Below are positions 1 through 64,000 of a stretch of 64,000 nt of DNA, one piece after another (positions within the stretch are counted from its first letter, which is position 1; the number at the start of each line of letters is the position of its first letter). This stretch comes from Sphaerodactylus townsendi (taxonomy: Eukaryota): positions 90,954,001 through 91,018,000 of the forward strand of contig NC_059433.1 of assembly GCF_021028975.2 (NCBI RefSeq), in the 5' to 3' direction. The position numbers were made by a program, and so were the translations under genes. A model generated the notes under the pieces. The model did not search any database and had not been told where the DNA came from. It worked only from the letters and a program-made list of their open reading frames with translations.

Positions 1-230
1 TATTGTCTCCCATTTGAATTGGGCTGCTCATTAGAAATTAGTCAGATGATGAACAACAAACAGTCAAGTCTTCCTTCAGCTGTGAAACACCCTTCCTAGA
101 ATTCATTGTTGTGAATCTTTTGCCTATTGATAGTTTCCATTGTAGCTATAGATTTTCATTTTTAAAAGCTTTTTTGTGGTTCGCCATCAAATGTAATGAT
201 GAAATGTAAATGCTTTAATTAATAAATATA

Positions 231-452
231 GCCAGTGTTGTATGATGGTTAAGCGTGCTGGGCGAGTATCTGGAAGATCTAGTTCTGACTCCCCACTCAT
301 GGATGCTTGCTGGGTGAACTTGGGACAGCCATACTTCCTCAGCCTAACCTATTTCATAGGTGTTTTATGAGGATAAAATGGAAAAGCAGAGAATAATGTA
401 AACTGCATTGGGTGGGGAGAAAGGTGGGGTATAAATATATTAAACAAACAAA
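231..452 (+). mobile_element. Old tRNA-derived CORE-type SINE (Squam3-like)
   Basis: tRNA-like head gccagtgttgtatgatggttaag, core gctgggtgaacttgggacagcca...ctcagcctaacctatttcatagg, tail ggggtataaat plus A-rich end. Confidence 0.75.
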
Positions 453-999
453 TATGAAGTAACTTGTAAACTGGATGGTCCTCAATTTCTCTTTCCTCTT
501 CTTTCAGCCACAAATGGTCAGACTTCCAGTTTAAGCAATGGCACAGAATGGTTAAGCTCAGACTCATTCTGGGCTATGAAACTCAAGTTTGTGTTTCTAA
601 AGGGGCCCGCATGCTTCCCCAGATGAAGGAGGGAGCCAGAGAAAGCCTCCTGAACTCCTGAGGTAATCTCCTCTGGTGGAAATCACACAACAACTCTTAC
701 CATAGTGATTAGCTGGAGCTGAGAAGCCAGAATTTGCACAAGTGCCATCACTTTCCAGTTTGAGCTGCTGAGATTCCAACGGGGGGAAACATTCAAGCCA
801 TGCACCTCTTGTGGAATAACTGAAGTAATAAAGTGTGCTATAAAAGAAACCCAGATTCTGCTGTTGATAAACCTGACAAGAATCAGGATATCTTCTTAAA
901 GGTATGGAATGATAAAATGTAGAGTTTCCAAAAGAGTTAAAAAGAAATCTTATTAAAAGAGTTTCAGATGAGAAGACTCTCCAGTCACAGAGGTAGAAA

Positions 1000-1223
1000 T
1001 AGCAACATATGACATGCAATGTAACTTATGACCAGAAACACAGGAAGTGACATCACCACATTCTGGTGACATTGTAGAAATCACACAAAACTCTATGGTA
1101 AAACCATAGAGATTATATTCCTTGACTATCATCATAACATGATGTCATTTCCTGGTTTTCATCTGTGGGACCAGGAAGAATCAGTGGGAGCTCCCCTGCT
1201 GAATGCAGGTAAGTGGCATCCCT
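1000..1223. mobile_element. Old hAT-like DNA transposon remnant (TAGGGTTGCCA-type end)
   Basis: Ends gtggcatcccta; shares ggaagtgacat and ctctatggtaaaaccatagag-like motifs with 62071-62345. Confidence 0.45.
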
Positions 1224-2679
1224 AACAAGCTCTGTTCCCTTACTTGAAAATGAGATTGACCTAAAATCTCCAATGGGCTGGAGGCTCAACCATTCTCACC
1301 ATGATAACCAATCAGACACATTTTATGCTTCTGTAAATAGGTTAATATATACAAAGTCTGTTGGCATCAATAGAGGTGTTTCCGGTTACAATTGTGGAAT
1401 ATATCACTTCAAGCCTTTTGGGACCAGTGTCCAAAGTTGTTTTATTGAGACAAACCAATAACAGTGTTTCCAGAACTCCAGGAGAATTTCTAGGAGCAGC
1501 TAATATACCAAAAATCATAATGGCAGCAGGTCTGAATTTAATGAGCTGAAAATTATGTAGATGATAAATAGTATGGAATAAGATTATCTACTTAGAAATG
1601 AATGTCCCCATAGAAGTGGTTCAATCTAATTTGAACAGATGCTGTACTGGCAGCAAATGCCGCATGATCCATTGGTTAATCAGGCATAGGCCTTGCCAAG
1701 AAATTACAGAGGCTGTGCTTTAGTTGTCACTTTAAATGCCTCCCTCATGCAACTGTACAGATCTTGCAACAGCTTTTCCCAATTGATCTTTTCATAATGA
1801 TTCCATTAGTCATTATTGGCTTGAGAAGGGATATCTTGATTTTATATATGCAGCACTCTGCCCGCCCCCACCCCAGCAAGCATCACTTTGCCTGAACAAA
1901 TGTTGTTTGAGACAAGATGTTTTCATATTTATTCTGATTCTTTGTTATTAGTGTTGCAAGCAAAAGAGAACACCCATGGTGTCTGGTGGCTCTCCAGCAC
2001 TACGCAAGAAGCTTCTAGATTATTCCCTTTATTCAATAATGAAGCATTTCAAGGCAAGACCTATGAACGAGGTGCAGAGACCAAAGCCCATCCTTTTTAT
2101 TGTGCCCAACATGGGCATTCAGTGAATTTCTGCTTCCAAATACAGCTGTCACTGACGCCTGTAGCCTCAGACTGGAAGCCCTAGTTATTTGACCAAAGAT
2201 GGGACCCCTGGGATTCCTCCTTGGCCCACAGGATGTTCTTATTTGGACACTGCTTTCCATTTCAAGTGTCACTCACCTTTAGTACTCCCCTTACACCTTC
2301 ACGCCTTTTCTGTCACAGTGCTGCCCAATTCTGGCAGGCAAGTTATTCACCGCAGGTTGCCTTAAGTCTACAGGTCCCCTCTTGGTCCTGTCTTTTCTGT
2401 GCCATGGCTTGAAGGCCATTCCTTGGCCTTCTTCCTGTTGCCCAGTGCCTCCTCTTCATCAACCATTTTTTGATGGTTTACTGCCTTGTCTGCCAGCTCA
2501 GAGCACCATTCTGTCCACATGAAGCTACTTTGTCTCTGCTGGCTCAACCACCCAACACCCTCCTCATTTGTGCCAACAACTGTTTTTTGATGGTATGAAC
2601 ATCTGGGTCATTCAGAGAGCCCAATACCTCCTGGTCCCCACAGAGCAATTTGAACAGCCACACCGGCAGCTTTATTTAG

Positions 2680-2800
2680 TCATTGTGGCCAATAGCCAGT
2701 GATGGAGCTGCTCTCTATGAATTTATACAACCTCCCTTTAAAGCCAACTAGACTAGTGGTCGTTATTATATTCTCTGACAGTGAATTTAAAAAGTTACTT
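2680..2800 (-). mobile_element. CR1 LINE 3' fragment
   Basis: Reverse complement reads ccactagtctagttggctttaaagggaggttgtataaattcatagag, matching the ORF2 end of the CR1 at 57640-57720. Confidence 0.6.
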
Positions 2801-3015
2801 GCTTTTTAAATTCTGATTGGCCTGATTTTTGTTAATTTGATGAGAAGAAATCCTTAGAATCTCATCCTTTAGTTTTGAAGCAAGTGTGTTTCTGGGGGTA
2901 TATGACACTGGAAATATTATTTTTCAAAAAGTAGGTGTCCACAGTGTTCTGTTGGTACAGCTGCTATTGCTTGCATATTTACCTATACTCTCAGTTTGGC
3001 TACCTTATATGATAG

Positions 3016-3236
3016 CATGAAACACACATGAAACACATGAAGCTGCCTTGCACTGGATCAGACCAATGAATTATCAGGGGAATATTGTCTACTCTGACTG
3101 GGGACTCTCCTGTGACTGTAGTGGTGATTTTTCACATCATCTGCTACCTGATCCTTAATTGGAGCGGCCTGGGATTGAACATGGAACCTTTTGCATGCCA
3201 AGCAGATACTCTACCACTAAGCCACAGCCCCTTTCC
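3016..3236 (-). mobile_element. tRNA-derived SINE with CR1-like tail (Squam2-like)
   Basis: Minus-strand head ggggctgtggcttagtggtagagtatctgcttggcatgcaaaaggttcc, tail gcagcttcatgtgtttca. Confidence 0.8.
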
Positions 3237-3257
3237 TCTCCCTAAATCAGTTACGGA

Positions 3258-3398
3258 GGCCCCTTCCGCACACGCAAAATAATGCGTTTTCAAACCACTT
3301 TCACAACTGTTTGCAAGTGGATTTTGCCATTCCGCACAGCTTCAAAGAGCGCTGAAAGCAGTTTGAAAGTGCATTATTCTGCATGTGCAGAATGAGCC
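3258..3398. mobile_element. Palindromic MITE, PIF/Harbinger-like
   Basis: TIRs ggccccttccgcacacgcaaaataatgc / gcattattctgcatgtgcagaatgagcc; near-identical copy at 43204-43344. Confidence 0.75.
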
Positions 3399-3562
3399 TG
3401 AGATTTCTACTTGCCATCACACCAGTCCTTCCCCCTCAAAAGCCTGCAGCAATTTAAATATGAAGCTAGGAATATAAAATGCAAGCAGAAATTCTGTACA
3501 AACGACACTAATAGAACATTATTTGTCTTATTTCCCCCTCATCAAGTTATTATTTTCCCCTC

Positions 3563-3965
3563 ATCAAGTCACAGCTGATTTAGGGCAAACAAATAGGGTT
3601 TTCAGCAAGAGACTTTCAGATGTGCTTCATTCATTGGCTGGCTCTGCATATGAAACCTGGACTTTTTTGGTGGTCTCTAATCCATATACTTCAGCTTGAC
3701 CCAGCTAAGCTTCTGAGATCTGATGAGATCCCATTAGCCTTAACTATAAGGTCAGGACTTGATAGTAAAGTGACGTCAAGTTGCAACGGGCAACCCACCA
3801 TGGAGTTCTCCAGGCAAGAGATGAGCAGAGGTGGTTTGCCATTGCCTTCCTCTGCAATACAACCCTGAACTTCCTGGGTGGTCTGCCATCCAAGTGCTGA
3901 CCATAACTGATCATACTTAGCTTCAAAGGTCTGGCAAGCTCAGGCTGTTCAGGTCTATTAAGGCT
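3563..3965 (-). mobile_element. Two adjacent 5S-headed, Sauria/BovB-tailed SINE copies
   Basis: gaggtggtttgccattgccttcctctgc (Sauria tail, reverse) and ggtggtctgccatccaagtgctgacc...cttagcttc (5S internal promoter region, reverse); second degenerate copy 3563-3740. Confidence 0.65.
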
Positions 3966-4734
3966 GCTGCAGCTACAGCAGCCTTTACCATAATTTACCA
4001 TAATTTTCTTGAGAAATGACATTGTTTGGAAAATCAGGAGGCATGGCTTCTCTAGCTGTTGTCAGTTTTTCATTTTAGCTTTTTTACAACATTACATTTC
4101 TTTACAAAGTGATTTACAATGCTAACATCCTCTGTATTGACATAAGATATTGACTACGGTTTGCATTGTGCACATTGTTCCAGATTTTGATAAAAAGTAT
4201 TTTGTTTCCCCTCATCAATGTCTTTCTCCAGGCTTTGCAGATTGTAATTAGTTTAAGCTTTGAATAATATGTCACACCATACAGTTCTGATATGGGTCTG
4301 TAGATCCTCTTTGGAGCACAACTATTTGTTAGAAAAATCTATTATGGCTCCATAAAGTACCTCTGATTTATGATTTGTAGATGCAGTTGAGTGTTATTCC
4401 TTGTGACTTGCCTCTTTTCATTGTTTCTTGAAAGTCTGGCTGAATTCATGGCAGGGGGTCACAGTGGCTTCCATAATTTCCGTGCCCCTTTCAAAATTTT
4501 TGCGCTTGCATTTTAAACCCATTAGCTTCCTATTATTTTGTCAAAGGTGCAGCTTTCCTTTGCAGTGACAACATTTCATCTGTTGAAGGTCAGCTCCAGC
4601 ACTGTGCACTGAGCCTTCGTTTTAGCTTGTTCACATGTCAAGTGAAATGGCATAATCAGAGCTGAAATAGAGGGTAGGAAAAATAGACACATCTCAACTG
4701 CACATCTAGTTGGGTGGGGCTTTAGCCTTGGCAT

Positions 4735-4915
4735 GAACTTGCCTTCTACAAGTCAGATTAGTTGTCTATAAAGGTTAGCACTGTCCACTCTGACTGGCAG
4801 CAACTCTCCCAGGTTTCAGGTCTTTTACATTAAATCCTACCTGATTCTTTTAACTGGAGATGTTGGGGATTGACCCTGAGTCCTGTTGCATGCAAAACTA
4901 AGTGGACACCTGCAC
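4735..4915 (-). mobile_element. Squam2-like SINE, degenerate
   Basis: ctgtccactctgactggcagc...ttttaactggagatgttggggattgaccctg shared with 3016-3236 and 43772-43955. Confidence 0.65.
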
Positions 4916-5039
4916 CTCTTGTGGACTACCTAGCCCTCCCTCTTGCCTGTTTGCCCTTCTTGGTGGTTGATTTCCCTCTATACTTGTCAGCCATCCAGCA
5001 TGTTACTTGCTTAGTCCCTCATACCAGAACTTTCTCTAT

Positions 5040-5145
5040 GTCCCCTTCCGCACATGCAGAATAACACACTTTCAATCTACTTTCACAGTTGTTTGCAAGT
5101 GGATTTTGCTATTTTGCAAAGTAAAATCCAGCTGCAAAGTGCATT
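5040..5145. mobile_element. Truncated Harbinger-like MITE
   Basis: Left TIR gtccccttccgcacatgcagaataa as in 26375-26516; right end missing. Confidence 0.7.
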
Positions 5146-5924
5146 CATTTTTTAAAATAGGGAATTCAATGCATTTCATCAATTGATATATTTGTAGGGT
5201 TGCCATGAGTCAGAAGCAACTTGATAACACTTTACACTCACATAGTAATATATGAATCAGGTTCTCTTTAGTTTCCAACTTCCATTTAAAAATAGCAGAT
5301 CTCTAGCTCCTTCTGTTACACGCAGACCAAGAAAAAGGAATATTTCCACAACAGAAGGAGCTAGAGTCCAGTCCTTTCCCTTTTATAATGTAAAATGCCA
5401 TGGGCAGAAGCCAGGTCTAGTACCAGCTGTTAGTGTATTTCTTCCCAGATTAGCATTGTCTCTTTTCTATTCCCACTCTTGCACCTCACCAAAAACACTA
5501 TTGAAGTTTTGAGACATAAATTTATGTTACTCCCAGAATTTGTGAGTGTTTTGCACCATTTTAGGTTTTCCAAGCAAACCTGAAACTGTTAATTTTGTGT
5601 ATAATTTTGGCTCAAGTATATCTGAAAGCATACTTTTAGGGGTGTTGCACTAGTCTAAAAGGAAGGGAGTGGGTTATTCTCATGTGCCCAGGTTTAGCCA
5701 GTGAGGAATTTGGGGGGAAAGAGGAGAACTTGTGCCCCACAAGCAATTTGAAGTCTCACAAGTAGGAGGTGAAGCAGACCCACAGACAGACCAAGAGCAG
5801 GAGGACAAAGTGCTGACAATCACTTCCAGCTGTAAATGCTAGAGCTGATAGCCCACCAAGCTCGCCTGAACCAGTTGAGCAACTCACAGTCCATGGATGT
5901 CAGGAATTGCAAACTAAATGACTC

Positions 5925-6682
5925 TGTGCCAGGCTAGAGATTCAGAGATGCCGGCTTAGGGAATGCTTTAAGATCTCTCAGGAGACAGACCAAGCAGGGA
6001 AGTTCAAGTGACCCATGAAGGCTGGAATGAAGGGATCTGACCAGAGGTGTAGCTGGGCAAAATGGAGCCTGGGATAGACTCCAAGTTTTCCGCCTCCTGC
6101 CCCATGAGCTGCCCCCTGCCACCCCCATGCTCCACTTACTGCCCCCTGCCACCCCCATGCTCCACTTACTTGGCGTTTTGTTTGGAGGACCAGGAGGAGA
6201 GGAGAGTAGAGGAGAAGAGATTTTTTGCGCCATCCCCACCCCACCCCCTTATAGCTACGCTAGAGCAGGGCTGGGCAAGGATGCCCGGCAGGGGCCTTTG
6301 CGGGGCTGGGTGAAGCTGGCCTGGCAGCAGCCTCTGCTGGGTCTGGCCGGGCGGGGTGAGGAGGGAAGGGAGAGGGGTCTGGGGAGTGATTTCCCACACC
6401 CCTTTTGACCCCACTGGTGCCCTTCCAGGGTCCCCACCCCACCCCTTTGTATCTATGCAACTATATCTGATGTTGCAGAAGGAACTTTGTTGAAAGCCTG
6501 TTGCTTTCTGCTGCACCTGCTCTCGGACTGCTATCTCTGGGCTCAGTGACCCTGAACTGGACTACGTTATCTAATCTACGTTAAAGCCTTGGCTGTTTTT
6601 TTCTGACCTCCACAAGACTTGCTGTTCCTTGGAGATGTTCAGTAAGCACGATCTTTCTGTCCTCCCAGGCCACGTCTTATAC
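5925..6682 (+). mobile_element. Possible solo LTR (GC-rich, unclassified)
   Basis: GC-rich island ending ...cttataca with U5-like gttaaagcc/T-rich tract; internal 30-bp tandem duplication; 5' end and TSD not identified. Confidence 0.3.
6109..6170. repeat. Perfect 30-bp tandem duplication
   Basis: ctgccccctgccacccccatgctccactta twice. Confidence 0.95.
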
Positions 6683-8649
6683 AGGCAGTAATCTGATACT
6701 CCCTGAACTCAGCAAGCCAGGACAGATATGTGTTGTCCTGTCATCTTGGATGGATAACAGTTTTCGGTGTGTAACTACTCTGAGCTCCTGTGCTTTTAGT
6801 CCCTTATTGCCGTCATGCAAGATCTTACAAAGTATAGCAGCACAAGCACAAGTGTTCTTTCTGGAGCGGTTACACTACTAAAAATTTTTGCTGCCCAGCT
6901 ACAGCACTACTGTTGGTTGTATAGAACTAATATAGTAGTCTTGTATCTGATTCTATTCATCTGTGCTACTAAACGTATTAGGATTCCCCCCGATTATGTT
7001 TCCGAGCAATAGAATCTAATGGAGTCTCAGAAGCAGGCCTCTTGTTTAACTTCTAGAATATTCATTCACACTCCAAACTTAGAAGTGCACCTACAAGTAC
7101 TTCAAAAATGCAAAAGACCGAATTCCTTTGCCAATTTTTGTAGGTTGCAAGCCATGTTTCTGGCATGGCTGCATTCTGCAAAAACAGAAAGTGCCAATGC
7201 CAAAAGCTGTATTGCGCCCTTTCAGCTTGTACTGTAAGAGGCACTGACAATGCTGGAAAAGATATTCAAGAAGGCACTCCATACTGCTTGTCACATTTTG
7301 AATTCACTCTCTTAGCTCACAGGATTATAGTGTAGCTGTTCATAGAAGAATAGTGAAGTTGCACACACTATATTCCACAATCCTGCAAATCAAATATTCT
7401 TAGTGGTAATTCAGCACAGTGGCTGTGATGCAATCCAAAGGAAACCATTTGTGAACATGTAATTCAAACAAAGCCAAAGTTTCTCTGCAGCAGTTTAAAA
7501 AATCACCATTCTCACATTTAACAAGATGATTAAATAATTGCCAAATCTGACAACCAGCAGGCAGGGTGAACCCTGAAACTGATGAGCAAAGATGGCAATT
7601 TAAGAACCGCAGTTTGCCCATACTGAGGAGCTAAGCTGGGGTGAGGTGAGGTCAGACAGAGGCCATCTTGGCTCCCTGCAGTACCACTCTAAGGCCATCT
7701 TCAGTGGTGGTGCTAACCTGCCAAAGAGAACAGGCTAGTGGCTCCATCTGGCAGGCTTTTTCTATGGGTCAATTTGTGATTGAAAGTATCATTTATTTAA
7801 TACATTTCTATACTGCCTTTCCTCCCAAATAAGATTCCCAATGCTTCAAACATCAAAGCACTAAAAGTATTTCAATTTTATAATAGTGCGTAAAATAAAG
7901 TTTATCTAAAATAATTAAATAAAACACACATAACACCAAAACCAGGGAGGAGGGTCAATAACAGTTATTGGGGGTATGCCAAACAAAATTTTGAAAAACC
8001 TTCATCTGCTGGTGAAAGACGATGGCCTATTATGCACTATGCACTTATGGGCTGCCCTGCAGGGAGCATACATTCTCTTCGGGGCAAATTCTTGGTTGTT
8101 TCACATTTCCTCTTCCCCTCCAGAAAGCACTGTGAGGCAGATCAGAGAAGCCCTGTGGCTTCTAAAACCTCCAAAGGCACAGCTTTTCCTCTGCTGCTCC
8201 AACTTTGCTTGCCATTCCCATCTTCTCCCCCTTTCCTCGCCCACCCGATAGCAATTCCTACCACTCTTTGGCCCAGCAGGGTTTCTTTCTTTTGTTTAAA
8301 CAAAAACAAAACAAAAAAGGCAGCAGACAACACAGCGGAAGTGGCAGGAAGCAGCTGGCTCAGCAGGCGCTGCCTCACAGGGGAAGAATCTCACATTTAA
8401 GCAGACAAGCACAGAAACCCCCCATTGCAACCAAAAGAGCCACGGGGTAAACCCTGAATGCATAATAGGTCAATAATAGAGATAGACAGAGAAGTCTAAT
8501 TCTTGGGTTACCTTCGAAGCAAGACCTCTGAAGGACCAGAATGGACAGGTAGGTTCCTATGGAAGAAGGTGGTCCTTGGGTTATGCTGACCCAAGACCAT
8601 ATTTGCTTCGAATTTGCTTCGAAGGCAAATTCTAGAAATGTATATTCTG

Positions 8650-8930
8650 TTTCTAATCAATTCCATTTTGAACAAAGAGAAATTCAAAGAGAGGAAGGAC
8701 AGAAAGGGAAATTCTGTAGAATTTCAAAATCTCATTCTGGAGATACTTTCTAGAGACCGTATGCTGCAGCACCACCCAGTAGGACATAACATATTGCAAG
8801 AGATAAAGAGTGCAGTGATTTCTCTACAAATGGAAATGAAAGAGAAATTTCTCTTTTAAAATAGGAAAAAAGAGAATAAGAGAAATCAAGGACTGTATCT
8901 AAAAATGTGAATTTCCTTAACAACAACAGC
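8650..8930 (+). mobile_element. Possible L1-like ORF1 C-terminal remnant
   Basis: Purine-rich degenerate frame QNLILEILSRDRML...LQMEMKEKFLF loosely resembles reptile L1 ORF1. Confidence 0.3.
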
Positions 8931-9599
8931 AATGAAAACCCAGCACCTCATGATTATCTGAAGTTCTGAATTGTTTGACAGCATCAGTACAACCATGAAG
9001 TGACCGTTGCTTTGCTACAAGGTGAACATGGTATCTCAAGTTAAGATAAGTCATGCTGTTTCAACAATTGTTCTAAATTGGTAGGTGAATTTCTCATTCA
9101 GAGTTTCCTGATTTTTTACACATCCTCTTGGACTGTTGTGTGCTTCATCATTTAGCAGTTTTTCAAAGTTTGACTTGTTCCATAACCTTTCTTCCGAGAC
9201 CTAACTATTATTTCAGCATTTATTTATTTTTCTCTGTTCTCTGACTTCATTTTACCTCCCCACAAATGTTTGTCCTGTTTCATTATCTCCCTTTCTCATT
9301 GTTTGCTGGATTTGACAATCTGTTGCTTGTTCAGCTGTTCTTGTTCAAAATTATTTCTCATTTCTCTTTGTTATTTAATGTCAAAATTTGTGACACTTCT
9401 TTGTATTTTCCCATGACTTCATTTGGTTCCCACTCAAATGGCTGCATGGTGCGTCTCTGTGGACTGTTTCAAGGTTTGGGAAGATAGCCTATTGCCATCT
9501 TATTAGTGTCTGTGCCTTATTTTTGTCTTCAGTGCATTGCTGCACAAAGTAGCAACAGTGTTTGATTTAATATGGTCTATGAAGCATATTAGTGCATTT

Positions 9600-9742
9600 G
9601 CCCTATCTCAACAAATCTCAGAAGCCAAGCAGGGGCAGCTCTGGTTAGTGTTTGAATAGGAGACCATCAAGAAATATCAGGGGCACTTTGCAGAGGAAAG
9701 CAATCTCAAACCATCTCTTAGTCTCTTGCCTTGAAAACCCTA
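9600..9742 (+). mobile_element. 5S-headed Sauria-tailed SINE
   Basis: atctcagaagccaagcagggg...ctggttagtgtttgaatagggagacc (5S) joined to gcagaggaaagcaat...tcttgccttgaaaaccc. Confidence 0.75.
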
Positions 9743-10350
9743 TTAAATGTAAACTGTAAGGTACAATTCTGTAACTTTCACAAAGATTCCACAAAGCAAC
9801 TGCTGAAAATGAAGCAAGAGACAACGGTGATTACTGTCTGCTGACCAAAGTGGTGGTTTGATTAATATTTTATCAAACAATTTGATTCTGATTATTTTAT
9901 TACATTTTTGGCATTCTATATCACACTTTAAAATTGCCCAGGAGGGAGACTAAAAACAATTATTTATTTATCTATGTTTCAAGACATCAGCCAAAGATAT
10001 AGTATCAAAAGAAAATGTGGCTCCATTTCTAATGTCTGCTAAAATAAATTGTTGCAGATAATGATGCTACATGCAATGTTTGAAGGCTAAAGTGTGCTTC
10101 ATATTGTTTCATAATAATAATATTGAACGAATGGATGAAATATTGCTATTGTGGAGTCTGTTGAAGTAGTCACTTCCTGTGTCTCTACAGAGATGTCAGC
10201 TGCTACAACAAACAGGTACAGAGTTCTGACCTGAGGCTATGAGGCACTCAACAAATTTACCTCTGCCATTGGTTAGTCAATAGTTTCTCCCACCTTCTAT
10301 TTGGGGTGAAGAGTTCCAGGCTCTCCCTGATTTCTGAGACTCCATGTTGC

Positions 10351-10450
10351 AAGAACCTTAAGAACTTATGTAAGAAAAATCCTGCTGGATCAAACCATCA
10401 GTCCATCCAATCCAGCATCCTGTTAATCTCAGTGGCTAACCGTATGCCTT
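10351..10450 (-). mobile_element. CR1 3' tail fragment
   Basis: cctgctggatcaaaccatcagtccatccaatccagcat is the reverse of the CR1 3' hairpin at 57855-57895; aagaac repeats. Confidence 0.65.
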
Positions 10451-12164
10451 GGAAAGTGTCTCCATGTTATTGCCTTTCAGGAACTTGCATTCAGAGTTAC
10501 CTTTAATTCTGTATATAACCACAGAGCACAGATCAAAAAGTCTACATGGTGGAGCCAGAGAGGGGAAATGTTTTTACAAATATGAAGGGACCCCCATGTT
10601 TGCAGAAAAATCTGAAAGTAGAAGTTGGCTTTAAAAACACCCCCTCCCAACTGAAGAAGTAGTTTCTGTGTTTGTGGAGATATTGCAACTAAAAGGTAAA
10701 AGTAATGGTAGAGGGGAGAGAGGAAGTGAAAACCAGTGGGTGGATGGGATTTCTCCTCCTGTGACTCACTAGTCCATCTTTGGCAGTTGCCCGCTAGAGT
10801 CAGAGAGTAGCAGCTGTAGGGACAGTCCCAGCTGATGTTGTTAACTGCCAAGGCTGCTTGCCAAGTTGGAACTAGGCCCTCCTTTGCAGCCATCTGTGGG
10901 TTAGCTGAAATTCTCTGCACTTTGTTGCAGGTCCCCACTTGTTTTATCTCTAAATATGGTGGGTCTGTCTATCTTTTCATTCAATTTTTGACGCGCCCCC
11001 CCCCCCCCAGCTTATACAAGCTAGGAGCAGTTTACAACATGATTCTCATATAATACAATGCAATAAAATAACCATATGAGTGATATACAGTATTCAATCA
11101 TGGCACCTTAAAATAGAATAAAATCCAGCAAAGGGTGGACTTCTTATGCTCATTTGCTCCTTCCCAACTCCCCTTCTTTTGCACACAGACTGCAATGGAA
11201 GTTTCTTGGTTTACAAAGAATTCCAGCTTGCCACGTTCCAAATGTAGGTGCCTGACAAAAGGGAGTTTATTTTCTCTCCCTAAATTGGAATTTTAAGCCA
11301 TAGTGAATTCAACTAGAATATCAGTTTATGAGCAGCCTAGAAACTCCTTATTGCCCAGGCATGGATATCATGAAGTCTGATTGAAGATCCTGAAAGCTGG
11401 GAATCATTTAACTGCACTCTTTGCAAGCGGGGAGAATATAGCAAGAAGCATAAACATGGAAAGCCATCACTCACCAACAGTTTTGTTATCTTGATTGAGT
11501 GTGGTCTTATATGTGTGTTGGACTGAGGGGAAGAGAAAAGAGGACACAAATTCTGCAGAAAGAGATTGGATGTCACTTTGTTGTAGATGCAAACACAGCT
11601 TGCATTTCCATCAGTGCCCCAGGGCACGCCTCCCAAAAATGTTCCCTTGACTTTGCATTCTTTGTAGAAGCTGCCAAGCCTTTGAGACACCAGCACAGTC
11701 AGTACTGATTGTGCTAGTGCGTCATACACCATTAACTTGCAATGTCTGCGCAGTGGTCTGTTTAGAGGCTTCATTTTGACAAACCTTGCTAATTGTACAT
11801 TTTGCCAAGCAAGCTGCACAGAGCTACGGAACAAGTGAAAGTTTTACTTCATGACCAGCGTATTAAAACAGAGGAACACAAATTTTAGGTTTTTGCAGTG
11901 TCCTATGTAGGCCACTGTCCAATCAGTAAGGATCTAAGCATAGTGATGAAATGGAAATTAACTTTTGCTGCTTTACTTTAGTGTGAGACTGCATCATAGT
12001 AAATTAGGGCAGATTAGATGTTAATTGCTGTAATGTTGCCATTTTTTTAACCAAGAAAAACCCCCTTACTTCTGGGAGAGGGGTTGGGACTGGAAAATGG
12101 CAGGGAAACGGCAGGGTACCCGCAATACAATACTATCAACCACATCTTTGCATAACAAGTTCCA

Positions 12165-12358
12165 CCCAAACACTTACTGATTGGCTCCCCACCTTGGGAC
12201 ATGGACAATATATACCCCAAACATTCCCTTCTCTCTGGACACAGTGTGTAATCTGTGATACACCTCTGAGGATGCCAGCCACAGTTGCAGGCGAAATGTT
12301 AGGAACAAGATCCACCAGACCACGGCTACACAGCCGAGAAAACCCACCAGAACCAGTT
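12165..12358 (+). mobile_element. Penelope-like element pLTR fragment
   Basis: cctctgaggatgccagccacagttgcaggcgaaatgttagg...cacggctacacagccgagaaaacccacc, typical squamate Penelope terminus; related to 14292-14588. Confidence 0.8.
12263..12303 (+). ncRNA. Minimal type I hammerhead ribozyme motif (degenerate)
   Basis: CCT-CTGAGGA-TGCC..GGC-GAAA-TGTT-AGG: catalytic core, helix II and 3-bp helix I. Confidence 0.65.
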
Positions 12359-14291
12359 AAGAGAGATTATGGTAGTCAGAAACTAGAAGAGATTAGTGTT
12401 GTAGAAGACTGGCCGGTAGGAACTTCTTTATGAACTCATTAGCATACTCTTTGTTACAAGGTGGGGTGGGGTATGCTGAGGCTGGAGGTGGGAGCTGGCT
12501 TCCCAAGCTGAAGGCATTGTTTTTTTCCTTAATCTCTTTAGGAAAAGGCATGTCAGGCTTGTTTTGCAAGCTGATGTTAGCAGGGACTATTCCAGGCAGG
12601 ATTCTTTCCTTGTAGATTAAACTTAGTCAATGCAGAGAATGGTGCCCATCTTGCCACTACATCTGTAAGCCACTCCAAGGGTTGGCAGAATGGGTAGAGA
12701 CAATGTTGTCCTAAAAAAAACCCCTAGGGGCTTCTCCAAACACCATGGTTCTGTCTGGTAACAGTGGGGCTCATAGAGATTCTCCCTGATCTGAAATGCC
12801 CCCAAGGACCATTTGCCCTGTAGCAGGACTGTAATGTGTAAAGTGTCGGTACATGTGTGAAGTGTTGGTACATGTGTAGCCACCAGTCAGGCAAATAGTA
12901 TGGTGGAGAAAGTCTAAGTTCCCTCTTGCCACGTGTCCATCCAGATCATGCCCATATGGGCCTGGGTTGTCTGGAACCTTAGAATATGCTTTCCCACCTG
13001 CCCTGGGATCTTCCCTGAACAAAGCAATTCTAAGAAGAGTTACACCTTTTTAAGTCCCTTGGAATCAATGGGATTAGAAGAATGTAACTGTACACTCTAA
13101 GGACATAATGAACCCTGCTTTGATTTGCATTTTGGAGATTGTTTCTATCGCCTGAAACCACATTTTTGGGCATAAATATTAATCCAATAGAACATGTATT
13201 AATCCTCAGAATAGTATATATGCCTTTGTGCCCTTTCCTAAAATCTCTTGGGCAACAGTAGATGTCACTGTAGCCAATGTCACAGGAATATGCAAGAGAA
13301 GAAATGGAGCAGTGGGGTTGCACAAAAAATAAAAAGTAATGTAATATTATTGCCAATGGACAGAGCTTTTCTTGCTTATGTCAGTCTCCCCAGTTAGGGA
13401 GATGCATTGGAGAATTCAGGAGATGCAATCACAGACAAAAAAGCCTTTGAATTATATTTTAATTATATTGGTATTCCTTGGTGAGACAATTATTAGGAAA
13501 GAAGGATAACGCTGTTAAGGCACCGGGTTGGGTGTTGCATGACTAGGGCTGGGAGGGGATATTTTTCTTCACTAGTTTTCCAGTGGCCATTTCCTTGGCT
13601 AGTTTCCTTTGCAAGACAAGGCAGATCTCAGTTTAAAATCTGTTTTTATTAATGATTTAATAGGTGATTGTAGCAAAGCAGCCTATCTTATATCATCATA
13701 AAAATTCCAACACAAAAAAAATCAAGCAAATGAACTTGCTAAAATTTGACTCCCAATCTTCAATCGAGTGCATTGTTTTGCAGAAAAGCAAGAATCACAA
13801 GATCAGTGGAATACACATTTATGCAACATCTGTGGTTGTTTTTGACTTCAAAGGAAATGGTGGGGTTTTTTGGGTTGTGGACAAATCATGAGATGGTCTC
13901 ACACACTTCTTATTTTTAGTTGGAACCCCTTCCCTTTTAAAAAAAACGCTGTATCATAAACTGAATAAATCTGAAAACCTAGCTACATTTGTTCCGCCCA
14001 CACAGCAACTCTCATGCAAGTAGGCAAAGCAAAGCAAGACTCAAGCATTCTCCAGTGGGTATATAGCACCCTAGGCTATAGTAAAGAGTGCTTAGACAAA
14101 GTGCTTTTACTTCCTCTATAGCTCACTTCAGAAAATACAGTCTAGGTAACAATAACACGTGTAGTAGAAAGAGGACACTGGCCTTGCCTCACCTATACAT
14201 GACAGACATGTAAAATTTCCAGAAATGTTGAAGCTATAGGGGGGAAAGAATAGGCTGGCTGCAAGGGAATTTAAATAAACACAACATTTAC

Positions 14292-14588
14292 TGAGGTGCT
14301 GGGTGGTTTCTGGGCTGTATGGCCGTGTTCTAGCAGCATTCTCTCCTGACATTTCGCCTGCATCTGTGGCTGGCATCTTCAGATCCAGGAGAGAATGCTG
14401 CTAGAACAACTTTGCTTGTCTCTCAGAGGCGTTCCTCCCATTGGGCAAAGTGGGCAGTTGCCCAGGGCGCCCCCTTGTGGGGGGCGCAAAAACTGCAGGT
14501 CAGGAGAGAATGCTGCTAGAACACGGCCATACAGCCCAGAAACCACACAGCACCCCAGTGATTCTGGCTGTGAAAGCCTTCGACAATG
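14292..14588. mobile_element. Composite inverted Penelope insertion
   Basis: Minus arm ~14292-14383; plus arms 14386-14408 and 14499-14588; 10-bp direct repeat caacatttac at 14282-14291 and 14589-14598. Confidence 0.85.
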
Positions 14589-15307
14589 CAACATTTACAT
14601 TTACTTCTTATCAATCCTAAAATTATATAACTGCTTTAGCAACATGTAAGTAACATGCATAATTCAGTCAACATATACAATTGTATTTTGGCAGATTTAT
14701 GTAGTTTAAAAGTGTGTAAATACCTCAGTTTTCTACAAGCAAAATGGCAAACATATCCAATACTTGAGGGGGAGTTGGAGCTTTATAAACTGCTATATGC
14801 CATGCTACTTCAGCACATGAATATTAATTTTTGCTGTTTGAGAAATAGGAAAAATGGAAATTGGAGCTGGGAAACAAAAGCAAGTGTATTATTTGGACAG
14901 AACAGTAGGACTAGCAACATATGTGGATGATATGTTCAGTTTTATAAAGAAAACTTTGAACTCTAGTAATGTATTATCTTCAAACATATTTTAGAATATT
15001 AGTTGTTGCTGAAATTATTCACATTAGACCATAAACATATCCTTTTTTGTATGGTTAATATGTCTACAATATATATATAGGAATTGTTATTATTTAGTGC
15101 TGTACATTCTTACATAAACGTTTTCATGTTACCTGTTTTAAGTAAATGAAATCTTACCTTAGAAAGAATTTTTATTCCAAAAGGAAAAAAAAAGGAGTTT
15201 ATGTAGCATTCTCCAAAACATTTCAATTTTATATTAGAAAATGGAGAAGTCATCCCGGGAAAATCTGCCCCCCCCCCTCAATTTTAGGAGTCTTTGCATG
15301 CTTTTAG

Positions 15308-15577
15308 AGCCAGCATGGTGTAGTGCTTAAGAGTGGTAGACTATAATCTGGAGAACTGGGGTTGACACCCCATTCTTTCAAACAAAACCTGCTGGGTGAC
15401 CTTGGACTAGTCACAGTTCCCTCAGAATTATCTTAGCCCCACCTACTTCGCAAACTGTTCACTGTGTGTGCGTGCGTACACGCTCGCTCATGCGGGGAAC
15501 AGAAGGCAATGGTAAGCCACTTTGAGACTCCTGATGGTGGAGAAAAGTAGGGTATAAACACCAATTCTTCGTCTTCT
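15308..15577 (+). mobile_element. Squam3-like SINE (short subtype)
   Basis: agccagcatggtgtagtgcttaagagtggtagac head, ctgctgggtgaccttgg core, ttcttc tail. Confidence 0.85.
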
Positions 15578-15607
15578 AATGTATCATCACTGGAATGGGG
15601 GCTCTGC

Positions 15608-15742
15608 CAGTGGTGGCTCTGCCAGAGGTTCGCACCACTTCGGCGGAACCAGTTGTTATAACGGTGCTTGGAAACAACCAGTTATCAAATTATTTGAATC
15701 CCACCACTGGAACCAGTTGTTAGATTATTTGAATCCCACCAC
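15608..15742. mobile_element. hAT-like MITE remnant (CAGTGGTGGGATTC-type ends)
   Basis: cagtggtgg at left, duplicated attatttgaatcccaccac at right; related to 54313-54704. Confidence 0.6.
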
Positions 15743-15743
15743 A

Positions 15744-15778
15744 TACACTTGATCTTAGCCAAAAGGCTGACAAGCATT
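15744..15778 (-). pseudogene. RNU2: 3'-truncated U2 snRNA retro-fragment (nt 1-35)
   Basis: Minus strand aatgcttgtcagccttttggctaagatcaagtgta vs U2 ATCGCTTCTCGGCCTTTTGGCTAAGATCAAGTGTA, 31/35 identical. Confidence 0.9.
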
Positions 15779-16397
15779 GACCCTGACTCTGTGATTGGAA
15801 ATGTTCAAAAAAGCAGAGCCTATGCAGAAAGAAGATAGTTTCCCAACATTTTGCATGAGATGATTTTGTCAGTGTGTTCTGCCTTTGAGGAACAGGACAA
15901 TATTAATTTAGGCATGTGTGGTAATTCCCATTCATATTTTAGAAATTCCCAGAGTATAAAGATCACCGTGGCAATGAAGAATGCAGCTATGCTTAATGAG
16001 ACATGTATAAAACTGGTACATCACCACCTATTTAACTATACCAATAATATTATGTGTACTCCTTAAGGCTGAATATGATTAAACATTTCCAGCATGCATA
16101 AATGAGCAGTGATCTTTATTATTTTTATGCACAGATGCATTAATTTGATGTGCAGATCAGAATTCCCCAGAATGTCTGAAAAAGTGATACTTTTACTGAT
16201 CTTTAAGAAAGAAGATGACCTCGGATTCATGATAGCCAGGGGGCTGAGTCTGCCAAAGTCAGAATGCAAGGGTTTGTTATTCTCAGTGCATGTTAAAGGC
16301 AAATGTTTTCCAGCATTCTACTTAGGATCAGGATCTAAAAGAGGATGAATTGCACAGCTGTGCTTTTTCTATTGTAAATGATGGAAGAAGAATGCAT

Positions 16398-16590
16398 TGT
16401 TCAATTGCAACTGACTCATGGCAACCTCATCTATGGGACATTCCAGACATGAGACAAGCAAAGGTGGTGTGCCATTGCCTTCCTCCACACAGTAACCCCA
16501 GTCATCCTTGGTGGTCGCCCATCTAAGTAGTGACCATGACCAACTCTGCTTAGAGCCTAAAGCCCAATGAGCTTAGACTAAGCTGTGCTA
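16398..16590 (-). mobile_element. 5S-headed Sauria-tailed SINE
   Basis: aggtggtgtgccattgccttcct and ggtggtcgcccatctaagtagtgacc...ctgcttag. Confidence 0.7.
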
Positions 16591-19500
16591 GTCAGGCTGG
16601 TATTAAAAAAACCCCTGCCTTTTGTTTTTTTACTGCTCTCCCAGCATGAAGTGATATGATGAATTTAGGATGCAATTTAGAAACATCCCATTTGAGGCAA
16701 ACTTGTCCCAAATGTGCTGTCCCTGAGCTCCAACCATATGGGGTCTTGTTGTGGTCACAGAAACATGGAACAGCTTCTAAGATTATTCTGATTATGTGCA
16801 TTGCAGGCAGGTATTCTACAGTAGGTGCAGCAGAGTGTGTACCATAATATAGCTGAATACTGCCATGGGAAGCACTAGAAGCATATCTAGGAAAAATGTA
16901 GCTCAGTGCAAAATCTGAGTTTTCCATGACCCCCCACATATGGGCGGCCACCCTCCTGCACCAGTGTATGGAGTATGAAGTCAGTGTATGGACTGGGGGG
17001 AGGAGGAGGGGTATGGGGAGTGATTTTCAGCCCCCCCGTGACTAAATGGCTGCAGCTCAGGGACATTTGACTCCATATGTCCCCCTGGGTGGGACACCCC
17101 TGGGAAGCACATGGTACAGGATAGAACCACCAGGGTCAGCCTTTTTGACAGGCAAGGCAAACTCTAGATCTGTTCTGAAGAGACATTGGGCTGGGGATCA
17201 TCTGCTTTATGGAAGACACATGCCAACATCCATTTCTGCTTCACTTAATGTGAGAGGGTGTTGTTTGAAATAACAGACTGTGAGAAGCTCTTTAAAGTTG
17301 CAACTCAAATTGCAGTCCTCATTATATTCCATTCTTGTTCCTCTCTAGAATTGCATGCTCGAATGACAGAGGGAATAGGGATTTTGGACACATAAGGTAC
17401 ATGTGAAGTTCAGCCGACTCAGATGACTTCCCTTTGTAACCTTCCTTAATAGGAACATAAAAGTATCATTGGCATGTCTGGTAGAGAGCTAGAAAAGCAT
17501 CCCCCAAAGCCGAAATGGTTTTCATTCTTTTTCAAATTACTTCTGACATTAAACTTTGCCCTTGTTCAAGCTCAAACTAACAACACATTCATCTTACTGA
17601 AGTCTAATAGCACAGTTTGGAAGGAATTCTGCAGCTTGAAAAACACCAAGGATATCAATTTAGATATGGGAAAGTAATTGCGTGTGTATATTTATGAGTG
17701 TCTTCTTTTCAAAAATAAGACATTGGTCCAGATTCAAGGTTGACTCTCAAGACAATTTGGTGCCTGCTATCCCTTTGCAGGTCAACTCCTCACTGTATCT
17801 AGGCAGTCATGATTTTGGTTCCAAGCCCACTGATGAAGAAAAATCACTCAAATGAGAATCAGTAAGTAATTTCAAAGACATATTTTCAGGAGTGCTAAAA
17901 TAAGACAATGTTGTCAGGAATTCAGCTGGACTAACCTGTATTCTCACCTCTAAAGATGGCTCTTTTGGATTCATGCCAGTTATGCTCAGGATGGAGACAG
18001 AAGGAGATGTTCATAGGATAACTTAACTTGATTTGTTTGGATGTTTACTTTCTGGTCTATCTCAAAGAGGGGGAGAGATTAACAGTACATCAAATCATGA
18101 ATTGAAGCCAGTCTTTCAAATTAAATACATACAGTTTCAATAACACACACTGAAGCATAAAATGGTTATTTAGTTCTTTAGTTGCAACTTGGCAGTGCAA
18201 ACAAAACCTTCCTCAATTACTTCTTAAAAAACACAGTAGCAAAAACATGTCATTTCATTCAACGATAACAAAATGTGCAAAGGTAGTATCAGTGCAAGGA
18301 CTGACTTGCAGGATTAGGTTTCCTTTCTACCTGCTGAATATAATGTGATGTGCATTTGTACATGTGGAATACTATGCTGGCTTTCTCCATTCGTTCTATG
18401 AGATGTCAGAGGAGACCCTGAATATGAACAAGAAAAGGACATGCTTTGACTTTGCATATGACCATATAATCTGTCCGGACAACAGGAAGGACAGAGCATA
18501 AGAAAGATTATCTATCACTCGGAATGCACAGCTGTGTTAATATGCACATCACCCAGAGGGTTGTCAACTAGGATTACAGCAATTGATCTGAATGTGCCCC
18601 TCGAGCCCTTTGTGCCATTCTGCTTGTTAAACTGCCCCTTCATATGAATTACAGGTCACAGTGCTCTGGTACCTCCAAAGCTCTAAGCAAAAACTAGAAG
18701 GAAACTAGTGGTAGCTCTAATGTCACTGACATTAACTGGAAATCCTCTGGAGCCATGAAAAGGACCTACAGTGTTACCAAAACTAAGCAGCCCATAACCA
18801 CTGGTGTGTGTTTCACTGGTTCTCACATTCAAGTGTGGGTTTCCAGCTGGGATGATTAGTTGTTGGTTCATTGGTTGTGATCACTGAAGCTGAACATCCA
18901 ACGGACAATTCGTCAGCATCCAAATGTGTCAAATGTGTCCAGTTGCTCGGAAAGATGATTGTGTGTGTGAGTGCATACTGCGCCTTCTCACAGCCACCAC
19001 CTTTCATGCCACTGTATCTGGTGCTAACACCGGGCATTTCTGCACAGCACAAATAAAGCATCTTGCAAATGTTTTTAAAAGAACTGTTTTTGCTTTATTT
19101 TGTCTGCATAGTGTGAACAAAAAAAAGCATTGCTAAGGAAAGTAGGTCTTTTCCCTACCTCCTCCCCCCCACTAGCTCTCACTTCCATTTTTGCCACAGC
19201 TCGTGCCCACCGTTTTCTCCTACTTGTGATTCACGCCACCCACCATTGGGTGAAGTTTTCCCTCAGAAGTTTCCTTGCAGCTCATCTGCCCATCATTTCC
19301 GTGTAAAAAGTACATGAATAAAGTTAGTTTTAATGGCCAATTTGGCGCAAGTGTTGTTTTCTTTTGTTTTGTTTTGAGGGTGGTGTCTTTGAAGCTACAT
19401 CAACTCAAAATGTGTGCATGTTCAGGATTCTCATATTGTATCATTGTAGTTTTAAAGACACCTCCCTCTGAACAAAAAAGAGGGAAAATGGCACATGTGA

Positions 19501-20106
19501 CAAATGAGCAGTCAAAACTAACTTTATTCATGTACTTTTTATGTGGAAGTAGGGCATATCAATTGATGGACTATGATCCCAAAGGCTATACACTATCTTC
19601 TCCAGTGCTCAAGACCAAATTCACTGATTCTGAATTTTTGGCTGGAATTCTATGTACAGGCCTTATAACACGGAAAAATGGGTACAAGTTGTCACATGTT
19701 GCAACACAGAAGTAAATCAAACTTATGTAAAGCATGACCAAGCCTGTCACTTCATAGCACAATCAGCTATTGTGCAGTCTCGAATCTGCTTTGTTTGAGC
19801 TGAATGTCAAACAGCAGCATCTGTCTTATCTCTCATTCTGAATGCATAGGGCCATCTATATTCATATATTCACATACCAGTGAGTTGTCTTCTAGGATGG
19901 CATTTGACCTCAGCCCTTTGTAATCCTGGGAGGGAGTCTGACTGGTGTGTAAGTGAGGAATTTGATCAAGGAAAATTCAGCTGACATTCATATCAAAGTT
20001 CTCAGCATCCCTAGTTCCTGGTCAGGAAAAGTATCATGTACACTATTGAAATGTCTAACTTTCTTTGAAATCTGGTGAACAGTATAAATAGCAATGGAAC
20101 CACTGT

Positions 20107-20376
20107 GAGCAGCAGTGGCATAGTGGTTAAGAGCAGGTGTACTCTAATCTGGAGGAACTGGGTTTGATTCCCTGCTTTGCCACCTGGGCTGTGGAGGCTT
20201 ATCTGGGGAATTCAGATTAGCATGTGCATTCCAACACACGTCAGCTGGGTGACCTTGGGCTAGTGACAGTTCTTCTGAGCTCTCTCAGCCCCACCTACCT
20301 CACAGGGTGTTTGTTGTGAGTGGAGGAAGGGAAAGGGGTTTGTCAGCCCCTTTGTGTCTCCTATAGGAGAGAAAGG
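20107..20376 (+). mobile_element. Young Squam3-like SINE (long subtype) running into the gap
   Basis: gcagtggcatagtggttaagagc head; highly similar to 41773-42063 and 44395-44652. Confidence 0.9.
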
Positions 20377-20532
20377 NNNNNNNNNNNNNNNNNNNNNNNN
20401 NNNNNNNNNNNNNNNNNNNNNNNNNNNNNNNNNNNNNNNNNNNNNNNNNNNNNNNNNNNNNNNNNNNNNNNNNNNNNNNNNNNNNNNNNNNNNNNNNNNN
20501 NNNNNNNNNNNNNNNNNNNNNNNNNNNNNNNN
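20377..20532. other. Assembly gap (156 N)
   Basis: Run of n. Confidence 1.
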
Positions 20533-23086
20533 TGCATCCTTCTCAGTAAGCAGATGGTAGTGTATTGCCTTCAGGGAGCACCTCAAGGATTGGCCTGGGA
20601 GAATCACAGAACAGTTTGTTTAAAGTGTATACTATATTAACAGTACAGTTACACATATCCGTTTATATGTATTAGCCAACGACTTTCTCGTAGCAGTTTA
20701 TTATTTTGTAGGACAAAGGCCTGTCTGTTGGTATAGCCAGCTCACTGAACTTCATTGAAAAAGGACACAAAATAGTATTTCTGTATAGTATTTTTACTGC
20801 ATTTAGTTCAGTCTTTATATGAGGTGATCCTTTCTTAAAAGGTATAAACACTCACGTTACTTTTCACTGTTGTTCATAATGAAGTTATTTGTTGAAACAA
20901 GTAGTAATTATTTTCTTGATACCTAAATATTGCACATTTTCCCTGCAAGGGAACAGGGAGGCATTTAGAATGATGCTGGTGAAGAATGTCTACTGATTTC
21001 AACAGGTCAGGCTATAGAGCTTATTGTAAGACCTATGAAGTGTCAATGACGGTGGCAAATAAATGCTATTATTGCAAAAGCTAGTTCACAACATTGCAAT
21101 TGCTCAAGGTAGCTCAACATCTGCTGACTCCTAACTCTGAGTCTTTATTGTCTCAGGAACAGACAATTATTTTGAAACTTTTTTTGCTACTGAAGTATCA
21201 AGAATGCACTGTGTTCTAGATGACAATTTTAATATAGGTCCACCAGAAGAAATGGCTAACACCAACTTGTATATTAATGGACCATTTTAACCCAGTTTCC
21301 ACAATGGATATTGATAAGAACCTGGGATTGGTGAAGACCTTTTTTGCACCCTAGAATAGATCCTTCCTTTGCTCAGGTTCATTAACATGGTGCTGTAAAA
21401 TCATGTAAGGACCACATAAGTGCCTTTGACACAGCTAGAGGAAGACTTCAGATTTTACTTAAAGAAATGGTAGGATACATGCCAATGAATGCTGGAAGTC
21501 TGAACAACAAGTATCAATATTGATATCTTTTAATCTATTGCCAATCATCTTTATCTCTTTCAGAGTATTTGGCAGCCATAATTTCTTTCCTCAAAAGAAC
21601 CCCAAAATTCTTTTATTTCGCTGCCAATAATGAATTTCTGCAGTTCTGAAGAATCCTTTTTATATGTAGTCTTTTATGACCAGATTTGAAAATGTTTTGT
21701 TGCTGTAATAAAACTGATCTGGGGGAACAAAAGAGGAAGCCATGGTTAGCTTCAGGTCATAGGAAGTCCACTGCCCCTGCCCCCCCCCTCCAACCCAGCC
21801 ACAGTTGCTTTCTCTCTGGTTTGGAGGAAAGTTTATCATAGCTTTGTTCCTCCTCAACTGTGGCTAACCTAGAATGAATGGAGTACAACTCTCACATTCT
21901 TTTAGCCTCAGCAGTGCCAATAGACCTAAAAAGGAGAATGAAAGAGTTCAGCTATAGGTTGTTTCCTCCATTCTTGTAAAGAACTTGGGCTTTCCCCATG
22001 TTTGGAAACGTGTCTGCTGAACAAATACAGATGCTTTCTGAATTTTCTACAGCTTATGTTTGCAAGAGAGGGCTGATCTCTTCAAAACCTACTTAACCTT
22101 TTTTTATCTCCTCATTTCTTTATTTTAGTGATGCCATGGTAGAAGTGGAATCATCAAGAAAGATACAAAGTCGGCATACTTGGACTCCTTTCTTGTTGTC
22201 AAGGACCTTCTTCCCTTTCTTAAGTTATCTCAGAAAGGTAGTACTGTAGTGGAACTGAGTTTTTTTCCATTTTGTCTCCTATTGAAATGTTTCCAATCGA
22301 CAACTTGTTAAGCTGCTTCTGAGCTTGTTGAGAAACAATTCCTTTGTGTAAATTGGTTCTACCGATAGCTCTTTTTAATGTAATGAGACCTCAGGTAAGA
22401 AGCCTCTTCTACGACAAGGAACGTGTATCTAAGTAGCAGCTGTGCAGGAAATAGGAGAGTGCTAGAAAAACTAAAGTTTTCATGAAAGGAATCAAGTCTG
22501 ACATTTGATTCTGGTTCTGTAAAGCAGATTCTCCCTTCATAGATTAAACTTCAGTAAATTGTCCAAGTTCTTTGTATGCATTTGTTCCTTTTCTATCATG
22601 AAGATGTCCTTTTGATTGGTAGAGAACAGTGTTGGCATCTTGGCTGAACAATCCTTGTGGTTGTCCCATAAAGACTAAATGATAGCTGATCCCCCACTTG
22701 GAAGGGGACGCCATTAAGAGGTTTAAGATGTAAGTAATCTCCATGTTTTTTTTAAAAAATTGTCATGCAATTTAAGAAACATTTGCTAAGCACTTTCATT
22801 TCTTTTTGTTGGAGATGTCTCCATGTTGCACAGTCTGTGGAAGATGTCTTGTCTAGAGAAATCCAATGGCTTCATCCCTATTGCATGAAATGAAAGTGAG
22901 TTCACTTGAAGTACAGTGTGCCCTTTCATGGCACTTCAGCACTGGGACCTATTCCTCCTTATGACTTCTGCCTAACGCCACTCCACAATGAAGAAAAGAC
23001 TGAGCAAGTTAATAGACAATAGTGGGAAGGAGGGGCAACCACTTCCTAATACTAGTATCCCTGATCCCTACTGCTAACCAAGAAGG

Positions 23087-23239
23087 TAGGGTTTGCCAGC
23101 CTCCAAGTGGGCCTAGAGATCTCTTGGACATACAACTGATCTGCAGACTACAATGATCAGTTCCCTCCCCAAAATCTGCCCTCCTTAGATTCCAACCCCA
23201 GATCTCACAGAACTTTCCAACCTGGAGTTGGCAACTCTG
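23087..23239. mobile_element. hAT-like MITE (TAGGGTTGCCA TIR family)
   Basis: tagggtttgccagcctcc ... ggagttggcaactct; relatives at 49981-50170, 52497-52707, 55560-55788, 61680-61854. Confidence 0.7.
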
Positions 23240-24139
23240 CCAGAGGTAGAGGAGAAGATACAGTAGAACAATAGCAGAGGCTCCTCTTTGAAACTGTTGC
23301 TCATTTGCCAGACTTCTCCGTCTGGATAGCACTGAGGACTAGCTCCAGAAGTTCAAGAGAAGTCGGCATTAAGGCAGAGAAGGGGAAAGAGCAGCATCGG
23401 AGTCTCTGTTTGGTGGGGGGCTTTTGCCACAACACTGGCCCTACCACAATCGGACTGTTGGCTGATGCCAGCCGCAATGTCTTCTGGCAGAGCTACATGC
23501 TGGATTGGCACAAATGCTATGTATGCTTTAAGGCAAGGCAATGTTTAGCGGTTCACATTGTCTCAGGTAGGGAAGGAATTTAATTATGTCACTTTTGCCT
23601 TGAGTGGATAATATCAGAGTTAAGGTCATAAGTGACAATAAAAGGCCATAAAGCTGCAACCTTGGTCAACTGCTGTTCTACAAAAATCTTCTTAGTCACA
23701 GCTGCCACCATAAAGCTTTTAAATCAACAGATTAATAATTGACCCTGAGCTGTGAAGTGCTGGCACTCTACAAGACCAAAAAAAAAAAAAAAAGGGGGGG
23801 GGGAGCAATATGTTGGTGTTTTTAGTGACTGCTGCAGTGTTCATGGTATCTTTTGTAACAGCAATTTAGCTGAATTTGTTAATTCTCACTGATACCTTCA
23901 CAGTGTGAGTTTGGTAGAAATGTTTATTAAAATCAAATTCTGGAAGCATTGTGCAACAGTTGTATTCTGCCTAGCTTTGGGAAATTTGGGTTAAGCCACT
24001 TGTTTGGAGACTTCAGCATCTGCTAGGTTTTTAGTTGCTTAATTAAATTGAGTTGGATTTTTATAGATTGTTTTTATATTTATTTTCTAATGATTTCCCA
24101 CCCTGAGAAGAGAGGGATAAACACATGAATCACAGCCTA

Positions 24140-24230
24140 GAGGGGCCGTGGTTCAGTTGCAGAGGCTGGCCACTGCATGAAAAAGGTGTGAAGTTCAGTT
24201 TTTGCATCTTTCATTAAAATATTCCAGGTA
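24140..24230 (+). mobile_element. Squam2-like SINE head, degenerate
   Basis: ggggccgtggttcagttgcagag...gcatgaaaaagg...gttcag. Confidence 0.5.
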
Positions 24231-24707
24231 ATATCTATTGTGTAGGAATGACAGAAAGTTCCCTATGTTTTTATTGTTGCAGACTGATTCAGCTCTTCAC
24301 TTTTCACTGCTGGTTTTTGAATCTGTATTATTTGTAATTTGTATACAAGTTGAACAATTTTAATGGCAATTCACACATAGAAAATATGTCATTTATATGT
24401 TTACTATATAAATTATACTGACTTGTAATGCCTAAATAATGTTGGAAAATGTGCAAGGAACAGAAAATGGTGCAAAAACAATCAGACAAATAAGAAATGA
24501 AATCAGAATAGGAATGTTCAGGTCAAAATAGCAAGAATGAGATACTGAAAATAATCCAAGTATTGGGGGAAGGCATTTCCATTGCTAGTCAGATGAGTTT
24601 ATACCAGGCTAGATGGACTGATAGTTACTCCAAGCTAAACCTATCGAGGTCACTAAAATCATATTCTTGCCCTTCTGAAATAAAGCAGGTTCATATAATA
24701 AGTGCCT

Positions 24708-24910
24708 TGACCTGATTGGCCCAGGCTAGGATGATCCTCATAGATCTCAGCAGATAAGCAGGGTTGGTTTTGGTTAGAATTTGGTTAGAAGATCACCAAG
24801 GAATTATAGAGATCACTATGCAGGGGAAGGCAATGACAAACCACCTCTATTAGTTTCTTGCCTTGAAAATCTACAGGGTCATCATAGGTTGGATGGGGCT
24901 GGGTGGCCCT
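24708..24910 (+). mobile_element. 5S-headed Sauria-tailed SINE
   Basis: gatctcagcagataagcaggg...tggttag and ggaaggcaatgacaaaccacctct...cttgccttgaaaa. Confidence 0.75.
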
Positions 24911-25039
24911 TTATGCACACATATGATACGTACATATGAATTCTTCTTGTTATTTTTGTTGGATTGGCTTTGTCCTGTCTTCAATTCCATGAACATTTCC
25001 ATGAAGTTTTGCTTGGCAAATTTCTACAATTAATTTGAT

Positions 25040-25230
25040 GTAGCTTGAATAGCCTGAACTTGCCAGAGCTTGGAAACTAAGCAGGATTCACTATGGTTCA
25101 TTCTTGGATGGGTAGCTATGCAGCTATGGGTAGCTATGCATAGCTATGGGTAGCTATGCAAACCTCTTCTGTTCATTTTTTGCCTTGAAAACCCCATGAA
25201 AAGGTGCAGCGAGTTGGTTGTGGCTCCACA
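25040..25230 (+). mobile_element. 5S-headed Sauria-tailed SINE with rearranged middle
   Basis: ggaaactaagcagg...cttggatggg and tgccttgaaaacccc; centre replaced by tagctatg repeats. Confidence 0.6.
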
Positions 25231-26374
25231 GTACTAAATTGTTATTCATGCACAGTTTGCTGCAATTTTCAATTTACATCTCTCCCCCCACACCTCAAGG
25301 TTGCCTTGATTAAAACACTGTGTATCAAGGAATCTTGATGCAATCAAAATCACATCAAGATTCCTTTTTGCTTTAATCATTCTTGCAATGATTAAATTGT
25401 AGTGCAAAAATGAACCCCAATACAAAGGAACAGTCATGCCACGATCCCCATTTGGGTTCTGTTTTAATCCATGTACATCAGTGAAGAAAAGAAAAGGCCT
25501 TTGTCACACTGGGGTGTTTTCCACCTTGCCTCCACCCATAGGCAGGATTGTTCCCCAATTCTTCTGTAATTCACTTCTTCTGATCATCTCTCTGGTCAGC
25601 CTTACTAAATATAACCTTCTGAGTTTTTTTATTCAATTGTTTGACCCGGACCCCAAACCACAAATACATAATTGAGTCAATTTAAAGAACTGAGATGCTT
25701 TCCCCTTTTTCTCTCCTGTGTTTGATTTCATAGATTATCATACTAGAGGCTTTTTAAAAGTTCAACCATAAAACATCAACATTTTATTAAACTCCTCTGG
25801 GGAATAGGATAAGGGCAGGGAGAAATTTGGTGAGAAGGAAAGAAGCAGTCTTACATACAAACTAGCAATAAAGAAAAATAATAATAATCATACAATGGAC
25901 TCTAGAAAATTGTTGCTAATCATTTTTGTCATTGTTCATGACACATTAAAATTCAACATGTAAAAGCATTTGCAGGTTGCTACTCCTCCCAGGGCAAGAA
26001 ATACTCTTTCCCTCCAATACCACATGTCTTTACAGAGGCACATCTGAACTCTCTAGTAACTAGTTCCAAGAATCCCCCTAGTTAATCCTGTCAGCAGCTC
26101 AGACTGAGTTCTAAGCTCCACCCACTCCCAGCATGTCACTCACAGACATGGCTCTGTAAAGAATTGACCCTTCATAGTCAAGTTTTTATCTGTCTCTTGC
26201 ATGGTCCTATTTGAAGTAGCATTATATGGAATGGAATTTTTATATGCTATTTTCCTTAGGTTCATAAGTTGGAACTTGTAGTGGTCTAAACATAGTTTAT
26301 AAGTTAAAAATGAAAGAATGGTAGATATTTTAATACACTGGTGTATTAGGATGTAGGTGGCATTCTAAAGACTA

Positions 26375-26516
26375 GGTCCCCTTCCGCACATGCATAATAA
26401 TGCACCGTCAGTTTACTTTCACAATTGTTTGAAAGTGGATTTTGCTATCCCACACAGCTGCAAAGTACTTTGAAAGTGGATTGAAAGTGCATTATTCTGC
26501 ATGTGCAGAAGGGACC
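26375..26516. mobile_element. Palindromic Harbinger-like MITE
   Basis: TIRs ggtccccttccgcacatgcataataatgcac / gtgcattattctgcatgtgcagaagggacc. Confidence 0.8.
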
Positions 26517-26990
26517 TAGGTCTAGCACTTTGGAACCCTCAAAACTGGAGAGTAGTTCAGATTCAGGGTATTTTGTAAACATCTATTGCCCTAAGCCTTT
26601 GCAGTAGTGAAAGAGTCTATACATTCACAAGTAAATAAATACCATCCAGAATGTCATCATCTCCAAAGGTCAGCAGTTGTTGCAAGACTATCCATTGCAG
26701 TAATCTCAGAAAGCTCTTGAATACAATACCCTGATACTATACTTTCATTGTATTGATACAAGACTGATGCAGTTAGCAACATCCTTTTGTACTACATTTG
26801 CCAGAGCAGTGGTTTTCTACTATTGTAAAAACTGTCCTTTTGCAGTTCCCTTTGATAGATAGGCTTCCAATGATTGAAACAGATCCCATTCAGTTTCTTG
26901 AGGGAAAGATAACAGCTATCAAGAAAAATACCTTCTTTTCTCTGGCCTCAGTTATTATTATTTTGTTTCAGCATTGATCCTGCCATTGGT

Positions 26991-27248
26991 ACAAATACAA
27001 ATGACCTTTATTGGCATGTATAAACATTTAAAACTTTATAAAACATTGGGATAAAATGCCTTTGCTAGAAACTTAGCCACATCTTCAGTTCTTGGACTGT
27101 GATCATTTAAAAGATAGCGAGTCTTGTCCTTATCAGAGTTTAAGTGATCAGTATTCAGGTGGGGATCAATGAAGACTTTTCTTAGGGAGCTATACCGGGT
27201 ACAATATAGCAAGATGTGTGCTATGGTTTATTTTTGCTTGTCAGGGCA
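26991..27248 (-). mobile_element. 5'-truncated RTE-X-like LINE with 14-bp TSD
   Basis: Minus frame CPDKQK*TIAHILLYCTRYSSLRK...YLLND...VAKFL; aataaa plus tttgta tail; TSD atcctgccattggt at 26977-26990 and 27249-27262. Confidence 0.85.
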
Positions 27249-27720
27249 ATCCTGCCATTGGTGTTATCTGCTCTACATACTATAGTGAGGACTGCAAATC
27301 AGGTCAGATTCCTTACTGTTGAAGGAAGTTGGAACTGTGAAATCTCTCCTTGACTTGCAGATGAATCTGAGCTGAATTCCCACCCCCTCAATTCTACAGC
27401 TCAGAAATGAAGCCAGTGTAGGAATGCTTATTCAGCTTATCTTTTTTGGAGAAGAATAGCTGTCTGACTTACTATTTTGCCCCTTGATTTCCCATATTTG
27501 AATTTTTCTTCCCTTCAATTATATGGAGGTTGTACAAACCCCTCTTCTTATATACATTCATGTTAATTTTTTTAAAAGGAACACTGTAACATAGCTATTC
27601 CTGCTCCCCAATTTTACCTCTACCCCATCTGCCCCTTCCATTCAGAGATATAATTAAATGTTGAGCTATTTGTGCTAGGTTAAGGCTTCTAGGAATTTGC
27701 TCATGCAGAACAGCACATAC

Positions 27721-28223
27721 AAACACATGAAACTCCCATTCACAAAATCAGACCACTGGTCTATCAAAAACATCATTGTCTACTCTGACTGACAGCAGAC
27801 CTCTAGGGGCCAAGGTTGAGGTCACATCACCTACTCCGTCACCCAGAGGTTTCCAACCTTTTTGAGCCATGTGGAACTTTGACACAGTATGGTGAGAGCC
27901 AGTCACAAAATGATTCCTTCAGCTTTACTTCAGTATCACTGAGCAGATCTTTGTACTGAGGTGGCAGCTGCCAACAAAGCAACATTTAAGAAAATCTGCA
28001 CAGCCAATCAAATCTCCAATAGTCAGTCAGAAGCTGTGCTCGTCAAATGCCCTATCTATCCCAATCCACTTACTGAAAACCCTTGAGGAGCAGGCACCAT
28101 GGCACCTATAAGCACCATGTTGGGACCCCTGCCCTAACCCTTTCTAATGGAGCTGCCAGGGGTTGAACCTGGGACGTTCTGCATGCAATGCAGATGCTCT
28201 TTCACTGAGCTGCAGCCCATCCC
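27721..28223 (-). mobile_element. Squam2-like SINE split by a hAT MITE
   Basis: Tail part 27721-27843 and head part 28132-28223 (minus strand gggatgggctgcagctcagtg) become contiguous once the MITE is removed. Confidence 0.75.
27844..28131. mobile_element. hAT-Charlie-like MITE
   Basis: TIRs cagaggtttccaacc / tgttgggacccctg; degenerate 8-bp TSD ccgtcacc/ccctaacc. Confidence 0.7.
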
Positions 28224-28653
28224 TATCTTAATTGTACAAAAGAGAAAACAAAGTTGTCCCACAGTTTGTTTGATCTGTGAATGGGACCAAAAGTGATATA
28301 TTGCTTGCAGAACATAAATTTGTGCACAGTGATGTTATATGTATTGGCCATAAGCAAATATCATTTTCCAAAACAGGTTATATAAATTTAATTCTTTAGC
28401 ATGACTACTAGGTTTGAAGATTTCCAGCTTTCTTCTGAAGTTGTGTTTAGTTGCTTTCTTTGGCCACAAGCTTGATAAATATACAATTTATGAAGTAAAC
28501 TCAGTTATCTTGCCAGATTTTAAAATGCTTTACAACAGTGGCATTTGTTTCTTGAAAGAAACCCTTTTTAACCAAATGCTTGAAAAACCAAAAGATTATT
28601 TATTTCTGTCTGTGTCACTTCAGTTTTCAAATATTCACCAATGCCATGATCCG

Positions 28654-28782
28654 GGCAGATTCCACATGGGCCAAAAACAGTGGTGTGAAAATGGTGTAAA
28701 CCCTTTTACACCATTTTAAATCATTTTAAACCATTTTCACACTGTTTTCACACCACTGCTTTTGGCCCATGCAGAATCCGCC
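28654..28782. mobile_element. Palindromic MITE (Harbinger-like)
   Basis: Long TIR ggcagattccacatgggccaaaaacagtggtgtgaaaa / ttttcacaccactgcttttggcccatgcagaatccgcc. Confidence 0.8.
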
Positions 28783-28949
28783 CCAGAGAAGCAATCCAGG
28801 CAAAACATGTTTAGAGACCTTGAAGCAGTTGATTCTTTGTTGATGCTGCTACCAACCGCTTTTTTAGTTGTCCTTAGTTTCAAAAGTGGTTTGCCATGCA
28901 GCTCAGGAAGCTGTTGTCAGAAGAGCCAAACATTCAAAGTCTCCTTATT

Positions 28950-30365
28950 CATGCAAGCCTTTGGGGTTGGGATTGCGTGTTATCAATATGCAGATAACAT
29001 CCAACTTTATATTTAATTATCCAAGCATCCAGTGGTATCTGTCCTGATTATGAACCCGTGCTTTGAAACTGTGGTCAGATGTGTGAGGCAGAACAAACTG
29101 AAGCTGAATTCAGACATCAGAAGTAATGCTGGTCAGGAATGCTGGTATTCTAGAGCAGTGATAGCAAACCTTTTCGAGACCAAGTGCCCAAATTGCAACC
29201 CAAAACCCACTTATTTATTGCAAAGTGCCAACACTGCAATTTAACCAGAACACTGAGGTCTCTGCCTCCTCTGTCTCTCCCCCTCCCCCCCTTGGGCAAC
29301 AGTCACCCAGAGCACAGGCACCAGGCCCGCCAGCCGAGTCCTCCCTGCTCACCGCAGTGTGCGCACCTCATGCCCCGTGGCTCAGGCAAGCCTAGATGTG
29401 TGTGTGTGTGTGGGGGGGGTGTGTGATTTTCCACCCCCACATGACGAACTCTGTGTGTGCGTGCCCACAGAGAGGGCTCTGAGTGCCACCTCTGGCATGC
29501 GTGCCATAGGTTCGCCACCACTGTTCTAGAGGGATGGGATCTACTTATTCAAGATGGAATAATGTTGGCTTTTTCATAGCAGGCTAACAGTTGGAGGTTG
29601 CTCATGGGACTTGCCTTGCTGTTTGAAAAGCAGGTTGGCATGGTGGCCTGGAGCACCTTCTATCAGCAGCATCTGATCTGCCAATTTTCTCATTACCTAG
29701 ACTTACCTGATCTGGTCACTATGATCATGGTTTGCTAACCTCAGGGCTAGGTTGCTGCAATGTGTTCTATGTGGGGGTGTCCTTGAAGACAAGCCAAAAC
29801 TACAAGTGATCCAGAATGCGACAGCTCAACTGCTGTTCGGAGCGAGCTGCCAGAAACATATACTGCCCATTTTTAAACAGACACATTGGCTGCCAGTCTA
29901 TTTCTAGGTTCAATTCAAAGTGATAGTGAAAGTTTTTTTCACAACCTGGGACTCTCAAATTCGAAGGACTATCATCTTCCACATGTCCCTGCACACAGCT
30001 ATGGTCATCAGGCCACCATCTGTTAGCTATTCTACTGCTGAAAGTGACTTGTCTGGATTAGACTAGACTAGACCCTGGGCCTTTTCTATCATGGCTCTGT
30101 CTATGTGGAATAAACTCTCTGAAGAAGTGAGAGGGCCCCCTCCCTGGAGATTTTCAGGAAGGGCTGCAAGGCTTGCATGTTTGACAAGATTTTGGAGGGG
30201 ATTTAAATGATAGGCATCTTTTAAGGGGATGGTGCGGTAGGGAGGGATGTGAGGCTTGCTATTTGATCTTTGGTTTTATGTGGGGATATTTTTTGTATTA
30301 TTGTATGCCACCTTGAACCAAGGAGATACAAATGTTTCAATAAACTAATAAGTAAATTAATAATA
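28950..30365 (+). mobile_element. L2 LINE ORF2 (RT to C-terminus) remnant plus 3' UTR
   Basis: YQYADNIQLY (YADD motif), RQNKLKLNSD, IQNATAQLL...HILPIFKQTHWLPV..VQFKV; stops and frameshifts; A-rich tail. Confidence 0.85.
29156..29523. mobile_element. Non-autonomous hAT-Charlie element nested in L2
   Basis: TIRs cagtgatagcaaacct / aggttcgccaccactg; perfect 8-bp TSD ttctagag (29148-29155, 29524-29531). Confidence 0.92.
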
Positions 30366-30491
30366 AAATGCTTTGGGCAAATTTAAAGTTATGAGGGAAA
30401 CATGGGTTTCACAATGCAGTATTTCTCGTTACATTGTTGTGCAAGGTCTAGAGGGGACTACACAGAAGAACTTGTGGCACCCTGGTTTTCA

Positions 30492-30832
30492 TCTGCCTTT
30501 ACGATCCTGGCTCCCCTCTGGTGGAACAGGCTCCCTAGAGAGACCAGGGCCCTGCGGGATTTGTCGAGTTTCCGCAGGACCTGCAAAATGGACCTGTTCC
30601 ACCAGGCATTTGGCCAGCTGGGCTGAAGTATGTTCCACTGTCCCAGCCTCCAGTGGGCTCAGGGGGTGGGGTGGGGGGCTTTTTATCGTCATCTGTATCC
30701 TGTTGGTTATTACTGTTTTTATGGTTAATGCTATTATAGTCTAGGTTTTAATATTGTCATTATTCTAATTTATATTAGCCCTCCAGGGGAGGGCGGCTAA
30801 TAAATTGAAAGAAAGAAAGAATAAATAAATAA
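30492..30832 (+). mobile_element. Younger L2 LINE 3' fragment
   Basis: SAFTILAPLWWNRLPRETRALRDLSSFRRTCKMDLFHQAFG, then gggcggctaataaatt and gaaa/taaa tail. Confidence 0.85.
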
Positions 30833-31831
30833 ATGATAAATAAATTCTCACCTAACCACCACGACCACTTAAAAGCACTGGAGCGAGTCTCAGGGACTTC
30901 AGAACTACACAGACTAGAAGAGTTTCAAACCAATCAGAGGGATGTTTGCACTGGCCAAATTCAGAGATCAAAGTACAGTAGAAGAAAAGCCACATACAGT
31001 AGAAGTACAGAAGTAGAAAAACCACATAAAGTAGAAGAAAAACCACATAAGGCACCAATGAGCACAGGAAAGAAGCTGGAACCAGGATGCCTGGGAACAC
31101 CAGATAGGCAGAGCACAGGACAGATTGCTAAAGGGTTCTGGCATCAATTATAAGAGTCAAGAAAGAATAGAATACAAAGAATTTGATTTTTTTTGTGCTT
31201 CAAAAGAGAAGAGAATCCTGCTGTGCTCAGAGGAGAGCTCTCTGATTCTCAGAAGATTTGATGGAGGAAATTCCTGTGGCCTGGGAACTTCTCCAAATAG
31301 GAAATGTAAGGAACTCTTGGGATTAGGAAGAAACATGTTAGAGGTAGTACTGTCAGTGCTCACAAATTATGTTTCATAGGCCTATCTGAGTTGCAGAGCT
31401 GGGTTAGTCACAGAGCTAAGATGGAGAGGGACAGGAAAAGGCCAACGAAGTGAAGGGTTGATGACCACAACAGGCAATACTCAGTATGAACAAGGGGTTT
31501 GAGGCCTCCATGGCCCTTTGACTGAAGGTAACATTTAGGTAATAGTCCCCTTCTCAGGAGCCCATCATGAATTCAGAAGGTAGAAATAACTGGCGAAATA
31601 TAGTTCATTCTCTGGTCTTTGTTGTTCTCTGTACAGGTTGAATCTTGGCAGCTTTTTCATTCAGTCTCACCTAGTTTCTATCGCTACTGCAGTCCCCTTC
31701 CAACATTTCTTTCCAGCATAACAATAGGGTGGTGGTGGTGGTGATGGTGGTGGGGGGGGTTCTTCCTTTTTAACAAGCAGAAAAATTAGTTAGATCCAAA
31801 ACTATATGCATGAGCAACTGTTATGGGCATC

Positions 31832-32403
31832 CTAGTATAGAGCCCCGTTTCCGCAGGCCTCCCACCGTAGCCTCCACGCCCGTGAGAATTCCTTGGCGTG
31901 GATGAAAACAGTTCGCATCCCAGCATGCGTACGGCCCTCAACAGAAAACGACAAGCGGCAGGCTGACTCTCCCGCGCCGGAGCCGCCTCTACCCGTCCCA
32001 CTCACCTTGTCCTGGCCGTCGCCTGATGCCCGTCGAAGCCCAGCCTGCGCTGTCCTCCAAACCCTGGAGGTGAGGAGGGCAGCGTGTGAGCTTTGACGGC
32101 AACCAGGAGACGAAGGCAGCGAGGTGAGTGAAGACGGAACAGGGAGACTAGCGTGTTCCCGGCTGATTCCGCAGCATCGCCGCCCGGAAGACGCTTTCCC
32201 ACTAACAACAACCCTTTAAAGGGTTGTTGTTTAAAACTAAGCGCCGCCCTGGGGGAGGAGGAAGGCAGTCCAGGTCGGCGCTGCTGTGTTGCAGCAGCTT
32301 ACTATCTGTGAAACAGCGGCCTGAAGCTGGCCGTTTTACCCACCGCCAGGCGATGCGTCGTTTTTAACTTTCCATCGCGGGGAAAGGGCCACTTAGTCAA
32401 AGA
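31832..32403 (-). mobile_element. CpG-rich non-autonomous Helitron-like element
   Basis: Minus strand starts a|TCtttgactaa and ends gcctg-cggaaa-cggggc hairpin followed by tctataCTAG; sharp CpG-rich boundaries; no TSD; 3' flank is G rather than the canonical T. Confidence 0.6.
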
Positions 32404-32407
32404 TAAT

Positions 32408-32478
32408 TACCTGTGAAGGGATAGTACCTGTTGGATAGTACCTGTGAAGGGATAGTACTATTGGATAGTACCTGTGAA
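32408..32478. repeat. Short patchwork tandem repeat (~31-bp period)
   Basis: tacctgtgaagggatag-tacctgttggatag / tacctgtgaagggatag-tactattggatag / tacctgtgaa. Confidence 0.9.
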
Positions 32479-34869
32479 ATTATTAATTACAAGGGACCAA
32501 TTTTCTTGACCATGTCTATGCAGTTTTGGGGATCATAACAAGGTGCTCTCAATGTGGAACTTATATACTGTGGTGCAAATGTCTGACTTTTAAAAGCCCA
32601 GATTTGGGATAGTCCTCTCATAAGTTAATAGCAAAGTCTGCTCCTGGCAGATCGCCCCTCCTAAAAGCCAGAATTCACTCAGCACCCTGGTTTTCATTGA
32701 GCTCATTACCACTACTCTTAGAGAGTGCAATCTTGGCTGCCAGTGAATCCCAGTGTGCGGCTTAGATTAATGAATGGCCCTTCTGAGATTTTTATTCATA
32801 AAAGATATTCTGTCCAAGTCAGTTGAATTCAATTGTGATATATTGTGCTTTTTTTGGTATCCTAATGACTTCTCCAAAGGGATCTTTGCCTATGTAGGTT
32901 TCATAAAGTGCATAGCTTGGCCATTGGAAATTAAACATACTGTATTAAAAATGTTCCTGGTATACACTAATCAGCATTTTAAAAAATTCAACCACATTTT
33001 GACGTTTGTGTTATCCACACTTCACTGGAGATTTTTTCAAAGTCATTTATGATTAAAAGACTAATAAAGTGTTTGCTGTGAAGTTGCATAGGTCCCTCTT
33101 GCTTTCCTCTGACCTCCATTCCAAACTTTTACATTTGGCTTGTGTCACTAGCAGGAAATTATTCAGCTATAATTAATGATAGATACAGGAAGTCTGGCTT
33201 TGTATACTTGATGAGAGGCACAAACAATGCAAGTTGTGTAGCTTGTCATGACTCAGCTATTCTGCTAAACAGTTTGTGGTGCCTTCCTGTAGTTTATAGC
33301 TAGCTGTCATTTGCTTCTTGGTAGCAGTTTTTTGAAGGAGGATATTACTCCGTATTTTCCAGTGCACTCCTAAGGATGGATTTCCTCTTATAGTACCACC
33401 TTGCTTGATTCAGAAAGATGGATAACTTTTAGCCAGCAGGGATGACCCAAAGTTTTTCTGGAGAAATTCTACTTGGCTTATAGTTCTCCATTTTATGCCT
33501 AGAAAATAATTACAGGGATACTGAGCAGAACTGTATACTAAGTTATATTGCCAAGTCACAAAGCTAGGCTGTAGGATAGATAAGTCTTATTACTGCAAAC
33601 AGTTTTCTTTCGCGTACACATTTGCAGAAATATTTTTGTGTGTGTCAACAAAATATGATTTTAATACAAAATAATGACAGTCTTTTGTTTGGAAGGAAAT
33701 AGCATTATTTCCCTAAGCGGCTTGTGAATGTTCTGTATTCTGTATCTGCACATAGTGGGAAACTGCCAGGTATTTGCATGAGTAATAAAAAGACTTTGAT
33801 ATGTTATCTCATTAGCATCAGTGAAGCTAAGAACGTAAATACTGTCAGTAGTATCAGACATATTGAAGTTGCCCAGAAGGGGGAAAACACCCACAGAGTG
33901 GCAATTTTCTCATATCTTCTCAGGGTGAAGATGATGTGTTCTGCCAGAGCTGTCCTCATAATTGTTCCTGACATGAAGCCTACTGAAAATCTGACACATT
34001 CTCAGTTTTATTAGCTTAATGAAAAAAAAAATCCAGGTCAGTCCTTCACCGCTATGCTGGTTAGCTTGCAAGTTGCAACATTTAATATAGAGAAGAAGAT
34101 TTTAGAGTTCTTACTCAGATGGTGATTTCACAATGTTCTTTACTGTTACTGACGAACTGTGGAATGACTCACATGTTATAAAGTCCTCATGGTCTCCAGA
34201 TGAGAACTTTAGATTGAGTGTGAGCTGGGAATTCAGTACTTGGAACTTAATTCTCAGGCTGCTATGTGGATTCAGATTGGGACCCGTCCACAGGGAGAGA
34301 GACTCCCACTGTCTTGAGGTGGTCCTTGGAAGCTGCTATTTGCCCCTTTGAGGAAATGTATATGAAGTCCCTCTCCCAGGGAGACAAACAGTGGCTCACT
34401 GAGATGAATTCAAATAGTGTAAAACTTCCAGTGTGCCATGGTCCCAATCCAAACCAAACTCATGCATGCCTAGGAATTAAGTTCCAAAGACAGAACCTTG
34501 AGAACACATCTTATTGAAGGTCCTTGTGGTGGCCACATGAGGAACACAATGACTTTGTAACATAAGAATTGGTGACTGTCCACCCAGAGATATGCCCAAT
34601 ATTAAACTGCTCATTGGACAGATGGGATATCTGACTGAGGCGCCAGGTTTACAGACAGTGCCAGCAGTTCATAGCAGCATATAGCTTCCAGGCACTCCTG
34701 TGGCAACATACCAAGGCCTGTGTCAAATGTACTCATGAGACATTGTGAACAGCAGTGCTTTCAGGGGAACAAATACGTTTCCCAAACTCCACTTTATGCA
34801 CTTTATTTTCTCTTATTAAAGCTTGTTTGCAACATCTTTGGAATATCTTCGTCTTCAATAATCATAACT

Positions 34870-35620
34870 AATTAAGAATCACCTTGGCTATATGGCCTCA
34901 CATCAATGTTACACACACAATCAAATTTGGCTACCTGATGATGTCATGATCGCAATTTAGGATGGGAGGCAATGTTTCCTAAGTAAATCACTGTTTTCAC
35001 AAGAATCATAAACAGCAAACATCACACACTTTAAGAGAAACCAAAGGTCCACTACTTGAGTTACACTGTGATTTTAATACAGAGACCAAAAATTTGGTCC
35101 CATGCAAAATTACTTGTTTGTCTTACTAACCAATAAGTTTTAACTTTTAGATTCCTTTTTAAGCAAGGGAAAAATCAATTTAGCTCTGAAATCTAAAAAT
35201 TTAGGGTAATCTAAAATAACTGATTTATAAGGTCAATTTGGTTAGCATTACATCTGCAGAATCTATTAGGCTAGGAATACTATTAAACCTTCCCAACAAC
35301 ACTGCCAAAGGCAAGGAATTAAAATACACAAGCATAAATGCCTTTATGTACTTTGAAAGAGATAAATCAAAGTGGTAGTTTGCCATTTTTATTGGAGAAG
35401 AATACCAACTGAAGAGGATGAACTTACTCTGTAAGCTCTAAGCAACATACTTCTATAATTAAGACCCCTCAAACATCTTTTAATTGACTGACTCGTTTGC
35501 AGTTATTTCTATCATATCATAGGTGATGCCCAAACATAACAATTTGAGTTCCAAGTTTTTGTACCAAACACCAAAAGATTAAACAATTTGCAAGTGATTC
35601 TTTGCAGTAGGTCTTTTTAA
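34870..35620 (-). mobile_element. RTE-X-like LINE remnant A
   Basis: Minus-strand degenerate frame YIKAFMLVYFNSLPLAVLLGRFNSIP..RFCRC...FRAKLIFPLL. Confidence 0.65.
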
Positions 35621-35819
35621 TGACCCAAGTCATCTGGTTATTGGGATAGTATATTATTAAGGAAATCAAGGTGTGTTGGATCATTTGATAGCATAAGATT
35701 AATTGATTTACTGTGAAATGATTTTAATCTAGCTGTTCTGTTTTTCACCATCACTTTTGGGCTTAAAACGTGCAACTCTGTTATGCGATTGTGGTAGTCA
35801 ACCCATATTATTTATTACT

Positions 35820-36470
35820 AGAAGTTATCACAACAATATACCAATAAAACATAACAATTGAAAGAATCAGCTCTGTTCTTTTAGCAACCATGTTGGACTT
35901 AATTTTCTTCTCTGCCAGGGCATATAGAGGAGTTCTGTGAGAGATGTACTTGTCAGAATCTGGTGACAAAAACATCAGTTTGTCAGCAAATTAGAGTTGG
36001 TATTTAAACCAGAAATCATTCCAACAAGAAATTTAGCCCTGGGTTCTACATACAACAGACACTCAAATATATAACGGGGTAGGTCCTCCAGTGTTAGAGA
36101 TCCACAGATACAAAAGTGTTGGTCTTTTGGCATTTGACAATAGCATCTGGCCAAAAAAGACATGGAATTGTTTGAAAGCAGAAAGACTTGAAGATTATGA
36201 TTTGAAATATTGATTAAGTGGAAAGCTCTGAGATGATCATTTTAAAATAATTTAAACCATGGAACAGTCACCAATTTCAAGATTAGTTACCTACCAAGGC
36301 ATCAAATGTATTCAGTCTCTAAGTTGGGTGTTGACTGCTGATGATGACCCTAGAAAGTCATCTGAGTATTGGGATAATATATTATTAAAGAAATCAGAGT
36401 GTGTTGGATCATTTTATAGCATAAGATTAATTGATTTACTGCTAAATGATTTTTAGTCTAGCTTCTCTGT
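35820..36470 (-). mobile_element. RTE-X-like LINE remnant B
   Basis: ORF 35975-36163 FCICGSLTLEDLPRYIFECLLYVEPRAKFL followed in another frame by DKLMFLSPDSDKYISHRTPLYALAEKKIK. Confidence 0.75.
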
Positions 36471-36946
36471 TCCCCCCCCCCCATAATTTTAGAACATCTG
36501 GATGTGCACATACCCTAAGAAAAGGGAGTGCAGTTTCTGTTCTCATCAGGGCAGCCAGGGGTCCTTTGGGGAGGACTAGAATATTTCTTTGAATTTGATT
36601 TTGAATTTCTAAATTAGCTAACGGGTCCTCTTTCCATCCCCACACTTCCTCTCCATATAGGAGGTGAGGGACAACCTTTCTTTTTATATAATTTTAAGAC
36701 AGGGTCGACAAAGAAGCCTCCCTTTATAAAGAAATCCCCCCCCCCTTGAATGGATTCCACTATACTTAATGCAGAAGGTCTGCTTAAGTTTAAGGTCTCC
36801 TTAACTCCAAGGTATTTAGCGGAACTGCACTTCTTATTTGGGTTGTGACAAAGCTGTGGTGTGAAATGTGTTGGGACCGTGAATGAAATAAAAATTCTTT
36901 TTTCACTATTCCAAGGTTTTCAGCATGCCCAGCATGCCCACTTCCC

Positions 36947-37180
36947 ACAGATTTATGGAGGAGAAGTCGATTTATGGCTACCAATCTTGATCCTCTTTGA
37001 TCTGAGATTGCAAATACCTTAACAGACCAGGTGATTGGGAGCAGCAGCAGCAGAAGGCCATTGCTTTCACATCCTGCATGTGAGCTCCCAATGGCACCTG
37101 GTGGGCCTTCGAGTAGCAGAGAGCTGGACTAGATGGACTCTGGTCTGATCCAGCTGGCTTGTTCTTATGTTCTTATGTTC
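36947..37180 (+). mobile_element. Young CR1 3' end
   Basis: Near-identical to 57678-57910; ends in gttcttat repeats. Confidence 0.92.
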
Positions 37181-38568
37181 AATACCACATGGACTGTGTG
37201 TAAATGTGATACCCCATATGTGTATAAGCTACATGAGTCTAAACAACCTCATCAAAAATTGGAGCATTAGAACAGCTGACAAAAATATCAACAAACATAC
37301 AGAGTGCCAGATCAGAAAACATCCTGTTCCATCAGTTGGACTAAGACAGCACATCTCATATACTGAATGGCAGCAAAACTTAGGTACTATCTTCTGTCCA
37401 AAAGTATAGACCAATTTACCTAAAGTCTTACCAGTCTGGAGCTTTTAGAACTCTGAACAAAGCACTAGAGATTTAATAAATAATCAAAACATCAATAAGA
37501 TGAGCTCATGTCCAAGCTATATACAATTTGCTGAAGGGGCTGAATGGGCTCCTCCTTCTTGAAAGAAAAAAATAATAATACCAGCATTCAGACAACAACA
37601 CAGACAACATCTGTATTTGCTGAGGCCTCGATCAATTGTAATTAGGGTGCTTGGCAGCTGTCCCTTTGAAGCTCTTTAAGCAAAAGACTTTTCTTAAAAA
37701 TCTAATAATGAAATGGAATGTAGAGTGCACACAGTCTATCTTACACGCACTACCATGCCTCAGTTGAAGCATTTATCTTCATAGCTACTTTACACTGGTG
37801 GCGAGTTATCCTTTTAATGGGTGTGACGATAAATGTCACAACGTAGCACTCTATCATGCTTCACTTTTGAGATATACTGTATGGAAGTCAAGATATACTG
37901 TGTGTGTTTTGCTGGCTTAAGGCCACTTGGAAAAAAGCAGATATTGCAAATGCCTGTTTCGATTTGAAACTATGTGGACTATAAACAACAATGGCAGAGA
38001 ATGGCTGGAGACCAAAATCAGAGAGGGGGGCCAACTACATTTTGGATTATGAAACAAAGAGACTGTTATTTGACTGTATTTAACTACACAGGCCAAGTTT
38101 TAATCTTGCCAATAGTATCTTGAATGGCAGCAGCTCTTCCCTCATAGGACTTCAACTGCTAAGGTTATCAGCACTGCCTTGGCAAATGCCAGAGGATTTA
38201 AAAGGCACTGCCTGGTGAGGATGGATGTGCTCAAGGAATTTCCTCTAATGCCTTTGGTGAAGACCACAGAGGCAAGAAAATTCCTAGAGCATCAGGAGGC
38301 CATTTTTCTCCCATCCCTTAGTTTCTCAGGAGTGGGGGACTGGAGTCAACGGTGGGAGTTTATTGCCTTGCACAGGTAAAGGACAAACTCTAGGTCAATC
38401 AGTCTCCTTAAATTGAAAATGGCTGGTATCCTAACCAGACAAGACACTAAGAGTCCTGTGCATGGAACTCTTGGTGTTTGTTTTTAAAGTCTTGCTCAAG
38501 TTTAGATCAGCTCTGCAATGCAGAGAGGATGAGGGTTTCAGCCTTCCTTCTACGCTGTCTGTCTAGCT

Positions 38569-38676
38569 CAAGGGTCTGCAACCTGCAGGTCTCCAGATGT
38601 TCATGGACTACAATTCTTATCAGCCCCTGCCAGCATGGCCATGAACATCTGGAGAGCCGCAGGCTGCAGACCCCTG
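38569..38676. mobile_element. hAT-Charlie-like MITE
   Basis: TIRs caagggtctgcaacctgc / gcaggctgcagacccctg; TSD gtctagct/ttctagct. Confidence 0.88.
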
Positions 38677-38799
38677 TTCTAGCTCATGGCAGTCCTGCAG
38701 AGCTGCTGCTTTTTTGTTCTACTGGGGAACAACATGGAAGCATTTTGCTTTGGTTGCAGCCTGCTTTTCTATTGGTGAAAAAGAGAGACCACTGTAAAG

Positions 38800-40425
38800 G
38801 TTGTGTGAGTTCTAGGGCCATGTCTGAGAATAGCACCATGGTCCGTTTTAGGTTTTTAGTTTTGCCTTAACCCGCACCCTTGCCTGACCCCTAGCCCTAA
38901 CTTTTTATTTTTATTTAATTTATTCAGTCAAAAAATTATAACAAAAACCTGAAATCTAAAATTGACCTCAGCCCTATTCTTGGACTGCGCCCTAAAACTC
39001 AACGTAACACTAAAGCGAGACTGAGCCCATGCCCTTGCCTTAACCCTAACCCTAATTTAGTATTTTTATTTAATTTATTCAGTCAAATATTGTTCCCAAA
39101 ATAGTAACAAAAACCCGAAACCTAAAACTGACCATAGCCCTATTCTCAGACTGCACAATAGATCACAACGTAACAATAAGTCAAGCCTGAGCCCGTGCCC
39201 TTCCCTTAACCCTAACCCTAATTTATTATTTTTATTTAATGTATTCAGTCAAAAATTGTTCCCAAAATTGTAACAAAAATCCAAAAACTAAAACTGACCA
39301 TAGCCCTATTCTAGGACTGTGTCCTGGAATTCAACGTTACACTAATTCAAGCCTTTCCCCCTGCCCTTGCCTTAACAATAACCCTAATTTATTACTTTTA
39401 TTTCATTTATTCAGTCAAAAATTGTTCCCAAAATTGTAAAAAACACAGGAAACCTAAAACTGACCATAGCCCTCTTCTCAGACTGCGCCCTAGAACTCAA
39501 CGTAACACTAAAACAAGCCTGAGCCCCTGCTCTTGCCTTAACACTAACCCTAATTGATTATTTGTATTTAATTTATTCAGTCAAAAATTGTTCCCAAAAT
39601 TGTAACAAAACCCGGAAGCCTAAAACTGACCATATACTCGGACTGTGCCCTAGAACTCAACGAGACACTAACACAAGCCTGAGCTCCTGCCCTTGCCTTA
39701 ACCTTCACCCTAATTTAGTATTTGTATTTAATTTATTTTTTGTTACAATTTTGGGAACAATTTGTGACTGAATAAATTGAATAAAAATAATAAGTTAGGG
39801 TTAGGTTAAGGCATGGGTAAGGGTTCGGGCTTGCCTTAGTGTTTCATTGAGTTCTAGGGCGATGTCCAAGAATAGCGCTATGCTAAGTTTCAGGTTTGGG
39901 GTTTTTACCTTAACTCTTACCCTTGCCTTAACCCTAACCCTAATTGATTATTTTTATTTAATTTATTCAGTCAAAAATTGTTCCCAACATTGTAACAAAA
40001 ACCCGAAACCTAAAACTGACCATAGCACTATACTTGGACTTCGCCCTAGAACTCAACGTAACACTAAGGCAATCCTGAGCCCCTGCCCTTGCCATAACGC
40101 TAATCCTAATTTAGTATTTTTATTTAATTTATTCAGTCAAAAATTGTTCCCAAAATTGTAACAAAAACCCGAAATCTAAAATTGACCTTAGTCCTATTCT
40201 TGGACTGCACCCTACAACTCAACGTAACACTAAAGCAAACCTGAGCCCCTGCTCTTGCCTTAACACTAACCCTAATTGATTATTTGTATTTAATTTATTC
40301 AGTCAAAAATTGTTCCCAAAATTGTAACAAAAACCGGGATGCCTAAAACTGACCATAGCCCTATTCTCGAACTGCTCCCTAGAACTCAATGTAACAGTGA
40401 GGCAATCCCAAGCTCCTGCCCTTGC
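38800..40425. repeat. 166-bp satellite array with telomere-like hexamers and internal inversions
   Basis: tattcagtc anchor at 38921, 39076, 39242, 39408, 39574, 39964, 40130, 40296; reverse-orientation segments ~38800-38863 and ~39737-39906. Confidence 0.95.
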
Positions 40426-41772
40426 ATAGTCTCCTGTGAGACTTATGGTTACTCTTGAGTGTCAACCAGCTGGTGAAGGAGAGTCATTCTGCCAGTACTC
40501 CTTGGCCAAGTGAACCTATGACACCTAATAACACCAGATACTCTGCATCTGCATCTGGTCTAATTAAGCAAACACCTCCATACATTTTCATGCCTACAGG
40601 ATGTAATGTGTCCTTCCAGATGCTTTTGATCTTGAAACTGCCTGACCTAGTGTGTTGCCATTTGTCTCATCATGCTCTTTGAAGCTACAAGCAACTTGCC
40701 ATCAGTTCACAGATAAAGAAACTCCCATGATTTTTCTTAGGCCTGAACCATTGTTTGAATTGACAAGAGACTGCAAAAAGGGACCAGCCTCTTGACATTT
40801 GGTTAGTTTCCTGTAGCATAGTTCAGACACATTTACCCTGCCAGGACACCAAGATCATGATGTGGCAGCAGTGGAGAAATGCCTCCAAAATGACATCAAG
40901 CAGCAACATCATATGCATGCTTCTGTTCATACAATTAATATGGAAGATCTCAATGCTTCAGATCGCTTTATTTCCAGACTTGCACTGGGGCATTGTGACA
41001 CAGCCTGTCTATAAGATAACACTGATGTTTCTAGAATATGGTAGAAGCAGTGATTCATTCCAAGCTTCCAGACATTTTGTAGAATGGCTGTAGAATCTCC
41101 ATGTGTGTGGAATTTATAGTACTTCTAATCAAGATCTGATTAACTTGCACTGAGCTTACTGCTGGGCCTTCCGAATTATGGAGAGAAAGGGAACATTACA
41201 AGCTCAGAGCGTTTAACACAAGCAGCATGTCCTAAGATTATTTCCTATCAGACCATTCTAATATCTCATGAGTTGCATGCACAGCTGTGTCCTGAGGGTA
41301 ATTGTACCAGGCCTGCGCCTGTGCTGGACAACCAGAGGTTAATATTCAGCATCTTCCTGCAAAACAGTCTGAGATTAGTATAAATTGTAATCCTAACCAA
41401 TTTCCTACAGTCAGTTCAGTGGAAATCAGTGGGATTTACTTTTCAGGCAGTGTGAAAACAATGTTTGCTACTCTAAGGTTGTTTTAAGGAAAAGACATGA
41501 TCAAATAAGTATGATATGTAGGCAGATTCCAAAGAGAAAACTTTATTAGTTTGTTGCAGCAAAAGCAAAGGGGAGGCTTTGGGCACCGTAAAGAATGCCA
41601 GGGAAACATCTGTAGATGTATGTTTTTGCAGTAGGGCAAATATGGATTCTCTGGTACCATTTCTGATCTGACCGTCTGAGTAGAGACTTATCTTACCTCC
41701 AATAGCTTTCCCAATCCATACTGAGTTCCTGCTTGTCTGATTTTCATGGAGACCCATTTTGGGAATGCCACT

Positions 41773-42063
41773 AATAATAAGTTTGGCTTTATTTCCCCCC
41801 TTCTCTCCTGCAAAAAGACTCAAAGGGGCTTACAATCTCTTTTCTCTTCCCCTGCCCCACAACAAACACCCTGTGAGGTGTGTGGGGCTGAGAGAGCTCC
41901 GAAGAACTGTCACTAGCCCAAGGTCACCCAGCTGGCATGTGTTGGAGTGCACAAGCTGATCTGGTTCAACAGATAAGCCTCCACAGCTCAAGTGGCAGAG
42001 TGGGGAATCAAACCTGGTTCTCCAGATTAGAGTGCACCTGCTCTTAACCACTACCCCATACTG
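41773..42063 (-). mobile_element. Young Squam3-like SINE (long subtype)
   Basis: Reverse complement of the 20107-20376 family. Confidence 0.9.
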
Positions 42064-42269
42064 TCTGTTTGAGTTGATTATAGTTAACACCATCTGTAGA
42101 GTTTGTGGCTTCTTTGAAGGGGAACTGGAAGTCCTAAGTTAAGAATGCTCCATGGAATCATATTGATTCAAATGTATCCTTCTAACGGATATATTTTAAG
42201 GCTAAATTCTGCTAAATTCCAGACATGTTTACCTTGTTTTATTACAAAATCTCTTGAATGCATCATGCA

Positions 42270-42490
42270 GTCACTATAATGTATCATTAAGAGATTCAAA
42301 CATCAGATTAGGATCTTGAACTACCAGGTTCTAATCCACCTCTCAGCCACATATGTCTCCTTGGTCCCATCACAATCTCTCAGCCTAACCTACCCTCACA
42401 AGGTTGTTGGAGGAGAGGGGAACAATGTGAAAAGTTCACTTGGATCCCCAATCACAGAAAAATGGAGATGTAAAAATTGAGCATAAATAT
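42270..42490 (+). mobile_element. Old Squam3-like SINE
   Basis: ccaggttctaatcc...ctctcagcctaacctaccctcacaaggttgttg. Confidence 0.6.
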
Positions 42491-43203
42491 GATTTAAAAA
42501 AAAATCTGAGGGAAATTGAAAAACACTTTTTAAAATATATGGTTGATCTCCAACTTGTTTGATTTCTGTTATGTTCTTTATAGGATGAAGCAAGTCACTA
42601 GGAGGAAGAATACAACTCTGTTTATGTCCACTTTGGTTTTTTAAAAAGATGTAAATAAGCATACCATTTGTTATTCATGCCCTAAGTATTGTCTTCTTAC
42701 ACTACATGTGTATCTTACATTTAAAAAGGAAGTGTTAGTGTTTTTTTTTAAAAAAAAAAACCTAAAGGAAAGTCAGTTTCTTGACTTTTTCCTCCCTAGA
42801 GAATTATTTGAGCTGCGGTGTTTTCCTTTTCATTGTAGCAGGAGCCTTTCCTTTCTATCAGTCTCCTTCATTGGCTTCATAGAATTGAAAGGCCAGTCCT
42901 GGTTCTCCTGACATAGGATATGACATAGGATATTGAATCTGGATGGCTATCTAACATCAAAGGATAGCTAGAAACATTGTTCCAATAACCATGTCACATA
43001 CATGGCTATTATAACAGCTTCATTATCTATCATTACTTATCTATCAACATATCTTACAGAGAGAATGCAGGATCTTAACCAAAGGGCTGGCTATGCTATG
43101 CTCACATTTGCATTTATGGTCTATACATTTTCACATGTGATGCTGTGATAATCCAGACTCTTTAATTTGTTTCTGAAGGGAAGAATTGGAATTATGTTCA
43201 TTT

Positions 43204-43344
43204 CGCCCCTTCCGCACACGCCAAATAATGCTTTTTCAAACCACTTTCACAACTGTTTGCAAGTGGATTTTGCCATTCTGCACAGCTTCAAAGAGCACTG
43301 AAAGCAGTTTGAAAGTGCATTATTCTGCATGTGTGGAATGAGCC
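43204..43344. mobile_element. Harbinger-like MITE
   Basis: Near-identical to 3258-3398; flanked by ttt/ttt 3-bp duplication. Confidence 0.8.
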
Positions 43345-43771
43345 TTTGTCTTATATATTTTGGGTTCCAAAATGGAAGCCAATGATATCCATTGGAATCA
43401 TTAGGAGCTCTGTATGCAATTGGAACACATAATTCAGGATCCGTAATGGGTTTCAAGCAGGTATTAAGATGTTCAGATTGCTAGCATGGCTTGAAAACTA
43501 TACTCTTAGCCAAGATTTTCTTATTTCTGTATTTTCTTATTTCACAGTCATACTCACAAATGAGGAGTTGATTTCTTTTCAGTAAATCAGAATGTATTAG
43601 TTATTTGCAATTCCTTTGCTTATTCGTGATACAATTTACTTGGGAAGAGGAGTAATATATTTTGTTTTGCTACCTGCTCAGCAAAACAATATTTCGAAAA
43701 GGGAGTCAGCTACTTTATGGATAAAATTAATGTCCTTACTGGCTGTTAAATGAACTAGAAGTATTGAATTA

Positions 43772-43955
43772 CCACATACGGAATCAGATCACTGGTCCAT
43801 CAAGATCAATATTGTCTACTCTGACTGACAGTGGATCTCCAGGGTCTCACGTCAAGGTCTTTCACATTACCTACTACCTGATCCTTTTAACTGGGGGTGA
43901 CAGGGATTGAATCTGCAATCATTGTCATGCAAAGCAGATGCTCTACTTTTGAGCT
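43772..43955 (-). mobile_element. Squam2-like SINE
   Basis: ttgtctactctgactgacag...cctgatccttttaactgg...gggattgaa...catgcaaagcagatgctctac. Confidence 0.75.
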
Positions 43956-44394
43956 ATTTCTCACCCTACTTTTCAGGAATTGCTCCAGTCATGTATACTT
44001 TATATTCTAGACACAAGCATCGAAAATTATCTTCTAACCTTCATCTCCAACATCCCCTTCCCCAGTTTTTTCCCAACATTCTAAGCTTTTAAGACACAGA
44101 AGAGCAGTTCAGTTAAGTCAGTAGATAGCTTTGTAACTGTGTACAGTCAAGTTGTTATAACTATTTGTTATGTTAGTGCAGGAGACCTGTAGACCATTTA
44201 TTTGTGGATTTTCCAGACACTGAAAGGGCCATAAAGGCAAGTAAAGGTATGGTGGTTTAGGCCGAATGTTTTCTTTCAGTCTAAGAATATTCATCAGTTT
44301 TGCACAAGGAGAGAGTGCAAGCCTGAAAGTTGGTGTCAGTCATTGCAGGAGGCTCAGTCACTCGTTGCAGCAGGATCATGGCAATTCCAAGTCT

Positions 44395-44652
44395 AGTGGC
44401 ATAGTGGTTAAGAGCAGGTGTATTCTAACCTGGAGGAACTGGGTTTCCCTGCTCTGCCACTTGAGCTGTGGAAGCTTATCTGGGGAATTCAGATTAGCCT
44501 GTGCAACACATGCCAGTTGGGTGACCTTGGGCTAGTCACAGTTCTTCTGTTTGTTGTGAGGGAAAGGAGGGAAGGGAAAGGAGTTTGTAAGCCCCTTTGA
44601 GTCTCCTTATAGGAGAGAAAGGGGGAATATAAATCCAACTCTTCTTCTTCTT
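44395..44652 (+). mobile_element. Young Squam3-like SINE (long subtype)
   Basis: agtggcatagtggttaagagcagg head, ctt-repeat tail. Confidence 0.9.
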
Positions 44653-46605
44653 AGAAGCAATGTATCAGTGAATACCAGACAGATAACAATGGAAAGATCC
44701 TATGAATCCACAAGCATACTAGAAACAAAATGGTCAGTTCGATTGACCTCATTTTTCCGTAGCAAGGCAATTCTTCTGTTCTTATCAGGACACTGGACAG
44801 GTAAAATAAAAAAACAAAAGGTAAACCCTCAAATAATCATATACCTTCTTCTCCATCAAAATGATGACCACACTGATTCTTCACCAGAATAGTCTAGCTG
44901 TGTGTTGCTGCATGGCAACCAGCTTTTGGGTATGTTTTACATTAGCCAGAACACAGCTGGGACATACCACTAGGACAGAGAACTTCTGTAGATTACACTC
45001 CTGAATTTTATTGGCTCAGTACCCTGTCTGTAACTTGCCCATTAACTGTGAGTGAATGCAGATGTCTTTAGAAATGACACAGGATGTGATGATGAGGCTT
45101 AATGAGGTGCTTTGTGGATGAGAGTTGACGTTAAATTTAAATTCCCCGGCTTGTGTTGATTTTGTCGCAACCTTAACATTTTTTTGACGACAGAATCATT
45201 AAGTTTTGTTTTTTTAAAAGTCTGCATTCTAAACAAGATTTATTATGCCAAGTGAGATAAATCTTGGTTTTCGATTTGAGTAATAGCATGATTTATTTCC
45301 CCAGCAGCTGAAGGGTCAAAGAAAGAGATAGATCTGAATGAAAAATAATATCAGTTAATGCAAATATGCAGAGTTTTTCCAACTACTTAAGGAAAATCAG
45401 TCAGAACCAAGAATGAATAAATCAAGCTCCCAGGTCAGATTTGTACTTTGTTACGTCTTGCAGAAAGGGAAAAACTTCTCTGGGCTATTCCTTGTGGTTT
45501 ATATTTTGGTCATGTGAATAGGCCTGTCTATCCTTGGAACATTATGTGTACCCAACGAGACTGGGACTTCAATGGCAATTGAACCATATGTTCATGCATT
45601 CTTTTATGGAAGACATCATCATTTTAGCTGATAAAAGTGCTGTCCTGTGTTGTCTAACTCTAATGAATATGCAGGCAAATGAACACATCTGAACATGAAG
45701 TCATTCTCCCTCAGCTCTTCCCACGTTGTCAAAGAGGACAGTTTTAAAACAGACTTCCGCTTCCCTCAGCCTGACTCTGTGGTCACATGTGTGACCCCCA
45801 TGTCCCTAGGGAGATTCTCCTCTGGCTGAGCCACTGAAATTCCTGGGGTTTTCTAGCAATTCAGGGGTGGGTCTTAGCAGTGTTGAGAAAGAAAAGGCAA
45901 CCTGATCAGTTGGAGGAAGAGTCTAGCTGAACTTAAGTACTTCAGGGGCAGAGTCTTATGAACCTGAGGTAGGACAGACTTAATAAAAGAATCTCTAAAG
46001 CCAAAGAGAAAAAAATAGCTCCCTTGTTCTAATACCCCACTTCTTCAGGAGACTGTTAGAAGTGTATTCATGAGAACTTAAAATTTATTAATTCTGAGAT
46101 CTGATAACTCTAGGTAGTAGTGTTGTGAGTTGATGAAGAAGGAAAGGATAAGTGTGGTATTGTAATTGATATAAAACTTCATGACAACAGTGCCTAGTTC
46201 AGACAGCTTTACAGTGGTTTTTCAGCACTGGATTCAGCAATGCAGCAATCATTACTTTTTCCTCTGAACGGTGCAGGAGGAATTACCTCATATCTGCTAG
46301 CCCTCTGAGTATGCGTTCTGTTCTTGAAGCTGCTGCCCTGTATCTTCTAGACAAATCCAATAAATCAATATCTCCCGGTTAAGTACAGAAGAGTCTCAAA
46401 TTCAATCTACTCTTCCCACCAACACAGCAGGGCAGGTGCCAGTTTTAAAACAAACTTATCAAACAAACATTTGTTCATTCATCTGTGTCTCTATAGTCAT
46501 GAGGAATTCATGCTCTGATATGCTTGAGACTTCTCTTGCAGGTTTCAAACAAACAAAAATTCTACTCTTCAAGCATGCATGAACATGTGGACAACACTTC
46601 TCTGA

Positions 46606-46931
46606 GGGCCAAACTAGATGTGATTAAAACCTTATGTCTGCCATGGGTAGACCATGGGATGACCACAGCCATTTTAAAGACTAAATTCGGTGATGAAAAA
46701 TGACAGTGCAATAGGATGAGGTGCTATTGATTCCCCCCCAGACTTTTTTAAAGTGGAGAAATGGTGGTGAGTGTCCCCCCCCTCCCATCCACTTGTAATG
46801 ACATGCAAGGGAGATGCAAGTGCACTTTGTCCTGCTATGATGTGGGATTACCTCATGGCATTTTTAAATTACCCATTTTAAGCTTTAAAATGATGGCAGA
46901 CATGAGGGTGCTGTTATATCTAGTTTGGTCC
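46606..46931. mobile_element. Harbinger-like MITE
   Basis: TIRs gggccaaactagatgtga...atgtctgccat / atggcagacat...tatatctagtttggtcc; tga on both sides. Confidence 0.7.
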
Positions 46932-48504
46932 TGAGTGATTTCTCAAAAAAGCCTCCCCTCCATTACTTATTTATTTATTTTTATTTATTTATTATTTAGA
47001 ATTCTATACCGCCTCCACTTTGCCAGCCAACCATGTTCATGTGCCTTATTGAAGTCAAGCACTTTACTTCAAGCAGCAGCAGCTCAGCCATTGCTCAGTC
47101 TGATCCAGCAGCCTACTTTTCCTCAGACTTCCACGGTTACTTATATGTGTGAAATATTGATATCTCACCTCATTACAAAAGTTCTCAAAAACTCACATGC
47201 ACAGATTGCCTTCAGCAGCAGCAGGAATGGGCTGTGTGCTAGAGGCACAAAAGGATTCTCTGCTTGCAGTAGATTGGTTGACTGGAGCATGGAAGTCTGA
47301 TGCATAAGGGGAGAGAAGGATTTTGCTTTGTTGCTGTGCAATGCCATGGCTTAATCTATTTTAGGTCAGAATTGCTAACAAAATAGGAAAAGGCAAGACT
47401 TTGGCCTGCCAGGATATTTTCTGCTTTGGGACAAGATACATTAAAAGCAAGGGACAGGATCAACCACAGTCCTTACATTATTTTTTCAATTCACGTCATA
47501 AGTGAATAGACCATTCTTGTGCTGATCGGTGTCCTCAGACTCACTATCAGGCTCTATCAAGCACTACTTACTAAACATTTTCTATTATTCTCCCTGCCCA
47601 GACTTCTCCTTCCTTGTAGTACTTCTCTTGTAACTCCTCTCATACTGAGCTCCTTTCCGCATATCAGAAGCAAGAAGCCAGACTGAAAGTCTGTGAGGCT
47701 ATTAGATCATCACTTGAAAGAACTTGCATGGCAGGAAAGGGCCAGATAGAAAAATGACATAAATGATGAGCAAATTCCTACTCATGAAAAAGTTTCTGGA
47801 GTCTTTTGAGGTTTGATGCACTGCACTAGTTTAAAGCAAGCAGAATGCTCGTATCAGATAATATTGTTGCGTGTCCTCACTTCTCTGAGCAGTTGGAAGT
47901 CCATGCAGTGTGCTCTCAGTGCCCAGCTTTCTTGGATGATGGACTAGCGGAGATTTAGAGTATCTTTTTAATATTTGCTCTATTTACGAACAGAAGACAG
48001 CTGGTGGAGGAAGCAAGGCATAAGACTGGATACTTCACATCTCAGAGAGCAGAAGAGAGACCCCCTTCCCACACAGTGCTTCACGGCACAGCTGTATGTG
48101 ACTTTTTCCTGCTCCGGGATATTTTGTTTCCACTCGTATCTGCCAGTTCCCCTCTGCAGAATCTTTAGCAGGCCACCTCCTGACCATTAGCTCCAACTGA
48201 GGAAACATCTACAACTGTTTAAAAGAATGTAACTTTAGGTCAAAGAACAGTGATATACTCATTCATAGTATGGAATCTCAACAAGTAATGTTGAAAAAGA
48301 TGTTGGGGTGGATCCAACCATGTTCCAAATAGTCTTCCTGCAACCTAAGAATATTTCCTCCAACTTAAGCGGCTCTTGCAACAAAACAGCCCCTTAACTT
48401 AGAGGAAGGCATCAAACTTAAAGTTTCCTCAGTGGATAGGGTCCACCCCACTGCTTTGCTTGTTGCATGGTTGTTCTCTGCAAATGAACTTGAACTGCTG
48501 GGGC

Positions 48505-48653
48505 CAGAGGCGTAGCAAGGGGGAAAAGCGCCTGGTGCACTGGTGCATCCTCCACCCTGTCCCACCCGGGAATGCACCCTCCTGCCACGCCCCCACAGGT
48601 GCGTGCACTCGGTGTGTCATACACCCCCCCAACCCCTTGGATCTACGCCTCTG
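48505..48653. mobile_element. hAT MITE
   Basis: Perfect TIR cagaggcgtag / ctacgcctctg; TSD gctggggc/gctgaggc. Confidence 0.9.
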
Positions 48654-49980
48654 GCTGAGGCTTTGGAAAAGATGGATTTTAAGTGAATCTGCCTTGGAAG
48701 TATTTTGTTTCAACATCTTTAGAGGATAGGACAGAAAATTCAGAAGAGCTTCTGGCTGACCAGTTATGATAGTTTTCATCATCTTGTTTATTTATGTCAC
48801 TATGCCAGACTGTTGATGCTCTCATATGATGCAAGCAGATTGTCAATTGCATCTTATTTAAGGAATCTTCTTACAGCCTAGGCAGCCTTCCTTCTGCTTA
48901 AATGGATTTTCTGTTAGAAGAACATGTAGCAATATGGAAAAATGATACGTAGTTCCTGGGAGAAGCCAGGAATTAGGCAAGAGTTAACACCTGCTTTCTG
49001 ATTCTCCTCAGCTGGCCAAGGGCAGAATGAAAGAAGGATGCATCATTCAAATAGAGTTGTACATTTATTCAAAGGCAGAAGTTGCTGTTGTCGTTTTTTA
49101 TGACGGTATGAGGTAGAAAGGCCACACTTTGAACCAGAAGGGCCATTTAAGTTAGATGAAGCCTCCTTAGGCTACAGGAAGGCTTTAAACCTTGCTCAGT
49201 GAAGTGGTAGTATTCAGGTCTATATGTTTCCCCCTAAAACTCCCATAATTCACCACAAGCTCAGTACATTCGATCACTATAGACCATGACCTCCCTACAG
49301 TGAAGTCTGTTCCAATAATGCACTAGTCCTGAATAATGACTTGCCCTGACTTTTGCTAACACTGAGCTGAATTAACGTCAGCACAGAGCTACAGCTAAAT
49401 AAATAAATAAACCAACCTAATTACCAGTGGGCTCACTGAGAATCACTGCAGTAATAAAAGCTGGACTTCCCTATTCATCAGGAAAGCAGTTTGATGCTAA
49501 TTTGCGCATGGAAGAACAAACAGTTACATGTATAGGCATTAGTTAAAACATATAGAGTTGCAATGCAGATAGTCAATAATACCTCCCTTGACAGAGACAA
49601 AACTTGATTATAAACCCTTCTCTGCTCAGGCAGTTCTTCTTCCTGTCTCCCTTCCGCACCACACTGCTAGTTCCACTTAAAGAAATGTGTTTTTCTTTTT
49701 GACCTTCTGCTCTAACTTCGCTGAGTCGTTTATCCCAATTAGCTCAGTGCTGAATCCAGTTTCAATATATGGCATTACACAGCAATGAAACCCATGTGGT
49801 AACTAATAAATTACATTGCTTGTGAATTGTACACACTGCAGTCACATCTGGCTAACTTCCTGAGTAGACCAGTTTACATTTGGTGCAAAATTCCTCTCTG
49901 GTAGTCATTAATGCAATTAACAGCTTGAAGAACTTGCTGGATTTCTTAGCATTAGCTTGGAAAAGCAGATAGCTCATGAC

Positions 49981-50170
49981 TAGGGATATCTCCTGGAATT
50001 GCAGCTGATATTCAGATAACACAGTTTTCCCTAGAGAAAATGGCTGCTTTGGAAGGTGGACTCTATAGCATTTTATCCTGCTGAAACCCCTCAATTCCTC
50101 AAGCTTTCCCTTCCCCAGACCCAGTCCCCCAAATATCCAGGAGTTTCCTAATCCAGAGCTGACAGTCCTA
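49981..50170. mobile_element. hAT-like MITE (TAGGGTTGCCA family), partial
   Basis: ctcctggaatt...aaatggctgctttggaaggtggactctat...cccaaatatccaggagtttcc...gctgacagtccta. Confidence 0.7.
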
Positions 50171-50765
50171 TCTTATGGCACTGGACTTTCTTTGTACAGC
50201 TAAAGTTTAAAGCAAAATCCCGCATATGAGAAAGGTAACTAAATGTATTGAATAATTCATCTGTTTCATGCTCCTCATCTCTGATTCTGTGGCTTACATT
50301 AACTTTGCAAGTGGGATGGGGAGGAGAGTGGTGGACATTTTTAGTACTTTCTCCTACTTTCTGTTTATTATTTTGGAATAGGAGACTTTCTAGAGGACGA
50401 GGGGTGTGACTATGTTTACCTACATCCATGGGTTGGATACATAGAGAGAGTAATCTTAAACAGGCCTACTCAGAAGTAAGTCTCATTTTATTCAATTGGG
50501 ATTGCTCCCAGGAAATTATTTTTAGGATTATAGGTTAGTGCCAGATTAGAAACTGGGACCTTAAGGTTTGAATCCCATCTCTGCCATGTAAAACTGCTAG
50601 GTGACCTTGGACCACTTGCTTGCTTTCTTAGTCTAACCCAGGCATCAGCAACCTTTTATAATTAAAGAATTAAGCTTATCATTTAGGACAAGTGATCAAC
50701 CCAGAGTCAGTATAAGAAAGTCCATTTACATAATGAAAAATATACAGCTTAACATTACTGATAAT

Positions 50766-50942
50766 CAGAGGCGTAGTGCCAAGGGGATGGGGGGTGCACG
50801 ACACACCGAGCGGGTGCCCCTGCGGAGGCGTTTTGGGGATGTGGTATAGTGTTCCGGGGCAATCTGGGGGCAGGACGGGGTGTTCTGGGGGCCTGGAGGG
50901 GCGCGCGAGTGCTGGGTGCACTTCCCCATCACTCCGTCCCTG
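50766..50942. mobile_element. hAT MITE
   Basis: Perfect 8-bp TSD ctgataat (50758-50765, 50943-50950); imperfect TIR cagaggcgtag / ctccgtccctg. Confidence 0.9.
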
Positions 50943-52496
50943 CTGATAATTGACAATTGGGTTAATAATCCATGAAGTTTCTGCAGACAAACACTGTTTT
51001 TGGGGTTGTTGTTATTGGGTTAAAAAATTCTTGTTAGAAAGGGGCACTTAAATGGTCTCACAGGTGTCCCCTGTTCAGTTGTCTTAGTGTATTGGAAGAA
51101 AGCTGTATGTGTTTTTCATCTTGATTCCTGACAACTATTCACCTCTATCATTTCCCTTTCTGCAAAACATCTCTGCGAAGTCCTTCAGCCCCATCTTTGC
51201 TAGCCTTGCCATTCCCTTCACATGCTGGTTGTTCCAGCATCCCACCTACCTCTCCAACATTCTTTGTTTTATTTTTTAAAATCATTTTGTTTTTTAATGA
51301 GCCATATTCAATTCCATATTAAGCCACATTTTACTCTAGGCCCATAGGCTGCGGATTCCTGATATAATCTACCTCACAAGATGGTTGTTGTGATGATGAA
51401 ATGGGGGAGAGGGAATGCTCAGGTGGGTAGAAAAGCAAGGTAAAAATAAATAAGTACTACTTATAGGGGGAATTAACTTTGAAGGTACATTTAACTGAAA
51501 GTGTATTCATACCTATCCTCTTAACTAGCATTAGTTTACTCCAGTAATATCGATGGCGGTAAACTTTTACTAGTGATAGTAAATGGAATTATGGATAGTA
51601 AATATGAAGGGGAACAGGAATAGTTTACTCTCCTCTGAATTTGCAAGCTAGACCATAAAGGGAAGAAGCAATTTGTTGTTGAAGAGACCACTGGAGTAAA
51701 CTACTGCTGCTTTAATAGCATTGTTGAAAACTCACCATAAGGACAGATACAATACAGTTTTCTGGAACACTTGAGAACAAAGTGTTCAGGTTATGTTGGT
51801 CAGCTGTTGCCATAATGAATATTCAGAATGACAATTAGGACTGCCTTAGGGTGGCCTGGGAGCAAGGTAGGCAGAACTGGATTAATGTGAACACTATGTA
51901 AGATACAATTTAGGGCCTGGGGGCAAAGGGTATCTGATTTAAAATACTAAATTATTTTTTTTTTTAAAAAATGTTTATTAGAAGGCTAAAGCAAAGTAGC
52001 TGTCAACCTTCCTGTTTCATAGCCTGGAGCTCTGTAGAATACCAAGGAGTGTTATGGGTTCTGCAGGTAAGGTGAGAGCACTTAGGAGTGATCATGTCAG
52101 TGGCCCTGTTCATCTCACCATTCTAGAGCAAGACAAAGGCCTTGACAGAAGTCCTATCGATGTCCGCTGGAAAGTCCTCCAGAACATTCAAGAACCATTC
52201 GTGTTCCATAAATCTCCAAGGGCAGACCATCTTAGTGTGTCTCCCTCCTCTCGCAGGGGTGGTAGTGGTGGTGCTGGAATTGTCACTCCAAGTCCAAATC
52301 TTACCAGGAATTGATCGATCCATGATAATGGGTTTTTGGATTTAATACCTTCCCTAACACACCCTCTCAAAGGTGAAGCCAGGACTCTCCCATGGCACCC
52401 TGTTTGAAAGCCTTTGAACAGTTGCTTTTAGACAAACTTATATTGTAGAAATATCAAAAGGTAGTTGTTGGTAAGTGGGGCTTGGAGTGAATAAAG

Positions 52497-52707
52497 TGGG
52501 CAACTCTGAGAAATACCTGGAGATTTTGGGGGTGGAGCCTGAGGAAGGCAGGGACTTGGGAGGAGTGGAACTCCACTGGGGAATAATTCCACAAAACTCA
52601 CCTTCCAAAACAGACATTTTCTCCAAGGGAACTCATCTCTGTTTCCTGTAAATTAGTTGTAATACAGTGGGAGATATTCAGCTACCACCTGGAGGTTGGC
52701 AGCCCTA
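52497..52707. mobile_element. hAT-like MITE (TAGGGTTGCCA family)
   Basis: cctggagattttgggggtggagcct ... cacctggaggttggcagcccta. Confidence 0.7.
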
Positions 52708-52885
52708 CACATGAAGCTGTCTTCTACTGAGTCAGATAATTGGTGTATCAGTTATTACTCTAACTGGCAGCTGTTCCCCAGGGTCTCAGGCAGAGAACCT
52801 TCATATCTCAGACTGTCTGATTATTTTACAGGAGCTGTCAGGGATTGAACCTGGGCCCCCTGCATTCACAACAGATGCTCTACTA
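52708..52885 (-). mobile_element. Squam2-like SINE
   Basis: cacatgaagctg...ccagggtctcaggcagag...gggattgaacctggg. Confidence 0.75.
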
Positions 52886-53569
52886 TGACAGATTTTGTGT
52901 GCCATAGAACACTGCCTCCCATTTTGCATGCAAGCATATGCAGTTCTTCTTTTTTTGTCATTAGTCAGCTCAGGCAAGTGTTCAGTTTCTTGACTGATAA
53001 GTGTTTGCTAAGCCACCAAAGGCACCAAGGAGAAATGTAATGTGAATGCAGTCGATCAGCCTTAGATAAATGTACACATGGGCCGTAGCACCTACTTATA
53101 AAATACAAACTTTCAAATGGTTATGGTTCAGGATAAATGAAGTCAAATAATCGATGCAACAACAAAAGCGTTTAGTACACTTGAAATATTTTATAGCCCT
53201 CATTAAAGACACAAGTTTGAATACTGGAACATAGCTGTTTAAAAAGATAGATTTTGACGTGTATTGATTATATGAAGCAGAACTTAAAAACTCTTCAGGA
53301 ATAGCTGTACTATCCAACACAAACATATATAAGACGGAAGTAAAAACAAAATACAAGTAAAATAATTACTAACAGTAACACAAGTGAGAACAAATACAGG
53401 TCTAATAGGCTAGTCTTCCAGTCTACTCTACCTCACAGGGTTGTGAAAATAAAATGGAAGACTGGAGCATGATACCATAAACTACACTGGGTTCACCTCT
53501 GGGGAGAAAAATGGGATTCCATATATCTTATTTAGAACTAGGTCCTATGTGAGCACAGGGGTATAGAAT

Positions 53570-53730
53570 GGTGGACTATATCCCTATCTCGTAAAACCTC
53601 AGAAGCTAAACAGGATTGGGACTTTGATGGAAACCAACAAGGAAGACTTTTCAGAGGAAGGCAATGACAAACTGCCTCTTCTTTATCACTTATCTTGAAA
53701 ATTCTGGCATGTGAGCATCTCAGTTGCAGA
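53570..53730 (+). mobile_element. 5S-headed Sauria-tailed SINE, degenerate
   Basis: ctcagaagctaaacagg...gatggaaaccaacaagg...cagaggaaggcaatgacaaactgcctct. Confidence 0.65.
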
Positions 53731-54259
53731 GATAAACTAGACATTGAGTTAAGACGGAGCAGAAAAGAGTGAGGTCAACCAGATGGAGGATAAGTACCAG
53801 TAGTATGAGGGAGGTAAGTTATACCCCAAATTTGTTACACATTGAAACTAATGTTAATGACTATTGGATTGATTTCATAATACAACTCAATGAGTAATTA
53901 AATTATGGAAATCACTGCAAATTGATATAATTATGGCTCTTATGGTTTACAGTGTGTCCAGTCCCAGTTCAAAGCAACAACTCACTTCATAGTTTCAAGG
54001 ATTTTATTGGATACATGGGCATGAAAGGCAAAGAGAGTTCTGGTGTGTTCCTGCCAAGACAGTTGATAATATGAAGTAGCATTCTCCACCCCCACATGAG
54101 AATAGACAGTTAGCAGAAACAACTTGGAACACAGTCTCGGTTGCTGAGCTTCAAGGTTGGGAAAGATAACAGCAACAGCATCGGCAGGCAAAAGCACACT
54201 CCATAAATTCCCCCTCCCAACAGAATGGCATCCTGACACAGTGTTGTTTGATGTGTAGA

Positions 54260-54862
54260 GGATAGGTCCATCAATAGCTACTATTCAGGTGGACTTTAGG
54301 GAACCTCCATATCAGCGGTGGGATCCACAAATTTTAGTAACAGGTTCCCATGGTGGTGGGATTCAAACTGTGGCGTAGCGCCAATGAGACTGGGCGGGGC
54401 ATGACGGGGGCCTGGCCGGGCATTCCGGGGGCGGGGCATTCCTGGGCAGGGCTGTGGCAAGGACGCAGCTGCTGCACCGGTCCTTGGGCGGGAAACGAAT
54501 GCACGCAGGTGCAGACTGCCACGCACGCCGGTGCACCTCCTGCTAGACTGCTTCAAGTTCTGCGCGCTACTGCTGAGAGGAGGGGTATAACTAAGGCAAA
54601 AATCACGTGGGAAAATTACTAATTAGTAACCCCCTCTCGGCACAGACAAATAATTAGTAACCTACTCTCGGGAACCTGTGCGAACCTGTTGGATCCCATC
54701 CCTGCTCCATATTCAGAATCACTGGACCCCTGAATAGAAGTGCCAGGAGGGAATATCAGGGGAAAGCCTCTTTGCTGATCTTCCAGGGCAACTGGCTGGT
54801 TATGGTGAGAAACAGGATAATGGCCTAGTGGTATGATCTCACAGGGCAATTATGTTCTTATG
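54260..54862 (+). mobile_element. Old CR1 3' UTR split by a hAT element
   Basis: ggataggtccatcaatagctacta start and tatgttcttatg end; contiguous once 54313-54704 is removed. Confidence 0.65.
54313..54704. mobile_element. Young CpG-rich non-autonomous hAT element
   Basis: TIR cagcggtgggatcc / ggatcccatccctg; perfect TSD ctccatat (54305-54312, 54705-54712). Confidence 0.92.
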
Positions 54863-55559
54863 ACTAGTTTCAACTCTGATATCAAAGTATCTGATGGTAA
54901 GTATGTGCTAGAATGATGAAAGAATCAAATCTGGATCCTGCTCTTTTCATACCCCTAGCTTTATGAATTGTAGGATCTCTGGAATTATAGCACCAAAGGA
55001 AAGATCTGGACCCCACAACAAGGTCTATCACCAGCTGGTGTTTTTGTCATGGGATTGTTGAAAATTCATCTAGGAATTTGTATGTGCCTGTGCCTTCCCT
55101 CAAGTAATGTCACAACTGGAGCCCGAGTCAAAAAGTAGCAGAATGATAATTCCCCAAGACCAGCCTTAGATTTGTGTGTAAAGGATCCTTGGGGGATTGG
55201 GTTGTCATGGATCAGAATTCAAATGTTATACAATTGATATGGATGTTGTACCCATTTCAACAGGATTGTGTTTTGTTTTTCATAATTGTCCTTGGCCTTC
55301 CTTTAAAGAGCACAGTTAGCCAGCCCATCATGTTCTTATTTTCCAAGAAACTCACGATGGTGTTCTTCTCCTATGTTCCATTTTATCCTCACAATGTCAG
55401 GCTGAGCATGACTGACCTATGTTCAACTAGTAAGCTTCTATGGCTTATATTAGAACCTGGGTTTTTGCCAGACATAGCCTTGGATCTACTGGAACCGTTC
55501 TGTGAGCAGAAGAGTTTCTTCCTCTCCTCCTTGTGTGGCATTTTGGGGCATTTGGTGTT

Positions 55560-55788
55560 GGGTTTCTAATTCTGTGTTGGGAAATCCCTGAAGAGCTTGT
55601 GGGTGCAACCTGGGTAAAAAGTAGTTTAGGGAAGGAAGAGACTTCAGCAGGACATAATGCCATAGAATCCTCCCTCCAAAGCAGCCATTTACTCTAGGGA
55701 AACTATGTAGTCTAAGGTTCTTTGTAGTCTGGAAAACAGTAATTATTCTGGGAGATCTCCAAGTCCCATCTGAAGGTTGACAACCATA
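55560..55788. mobile_element. hAT-like MITE (TAGGGTTGCCA family)
   Basis: gccatagaatcctccctccaaagcagccattt...ggagatctccaagtccca...aggttgacaaccata. Confidence 0.65.
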
Positions 55789-56586
55789 ATCTGAGGCTAT
55801 AGCTGAATGTAGGAGGTGAAAAAGTCGTGGTCTGGTAGATCTTAATCTGTAACCCCTGCTGAATTCTGTCCCGCTCTTGAAAAAGTAGCATTAAAACTTG
55901 GCATTGAAAGCAATGTACTATCCTCTCCTTTCTCAGCAGCTAATGTGACAGAGCTGTCCGAACCACCTACATCAGCCTGAAGCCAGTATTGTTGAACTTT
56001 CTGTGCAAGGGCTTTGTTGGATTTGCATTCCATCATGATGGAAATGTTGCATTTCATTCTTACTGGGACAAGAAGGAAGAACAGAGACACAGAGGTGCAA
56101 AGAGGAAATGCAATTAAATGATGGTTTTCTGTTGACTGTGCACTTGTAGGGAAGTATAAACCGCTAGGAATTAAAAGCCATATCCCAATGCTATAATAAT
56201 TAAACATAAAACCATCCATCCCTTCACTGGAAGGCCCTGTCAACAGTTTATGTTGATGACACAGGAATCTTCTAATTTATCTGCCAGCTGCTGTAGATGA
56301 AATCTCATTAGGATTATAGCATTAAATAGCATCTCTCCATCTCCTTTACACAGAGGAAGGATTGACTGTATCCTGGCCTTAGTCAAAAATTGCAGTCCAA
56401 ACAAGTTACCTTCGTGAGAATCCTTTCATATAGAATTTATTTTAAAAATGTACATGCCTCTTCTCCAGTGATTTACTTGAGGTAGATCACAAGACAAAAA
56501 AAAACAACAGCAGTAAAATCATAGAGCTAGCAACAAAAAACAAGTAATCACATTAAAAGAGCATAAAATTCTGTTTGGCAAGCCAG

Positions 56587-58005
56587 CAGTACAATCCTGG
56601 GGTGTGTGTCTCATTGCTGCAAAACTGGGGAAGGCACAGCCATAGTGCAGCAGTGCTACAGTCAGCAAACTGGCTAACATTTTCCCTTTCTCTAGGAAAG
56701 TGATGTATGTAGCACATTTGGCTGTCCCACTGATTTTGCTGGCATAAGGATGTGCTGCCAAATGGTGACATCCCTGGTCCATAAGGACTCAGGAGGCCAA
56801 CAAAAGAAAGCTGGCCCTGCCCTGGGAAGCCCCCTTTAGCACCAGTGCAGATGTCTGTGCTGGAGTAGTGCTGCAGCTGTGGCTGTACTGGCATTTGGGT
56901 GTCAAGCTGCTGCATAGCTCCCCAGCATCAGTGCATGTGCCTCTGCACTGGCATAAAGCGGACCTTGATAAATTAGGTGAGTGGGCTAAGAAATGGCAAA
57001 TGCAGTTCAATGTAGCAAAATGTAAAGTGATGCACATAGGGGCAAAAAATCCAAACTTCACATACATGCTACAGGGGTCAGTGCTATCAGTCACAGACCA
57101 GGAAAGGGATTTGGGCGTCTTAGTTGATAGTTCCATGGGAATGTCAACTCAATGCATGGCAGCTGTGAAAAAGGCAAACTCTATGCTGGGGATAATTAGG
57201 AAAGGAGTTGATAATAAAACTGCAAGGATTACAGTCAAGCAATACTTACATATAAAGGCGTAAGTGACCACACGCTTTGAATTACTGTAGTTCAGTTCTG
57301 ATTATCTCAAAAAGGATATCGAAGAGATAGAAAAGATTAGAAGGAACTAGCGAGGATGATTGAAGGATTGGAGCACCTTCCTTATGAGGAGAGGCTGCAG
57401 CGTTTGGGACTCTTTAGTTTGGAGAGGAGACGTCTGAGGGGGGACATGACTGAAGTCTATAAAATTATGCATGGGGTAGAAAATGTTGACAGAGAGAAAT
57501 TTTTCTCTCTTTCTCACAATACTAGAACCAGGGGGCATTCATTGAAAATGCTGGGGGGAAGAATTAGGACCAATAAAAGGAAACTAGCCTGTACACAGCG
57601 TGTGATTGGTGTTTGGAATATGCTGCCACAGGAGGTGGTGATGGCCACTAACCTGGATAGCTTTAAAAGGGGCTTGGACAGATTTATGGAGGAGAAGTCA
57701 ATCTATGGCTACCAATCTTGATCCTCTTTGATCTGAGATTGCAAATGCCTTAGCAGACCAGGTGCTCAGGAGCAGCAGCAGCAGCAGAAGGCCATTGCTT
57801 TCACCTCCTGCATGTGAGCTCCCAAAGGCACCTGGTGGGCCACTGCGAGTAGCAGAATGCTGGACTAGATGGACTCTGGTCTGATCCAGCAGGCTAGTTC
57901 TTATGTTCTTAAATGTTCCTTACACTGGTACAAGTGGCATTTATGCTGGCACTGGGGTCATGCTGCTTTCTACATGGTTTGCTCCCCTCCCCAAGGATGG
58001 CACTG
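56587..58005. mobile_element. Old DNA transposon hosting the CR1 insertion
   Basis: Ends cagtacaatcct / aggatggcactg; rejoined empty site resembles gtgcctctgcactggtgtaaatgtacctt at ~60606-60634. Confidence 0.45.
56958..57910 (+). mobile_element. Young 5'-truncated CR1 LINE (ORF2 C-terminus plus 3' UTR)
   Basis: DLDKLGEWAKKWQMQFNVAKCKVMHIG...ERDLGVLVD; LPYEERLQRLGLFSLERRRLRGDM...WNMLP; gttcttat-repeat tail. Confidence 0.97.
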
Positions 58006-58084
58006 GAAGTTGACATTCATAAAGCAGTCCTCAGGCTAGAAGTAGACTATTAAAATAGCTTTAAAAGATGGAACCCTTCAGTTA

Positions 58085-58200
58085 ACAGTCTGGGTAAAAA
58101 AGAAATGTTTTGGCCTGGTGCCAAAAAGGAACAAAGGTGATCCTTAAGGGAAAGGGCATTCCAAAGGCTTGGAGCCACCACTGACAAAGGCCTGTCTTCT
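58085..58200 (-). mobile_element. L2 3' fragment
   Basis: Minus frame DRPLSVVAPSLWNAL. Confidence 0.65.
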
Positions 58201-59057
58201 GTAACCACCCTCAATGCAAAAAACAACACTCCCCCTCAAAGCAATGGCAGACCACTCCTTCGGGGATGGGGCGGGATATAAATCCAATAAAATAAATAAA
58301 TGTCTCTTTTCTTGAAAACCCTCTGAGATTGCTATAAATTGACTGCAACATGATGACCGAACAAAGAAGCAGCCATAAGATGGTTTTCTTTGTCTTTCAG
58401 TTGTGGCTTTCCCAACATAAAGTCAAATTCACTTCAGCCAAGTAGGCAGAAGTGTTGACAGACTGTTAATACAGTAAGCATAGACTCATAGATAATAATA
58501 ATTTATTATACATTAGTTTCTAATATGCATTTGTTCAATATTCCAGGGAATTGTCTGAATTTGCCCACAACTGTTTGTAAAATAAAATACAAACTAGGGA
58601 GCAAAAAGAAAAGGAACTAATTTAATGATTTCCTTAGTCATGGAATCACATTGTATCCAAACATAATTTGTTTCTAGCCTACAAGCTATTGTGGGTAGTC
58701 ATCTGAAAGAAGTCTAATCAGCAAAATAAGCTTCTTTAACAGGGCACATAATTATCTTGCATAGTAAATGTTAGACTGCTAATCCACAAATGGATTTACA
58801 GTTGAACATAATGCTTTATTCTCCAATGTGTTTTAGATGTATTTCTTAAGAACTCTTTGTATCATAAGAACTCCCAATTAGTTCCAAAAAGAAAAGTTCC
58901 CAAGCTGTCATCTCATGAACATGATGGGTGAACATGATGTCATCTCATGCACATGATGGGCGTTTACAAGTTTGCACATGCACTAAATCAGGAGCCATGT
59001 GGGATGTAACCAAATAGAACCCTGGCAACATAAGTTCTTTTCCTAAATTTTTCCAAA

Positions 59058-59289
59058 AAGAAGAAGAAGAAGTAGGGCTTTTACGCCCTTCTTTTTTCTA
59101 CCCTGAGTCTCAAAGCAGCTTACAATTACAATCCCTTTCTCTCCACACAACAGGTACTTTGTGAGGGAAGCGGCACTGAGAGAGTTCTGGGAGAACTATG
59201 ACTGTCTGAGCTCACCCAGCAGGCTTTATGTGGAGGAGTGAGGAAACAAACCTGGTTCTGCTACTCTTAACCACTATACACACAGGCTC
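59058..59289 (-). mobile_element. Squam3-like SINE (short subtype)
   Basis: aag-repeat tail, ctcacccagc core, ctcttaaccactatac head (reverse). Confidence 0.8.
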
Positions 59290-59397
59290 TCTCCAAGTGG
59301 AGAATTGAGGATATTTCACATCAAGAAATTACTTCATAGATCACTATGAAGTGGCTTCAAGAAAAATATCCAGATAGCAGGTTTTCAAGATAACATA

Positions 59398-59926
59398 TCT
59401 ATATCTAAATATATAAAAAGCTAACAGTGTATTTGTTACTGATGCTCTAATGCCGAAACGCCTGGACCGATTGCTTTGAAATTATCAAATAACATTGCAT
59501 TTGCGTGCAGCCAGGTTTTCATACTGTTTCCACACCTCCTGTTGTGTACATGTCACAACTGTGCCAGTTATTGTGTACATGCCACACCTGTGACAGTTGG
59601 AACCACAGTTCTGTTCCGCAAAAGCGCCATCTGGTGAACGTCAACAGCAACACACTTTGCCTGCAAGGGAAGGAAGTGAAAGGGATGGTGTCTGCCATCT
59701 GGATATGGGCCACCCACCCTAGCAGAGGAAGGGGAACGTGAGGGAGAAAGGGGGCGGGGCACCATGCAAGGGAACGGGAGAGAGGGTGGGGAGCAAGGGG
59801 CCCCTTGCCCCTCCCCTCCCTTGCAAGCATTGTGCAATGACACATGTTAGAACCATTCACTTTCTCTTTTGTTTCTTTTCCACTTCACCAGACTGAGCCA
59901 CAGCAACGCGTGGCAGGGTACGCTAG
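59398..59926 (+). mobile_element. Non-autonomous Helitron
   Basis: a|TCtatatctaaatatataaaa start; hairpin gccacagcaacgcgtggc (59897-59914) then CTAG|t; no TSD. Confidence 0.85.
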
Positions 59927-61679
59927 TTTCATAATGAATTTGAAATACTACATTTTAACAACCACAGGGATTTTTTTGTGCAGTACTCACAGGAACTGAG
60001 TGCTGATACCTTTTTAAGAAACTCTCTCAAGTCCTGAGGGAGCAATTGGGTCAAATCAGTGCATTATATGAGAGTGCTGGCACTTTAAAAAAAAGCACTG
60101 AACATATACAGCACTGAACATATGCTGACATATACAACTGAAATAAAAGTTCTACATACAGAAGTAACCTTTAAAATATAAGACCTTCAGTACCTTTCAG
60201 AAAGGGCACTTGGAACAGATCCTACCAGGTTGTACACAGTAAAGCAACCAGGGGCAAATCCAAAGTATTCATGGCCAGTGCAATTTGGGGGTGCAGGAGT
60301 GGAGCAGTTGGGCTGTGGCTGGGGATGGCACAGCCATGGCACAACTGTGCCACTTCCTAAGAGACTTGCTGCACTGTGTCCAGCAAGCCAAAAACAATGC
60401 TGCTCCTTCCCCATGAAAGTGGCTTTTGCAGACCAATTATTTTACTGGGATATGGGGGCATTCCCAGGCTGAAAGGGCTCAGGAAACTGACAAAAGATGC
60501 CCCTGCGAATGTCTCCTCCAGTGTCAGTACAGACTCCTACACTAGAGGAGCACTTTTTCTACAGCTGTGCTGGTGCCAAGCTGTTGCACTGCACTGCTGG
60601 TGTAAGTGCCTCTGCACTGGTGTAAATGTACCTTGTCCTGGTGCAAGTAGCCTTCTGAACAGTTCCCTCCCCCTTTCGATGGCGCTGTTAAGTAGCTGCA
60701 GGAACTCTTTGGCCAATTATGCACAAGGTGTCTGCAATGTGATGGGAGTGGGGAGTGGGGGGTGGGGGGTGGGAGAATGTCCATTGCATCAAGATTTCTT
60801 GTACAGACCTATTTCCTAGAGTCATGCTTTCACTTTCCATCCTCCCTGCTGCAAGTGAGACCACTTCCAGCATAATTTTAATTTTTGATTTGCTGACAGA
60901 GCAGGGAGATTTGCCAGTGAGCAAAGCTTTGCCCTGGAGATCTTCCCTCCACCTACCACCAGCCCCTCCCAATCCCTCATGCCCCTATCTGCAATAAAGT
61001 TTTTAAAGCCCTCTTGATTATCAGGGAGGGTAGAAGCAAGGGGGGGAGATGGGATGCAGTCAAACAGATGCCCTGCTTGTGCTGTTCCTTGCAAAAGTCT
61101 TCTCTGTTGCTCTACGCACCTTCCCTCCAGTAGCTGTTATTGGCCCTCCTCTCTGGTGGTGGTAGCTGTTTGTGTGTGTTTGGTCGAGGGCAAATTCTGA
61201 TCACAGTCATTAACCAGCAGTGGGATTTTATTTGGCATTTGGATGCAGTAAATGTTGCTGTTTCCTGAAAAACCTGCTAACCACATAGATTGTTAGTACT
61301 GTATACTTATCCTATAAAATAAATAACCTTTTAGTCAGCAAATGCACATGCTTTATGGAAGCTTTCTGCCATTACAGCAAGCCATTTAATGTTGTTATTG
61401 CATTATAGAGGGAGAGATATGTAATATGTTTACATTTGATAAGTATTATCTAATTTGAAACTGTAATTATATGCTGGCTCTCAGCATTTTTAAAGAAGGA
61501 GGTACTGTGTGCTATAAAGCTTTAATAGGATGTAAAATGCTTCATTAAGCATTATCTAACATGTTGAGGACAAAATGCAGGCTAAAGATGTTCTACTTCA
61601 AATTTCATTCTACTTTCCTCAAGCATCATATGTTTAATTACAGTCCCCAGTGATTAATTTTCACACTTAAATGAAAGCA

Positions 61680-61854
61680 GAAAATGAAATTTTTCACTGT
61701 TTAGGGAGGGGAGGGACTTCAGTGTGATATAATGCTGTAGAGTCCACCTTCCAAAGTGGCTATTTTTTCCAGGTGAACTGATTGATCTATGTTGCTTTGA
61801 GTTCAGCTGTAATACAAGGAGATATCTAGTCACCACCTGGAGGTTGGGAACTCT
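61680..61854. mobile_element. hAT-like MITE (TAGGGTTGCCA family), partial
   Basis: agagtccaccttccaaagtggctatt...cacctggaggttgggaactcta. Confidence 0.65.
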
Positions 61855-62070
61855 ACTTACTATATACCCTGTACTCAAAGGCCCTAAAATTTTGCATCCT
61901 TGGTTGGATTTCAGCATCTTCAAAGCTATTACTTGTAAGCAATTGAAAAAAAAACAGAAAAGAAACCCCCCTGGCCTTGGCAGCCAGTTTTATGTTTTCT
62001 TATATTGAAAGGCCATCTGAATCATCTGCCAGAAGCAGATTCTTCAGTATTGCAGATCATTACTTGGTCT

Positions 62071-62345
62071 TAGGGTTGCCAATCTGCAAGATTGTGGGTG
62101 GAGCATGAAGCATTCCATGAGCTCAATAAAATTACATCTAGAGGTGGCATTACATCTCTCTAGGAATTTCCACAAACTCTATGGCAAAACCCTGGAGTTT
62201 CCAGTGATTCCTACAGAGACTTGACATCACTCACAGGTTTTCCTGGAAGTGACATAACACTGTTGAGTCTATAATATTTTTAGCTCATATTTTTTTCATG
62301 GCTGACAGAGCAGCAGCAAGCAGAGAGCAGTACCAGTTGGAGGTC
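62071..62345. mobile_element. Old hAT-like element
   Basis: Starts tagggttgccaa; shares motifs with 1000-1223. Confidence 0.5.
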
Positions 62346-62821
62346 TAAAGAAATGTTTATTGCTGTCCGAGGGTGGACCTATTTCGTGCGAAACCCTTTA
62401 CCAATAATACACACCACTACATTGCTGGGGTAATAAAATTGGCCATACCCATTTTATTGAGCAGAAGCATGAGGCTAAGCATGGGTCTGGATCTGGTCAT
62501 GCAGATTGAAGCTCCGCAGGGTGGACGCCCCGTACCTGAGCTTCGTTCTTCGGGGCTCTGCTGGGCGGCCGCTCCTGGCAAGAGGTGTTCCCCCTTGGCC
62601 CTGTTCGGCAGGGTGGTCACCTCTTGCCATTGTCATTCCCAAGGGGAAGGCCTAGCTCCCTAGCTCCCTTCCCTTCCAAATCAATACCCATGCGCCAAAC
62701 CGCCATAAGAGCAACACTGTTGGGTCTATATTATATGTTTAGCTCATATTTTCCCCACGGCTGACAGAGCAGCAGCAATCAGAGAGCAGTGCCAGTTGGA
62801 GGTCTAAAGAAATGTTTATTG
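62256..62821. repeat. ~107-bp direct repeats flanking a 350-bp GC-rich insert
   Basis: 62256-62362 and 62713-62821, both aacactgttg...ggtctaaagaaatgtttattg. Confidence 0.9.
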
Positions 62822-62829
62822 TTTCTCTT

Positions 62830-63870
62830 GCTGCTTTTAGCAACCTCCTGCTCAAATTCTTTTGCCACATAGCTAGTTATTGACTTACATTTCTTTTGCT
62901 AGAGCTTGTGATCCCTTCTGTTCATTTTATTGGAGCACACATTCCCCTATTTGAAAGAAGCCTCAAAAAAGCCTTTTTATAGCTTCATTGACTTTGTGTT
63001 GTTAACTATGCAGCCATTCTTTTAAAATGGGCAAAGCCTTTGCTAACTAAGGAATGCATTCTACCAGAACTTCAGTTAGTGTGGTTTTAAATGGTTTGCA
63101 AGCATCCTCTGTGGATCTGACTCTCTTTTGTTTCCCTTTCAGCTTCCTTTCAACTATTACCCTCATTTTTAAAAATCAAGTTCCCAATTTTGAAAATGAA
63201 TTTTAGGAGTAACTTTCCATTGACAGGAATGGAATTGCTAATCTTAATAGCACTGCAATCACTGTTCTCGACTGGTCGAACAACCTCTCCATCACTCACC
63301 AAGTCTTAAGCCTTGCTCAGAGCAAAAACCAGGATCACAACTCTTCTGGTTGACCAACTGTGTCCAACTGTTCCAGTGTACAGTCATTAAGGATGTCTAG
63401 GAATCCCATTCTACAGCATGACTCAAACACATTTACCCACTCAATGTGAGGGTAGTTGAAGTATCCCATTATCACAACCTTATCTGCTTTAGTCTCCTGA
63501 TTTGTTTCCTTCTCCATCTTAAGGTCAGCCTCAAGGATTTGATCAGGTGGGTGATAGTATGCTCTTACTTTTAGATAACCCTGAGGGCCCAGTATTTCCA
63601 CCTATATATCTTCTGTTGGGGAGTTCATTCCCCCAATGTTTTCTACCTTATTTCATTCTATTCCCTGATTAATGTACAATGACTTTCCCCAACCTATGTC
63701 TTCCTATCCTGCCTATAGAGCTTATACTTAGAGATGACTGTATCACATAGATTTTCCCCGTTACATCATGGTTCTGAGATACATATTATATTTAAATTGT
63801 TATTGAGTACCAAGCATTCCAGCTCCCCCATCTTAGTTTGGAGACTTCTACACTGGTATATAATCTGGTT
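62830..63870 (-). mobile_element. Old CR1 LINE ORF2 endonuclease-domain remnant
   Basis: ORF 63335-63601 AYYHPPDQ...VVIMGYFNYPHIEW...FLDILNDCTLEQL matches the APE motifs YYRPP and GDFN; boundaries approximate. Confidence 0.85.
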
Positions 63871-64000
63871 CCCTCTCCAGGGATCCTTGCCTCCTTTAAC
63901 TTCCCTGTTGCCACACGTGACCCTCCTCTTGTTTTCACTAACAAGTTCTAATATGCTCCTGTCAATATTACCCTCTGCGTTTGCGTAATTGTCCCTTTGG

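Follow-up and report, generated by a model that had tools for sequence, protein, structure and literature searches.

The window, as we call the whole 64-kb stretch of Sphaerodactylus townsendi DNA that was analyzed, contains at positions 38806-40427 a 166-bp tandem repeat with a telomere-like unit. How did such an array come to lie there? An earlier note, made from the letters alone, took it for the orphan of a satellite. Our analysis leads to a different answer: with a probability of roughly 0.75, the window array is a copy of a dispersed repeat that travels as hAT cargo, likely delivered by a hAT element that was then excised.

TRF reported two 166-bp runs, 38932-39737 (4.9 copies, 84% matches) and 39920-40425 (3.0 copies, 86% matches), and the successive monomer anchors are spaced by 155, 166, 166, 166, 390, 166 and 166 bp. 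Both results agree with the claim of an array of about eight forward monomers, mostly 166 bp apart. The forward units, about 8.4 in total, thus stand, but the array is not purely head-to-tail: one inverted 58-bp piece and one inverted whole monomer had been overlooked. The array begins with the inverted partial monomer on the minus strand (38806..38863, monomer positions m130 down to m73), with no TIR or TSD seen at this left end. It is joined through a tail-to-tail inversion junction, junction B (38855..38871; reverse m~71-73 against forward m~148), to a first forward run of about 5.3 units of 166 bp with two small deletions (38864..39736, plus strand). Junction A, a head-to-head inversion junction (39729..39754; forward m~42 against reverse m76), leads into the single inverted whole monomer (39737..39906, minus strand), and a second copy of junction B (39898..39914) into the second forward run of about 3.1 units (39907..40427, plus strand). 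A 6-bp inverted repeat with a 4-nt loop (40428-40443) abuts the right end of the array and may be there by chance. A small palindromic hAT-like element (38569-38676), with an 8-bp duplication matching at 7/8 positions, lies 130 bp to the left of the array; very many contigs from other sequencing runs align onto it.

The telomere likeness of the unit is real. Over 107 bp of the monomer (m78..m18) the lag-6 autocorrelation is 0.535 (z 5.6 versus dinucleotide shuffles), identity to (CCCTAA)n is 64.5% versus 38.8% in shuffles (p=0.0002), and CCTAAC ranks first among the 4096 hexamers in this frame. An example of this phased part lies at 40003..40109 on the plus strand (64% identity to (CCCTAA)n, shuffles 36%), and each of the six full window monomers tested has 56-64% identity. 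In a control for the picking of the stretch, the best 107-nt stretch reached at most 49.5% in 200 shuffled monomers and at most 47.7% in 300 flanking genomic 166-mers. When the perfect core is taken out, a lag-6 z of 4.3 persists and identity to (CCCTAA)n is 58.4%, with CCTAGC (60.7%) and CCTAGA (59.6%) fitting slightly better than CCTAAC. The autocorrelation and the shuffled and genomic controls bear out the earlier description of about 100 bp in 6-nt phase. Of the further description as a decayed telomeric hexamer array, the best fit to the vertebrate telomere unit holds, while the direction of decay is unproven. Judged from the sequence, a hexamer ancestor of the monomer appears well supported, and a telomeric ancestry is plausible, if unproven.

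Of all array bases, 4.9% belong to perfect hexamers. In the window array, perfect telomeric tracts reach 15 bp at most (39929..39943, plus strand, equaled at 39041-39055 and 39207-39221), and 107 of 109 arrays across the genome lack a perfect tract longer than 23 bp. The array does not contain the near-perfect (TTAGGG)n tract that defines an interstitial telomeric sequence (ITS). At two loci, L045 and L160, the monomer core is 63 bp of perfect (CCCTAA)n, and these tracts have regrown from the monomer core. In L160 the tract takes the place of the AT-rich spacer and passes without a break into the phased part that follows. In PMC4529230, heterochromatic ITSs are said to reach hundreds of kb and short true ITSs often to escape FISH detection. 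Because perfect hexamers are rare in the array and short ITSs are often undetectable by FISH, a signal from it is unlikely, and so is the suggestion that the repeat could explain interstitial telomere FISH signals.

The window array belongs to a dispersed family. A two-monomer query gave 653 first-look candidates; the best 40 of the 653 were scored and lie on 14 chromosome-scale contigs, with matches mostly 80-91% identical to the query. A 26-mer of the monomer has 555 exact matches in the genome (control, 0), and there are at least about 2000 monomers genome-wide, arranged in short arrays at more than 100 places on 15 contigs. The loci that we examined comprise 39 best-hit and 40 pattern-hit stretches (every listed C1 locus included), 12 junction stretches and 40 carrier stretches. 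Rows L054 and L062, which overlap L101 and L109, were dropped, as were L102 and L103, which cover a noisy 13-kb array; the second array of L054, adjoining carrier-like modules, went out of the counts together with L054.

This distribution bears directly on the reading in which an orphan array was deposited here from a satellite of telomeric descent whose main block lies in subtelomeric or centromeric regions. The telomere-like periodicity and one 13-kb higher-order array on C5 speak for it, and large satellite blocks are often missing from assemblies. However, the arrays are short (median 1238 bp, maximum 6242 bp among 109 arrays, a count that omits the noisy 13-kb array on C5) and frequently inverted, unlike the long head-to-tail arrays of a classical satellite, although assembly gaps could hide blocks. 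They also avoid chromosome ends, where a subtelomeric satellite would lie: counted from 100 of the 104 genomic places of junction A, 3 of 76 loci fall in the terminal 10% of chromosomes versus 15.2 expected, and none of these 100 listed places is on a small contig. Moreover, the arrays have hAT junction markers in common, and some lie inside hAT termini with TSDs (see below). We therefore consider this reading very improbable; dispersed short arrays depleted at chromosome ends and transported inside a hAT element take the place of an orphan from a subtelomeric or pericentromeric satellite.

Many monomers of the family differ in length from 166 bp, the value that the earlier note had likened to chromatosome length. 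In some members an 11-bp minisatellite replaces the AT-rich spacer; since this minisatellite varies in length, the family has no constant unit of 166 bp. The minisatellite, 17 to 367 bp long, follows the telomere-like core in both orientations (L071, L073, L080, L081, L084; further loci are L105, L107, L108, L109 and L051). The C5 array (about 18.91-18.93 Mb, L102:2397 to L103:5687) extends over about 13 kb and is built from a 321-bp higher-order repeat of the fold-back type that belongs to the family; its many small indels resemble sequencing error. A 3-kb run of nearly pure G beside another array (L097:1593-4601) is likely an assembly artefact. Contigs of two other organisms span the right junction of the window array, so the insertion is older than their split; of the small-share runs X6-X10, otherwise left aside in judging the range of the family, X10 has contigs with diverged monomers. 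SINE-like sequence in the flanks would suit a gecko-type squamate host. No description of the family was found in the literature searched, in line with the earlier suggestion that it may be undescribed. The search covered subscription journals thinly, Dfam and Repbase lay outside it, and the family may already have a name.

The inversions recur at fixed places. Sites A and B account for 284 of 368 strand switches in the 109 arrays, with 150 junctions of type A in 70 of the arrays and 134 of type B in 68. The 26-mer of junction A (39729..39754) has 104 exact genome matches, and its reversed control has none. Junction B carries a variant sequence of its own, a sign that it was inherited from a single template. 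Of the 60 arrays having at least two junctions, 25 are mixed in junction polarity, which suggests that segments were likely flipped later: a prediction of single polarity failed in these 25 arrays, and flipping between inverted monomers would explain the failure. Polarity matches the direction of the adjoining element in only 27 of 38 rows, which are not independent of each other.

What the arrays travel with emerged from a comparison of their flanks. The carrier, as we call it, is a low-copy element of 1.2-1.7 kb with a 14-bp TIR, CAGAGGCRTAGCTA, at both ends. Among the 27 of 40 copies for which the 3' end was found, the 8-bp TSD matches at 8/8 positions in 18, at 7/8 in five and at 6/8 in two; in the remaining two copies the match is 4 or fewer. 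The carrier's final 170 bp show 72-89% similarity to the 3' ends of elements coding for proteins with DUF4371 and Dimer_Tnp_hAT domains, one of which is 7370 bp long with a TSD of 8/8. An autonomous element sharing the carrier 5' end was not found in 16 stretches around 20 DUF4371 hits. With its TIRs, 8-bp TSD and terminal homology to transposase-coding hAT elements, the carrier is a non-autonomous hAT element. It is not a MITE in the strict sense: copies measure 1.2-1.7 kb (composites 1.4-4.7 kb) and copy number is low, 1.81 Gb of genome containing 44 exact copies of the 28-nt 5' end. Elsewhere in the genome, at L182-L192, several hAT elements have long transposase frames that stay open for 872-1042 aa between stops, and two of these elements are 96.5% identical, which suggests recent hAT activity. 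A PDB sequence search with one hAT ORF returned a single irrelevant match (E 0.47). The carrier also contains, at about 516-840 (L089:5268-6500), an internal palindromic piece that is common alone in the genome and occurs in the window at 12234-12358 and 14300-14587. It includes CTGAAGA...GAAAC motifs, which we take to be a putative hammerhead of the Penelope type.

Carrier and array are associated beyond the background. The carrier adjoins 13 of 38 and 11 of 35 arrays in two sets with three loci in common, versus 4 of 109 and 8 of 101 control points, and 25 of 70 arrays after end refinement. Viewed from the carrier, 11 of 40 5'-end loci have an array within about 125 bp of element sequence. 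At five loci an array lies between both carrier ends with an outer TSD (L067 and L125, 8/8; L149, 7/8; L037 and L155, 6/8). Same-direction carrier pieces flank the array on both sides at nine loci, and element pieces in opposite directions occur at two (L057, L113). Full carrier ends meet the monomer at GCRTTAAC in seven of nine cases at array-picked loci, and two carrier-monomer junction patterns are found at 5 and 10 genome places. At other joins the array is fused to various positions within the carrier, a pattern to be expected of hAT derivatives with internal deletions. The repeat thus occurs as a transposon-internal tandem repeat, which the earlier note had itself set against its satellite reading, though no named family was found. 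Array copies and carrier copies are about equally diverged, with pairwise identities of 82.8% and 84.8%.

The same association would say nothing about array movement if a target preference had repeatedly led the hAT element to insert into arrays already in place. Insertions of other small hAT-like elements into arrays do occur at several positions, and the two exceptional carrier ends (L074, L099) join the monomer elsewhere. However, the TSDs lie outside the element-array-element composites, five of which largely refute this explanation, the joins share one site together with private marker bases, and many of them fuse the array to mid-element positions. We find target preference scarcely credible as the cause. 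The other small hAT-like elements that insert into arrays have ends at m11-13 and m137-142. An element of about 1 kb with a GC hairpin and a CTAG-like end, presumably Helitron-like, sits in the AT-rich spacers of arrays at varied positions (L064, L093, L096, L080).

A more serious alternative is that the repeat is mobile by itself, through reinsertion of circular DNA, Helitron-like rolling circles or Penelope-like copying. The hAT composite would then explain a share of the loci, and the window array would have come by such a route from a template that had once touched a hAT element. Among the 70 array-picked loci, 38 have neither an element within 60 bp nor a footprint, and at three more the element is 69-86 bp away or inside the array (L110-L121, picked by junction patterns, are excluded from this count and from the 76-region count). 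Array ends are variable and generally lack TSDs; a TSD search at the ends of 81 arrays gave nothing systematic. Fold-back junctions, too, resemble hairpin or rolling-circle products. In addition, at four loci, spread over three chromosomes (L069:1483-4345, L080, L081, L109), the array is accompanied by a co-duplicated 2.9-kb block that consists of mixed genomic sequence; the copies of this block are 85-91% identical, three end at the same base, and carrier ends are absent. Yet, save for this block and one separately inserted element, the flanks of the 38 hAT-free loci have no second shared terminus, and neither a Helitron nor a GIY-YIG domain was found in the 75 of 274 flanking ORFs scanned. 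The three RVT_1 hits are at least 0.9 kb away from arrays, and no hammerhead family is found in 38500-40700. On balance, self-mobility seems to us unlikely, and transport by the hAT carrier the better reading.

Known mobile classes were considered individually. A Helitron or Helentron was rejected, as array ends share no hairpin/CTRR termini and the 75 of 274 ORFs hold no Helitron domain. So was a Penelope-like element or retrozyme: the 33 Rfam matches at E<=10 include no hammerhead, and the scanned ORFs no GIY-YIG domain. On the window array itself, Rfam gave only sub-threshold matches to miRNA-type hairpins, caused by the inversion. A piggyBac-like TTAA-CCC terminus is suggested by the many arrays that start with TTAACCC, but that end is the hAT target GCRTTAAC. 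Pfam domains in the 75 of 274 flanking ORFs comprise one glycosyl hydrolase exon, pieces of LINE-type RT/endonuclease and one weak ZrgA match. One 536-aa open frame, which encodes glycosyl hydrolase family 1 domains (L105:7862-9469), begins at a distance of 350 bp from an array end.

If the carrier can leave, bare arrays should be recognizable by where they stop. Element-free array starts do cluster at GCRTTAAC, 14 of 69 versus 2.9 expected, a level that none of 5000 scan simulations reached. The 3' ends of arrays, taken as one class, show no such clustering (8 of 62; p 0.85 in the scan). Two marker bases accompany the site. An A at m45 is present in four of six monomers after an element, in seven of 11 bare starts (among them two monomers that are likely internal and one join to degraded carrier sequence) and in 8% of 677 internal monomers. 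A G at m139 is present in seven of eight monomers before an element, a class from which L149 was left out as a misclassified internal monomer, versus 38 of 681 internal monomers; combined with a purine at m2 it occurs in 10 of 681. Four of the eight monomers before and five of the six after an element come from L110-L121, which were picked with patterns containing neither m139 nor m45.

The terminal monomer of the window array (40393..40427, plus strand) has both the G at m139 (40397) and the purine at m2 (40426), and the other eight scored window monomers have neither. It stops inside the hAT insertion site, four bases into GCRTTAAC, as do the ends at L042, L087 and L151. A contig of organism C has G at 40426, which would fit decay of an ancestral CG. 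The site end together with both marker bases suggests that the carrier was likely excised, and we interpret 40393..40427 as its putative excision footprint. There is no TIR or TSD at 38806 or 40427, and no carrier hAT sequence was found near the array; its route accordingly rests on the two marker bases and the end position, and we class the array itself as a cargo remnant, not an element. No empty orthologous site appeared in contigs of four other organisms, where matches were dominated by repeat contigs.

Taken together, we envisage the following history. A telomere-like hexamer tract of about 107 bp, still visible as periodicity, would have become the unit together with an AT-rich spacer. 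The two fold-back junctions, recurrent across the family, probably arose once and were then inherited. A 1.2-1.7 kb hAT element would then have inserted at GCGTTAAC in one monomer, as the observed junctions indicate; both copies of the GCGTTAAC duplication were never seen together in one locus. Unequal exchange between monomers likely duplicated element and array, giving an element-array-element composite, and a hAT transposase, whose exact identity we can only infer, would have acted in trans to move the composite by its outer ends, where the duplications are seen. Finally, internal deletions may have fused the array to variable element points, and excision of the whole element may have left bare arrays ending at GCRTTAAC, in agreement with the clustering and the markers. 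We propose that the array is a selfish hitchhiker, for which no host function is needed.

Three known systems come close in mechanism. The Xstir/Xmix work is reportedly that of Hikosaka and Kawahara in 2004, miDNA4 is said to have been studied by Scalvenzi and Pollet in 2014, and macro-transposition of maize Ac/Ds is reportedly due to Huang and Dooner in 2008. Xstir tandem repeats in the Xmix MITE of Xenopus occur as MITE, as tandem array and in composite forms (PMC12628747, PMC9659126), and so resemble our case in being a vertebrate tandem repeat found in all three forms. However, the proposed source of Xstir is internal sequence of the MITE itself, whereas in our case the carrier, a hAT, inserted into a foreign repeat that became its cargo, and the unit is telomere-like. 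In Xenopus tropicalis, miDNA4 is a Tc1/mariner MITE with a captured satellite (PMC12628747, PMC9659126). Its ends are proposed to have been lost by mutation, whereas our bare arrays bear excision-like footprints; a further difference is that here the capture site is narrowed down to one 8-bp target and the vehicle is a two-element composite. Paired nearby Ac/Ds elements of maize, also hATs, act together and leave 8-bp duplications and small excision footprints (PMC3744419). The joint activity of two neighbouring hAT elements, the duplications and the footprints are alike, but the maize cases are laboratory events in maize alleles, whereas here a fossil composite carried one repeat to many loci of a vertebrate genome.

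Other systems resemble the family in its product. Short ITSs of squamates and mammals consist of almost perfect TTAGGG tracts, whose addition is attributed to telomerase (PMC4529230). They are likewise interstitial, telomere-like, often beside transposable elements and mostly below FISH detection, but the unit here, 64.5% telomere-like, has a perfect core of 15 bp and owes its spread to a DNA transposon. Squamate satellites derived from Squam SINEs also form short tandem arrays at many lizard loci, below classical satellite size; they lean subtelomeric (PMC10702118), in contrast to the present family, which avoids chromosome ends and rides in hAT ends. The accessible text on the 17 gecko satellites given in PMC11049218 mentions none of 166 bp, and three short monomer motifs, compared as motifs and not as a whole-monomer alignment, are absent from its Uroplatus satellite table S2.

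Transposon-borne tandem repeats are thus already known, and what is unusual here is the legible hAT composite route and the telomere-like unit. Short euchromatic satellite-like arrays without transposon ends are common, and their route of spread is usually guessed. In this family the route can be read in the sequence, from the hAT insertion through the two-element composite and the target duplications to the markers of the departed carrier, which offers a testable example of bare 'orphan' arrays as remnants of hAT excision. The 63-bp perfect tracts in two of 109 arrays allow a further, tentative and rather doubtful reading, in which a vertebrate hAT macrotransposon drops telomere-derived arrays across chromosome arms and then departs by excision, while the 15-bp TAACCC core that stays in place grows back into true short ITSs. 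If true, ITSs could arise by this route with no need for chromosome fusion or for the healing of a random break by telomerase. The family also carries a warning: telomere-like interstitial repeats in lizards are not automatically scars of chromosome fusion.
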